From: a virus | Taxonomy: Duplodnaviria > Heunggongvirae > Uroviricota > Caudoviricetes | Length of the DNA: 4,516 nt | IMG/VR virus record: IMGVR_UViG_2660238190_000008 | Direction: 5' to 3' (one strand) | Part shown: positions 1-4,516 of the stretch, one piece after another | Layout: each line of letters starts with the position of its first letter | How positions within the stretch are numbered: the first letter of the stretch is position 1 | The notes under the pieces: model-generated | The model's database searches: none | Told to the model about the DNA's origin: nothing | Seen by the model: only the letters and a program-made list of their open reading frames with translations | Program-made: the position numbers and the translations under genes

Positions 1-288
1 TCAAAATCGGTGGAGCTGCATGACAAAGTCATCGGGCATTATCTGAACATAAAACACTATCAATAAGTTGGAGTCATTACCCCAAATTGGAGTTATAGCC
101 TCCATACCAGCAGTGATATCCCCTTTCTGCTCATCTGGACGAGCAAGTGATACCGTTAATGACTTAATTTCAGCATCTATTTTTTTCTGGCTAACTCCCA
201 CGTTAGGTGTTGAAAAATTCAATGGTGGCACACTAGCGCAACCTGTTAAAGAACCAATAATCATGGCTAATAATATTATCTTCTTCAT
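1..288 (-). CDS. predicted outer-membrane lipoprotein, 95 aa (mature about 78 aa)
   Basis: Complete ORF on the - strand (ATG at 288..286, stop TGA at 3..1). N-terminus MKKIILLAMIIGSLTGC has a basic n-region, hydrophobic core and lipobox L-T-G-C with Cys17; the residue after Cys is Ala, so no Asp inner-membrane retention signal. AAGGT Shine-Dalgarno lies 6 nt upstream of the ATG. No homolog recognised from memory. Confidence 0.6.
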   Translation of the reverse strand: MKKIILLAMIIGSLTGCASVPPLNFSTPNVGVSQKKIDAEIKSLTVSLARPDEQKGDITAGMEAITPIWGNDSNLLIVFYVQIMPDDFVMQLHRF

Positions 289-450
289 AAATTTACCTTA
301 TTGTTATAACCAAAGGAATTATAAAGTAAAAAAGTTCACTATCACTAGCCATTAACGACATCAATTTCAGAGAAACATGGTACTCATTTCCACAAATTTG
401 ACACAAGTCATTTTCATCTACATATTCCATCATACTTGATGCATATGTTA

Positions 451-479
451 TTGAAGCCTCTATCCTATCCGTTCATAAT
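451..479 (+). promoter_or_regulatory. sigma70-like promoter candidate for the small membrane protein gene
   Basis: TTGAAG (451-456), 17-nt spacer, CATAAT (474-479), about 65 nt upstream of ATG 545 in an AT-rich intergenic region. Hexamer match only; no experimental support. Confidence 0.3.
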
Positions 480-544
480 AGCAATAGTTACCCGGGTGAT
501 AGTACCTCTATGATTACTCGTCTTTCTGATTGATTGGATTAAAT

Positions 545-736
545 ATGCGCGCCAAAATTTATCAACTTTCGTTATGGATATTTATTTCGTTTCTAGCGAT
601 CTATGCCTTTATTATCTATAAAGGTTCTTATATTGGAGTAGCATTGCATCAAATTGCTTGGATCATCATTATTGCCTCTGGCTTGATTGCTAGGCTAACT
701 AAACCAAAGCAAAAACCAATTTCGTCCAATAATTAG
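545..736 (+). CDS. small two-helix membrane protein, 63 aa (ORF track extends it to a TTG at 530)
   Basis: ORF MRAKIYQLSLWIFISFLAIYAFIIYKGSYIGVALHQIAWIIIIASGLIARLTKPKQKPISSNN has two hydrophobic segments of about 18 and 13 residues separated by a short loop, with a basic C-terminal tail. First ATG is at 545; the TTG at 530 has no better ribosome-binding site. Sits in the AT-rich island with a promoter-like element upstream. No homolog recognised. Confidence 0.5.
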   Translation: MRAKIYQLSLWIFISFLAIYAFIIYKGSYIGVALHQIAWIIIIASGLIARLTKPKQKPISSNN

Positions 737-772
737 ACATGTATTAAAAAATGATATTTTTATGTACATAGT

Positions 773-949
773 CTATTGAAAATTGCCGCGATAAAATGCC
801 AACACCCGCTTCATCGCGGCACTCTGGCGACACTCCTTGAAAATCAGATTCGTGCTCACCTTTCCTTCCCGTTCTTCCCTGGTAGCGAACCGGTAATACA
901 CCGTTCGCCAGACCTTACCATCAATAACTAAGATTCCTGTCCGCGCCAT
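773..949 (-). CDS. hypothetical small protein, 58 aa, oriented against the pL-direction genes
   Basis: ORF on the - strand below the ORF-track size cutoff: ATG at 949..947, stop TAG at 775..773, translating to MARTGILVIDGKVWRTVYYRFATREEREGKVSTNLIFKECRQSAAMKRVLAFYRGNFQ. Balanced, protein-like composition, but only a weak AGG about 11 nt upstream as ribosome-binding site and several CGG/AGG codons. No homolog recognised. Confidence 0.35.
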   Translation of the reverse strand: MARTGILVIDGKVWRTVYYRFATREEREGKVSTNLIFKECRQSAAMKRVLAFYRGNFQ

Positions 950-1118
950 TTTGGCCGCAGCCTGATTTATGCTGGTTACTGTTGCGCCTGTTAGGCGCGA
1001 TCACTTTCGTCTACTCCGTTACAAAGCGAGGCTGGGTATTTCCCGGCCTTTCTGTTATCCGAAATCCCCTGAAAGCACAGCGGCTGGCTGAGGAGATAAA
1101 TAATAAACGGGGAGCTGT

Positions 1119-1310
1119 ATGCACAAAGCATCTCCCGTTGAGTTAAGAACGAGTATCGAGATGGCACATAGCCTCGCTCAAATTGGAGTCAGGTTTGTGC
1201 CAATACCAGTAGAAACAGACGAAGTATTTCATACGTTAGCCGCATCCCTTTCACAAAAGCTGGAAATGATGGTGGCGAAAGCAGAAGCAGATGAGAGAGA
1301 CCAGGTATGA
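1119..1310 (+). CDS. lambda orf63-like small protein of the pL operon, 63 aa
   Basis: ATG at 1119 with GGAG 5 nt upstream; 192-nt ORF, the same length I recall for lambda orf63 and in the same operon position. Its stop overlaps the next ATG in an ATGA motif (1307-1310). Confidence 0.7.
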   Translation: MHKASPVELRTSIEMAHSLAQIGVRFVPIPVETDEVFHTLAASLSQKLEMMVAKAEADERDQV

Positions 1311-1320
1311 CAACCACTGA

Positions 1321-1602
1321 ATGCATTTTTCTGGCAGCGGGCTTCATATTCTGTGTGCTTATGCTTGCCGACATGGGGCTTGTTCAGTGACACCTCAGCA
1401 GGAAAACGCCCTTCGCAGCATTGCCCGTCAGGCTAATTCTGAAATCAAAAAAGCCAGACAGCAGTTTCCGGATAAAAACGTCGATGACATTTGCCGTAGC
1501 GTACTGAAGAAGCACCACGAAACGGTAACGCTGATGGGATTCACACCGACTCATTTAAGCCTGGCGATCGGCATGTTAAACGGCGTCTTTAAGGAACGGT
1601 GA
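1321..1602 (+). CDS. hypothetical pL-operon protein, 93 aa from ATG 1321 (alternative 71-aa form from GTG 1387)
   Basis: Long ORF in the same orientation as the flanking phage genes. ATG 1321 has no good Shine-Dalgarno; GTG 1387 overlaps the stop of an upstream 27-codon ORF (GTGA) and has GGGG 9 nt upstream, so the true start is uncertain. Confidence 0.5.
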   Translation: MHFSGSGLHILCAYACRHGACSVTPQQENALRSIARQANSEIKKARQQFPDKNVDDICRSVLKKHHETVTLMGFTPTHLSLAIGMLNGVFKER

Positions 1603-1624
1603 GCATGAAAAACAAAATCATCAT

Positions 1625-1646
1625 GGAGCTACAGGCTCCTTTTTTA
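1625..1646 (+). terminator. intrinsic terminator candidate inside the pL operon
   Basis: GGAGC (1625-1629), loop TACAG, GCTCC (1635-1639), followed by six T (1640-1645) then ATTATT. The stem is short at 5 bp, so strength is doubtful; N-type antitermination would be expected to read through. Confidence 0.35.
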
Positions 1647-1700
1647 TTATTCGCATTCACCCTCAAGCGTATTAACCAACAATTCAGGGATTAATGAAAG

Positions 1701-1922
1701 ATGGCAGACATCATTGATTCAGCATCAGAAATCGAAGAATTACAGCGCAATACAGCAATAAAAATGCGCCGCCTGAACCACCAGGCTATATCTGCCACTC
1801 ATTGTTGTGAGTGTGGCGATCCCATAGATGAGCGAAGACGCCTGGCCGTTCAGGGTTGTCGGACTTGTGCAAGTTGCCAGGAAGATCTGGAGCTTATCAG
1901 TAAACAGAGAGGTTCGAAGTGA
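1701..1922 (+). CDS. TraR/DksA-family C4 zinc-finger protein, 73 aa (lambda Orf73-like)
   Basis: 73-aa ORF with C-x2-C ... C-x2-C spacing (HCCECGDP ... CRTCASC) and an N-terminal acidic/helical region, the TraR signature. Same length as F-plasmid TraR and lambda Orf73. Stop overlaps the Ea22 start codon in a GTGA motif. Confidence 0.85.
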   Translation: MADIIDSASEIEELQRNTAIKMRRLNHQAISATHCCECGDPIDERRRLAVQGCRTCASCQEDLELISKQRGSK

Positions 1923-2470
1923 GCGAAATTAACTCTCAGGCACTGCGGGCCAAGGCAGAAAAAGCAACGTGTGGTGAGTGGTCGCTCGAATATGGAGAGA
2001 GCCGATTTGATGGTGATGATGCGCTAATTCATCGTGAAGTTGCTGGATATATTCCTATTTGCAGAATTGAAGGAGCGCATCCAGAAAGCGGTTTCGATGA
2101 AGATTTCCAAATGGAACAGCAGGCCAATGCTGAATTCATCGCCGCAGCCAATCCCGCTACCGTCTTGGCGCTGCTGGATGAGCTGGAAAGAAACCAGCAA
2201 TACATCAAACGCCGCGACCAGGAGAACGAGGAGATTGCGTTAACGGTAGGGAAGTTGCGCGTTGAGCTTGAGGCAGAAAAACAGCGGGCAAAGGATCTGT
2301 TTATGGAAAATGCTCGGCTTAAGTCAGGTATAGCCGGTCTGATACACCTCGGTATTCGATATGCAGATGTTGAGGTCATGAGAATTGCTGGAGATGCCCA
2401 GCTTTCTACCCCATGCACTGACAGCATCATAAACAGCATTGCAACAGGCATTCGCATCAAAGGAGAGTGA
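1919..2470 (+). CDS. ea22: Ea22-family protein, 183 aa, GTG start
   Basis: N-terminus MSEINSQAL and C-terminus GIRIKGE match my recollection of lambda Ea22. Central coiled-coil-like segment (LLDELERNQQYIKRRDQENEEIALTVGKLRVELEAEKQRAKDL). Position between the TraR-like gene and ea8.5 is as in lambda. It is 3 nt longer than I recall for lambda ea22, so it is probably a variant allele. Confidence 0.8.
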   Translation: MSEINSQALRAKAEKATCGEWSLEYGESRFDGDDALIHREVAGYIPICRIEGAHPESGFDEDFQMEQQANAEFIAAANPATVLALLDELERNQQYIKRRDQENEEIALTVGKLRVELEAEKQRAKDLFMENARLKSGIAGLIHLGIRYADVEVMRIAGDAQLSTPCTDSIINSIATGIRIKGE

Positions 2471-2672
2471 TATGAGCAGGAATACGGGTTTGTAAAAGAT
2501 AACGCTTGTGAAAATGCTGAATTTCGCGTCGTCTTCACAGCGATGCCAGAGTCTGTAGTGTCAGATGATGACCGTACTCAAACATCGGGTTGAGTATTAT
2601 CTTACTGTTTCTTTACATAAACATTGCTGATACCGTTTAGCTGAAACGACATACATTGCAAGGAGTTTATAA

Positions 2673-2954
2673 ATGAGTATCAATGAGTTAGAGTCTGAGC
2701 AAAAAGATTGGGCGTTATCAATGTTGTGCAGATCCGGTGTCTTGTCTCCATGCAGACATCACGAAGGTGTTTATGTAGATGAAGGTATAGATATAGAGTC
2801 GGCATACAAATATTCCATGAAGGTTTATAAGTCTAATGAAGACAAATCCCCATTCTGCAATGTGCGAGAAATGACTGATACCGTGCAAAATTATTATCAC
2901 GAGTACGGTGGAAACGATACTTGCCCTCTCTGTACAAAACATATAGATGATTAA
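2673..2954 (+). CDS. ea8.5: Ea8.5, 93 aa, Cys/His-rich small protein
   Basis: AAGGAG Shine-Dalgarno 7 nt upstream of the ATG. 93 aa with Cys and His residues (CRHHEG ... CPLCTKH). Length and spacing to xis are exactly as I recall for lambda ea8.5. Confidence 0.85.
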   Translation: MSINELESEQKDWALSMLCRSGVLSPCRHHEGVYVDEGIDIESAYKYSMKVYKSNEDKSPFCNVREMTDTVQNYYHEYGGNDTCPLCTKHIDD

Positions 2955-2974
2955 ACCCAATATTACATAACAAT

Positions 2975-3030
2975 CCTCGCACTCGCGGGGATTTATTTTA
3001 TCTGAACTCGCTACGGCGGGTTTTGTTTTA
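2975..3030 (+). terminator. two tandem hairpin plus T-run elements (terminator candidates)
   Basis: Hairpin 1: CCTCGC (2975-2980), loop ACTC, GCGGGG (2985-2990), then ATTTATTTTA. Hairpin 2: AACTCGC (3005-3011), loop TACG, GCGGGTT (3016-3022), then TTGTTTTA. Each stem has one G-T wobble. Confidence 0.3.
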
Positions 3031-3042
3031 TGGAGATGATAA

Positions 3043-3210
3043 ATGCACTTCCGAGTCACAGGAGAATGGAATGGAGAGCCATTCAACAGAGTTATCGAAG
3101 CGGAGAACATCAACGACTGCTACGACCACTGGATGATATGGGCGCAGATAGCACATGCAGACGTAACCAATATTCGAATTGAAGAACTGAAAGAACACCA
3201 AGCCGCCTGA
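3043..3210 (+). CDS. hypothetical 55-aa protein between ea8.5 and xis
   Basis: ATG 3043 with GGAG 7 nt upstream, stop TGA 3208-3210, translating to MHFRVTGEWNGEPFNRVIEAENINDCYDHWMIWAQIAHADVTNIRIEELKEHQAA. Below the ORF-track cutoff. Position and length correspond to the small unnamed ORF I recall between ea8.5 and xis in lambda. Confidence 0.6.
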   Translation: MHFRVTGEWNGEPFNRVIEAENINDCYDHWMIWAQIAHADVTNIRIEELKEHQAA

Positions 3211-3223
3211 TGGCGGTTTTTTC
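3200..3223 (+). terminator. intrinsic terminator candidate just upstream of xis
   Basis: CCGCC (3203-3207), loop TGAT, GGCGG (3212-3216), followed by TTTTTT (3217-3222). The hairpin overlaps the stop codon of the 55-aa ORF. Confidence 0.45.
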
Positions 3224-3237
3224 TTGCGTGTAATTGC
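3224..3237 (+). promoter_or_regulatory. CII-type activator site (TTGC-N6-TTGC) of the int promoter pI
   Basis: TTGC (3224-3227), GTGTAA, TTGC (3234-3237), lying 13 to 26 nt upstream of the xis ATG. In lambda the CII-activated pI promoter starts transcription inside xis, so Int is made without Xis. Confidence 0.6.
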
Positions 3238-3249
3238 GGAGACTTTGCG

Positions 3250-3468
3250 ATGTACTTGACACTTCAGGAGTGGAACGCACGCCAGCGACGTCCAAGAAGC
3301 CTTGAAACAGTTCGTCGATGGGTTCGGGAATGCAGGATATTCCCACCTCCGGTTAAGGATGGAAGAGAGTATCTGTTCCACGAATCAGCGGTAAAGGTTG
3401 ACTTAAATCGACCAGTAACAGGTAGCCTTTTGAAGAGGATCAGAAATGGGAAGAAGGCGAAGTCATGA
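3250..3468 (+). CDS. xis: excisionase Xis, 72 aa
   Basis: Protein MYLTLQEWNARQRRPRSLETVRRWVRECRIFPPPVKDGREYLFHESAVKVDLNRPVTGSLLKRIRNGKKAKS matches lambda Xis as I recall it. The 3' end overlaps int by 23 nt, as in lambda. Confidence 0.95.
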   Translation: MYLTLQEWNARQRRPRSLETVRRWVRECRIFPPPVKDGREYLFHESAVKVDLNRPVTGSLLKRIRNGKKAKS

Positions 3469-4516
3469 GCGCCGGGATTTACCCCCTAACCTTTATATAA
3501 GAAACAATGGATATTACTGCTACAGGGACCCAAGGACGGGTAAAGAGTTTGGATTAGGCAGAGACAGGCGAATCGCAATCACTGAAGCTATACAGGCCAA
3601 CATTGAGTTATTTTCAGGACACAAACACAAGCCTCTGACAGCGAGAATCAACAGTGATAATTCCGTTACGTTACATTCATGGCTTGATCGCTACGAAAAA
3701 ATCCTGGCCAGCAGAGGAATCAAGCAGAAGACACTCATAAATTACATGAGCAAAATTAAAGCAATAAGGAGGGGGCTGCCTGATGCTCCACTTGAAGACA
3801 TCACCACAAAAGAAATTGCGGCAATGCTCAATGGATACATAGACGAGGGCAAGGCGGCGTCAGCCAAGTTAATCAGATCAACACTGAGCGATGCATTCCG
3901 AGAGGCAATAGCTGAAGGCCATATAACAACAAACCCTGTCGCTGCCACTCGCGCAGCAAAATCAGAGGTAAGGAGATCAAGACTTACGGCTGACGAATAC
4001 CTGAAAATTTATCTAGCAGCAGAATCATCACCATGTTGGCTCAGACTTGCAATGGAACTGGCTGTTGTTACCGGGCAACGAGTTGGTGATTTATGCGAAA
4101 TGAAGTGGTCTGATATCGTAGATGGATATCTTTATGTCGAGCAAAGCAAAACAGGCGTAAAAATTGCCATCCCAACAGCATTGCATGTTGATGCTCTCGG
4201 AATATCAATGAAGGAAACACTTGATAAATGCAAAGAGATTCTTGGCGGAGAAACCATAATTGCATCTACTCGTCGCGAACCGCTTTCATCCGGCACAGTA
4301 TCAAGGTATTTTATGCGCGCACGAAAAGCATCAGGTCTTTCCTTCGAAGGGGATCCGCCTACCTTTCACGAGTTGCGCAGTTTGTCTGCAAGACTCTATG
4401 AGAAGCAGATAAGCGATAAGTTTGCTCAACATCTTCTCGGGCATAAGTCGGACACCATGGCATCACAGTATCGTGATGACAGAGGCAGGGAGTGGGACAA
4501 AATTGAAATCAAATAA
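3446..4516 (+). CDS. int: tyrosine site-specific integrase Int, 356 aa
   Basis: 356-aa ORF starting MGRRRSHERRDLPPNLYIRNNGYY and ending REWDKIEIK, matching lambda Int from memory. Tyrosine-recombinase catalytic residues are present in the expected contexts (GQRVGDL Arg, HELRSL His-x-x-Arg, LLGHKSD His, SQYRDD Tyr). Stop TAA is the last codon of the window. Confidence 0.97.
   Translation: MGRRRSHERRDLPPNLYIRNNGYYCYRDPRTGKEFGLGRDRRIAITEAIQANIELFSGHKHKPLTARINSDNSVTLHSWLDRYEKILASRGIKQKTLINYMSKIKAIRRGLPDAPLEDITTKEIAAMLNGYIDEGKAASAKLIRSTLSDAFREAIAEGHITTNPVAATRAAKSEVRRSRLTADEYLKIYLAAESSPCWLRLAMELAVVTGQRVGDLCEMKWSDIVDGYLYVEQSKTGVKIAIPTALHVDALGISMKETLDKCKEILGGETIIASTRREPLSSGTVSRYFMRARKASGLSFEGDPPTFHELRSLSARLYEKQISDKFAQHLLGHKSDTMASQYRDDRGREWDKIEIK

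Follow-up and report, generated by a model that had tools for sequence, protein, structure and literature searches.

A composite scar in a defective lambda-like prophage, very probably with no accessory island in the leftward operon

The decay of cryptic prophages in Escherichia coli has been reviewed (PMC6379469). In the cryptic ('grounded') prophages DLP12, Rac and Qin, immunity, replication and early genes have been deleted and insertion sequences (IS) have entered, as in the prophage described here, and in both cases int/xis, the nin region, lysis genes and accessory genes are kept (PMC6379469). IS1 has been described as an element of 768 bp with terminal repeats of approximately 30 bp and a target duplication of 8 to 9 bp (PMC12428005).

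The window analysed here is the whole stretch of 4,516 nucleotides taken from the virus record IMGVR_UViG_2660238190_000008, and coordinates refer to it unless stated otherwise. A preliminary description had read its left end, positions 1-780, as a single AT-rich accessory island at the pL-operon site where lambda has exo, bet and gam. We consider it very probable that a composite scar in a defective lambda-like prophage makes up positions 1-993 and that the leftward operon holds no accessory island. The region is a mosaic of an IS1 end, a lipoprotein gene stub, an orphan spacer, a ren remnant and a deletion junction, and is followed by the left arm of a lambda-type prophage, which fills the right three quarters of the window. 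The features are:

1-81, plus strand: right terminus of IS1; its transposase gene stops at 64-66, and 81 is the last base of the terminal inverted repeat
82-288, minus strand: 5' fragment of a lipoprotein gene, codons 1-69 of 186, assigned by identity to the 186-aa protein of L001 (7654-8214)
289-772, no strand: AT-rich spacer from the lipoprotein gene to ren
293-433: ORF of 46 aa
318-345, minus strand: promoter-like site GTGATA-16-TATAAT, a consensus match only, about 30 nt upstream of the lipoprotein start codon
545-736, plus strand: hydrophobic ORF of 63 aa (68 aa from the TTG at 530) with two hydrophobic segments
773-993, minus strand: 3' part of ren, which retains 72 of its 97 codons and the stop but has lost its start and the 25 N-terminal codons
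992-994, no strand: deletion junction with 'TA' microhomology at 992-993, joining ren codon 25/26 to DNA from downstream of exo
994-1146, plus strand: orf60a (DUF1317) without its first 9 codons and start
after the truncated orf60a, plus strand: orf63, orf61, a DksA-like gene, ea22, ea8.5 and orf55
3250-3468, plus strand: xis
3446-4516, plus strand: int

The segment that ends at 993 was identified as ren through a DNA identity of 90.6% to the lambda gene and of 99.7% to that of the intact prophage L002. RefSeq annotates the corresponding feature of L001 as 'protein ren, incomplete, missing N-terminus', and window 798-993 matches ren in 164 phage records. The remnant lies on the strand opposite to the pL genes; it has neither homology over the whole Ren protein nor an intact frame, and is a pseudogene. 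A three-way alignment with L002 placed the end of ren-side identity at 993 and the beginning of exo-side identity at 992. Window 76-993 aligns with L002 8001-8919 (the BLAST start at 76 is a chance extension and true homology runs from 82) and window 992-1882 with L002 15871-16767, the two matches being collinear, in the same orientation and 6.95 kb apart. In lambda coordinates, the two sides of the junction fall at approximately 40354 and 31323, which brackets an interval of about 9.0 kb (approximately 31324-40353). The junction point is 25 bp past the exo stop, and the start and first 9 codons of orf60a are gone; the usual order, seen in L014, L002 and lambda, is exo followed directly by orf60a. 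In L002 the interval contains the 5' end of ren, P, O, a gene at the cII position, cro, the repressor gene, further early genes, kil, gam, bet and exo.

Five complete E. coli genomes (BS74R-D, IAL7250, IAL7252, IAL7254 and IAL7255) carry window 82-4516 at 100% identity and without the IS1. In these genomes full lipoprotein genes and ninB lie to the left, and int adjoins ybhC. This comparison shows that the junction between truncated ren and truncated orf60a is both real and shared. The order in IAL7250 is quuD, rusA, ninE, ybcN (ninB), a gene for a 150-aa lipoprotein, that for the 186-aa lipoprotein, incomplete ren, the DUF1317 gene through to xis, int and ybhC; the element is a defective prophage sitting where lambda attaches, the attachment site being located beside ybhC. 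The arm beyond the junction is close to lambda itself, with 97% identity between window 992-1947 and lambda 31323-30367 and 99.7% between window 2485-4516 and lambda 29843-27812. Decay recurs at this locus: another strain has an independent deletion that joins parts of ren and bet, and others carry IS1 or an IS5-type element in the same spacer.

The native setting of the AT-rich DNA was established from intact relatives. Both L002 and phage PhiR30_1 have the order ninB, 150-aa lipoprotein gene, 186-aa lipoprotein gene, spacer of about 480 bp, ren, P and O, and the arrangement of ren, spacer and lipoprotein gene was found in 280 of 5426 complete E. coli genomes (counting matches to at least 80% of window 1-1000). 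Only 73 bp separate ren (end at 40570) from ninB (start at 40644) in lambda; the corresponding distance is about 1.7 kb in L002 and PhiR30_1. Since the two genes are near neighbours in lambda and the cassette stands between them in relatives, it is cargo in the ren-ninB slot of the rightward operon. Nothing specific to this cargo slot or to the PhiR30_1 record was found in the literature.

The 186-aa protein has 512 homologs at E <= 0.001, including proteins 60-83% identical in Klebsiella, Edaphovirga, Bordetella, Xanthomonas, Lysobacter, Stenotrophomonas and Luteimonas. Outside phages, the pair of 186-aa and 150-aa lipoprotein genes is also conserved on the chromosomes of Klebsiella oxytoca and Bordetella. 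Its G+C content tracks the host: the E. coli pair is at 43.7%, that of Klebsiella at 50.3% and that of Bordetella at 57.3%. At the DNA level, the Klebsiella cassette resembles that of E. coli only over the two genes and about 21 bp upstream of the lipoprotein start. Conservation of the pair in bacterial chromosomes, at the G+C content of each host, argues for an old bacterial two-lipoprotein unit that would have been picked up by a lambdoid phage. The 186-aa family is widespread in proteobacteria, and about 5% of complete E. coli genomes carry a member of it as cargo.

Names given to the homologs are inconsistent. Many are called 'UDP-N-acetylglucosamine acyltransferase' and some 'lipoprotein' or 'YajG family lipoprotein'. 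The acyltransferase name is a misnomer, contradicted by the fold and by the lipobox, and the YajG name is the RefSeq label in one genome for a protein accession that is a 'hypothetical protein' in other RefSeq genomes. At E <= 0.1 the 186-aa protein hit none of the Pfam and NCBIfam models, that of YajG included, and a profile search of PDB sequences with it returned nothing. It belongs to PHROG 12521 and the 150-aa protein to PHROG 13877, both families of unknown function. The 150-aa partner has a lipobox of its own and a glycine-zipper match (PF05433) that falls below threshold (21.1 bits against 24.2). The PADLOC defence library contained no model matching either lipoprotein or the small hydrophobic ORF. 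Our best guess is that the intact pair would act in the outer membrane and have a role in lysogenic conversion.

A model of the full-length 186-aa protein, built with 35 diverse homologs, reached a pLDDT of 84 and a pTM of 0.77. The predicted elements are a signal peptide, a tether to about residue 39, a strand at 40-48, a helix at 62-80, strands at 90-101, 109-121 and 127-139, and a helix at 147-170. With its lipobox and a predicted tethered two-layer alpha/beta domain, the full-length model falls within the LptE/PelC/PqiC-like fold.

At the left edge, window 1-81 shows 100% identity with the final 81 bp of the 768-bp IS1 in L013, in which the annotated IS1A transposase CDS ends at the equivalent of window 66 and the far end carries a matching imperfect inverted repeat (18 of 23 positions). 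When window 1-160 was used to query the 5426 complete E. coli genomes, matches spanned roughly 1-81 to 1-106; window 1-81 itself matched about ten places per genome in 4969 of the 5426, annotated as IS1 transposase. The identity includes the end of the transposase gene and runs up to the terminal inverted repeat of the canonical 768-bp copy, which places the segment in IS1; the canonical element has both ends, whereas the window holds the right end only. The perfect match to the end of a 768-bp IS1, together with the stop codon at 64-66, indicates that the window begins within the element, which ends at base 81. Window 82-90 reads CCAAATTGG, the expected IS1 target duplicate. Another origin considered for 1-81, a lambda leader upstream of cIII (and with it a clean cIII-exo replacement), was ruled out by the genome-wide IS1 matches. 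The record H85, with an apparent IS1 near the same arm, was also set aside: it has the normal exo-orf60a arrangement and an unrelated IS1 in ea22.

Homology to the uninterrupted L001 locus begins exactly at window 82, immediately after the IS1 terminus. The lipoprotein gene on the minus strand that had been described here is thus genuine in part. Its first 69 codons are native, encoding 69 residues identical to the N-terminus of the 186-aa protein of L001, but the last 26 residues of the 95-aa ORF at 1-288, GNDSNLLIVFYVQIMPDDFVMQLHRF, are translated from the IS1 terminus, and the real gene has 186 codons. A complete-looking ORF can, in other words, be a gene stub finished by IS sequence. What the stub holds is the signal peptide, the lipobox LTGC, the tether, the first strand and eight residues of helix 1. 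The cut at residue 69 lies inside that helix in the model, and a truncation there would leave the stub unable to form the LptE/PelC/PqiC-like domain. The 95-aa chimera had no match in an exact look-up among called genes.

Recounting the bases gave a G+C content of 0.400 for 1-100 and 0.300 for 541-640, exactly the hand counts of the preliminary description (about 40% and 30%), and a sliding-window analysis upheld the AT-rich stretch on which it was built. The block extends from 82 to 772, with a G+C content of 0.340 against 0.458 for 994-4516 (z ~ -6.2); none of the sliding 691-bp windows in the remainder falls below 0.404. Two divergent ORFs are likewise present, the 95-aa ORF with its lipobox at 1-288 (minus strand) and the hydrophobic ORF from 530 or 545 to 736 (plus strand). 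The extent assigned to the island, as one unit from 1 to 780, did not hold: 1-81 is IS1, 82-772 is AT-rich, and from 773 onwards the DNA is the ren remnant, at 50% G+C. Within the block the composition is 31.8% G+C in the spacer and 39.1% in the lipoprotein fragment. The low G+C is probably the signature of a foreign spacer and of the 5' end of the cassette. The spacer has no homolog outside E. coli prophages and matches a single phage record, and an Rfam scan of it gave only sub-threshold chance hits. Promoter-like hexamers had been reported between the two ORFs; three were found, against 3.6 +/- 2.0 in shuffled sequences, which is their chance frequency. Repeats in 1-1100 were short and chance-like only.

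These observations can be arranged into a history of three steps. The ancestor would have resembled the intact relatives, with the spacer and the genes for the 186-aa lipoprotein and the 150-aa glycine-zipper lipoprotein between ren and ninB, co-directional with ren. A single deletion, evident from the comparison with L002 and probably illegitimate in mechanism, would then have occurred at the 2-bp microhomology and removed part of ren together with P, O, cII, cro, cI, N, kil, gam, bet, exo and codons 1-9 of orf60a. One event is the simplest reading of the alignment, in which the L002 reference is only 96.5% identical in the right arm. Because the early operons diverge from the immunity region, such a deletion would set the nin-side genes head-to-head with orf60a-int; a deletion across the immunity region would thereby account for an apparent island at the site of exo, bet and gam and on the opposite strand. 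Lastly, IS1 interrupted the lipoprotein gene behind codon 69, an event confined to the source strain. The prophage was left without immunity, replication and recombination genes; having lost cI, cro, O, P, N and the Red genes, it would be incapable of induction or replication.

One alternative to this history as a full account is that the scar partly works, either because the 63-aa ORF, with two predicted helices, is a real small membrane protein of a toxin-like or exclusion-like kind, or because the stub is made and lipidated, with an effect on the envelope. We regard this as unlikely. The window and most copies keep the ORF whole, and a variant (P0123) has an in-frame deletion of one codon without a frameshift, but IS insertions within the ORF are tolerated in at least two lineages: L010 and L011 have an IS5-type element at about 690-694, and L012 has an IS1 at about 646 (window coordinates). 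Just five database clusters match it, all from E. coli and at least 86% identical, and in two of the five the ORF is fused to an IS. Its two hydrophobic segments and a TTGACA-17-CATATT site about 120 nt upstream are in its favour; however, no clear Shine-Dalgarno sequence was seen, and an ATG ORF of at least 63 codons arose in 9% of dinucleotide shuffles of the spacer (p ~0.09). It is annotated in one phage record only, as hypothetical in PhiR30_1, yet RefSeq leaves it unannotated in L001 and L002, no family in Pfam, PHROG, NCBIfam or PADLOC contains it, and the Klebsiella and Bordetella versions of the cassette lack it; it is an orphan confined to near-identical E. coli copies. The small membrane protein gene proposed on the plus strand is therefore represented by a hydrophobic ORF at the right place, but one whose length is within chance and which is probably no gene. 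Most likely it is a chance ORF in T-rich DNA, and there is only a slight prospect that this ORF, which runs antisense to the rightward operon, encodes a genuine small membrane protein and is the sole working part of the scar.

As for the stub, the promoter-like site, a ribosome-binding site (a Shine-Dalgarno-like AAGG 8 nt before the ATG), the signal peptide and the lipobox are all kept, but 117 of the 170 mature residues are missing; 53 native mature residues are left, followed by 26 encoded by IS1. Foreign accessory DNA with an envelope lipoprotein as its main gene was a sound proposal, but the module is incomplete in the window, where the gene is cut after codon 69 of 186 and its partner lies outside. 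With a stub that would lack its domain, a partner gene beyond the window and a small ORF that is likely due to chance, a working module within 1-780 is improbable.

It could also be argued that the join of IS1 and lipoprotein gene at 81/82 is an assembly artefact at a repeated element. The window does begin in a repeat present about ten times per genome, and the junction is peculiar to it: it was absent from the complete E. coli genomes, and its exact 36-mer had no match in species-representative genomes. Nevertheless, the join coincides to the base with the end of the IS1 terminal repeat, as in a true insertion, independent IS1 and IS5-type insertions have struck the same 691-bp block elsewhere, and the other junction, that of ren and orf60a, is present in five independent complete genomes. 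An artefact is accordingly very improbable, and the insertion would be private to the source strain, its junction known from the present window alone.

That the region is an AT-rich island of the pL operon, replacing exo, bet and gam with a complete lipoprotein gene and a small membrane protein gene that act on the envelope, is scarcely credible, since the left flank is IS1 where pL-operon DNA such as cIII/kil would be expected, the right flank consists of a truncated ren oriented as in the pR operon, 280 genomes and one phage have the block between ren and ninB, the lipoprotein ORF has only 69 of 186 native codons, no defence-system family matches and the small ORF is unsupported. An alignment of the locus across related prophages did not bear out insertion boundaries at the position of exo; the boundaries seen were IS1 on the left and truncated ren on the right, and relatives, which also lack pL-gene flanks around the block, carry it in the rightward operon.

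The composite scar favoured here is ordinary prophage decay of an already known kind, and no new accessory island. It differs from DLP12, Rac and Qin in its location, which in relatives is the lambda attachment site with ybhC beside int, in a left arm that shares 97-99.7% identity with lambda, and in its cargo between ren and ninB, a lipoprotein pair and not emrE. In DLP12 a ren pseudogene stands beside IS5, and emrE and ybcK-M are cargo in the same slot, between ren and ybcN/ninB. The principal value of the analysis is a correction of the island reading as regards the home of the DNA, its completeness and the presence of a module. More generally, a low-G+C 'island' beside conserved phage genes can arise by a deletion that joins divergent early operons.

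The domain predicted for the 186-aa protein recalls the outer-membrane lipoproteins LptE, PelC, PqiC (DUF330) and CsgG-N, although sequence identity to them is only 6-15%. The intact cassette, for its part, is comparable to the lambda morons bor/iss and lom. Like them, it is an extra unit between genes that are near-adjacent in lambda, and it has bacterial, non-phage homologs, an AT-rich upstream region, a promoter-like site and envelope lipoproteins as products. One promoter-like site is well placed for the cassette (345-318, minus strand), sites of this kind occurring at chance frequency. The cassette departs from the morons in a coding G+C content near that of the phage itself (43.7% against 45.7%) and in being truncated in the window.

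Three independent IS insertions (two of IS1 and one of an IS5-type element), each in a different strain, were found to lie inside the 691-bp AT-rich block. The IS5-type element is inserted at approximately window 690-694 of the same spacer in another E. coli lineage (locus L010, 3150-4600; GCA_900449035.1), and the same element is present at the locus of a further strain, L011. The insertion sites are as follows.

Sites of IS insertion, by locus
Window, inside the AT-rich block (82-772)
L012 (a further E. coli locus with an IS element in this spacer), ~3102
L010 and L011, ~3150

AT-rich targets are preferred by both IS1 and IS5-type elements, and three insertions in one AT-rich block fit this preference. 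Window 82-106 was also found to resemble the DNA immediately outside IS1 at several unrelated loci. At L013 (1282-1310), a locus with a 768-bp IS1 copy, 15 of the first 20 bases beside the element are identical to the window, and the best matches of the IS1-end search, at loci adjoining grxA, ypjC and yafP among others, reach query position 100-106. This resemblance could reflect the target-site preference of IS1, or it could represent the best picked among tens of thousands of flanks.

A small ORF lies upstream of the lipoprotein gene, ending 5 bp from its start codon.

Window 293-433, (-) strand: 46-aa ORF with a CxxC motif, on the same strand as the lipoprotein gene

This ORF had no match in Pfam or PHROG and was without annotation in every record examined. 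As for the 186-aa lipoprotein family itself, its common name in public records is "UDP-N-acetylglucosamine acyltransferase" (homologs P0001, P0003, P0021, P0041, P0057, P0075 and P0114). Both the lipobox and the predicted LptE/PelC/PqiC-like fold disagree with this name, which thus looks like a propagated misannotation.

In the RefSeq annotation of L001, a relative with an uninterrupted lipoprotein gene, the truncated orf60a is called as a 55-aa DUF1317 protein (window 979-1146, + strand). The annotated start of this putative protein falls within the ren remnant, and its N-terminus is a product of the deletion junction. A separate deletion was found in L010, whereby ren' (approximately window 897) is fused, at a "GTAAT" microhomology, with what is left of a recombinase gene (Pfam RecT), by sequence presumably bet. 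As this deletion is independent, the immunity and replication region has been lost at least twice with one end in ren.

A terminator-like hairpin of 9 pairs (6 of them G-C) followed by a T-rich tail is located in orf60a' at window 1028-1050 (+), slightly beyond the lambda exo end point; it may correspond to a known leftward terminator of lambda. Further along, most of ea22 diverges from lambda (window 1948-2484), with 2171-2281 the sole matching part (90%), and both flanks of the diverged stretch possess 97-99.7% identity to lambda. The stretch of low identity is a mosaic patch of the typical kind. Window 2500-3000, which covers the ea8.5 region, is also rather AT-rich, at 39% G+C, yet it is native lambda sequence.

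Follow-up and report, generated by a model that had tools for sequence, protein, structure and literature searches.

Small lipoproteins are carried by several coliphages, and the locus considered here raises the question of whether a short open reading frame at the edge of an Escherichia coli prophage encodes a further one. The window, which is the whole 4,516-nt stretch of DNA that was analysed, carries at its first end a 95-codon reading frame on the minus strand. The initial annotation described its product as a phage-borne outer-membrane lipoprotein of unknown family, to be considered beside proteins such as Cor and Llp that block receptor use by superinfecting phages. The reading frame is almost certainly a fragment produced by IS1 transposition into codon 69/70 of the gene for a 186-aa outer-membrane lipoprotein in a defective lambda-att E. 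coli prophage. Nothing found contradicts this reading, and the case is already known in kind: an ordinary IS1-disrupted copy of an annotated, conserved lipoprotein gene.

A chimeric reading frame

The first 288 positions of the window contain the following features.

1-288, minus strand: 95-codon reading frame, ATG to TGA, with the stop codon at 1-3, inside IS1
1-81, plus strand: terminal 81 bp of IS1, with 100% identity to the IS1A/IS1B ends over 1-80
1-81, minus strand: IS1-encoded read-through tail of 26 residues, GNDSNLLIVFYVQIMPDDFVMQLHRF, plus TGA, antisense to the 3' end of the transposase gene
59-81, reverse complement: 23-bp terminal inverted repeat of IS1 (IRR), GGTAATGACTCCAACTTATTGAT, exact match, equal to 8208-8230 of the draft contig L010
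82-90: one copy of the target-site duplication, (C)CAATTTGG on the gene strand, 8-9 bp
82-288, minus strand: native 5' fragment of 69 codons, same sequence as nt 1-207 of the uninterrupted allele (E. coli BS74R-D, IAL7250)

The composite nature of the reading frame is evident from profile searches and from direct alignment. A PHROG profile search divides the protein: residues 9-71 correspond to the first 63 of the 178 positions in phrog_12521 (E 2e-36), and an unrelated family, phrog_27209, accounts for residues 69-95 with its last 27 positions. Alignment with the intact 186-aa protein shows the two to be the same through Trp69 and unrelated thereafter. The native portion comprises signal peptide residues 1-16, the lipobox LTGC with Cys17, an extended linker, strand beta1, and the start of helix 1; residues 70-186 are missing and 26 foreign residues stand in their place. 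The stop codon lies inside IS1, and the length of 95 aa is therefore a product of the insertion. The protein of that length in the initial annotation resolves into 69 native codons and an antisense reading of the IS1 end, which supplies 26 codons and the stop.

The foreign portion is multicopy. Across 4,961 E. coli genomes, window positions 1-80 recur 71,432 times at 100% identity, annotated as IS1 transposase, and the plus strand of positions 1-66 translates to the 21 residues SKSVELHDKVIGHYLNIKHYQ followed by a stop, which we take to be the C-terminus of the IS1 transposase InsB (its last 21 residues and stop). When window 1-780 was compared by megablast with 5,426 complete E. coli genomes, 280 of them aligned only from position 76 onward, and tens of thousands of short multicopy matches also appeared. 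The insertion was hidden because the window began at the stop codon inside IS1.

The database record of the chimera comes from one assembly. An exhaustive profile search of the family surfaced WP_442672016.1, a 95-aa E. coli 'hypothetical protein' that differs from this chimera by one residue, in the IS1-encoded tail, and this entry led to the draft contig L010. The 95-aa product has no exact match in an index of 153 billion genes. The exact window junction is absent from GTDB species-representative genomes and JGI metagenome contigs, as expected because it is a strain-level IS insertion, and is present, with one base different, in one draft assembly. The 95-aa product is not a genuine gene product; the reading frame is what remains of a broken gene and does not define a new small phage lipoprotein.

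The insertion event in a sister contig

The remainder of the insertion can be read in the draft E. coli contig: its positions 3773-8288, read as the reverse complement, differ from the 4,516 bases of the window only at window position 37, within IS1. The gene order in the contig is the 95-aa reading frame, the IS1 transposase, a 107-aa reading frame, and a 150-aa reading frame. Its IS1 is the full 768-bp element, and the encoded transposase carries the Pfam domains InsA, HTH_Tnp_IS1, and DDE_Tnp_IS1. The initial annotation had suggested that partners might lie beyond position 1, and the contig bears this out: to the left of the window come the remaining IS1 sequence, the 3' portion of the lipoprotein gene, and a gene for a 150-aa SlyB paralogue.

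The two halves of the gene fit together across the element. An identical run of 9 bases, (C)CAATTTGG, is found at both ends of IS1 in the contig, one copy of it within the window. The 5' run equals nt 1-207 of the intact gene and the 3' run equals nt 199-561, an overlap of 9; one junction base could belong either to the IS1 end or to the target, and the duplication is given as 8-9 bp. The 107-aa reading frame is the 3' remnant of the gene as gene callers report it, from an internal Met. Removal of IS1 and one copy of the duplication from the contig restores the intact 561-nt gene exactly. The event in the contig is a simple IS1 transposition into the gene. The inner IS1 end (contig positions 8950-8975) carries a variant terminal repeat that begins GGTGGTGCTGCC, compared with the canonical GGTGATGCTGCC.

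Prophage setting

The window represents the int-proximal arm of a lambdoid prophage, and the prophage location given in the initial annotation is confirmed; the prophage is a defective one of the lambda-att type. Beyond the lipoprotein start, the features are as follows.

289-772: 484-bp spacer, from the lipoprotein start to the ren remnant
773-994, minus strand: N-terminally truncated ren pseudogene, matching positions 50-112 of 116 of phrog_142, 'Ren-like exclusion protein'
979-1146, plus strand: orf60a/DUF1317
1119-1310, plus strand: orf61- and orf63-like genes (DUF1382)
1701-1922, plus strand: TraR/DksA zinc-finger gene
1919-2470, plus strand: Ea22-like gene
2673-2954, plus strand: ea8.5
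listed between ea8.5 and xis, plus strand: 55-aa reading frame
3250-3468, plus strand: xis
3446-4516, plus strand: lambda-type int

A deletion scar at about 979-999, where the truncated ren overlaps or abuts orf60a, marks the loss of the segment exo-bet-gam-kil-cIII-N-cI-cro-cII-O-P, which covers recombination, immunity, and replication; the prophage is defective because this exo-to-P region is deleted. PGAP describes ren in sister genomes as 'protein ren, incomplete, missing N-terminus'. The Ea22-like coding sequence of the sister genomes (window 1919-2338) is likewise flagged by PGAP as incomplete, with the C-terminus missing, a further sign of prophage decay.

A possible Shine-Dalgarno sequence, AAGG, lies 8-11 nt 5' of the lipoprotein ATG on direct reading, and the spacer contains one sigma-70-like site on the minus strand (345 to 318). 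The promoter scan round the gene returned 3 sites with 3.6 expected by chance, and the terminator scan likewise did no better than chance; the promoter result being at chance level, no claim of an autonomous promoter is made. A search of the window against Rfam found nothing. The spacer also holds a 68-aa reading frame at 530-736 on the plus strand, with a TTG start (63 aa from an internal ATG) and two hydrophobic segments of the two-transmembrane kind. It is antisense to its neighbours, is annotated only in phage PhiR30_1 and not by PGAP, and has no match in Pfam, NCBIfam, or PHROG.

The intact parent gene

The intact allele is a 561-nt coding sequence for a 186-aa protein, WP_000720581.1, located in the nin-side region of the defective prophage. 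PGAP names this protein either 'YajG family lipoprotein' or 'hypothetical protein', and the label 'unknown family' in the initial annotation does not hold, as RefSeq already annotates the parent, whose first 69 codons open the reading frame. E. coli 042 is another genome with an intact allele. Five complete E. coli genomes (BS74R-D, IAL7250, IAL7252, IAL7254, and IAL7255) are 100% identical to window 82-1500, a stretch that takes in the ren/orf60a scar common to all five. In the two that were examined, BS74R-D and IAL7250, the prophage adjoins ybhC at the lambda attachment region and the gene is uninterrupted; it is followed by the gene for the 150-aa protein WP_000825400.1 and then by ybcN, ninE, ybcO, rusA, ylcG, quuD, a porin gene, and lysis genes.

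The family is large and strikingly conserved. An exhaustive profile search recovered 970 representatives at 50% clustering (E≤1e-3), and full-length members span about 165-290 aa. The E. coli prophage copy is 60-70% identical to homologues from Xanthomonas, Lysobacter, Stenotrophomonas, Bordetella, and Alcaligenaceae. No Pfam domain was found in the intact family protein, and a PDB sequence search with the family profile gave nothing meaningful.

The lipoprotein signal noted in the initial annotation is genuine. The N-terminus reads MKKIILLAMIIGSLTG followed by CAS, with the lipobox LTGC, Cys17, and Ala at +2. The layout consists of a charged n-region (MKK), a hydrophobic h-region (IILLAMIIGS), and LTG-C17, which conforms to the lipobox pattern [LVI][ASTVI][GAS]C. 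The Pfam model LPAM_1 scores weakly on residues 1-18 (14.1 bits, with a cut-off of 20). The lipobox is not a chance motif: Cys17 does not vary across 45 family members with 58-83% identity to the reference, and conservation of Gly16 among them is 90% or higher. Under the Lol sorting rule, a lipoprotein with no Asp at +2 goes to the outer membrane, and the Ala at this position makes the outer membrane the probable destination of the protein.

Structure prediction gives the intact protein a compact domain. The AlphaFold2 model (pLDDT 85.9, pTM 0.79) has a signal helix at 2-17, an extended linker, strand beta1 at 40-48, a helix at 62-80, strands at 90-101, 109-121, and 127-139, and a helix at 148-170. 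The predicted domain is thus a beta-alpha-beta-beta-beta-alpha unit, with two helices packed on a four-stranded sheet and a lipidated linker ahead of it at the N-terminus, and the predicted fold is of the type seen in the lipoproteins LptE, PelC, PqiC, and CsgG. A structural-similarity search of BFVD returned no convincing match.

The cut at residue 69 leaves, in this model, strand beta1 and 8 residues of helix 1, and the native fold therefore cannot form. The truncated product would lack about two-thirds of the mature domain and would be non-functional; any of it that the cell did make would be a lipidated peptide of 79 residues ending in a hydrophobic nonsense tail. Judged against the model, the truncated fragment is best regarded as a pseudogene, with the gene inactivated in the window. 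The element would also uncouple the downstream SlyB-like gene from any promoter upstream of the lipoprotein gene.

A SlyB-like partner and a mobile gene pair

The gene that follows the intact lipoprotein gene lies outside the window and is located as follows (coordinates of the sister-genome locus L003 equal window coordinates plus 4,919).

L010 9334-9786; L003 4198-4650: 150-aa SlyB paralogue, WP_000825400.1, left of the window

The 150-aa partner is a full-length match to E. coli SlyB (E 1.3e-14 to PDB 7OJF, about 34% identity) and shares with it the lipobox, the glycine zipper, and the C-terminal beta domain (PDB 7OJF/7OJG). The pairing is conserved: in seven of the eight contexts examined in gamma- and beta-proteobacteria, the lipoprotein gene and the gene for the SlyB paralogue stand together with stop and start codons overlapping or abutting. 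The pair is found in the E. coli prophage, Klebsiella oxytoca, Bordetella, Xanthomonas, Lysobacter, an Alcaligenaceae genome, and Edaphovirga; in the eighth context, the SlyB-like partner is absent beside the Luteimonas homologue. The SlyB-like partners are mutually 53-75% identical. The flanks of the cassette are unrelated from case to case and mostly non-phage, and include toxin-antitoxin genes, recombinases, umuDC, and integrases. Among 50,697 phage records the lipoprotein gene occurs in one, PhiR30_1, and the plasmid collection yielded only one match, from Vibrio, at 26% identity.

The chromosomal slyB gene is monocistronic and PhoPQ-regulated. SlyB is described, in a preprint that summarises Janssens et al., as forming ring oligomers that enclose nanodomains of lipid and outer-membrane proteins under outer-membrane stress (bioRxiv 10.64898/2025.12.22.696046). 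The intact parent would be a Lol-sorted outer-membrane lipoprotein that acts together with a translationally coupled SlyB paralogue, and the pair would constitute a horizontally mobile cassette for outer-membrane stabilisation or remodelling, carried as a moron in some lambdoid prophages. Judging by the class of fold, the homology of the neighbour to SlyB, and the linkage of the two genes, outer-membrane homeostasis is the best guess for the role of the intact cassette. No functional study of the pair was found in the literature.

A more specific proposal would treat the intact parent as part of an unrecognised mobile two-lipoprotein unit, in which the two proteins form a ring complex that sequesters particular outer-membrane proteins or lipids. 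This is a rather speculative prospect, with perhaps a slim chance of being correct; if true, a prophage-borne cassette would give lysogens tolerance of envelope stress, or would exclude phages by hiding their receptors. As a conserved, mobile, and uncharacterised cassette, the pair could be of modest interest for work on outer-membrane stabilisers of the SlyB/YfgH type.

Alternative assignments

Three other identities have been given to, or suggested for, the parent or its fragment. The best supported places the parent within the YajG family proper (Pfam PF03923), with whatever role the chromosomal YajG has; this reading falls somewhat short of an even chance. YajG is an outer-membrane lipoprotein that reportedly purifies together with LptDE and is exposed in part at the surface. 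The PGAP label favours it, as does the comparable architecture of the two proteins (186 aa for the parent, 192 aa for YajG). YajG itself has been listed among the LptDE-associated, surface-detectable lipoproteins (PMC12065857). An hhalign comparison of the family with the YajG profile gives 85% probability and E 6e-6 (columns 2-130 against 3-134) with a shared LQEaL helix motif, but the score, over 119 columns, comes partly from the signal peptide, and the YajG profile is shallow, its members being at least 84% identical. The family model itself does not recognise the parent: the PF03923 HMM has no match at E≤1 to the intact protein or to ten divergent family members, whereas E. coli YajG, as the positive control, scores 5.5e-52 and 176 bits. 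The NCBIfam equivalog for YajG, PRK11627, reaches 11-12 bits against a cut-off of 242 bits. Genomic context also argues against common membership, as yajG of E. coli K-12 has no linked SlyB paralogue; there, it adjoins ampG. The sequence comparisons are consistent with YajG being possibly a distant relative, rather than the family to which the parent belongs.

The second alternative takes the 95-aa reading frame at face value, as a bona fide small phage lipoprotein that blocks receptors against superinfecting phages in the manner of Cor or Llp. It is very unlikely. The stop codon and the last 26 residues are IS1 sequence, the native protein has 186 residues and not 95, and the IS1 junction refutes a small-phage-lipoprotein reading of the 95-aa form. 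The initial annotation had itself remarked that the protein resembles none of Cor, Llp, and Bor, and the searches agree: the Cor PHROG reaches only signal-peptide residues 1-24 (E 0.035), and no PHROG annotated as Llp or Bor is among the matches of the reading frame at E≤1. No PADLOC defence model was hit by the truncated product, its intact parent, the SlyB-like partner, or the 68-aa reading frame. Most homologues stand in non-phage chromosomal settings, in keeping with the single phage record noted above, and the idea of superinfection exclusion finds no positive support. The intact pair, in the mechanism outlined for it, would not be a receptor-blocking exclusion protein.

The remaining assignment, a UDP-N-acetylglucosamine acyltransferase of the LpxA type, has next to no chance of being right: it derives from names only, in many NCBI and UniRef entries and in the PhiR30_1 record, and is ruled out by fold and family searches, as Pfam and NCBIfam give no hexapeptide-repeat or acyltransferase match, the parent bears a lipoprotein signal peptide, and the model predicts an alpha/beta lipoprotein domain of two helices and four strands, not a left-handed beta-helix.

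The preferred reading, a lipoprotein gene cut by IS1, carries two practical consequences for annotation. A plausible 'new small phage lipoprotein' can be a fragment made by IS1, and reading frames that stop at the edge of a window should be compared with IS ends ahead of any interpretation. For this lipoprotein family, the widespread name 'UDP-N-acetylglucosamine acyltransferase' appears to be a propagated mis-annotation.

Comparison with known systems

The intact protein and its neighbour resemble several characterised envelope systems to differing degrees. With lipoproteins of the LptE/PelC/PqiC (DUF330)/CsgG class, the parent shares a predicted fold at a sequence identity of 6-15%, and its gene neighbourhood differs: it has no LptD, PelB, PqiAB, or CsgEF neighbour, and its partner is a SlyB-like glycine-zipper lipoprotein. 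In comparison with chromosomal SlyB, the 150-aa partner is a paralogue that resides on a mobile cassette, behind the gene for the 186-aa lipoprotein. YajG (PF03923, Lipoprotein_16) and the parent are both outer-membrane lipoproteins of about 190 aa with weak profile-profile similarity, but the parent gene is set in a different neighbourhood, coupled to the SlyB paralogue. Cor (phi80/N15), Llp (T5), and Bor (lambda) are, like the protein first proposed here, small accessory lipoproteins of temperate or lytic coliphages; no relationship in sequence or fold to them was detected, and a separate bor gene is already present downstream in the same prophage family.

The insertion itself follows the pattern of gene disruptions by IS1 (IS1A/IS1B) in E. 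coli and Shigella, with a 768-bp element, a canonical IRR, a direct duplication of 8-9 bp, and InsA/InsB in the sister contig. As in such disruptions, the target gene is left as two pieces, a 3' fragment and a 5' fragment whose reading frame runs on into the IS; compared with a typical case, nothing is unusual except the variant inner repeat and the one ambiguous junction base. Set against WP_000720581.1, the window allele has the same first 69 residues, lies in the same prophage with the same flanks, and shares the same ren/orf60a deletion scar.

Follow-up and report, generated by a model that had tools for sequence, protein, structure and literature searches.

What is a 63-aa open reading frame (ORF) doing on the strand opposite the early operon of a lambda-like prophage, and is it a gene at all? 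The question arises in a 4,516-nt stretch of DNA, hereafter called the window, that forms the left arm, read leftward, of a defective lambda-like Escherichia coli prophage at the lambda attachment site, adjoining ybhC. A sequence-only reading had proposed a small two-helix membrane protein encoded in a prophage, preceded by its own promoter-like element and divergent from a lipoprotein gene. The gene content of the window bears out the prophage location:

545-736, plus strand: coding sequence of the 63-aa small membrane protein (ATG 545, stop codon TAG 734-736)
3446-4516, plus strand: int, lambda-type
3250-3468, plus strand: xis
in the window, plus strand: Ea8.5-, orf55- and Ea22-like genes
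in the window, plus strand: TraR/DksA-like gene
in the window, plus strand: DUF1382/DUF1317 (orf63/orf60a-like) genes
773-949, minus strand: ren, 3' part only
up to 288, minus strand: start of a lipoprotein gene (ATG 288), cut by the IS1 end at 1-81
1-81: IS1 end, interrupting the lipoprotein gene

Positions 82 to 4516 of the window are 100% identical to the genome of E. coli BS74R-D. The ren fragment has been joined to the DUF1317 region by a deletion in which P, O, cII, cro, cI and the recombination genes were lost. The intact order is found in phage PhiR30_1 and in ST410-type strains, where cro-cII-O-P-ren is followed by the small ORF on the opposite strand and then by genes for a 186-aa YajG-like lipoprotein and a 150-aa glycine-zipper lipoprotein, a 33-aa ORF, ninB, and further genes.

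The reading frame and its predicted product

The 63-aa product of ORF 545-736 is MRAKIYQLSLWIFISFLAIYAFIIYKGSYIGVALHQIAWIIIIASGLIARLTKPKQKPISSNN. The ORF listing places the start further 5', at TTG 530 (68 aa); we take ATG 545 as the true start because all homologues begin with M-[RQ]-[AVT]-K. Hydropathy analysis finds one hydrophobic stretch, residues 5 to 49, flanked by an N-terminal end of charge +2 and by a tail whose last 15 residues carry four positive charges (R50, K53, K55, and K57) and no negative ones. An AlphaFold2 model built from an 8-sequence alignment (mean pLDDT of 74) predicts two helices, residues 2 to 26 and 30 to 52, separated by a tight three-residue turn, G27-S28-Y29. The proposal of two hydrophobic helices with a basic tail holds by prediction. 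The conserved core of the protein runs from this turn into helix 2 (Y29-I-G-V-x-L-H-Q36) and is joined by a small-xxx-small pair, S45/A49. By the positive-inside rule, the predicted topology should be N-in/C-in, with both ends cytoplasmic, and the product is predicted to be a helical hairpin of ~7 kDa in the inner membrane.

Is the ORF a real gene? No competing ORF of at least 30 aa lies over it on the opposite strand. Its length is weakly significant, as 109 of 2,000 shuffles of positions 289 to 772 (~5%) yield an ATG-initiated ORF of at least 63 aa. Length alone proves nothing, and neither does a promoter match alone; the decisive evidence is comparative.

Homologues and selection on the reading frame

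The 484-bp region 289 to 772 is present in 280 of 5,426 complete E. coli genomes at ≥99% identity, and the most divergent copy differs by 5 changes, one of them within the ORF and non-synonymous. Since these 280 genomes are so nearly identical, a selection test within E. coli is impossible, and divergent homologues were used instead. The exact 63-aa protein occurs on at least 1,000 public contigs, always under the name "hypothetical protein." The gene is unannotated by RefSeq (PGAP) in every E. coli record sampled; it is annotated in the GenBank record of PhiR30_1.

A homology search had been suggested with the original proposal, and it recovered relatives at 33 to 50% identity. A word-indexed search returned near-identical copies only; 3 relatives of 37 to 50% identity came from a full HMMER search among 1.84 billion representatives, and profile and pattern searches extended the set to the overall range. 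Prophages of Klebsiella and Enterobacter harbor these relatives, as do two chromosomal sites. About six sequence types can be distinguished: the E. coli type; two Klebsiella types, P0006 and P0009; a 59-aa Enterobacter/IMG-VR type (P0010, loci L038-L045); and the types of loci L012 (P0007) and L056 (P0008-like). Common to all of them are the M-[RQ]-[AVT]-K start, a length of 59 to 63 aa, two hydrophobic helices with a turn, the motif Y-[IL]-G-V-x-L-[HN]-[QE], and the small-xxx-small pair in helix 2. A tblastn search with three family members against 50,697 GenBank phage records found PhiR30_1 alone, and none were found in plasmids. L012 and L056 are the two apparently non-phage chromosomal sites; the former adjoins an MlaE-type (STAS-MlaE) ABC permease and the latter pspF and a PphA-like phosphatase, and these two neighborhoods have nothing in common.

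Codon-level comparison by the Nei-Gojobori method gives dN/dS values of 0.04 to 0.21 for unsaturated pairs and 0.1 to 0.3 for deeper pairs, values that are to be read as coming from non-independent pairs of a family with only about six sequence types. Loci L006 and L013 differ by 17 synonymous and 8 non-synonymous changes (dN/dS of 0.11), L014 and L044 by 21 and 5 (dN/dS of 0.04), and L038 and L039 have a dN/dS of 0.05. Each of the 29 related E. coli loci that we examined retains an intact ORF, even the defective prophages in which IS1 or IS3 cuts the neighboring gene. On the strength of the homologues and the codon-level comparison, ORF 545-736 is a real protein-coding gene under purifying selection.

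Placement between the replication and nin genes

Where does this gene sit in related prophages? In PhiR30_1 and in loci L006-L011 and L013-L015, whose gene tables were read, it has the replication genes (O/P or DnaC-like) on one side and the nin/Q genes on the other, is the sole plus-strand gene of that interval, and runs antisense to the pR operon. The homologues in Klebsiella and Enterobacter prophages adjoin a DNA polymerase III theta (HOT-like) gene, and loci L038-L044 have the same upstream theta-gene start and downstream hairpin. In lambda, ren and ninB are separated by a 73-bp spacer holding a GGCCTGC/GCAGGCC hairpin followed by TTTTTATTT, which we take to be the terminator tR2. In the window, homology to lambda ren stops ~25 nt short of the ren stop codon, and a palindrome at 734-775 occupies the place of the lambda hairpin. 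The cargo in this slot amounts to ~1.7 kb in PhiR30_1 and the window, and PhiR5_1 carries a different, unrelated cargo there, also on the opposite strand; the comparison shows that lambdoid phages accommodate cargo at the ren-ninB (tR2) junction.

A moron is a piece of added DNA with deviant composition and its own promoter and terminator that is expressed from a repressed prophage (PMC3594210). Compared with related phages, the locus carries additional DNA at this point of the map, and its base composition is unlike that of the flanking phage genes: the G+C fraction is 0.32 in 289-544, 0.34 in 545-736, and 0.17 in 737-772, compared with 0.50 in ren and 0.46 in 950-4516. ORF 545-736 is thus very probably a genuine membrane-protein moron. 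Because its orientation opposes pR, the gene needs a promoter of its own if it is expressed; such a promoter, and in E. coli a terminator of its own as well, is inferred. The candidate signals are as follows:

398-426, plus strand: best sigma-70-like candidate, TTGACA-17-CATATT, 10/12, which would give a 5' UTR of ~110 nt
451-479, plus strand: promoter-like TTGAAG-17-CATAAT, 9/12 (TTGAAG 451-456, CATAAT 474-479), which would give a 5' UTR of ~59 nt
536-538, plus strand: weak Shine-Dalgarno remnant GGA, 6 nt 5' of ATG 545
734-775: AT-rich imperfect palindrome of 17 pairs, candidate two-way terminator, about -11.3 to -11.8 kcal/mol

The promoter-like element at 451-479 is present as originally described, but it does not stand above chance, and the match at 398-426 is stronger. 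The scan finds 3 sites of this kind over 1.2 kb, where shuffling predicts 3.5 ± 2.0. In a natural variant, strain N1420, the -10 hexamer CATAAT of the 451-479 element reads CACAAT. The Klebsiella versions have only ~70 bp upstream, with a perfect TATAAT and a poor -35. Folding of the E. coli 5' UTR is no better than that of shuffled sequences (z of +1.0 and +1.4), the scan of 433 to 800 found no promoter-like site on the minus strand, and an Rfam scan of positions 1 to 1200 gave sub-threshold eukaryotic lncRNA/miRNA noise only.

The palindrome takes in both convergent stop codons, TAG 734-736 of the small gene at one end and CTA 773-775 of the ren fragment at the other. Its folding energy varies within the stated range with the stretch that is folded (z of -2.2 to -2.6), and the AT-rich stem-loop is without a clear U-tract and fails a scan for G+C-rich terminators. 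Every prophage homologue has a stem-loop starting 3 to 12 nt 3' of the stop codon, and the sequences of these stem-loops are unrelated. Those of the Klebsiella versions are G+C rich and of the classical terminator type; the stem-loops of L006, L013, and L038 resemble classical intrinsic terminators; and stems of the Enterobacter type read GGCCAC/GTGGCC and show compensatory changes across L038, L039, and L044. On the reverse strand, L038 reads as a hairpin followed by TTTTTT.

The neighboring lipoprotein gene raises a further question: do the two genes belong together? Their divergent arrangement is as first described, with the lipoprotein ATG at 288 on the minus strand and an intergenic region of 289-544. 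The shared regulation read into it found no backing in the comparison, as the pairing is not conserved in either direction. The genes for the 186-aa YajG-like and 150-aa lipoproteins form a widespread chromosomal two-gene operon (>500 clusters, e.g., in Klebsiella oxytoca and Bordetella), and no small membrane ORF lies upstream of the homologues in those two taxa; conversely, no lipoprotein genes lie beside the small-gene homologues in Klebsiella and Enterobacter prophages. With these reciprocal neighbor searches negative, a conserved functional module of the small gene and the lipoprotein pair was rejected. In the intact phage, the lipoprotein genes are sense to the pR operon. Within E. coli, the small gene makes up one cassette with the lipoprotein pair; this cassette is 99 to 100% identical in 29 loci while the flanking ninB and ren differ by up to 6 to 10%, which indicates that the cassette has recently spread by recombination. 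The lipoprotein gene is broken by IS1 in the window and by IS3 in strain F5505-C1, and the small gene is intact in both. Homologues of the lipoprotein pair are often mislabeled "UDP-N-acetylglucosamine acyltransferase."

Candidate functions

The small gene is built as a moron of the HK97 gp15 type. Its family is new, very small, and an orphan; the kind of element is well known. Scans of the 63-aa protein and five homologues against Pfam, NCBIfam, PHROGs, and PADLOC gave nothing above threshold. For the 63-aa protein, Pfam has no match at an E value of ≤1, and PADLOC-DB v2 (5,027 defense models) has none at that level for the small protein or the two lipoproteins. Two weak candidates were set aside. 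One, phrog_17225 (E value of 0.096), was not reproduced across the family and was rejected as compositional; the other, SdpI/YfhL (PF13630), was reached by three homologues at 12.8 to 14.2 bits (E values of 0.05 to 0.14, Pfam gathering threshold of 28.2 bits) with no match for the 63-aa protein itself and is most likely compositional too. A BFVD Foldseek search and a PDB profile search returned generic single-helix noise only (e.g., PsbI), and PADLOC and Pfam scans of the Klebsiella and Enterobacter neighbors gave sub-threshold DUF4145/HEPN hints only, on one 211-aa neighbor. Our literature search yielded comparators and no paper mentioning PhiR30_1 or the peptide. The original caution that the class was uncertain was well placed: exclusion factors of the T4 Imm kind and membrane toxins are still the leading options, but no membership in the T4 Imm, HK97 gp15/YebO, holin, or type I toxin families was found.

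Among the nearest comparators in kind are membrane proteins that stop phage DNA at the point of entry. HK97 gp15 is a small inner-membrane exclusion protein encoded by a moron, with chromosomal YebO relatives (PMC3594210); expressed while its prophage is repressed, it prevents injection of the genome (PMC3594210, PMC10883804). The small gene likewise encodes a small inner-membrane protein, is stand-alone cargo of lambdoid prophages and has chromosomal non-phage relatives. There is no sequence relationship to gp15, however, with no YebO match in Pfam or NCBIfam and none of the HMMER relatives YebO-like, and the two differ in location: gp15 belongs to the tail operon, whereas the small gene runs against the early operon at the ren/nin junction. 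T4 Imm, also a small hydrophobic phage membrane protein, has a mass of 9.3 kDa, binds the tape-measure protein and blocks genome translocation; it has 83 to 94 aa, four helices and a periplasmic N terminus (bioRxiv 10.64898/2026.03.06.709160). By contrast, the 63-aa protein is a two-helix hairpin with both ends predicted to be cytoplasmic, neither it nor its homologues match Imm in Pfam, and there is no matching fold in BFVD; moreover, Imm is made by a virulent phage during infection, and the small gene belongs to a prophage. Another inner-membrane precedent is P22 SieA, which blocks injection (PMC10883804), and DicB shows that inner-membrane entry factors can be targets too (PMC6832061).

We favor, at a probability of about 0.35, the reading that the small gene encodes a superinfection exclusion factor expressed by the lysogen and acting at the inner membrane. 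Lysogen-expressed cargo is the simplest reading of a gene that is opposed to the lytic operon, has a putative terminator of its own and is kept intact in decayed prophages, and exclusion is favored among lysogen functions because a block to genome entry is the best-documented job of such prophage proteins (gp15, Imm, and SieA). In this scheme, a promoter of the gene's own would drive its transcription in the repressed prophage, and after induction head-on transcription from pR would oppose it. The protein could then, speculatively, shield the lysogen from other phages by blocking entry of their genomes, either by acting on incoming tape-measure or channel proteins in the manner of HK97 gp15 or T4 Imm or by occupying an inner-membrane entry factor. 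In the model, conservation is highest at the turn, which faces the periplasm, and along the outer half of helix 2 with its polar H/N-Q/E pair; such a surface suggests binding to a partner more than unspecific disruption of the membrane. Counting against exclusion are the lack of any sequence or fold match to Imm, gp15/YebO, SieA, or PADLOC models, promoter matches at chance level, and an E. coli stem-loop that fails the terminator scan. A more specific version, possible but doubtful, would make the protein the founding member of a new inner-membrane exclusion family in lambdoid prophages of E. coli, Klebsiella, and Enterobacter, missed by RefSeq, whose turn engages a tape-measure or channel protein or an entry factor and which was recruited from a chromosomal family, as gp15 was from YebO.

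Since L012 and L056 lie at apparently non-phage sites, the ancestral role need not concern phages at all. Could the protein instead serve the host? Like the small E. coli membrane proteins AcrZ, MgrB, SgrT, and MgtS, the 63-aa protein may be an accessory or regulatory subunit of a host inner-membrane protein (a transporter, a sensor kinase, or an envelope-stress component), conferring on the lysogen a fitness trait unrelated to phage. The two chromosomal members, beside an MlaE-type permease and beside pspF and a PphA-like phosphatase, fit such a role, and the small-xxx-small pair and the polar residues of helix 2 are typical of helix-helix binding. Most known copies are nevertheless in prophages, in one fixed slot; the neighborhoods of L012 and L056 are dissimilar, and no partner suggests itself. 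We regard a role as host-protein modulator as unlikely.

Slightly less probable still is a membrane-perturbing toxin, holin-like or type I-like, that would depolarize the membrane when its level rises and serve as an abortive-infection effector or in an addiction module. Class II holins and pinholins of lambdoid phages, such as S21 of phage 21, have ~60 to 70 aa, two transmembrane helices, an N-in/C-in topology, and a basic C-terminal tail, and by prediction the 63-aa protein shares this architecture. Unlike them, its gene stands outside the lysis cassette and on the opposite strand, and the protein has a single start codon with no dual-start motif and no holin match in Pfam or PHROGs; these prophages have complete lysis cassettes elsewhere, which supply a holin, a lysozyme, and a spanin. 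Type I toxins (Hok, TisB, Ldr, Ibs, ShoB, and DinQ) are small hydrophobic peptides of one helix. The small gene resembles them in encoding a small hydrophobic peptide on a mobile element and in being antisense, over its whole length, to another transcript, that of pR, which could serve as a natural antisense regulator. It differs from them in its two helices, its unstructured 5' UTR, the absence of a dedicated antisense promoter from the scan, the absence of any match to a toxin family in Pfam, and an upstream region in Klebsiella that, at ~70 bp, is too short for a type I-style control region. In addition, at least 280 genomes keep the gene intact, and no antitoxin gene is seen to accompany it; the conserved polar pair and tight turn suggest a specific interaction rather than nonspecific damage to the membrane.

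The transcript itself might be the main product: transcription that meets ren-P-O head-on, or opposes pR read-through where tR2 once lay, would damp expression of nin/Q, much like the antisense RNAs oop and paQ of lambda. The anti-pR orientation is conserved at the replication/nin junction, and the stem-loop could work both ways, as the reverse strand of L038 illustrates. However, the amino-acid sequence is under strong purifying selection and synonymous sites are saturated, which shows that it is the protein that is conserved; the DNA outside the ORF is not conserved between E. coli and Klebsiella, and Rfam has no match. This reading is highly improbable. That the ORF is a functionless chance product of an AT-rich spacer, as the blank PGAP annotation in sampled E. 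coli genomes, the weak Shine-Dalgarno and the frequency of such lengths in shuffles might suggest, is contradicted by homologues that conserve length, start, and motifs at 33 to 50% identity under a dN/dS of 0.04 to 0.3 and is scarcely credible.

The existence of a small inner-membrane-protein moron would not in itself surprise a specialist, and if the protein proves to be neutral cargo or a host-protein modulator, it would be a routine addition to the catalogue of small prophage proteins. If it is an exclusion or defense factor, it would offer a minimal tool, of ~60 aa, for studying the passage of siphophage DNA across the inner membrane, and it would bear on the phage susceptibility of clinical E. 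coli lineages. Whatever its function, a conserved small membrane-protein gene under purifying selection has been omitted by the RefSeq pipeline, and its value lies in being a clean, testable candidate that is common in clinically relevant E. coli. Many of the 280 cassette carriers among the 5,426 genomes are human clinical isolates, and relatives of the gene reside in prophages of Klebsiella pneumoniae.

Cargo cassette in the ren-ninB slot

In the prophage lineage to which the window belongs, the cargo cassette, consisting of two lipoprotein genes, a spacer and the small gene, replaces lambda's ren-ninB spacer. The lambda spacer carries the tR2 hairpin, whereas in the window an AT-rich palindrome adjoins the ren stop codon in place of that hairpin. 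The elements concerned are as follows.

Lambda (L060, lambda 40200-41200), positions about 372-444: ren-ninB spacer hairpin, GGCCTGC...GCAGGCC then TTTTTATTT
Window 734-775: AT-rich palindrome
L001 11198-12207; L049 and L050 3001-4013: lipoprotein gene pair
Window 1-81: terminal 81 bp of IS1, including the last transposase codons
Window 82-288, minus strand: remnant of the 186-aa YajG-like lipoprotein gene, truncated by IS1

The cassette, compared as window 82-772 plus about 1 kb leftward, is 99-100% identical across 29 loci (L001-L005, L016-L037, L046 and L047), while the adjoining genes at the same loci vary (ninB, 94-100%; ren, 90-100%), which indicates that it spread recently among different lambdoid backbones. 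The genes for the 186-aa YajG-like and 150-aa glycine-zipper lipoproteins also form a conserved two-gene chromosomal operon in Klebsiella oxytoca, Bordetella, Xanthomonas, Stenotrophomonas and others (60-87% identity), and this operon appears to have been captured by phage. Database entries frequently mislabel it "UDP-N-acetylglucosamine acyltransferase." The YajG-like gene is broken past codon 69 in the window by IS1, whose 81 bp match thousands of IS1 copies at 100% identity, and strain F5505-C1 carries an IS3 insertion in this gene; in strain BS74R-D, identical apart from IS1, it is intact.

Decay of the prophage arm

Window 773-949, minus strand: ren fragment (3' part), with 58 in-frame codons
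Window 1919-2470: Ea22-like gene, called a pseudogene with its C terminus missing in matching RefSeq records

Only the 3' part of ren remains in the window, joined to about 950-1118 and fused by a deletion to DUF1317/DUF1382 (orf60a/orf63-like) genes. This deletion took out P, O, cII, cro and cI together with the red genes, and the prophage is therefore defective. Its end-point differs in other strains, where positions 1-125 of the 222 of ren are joined to exo. The Ea22-like pseudogene is a further sign of decay in this arm.

Relatives of the small gene and unannotated tiny ORFs

L006 5672-5929; L013 5673-5930; L014 743-991; L015 4302-4550: DNA polymerase III theta genes neighboring the small gene
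L012 2182-2364; L056 1856-2047: small-gene relatives at chromosomal sites that appear to be non-phage
Window 1307-1390, plus strand: 27-codon hydrophobic ORF, MTTTECIFLAAGFIFCVLMLADMGLVQ

In each of the Klebsiella and Enterobacter prophages, a DNA polymerase III theta gene (HOT-like, PF06440) lies divergent to the small gene across a gap of only about 65-70 bp, and at two of these loci (L014 and L015) the theta gene is followed by a gene for a 211-aa protein with sub-threshold DUF4145/HEPN matches. Of the two relatives at apparently non-phage sites on chromosomes, one diverges from genes for an ABC permease of the STAS-MlaE type and its ATPase, while the second has pspF and a PphA-like Ser/Thr phosphatase gene as neighbors.

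Window 545-736 is left without a gene annotation in all of the RefSeq (PGAP) records examined. Several of these records lack one locus tag exactly at the small-gene position (e.g., EDM51_RS10450, FS611_RS04095 and COG37_RS18540), suggesting that a gene call was once made there and then withdrawn. The 27-codon ORF may represent a second unannotated tiny membrane protein. Its ATG overlaps the stop codon of the DUF1382 gene (ATGA) and its stop codon is shared in part with the GTG start of the annotated gene that follows (GTGA), an arrangement that looks like translational coupling with its neighbors.
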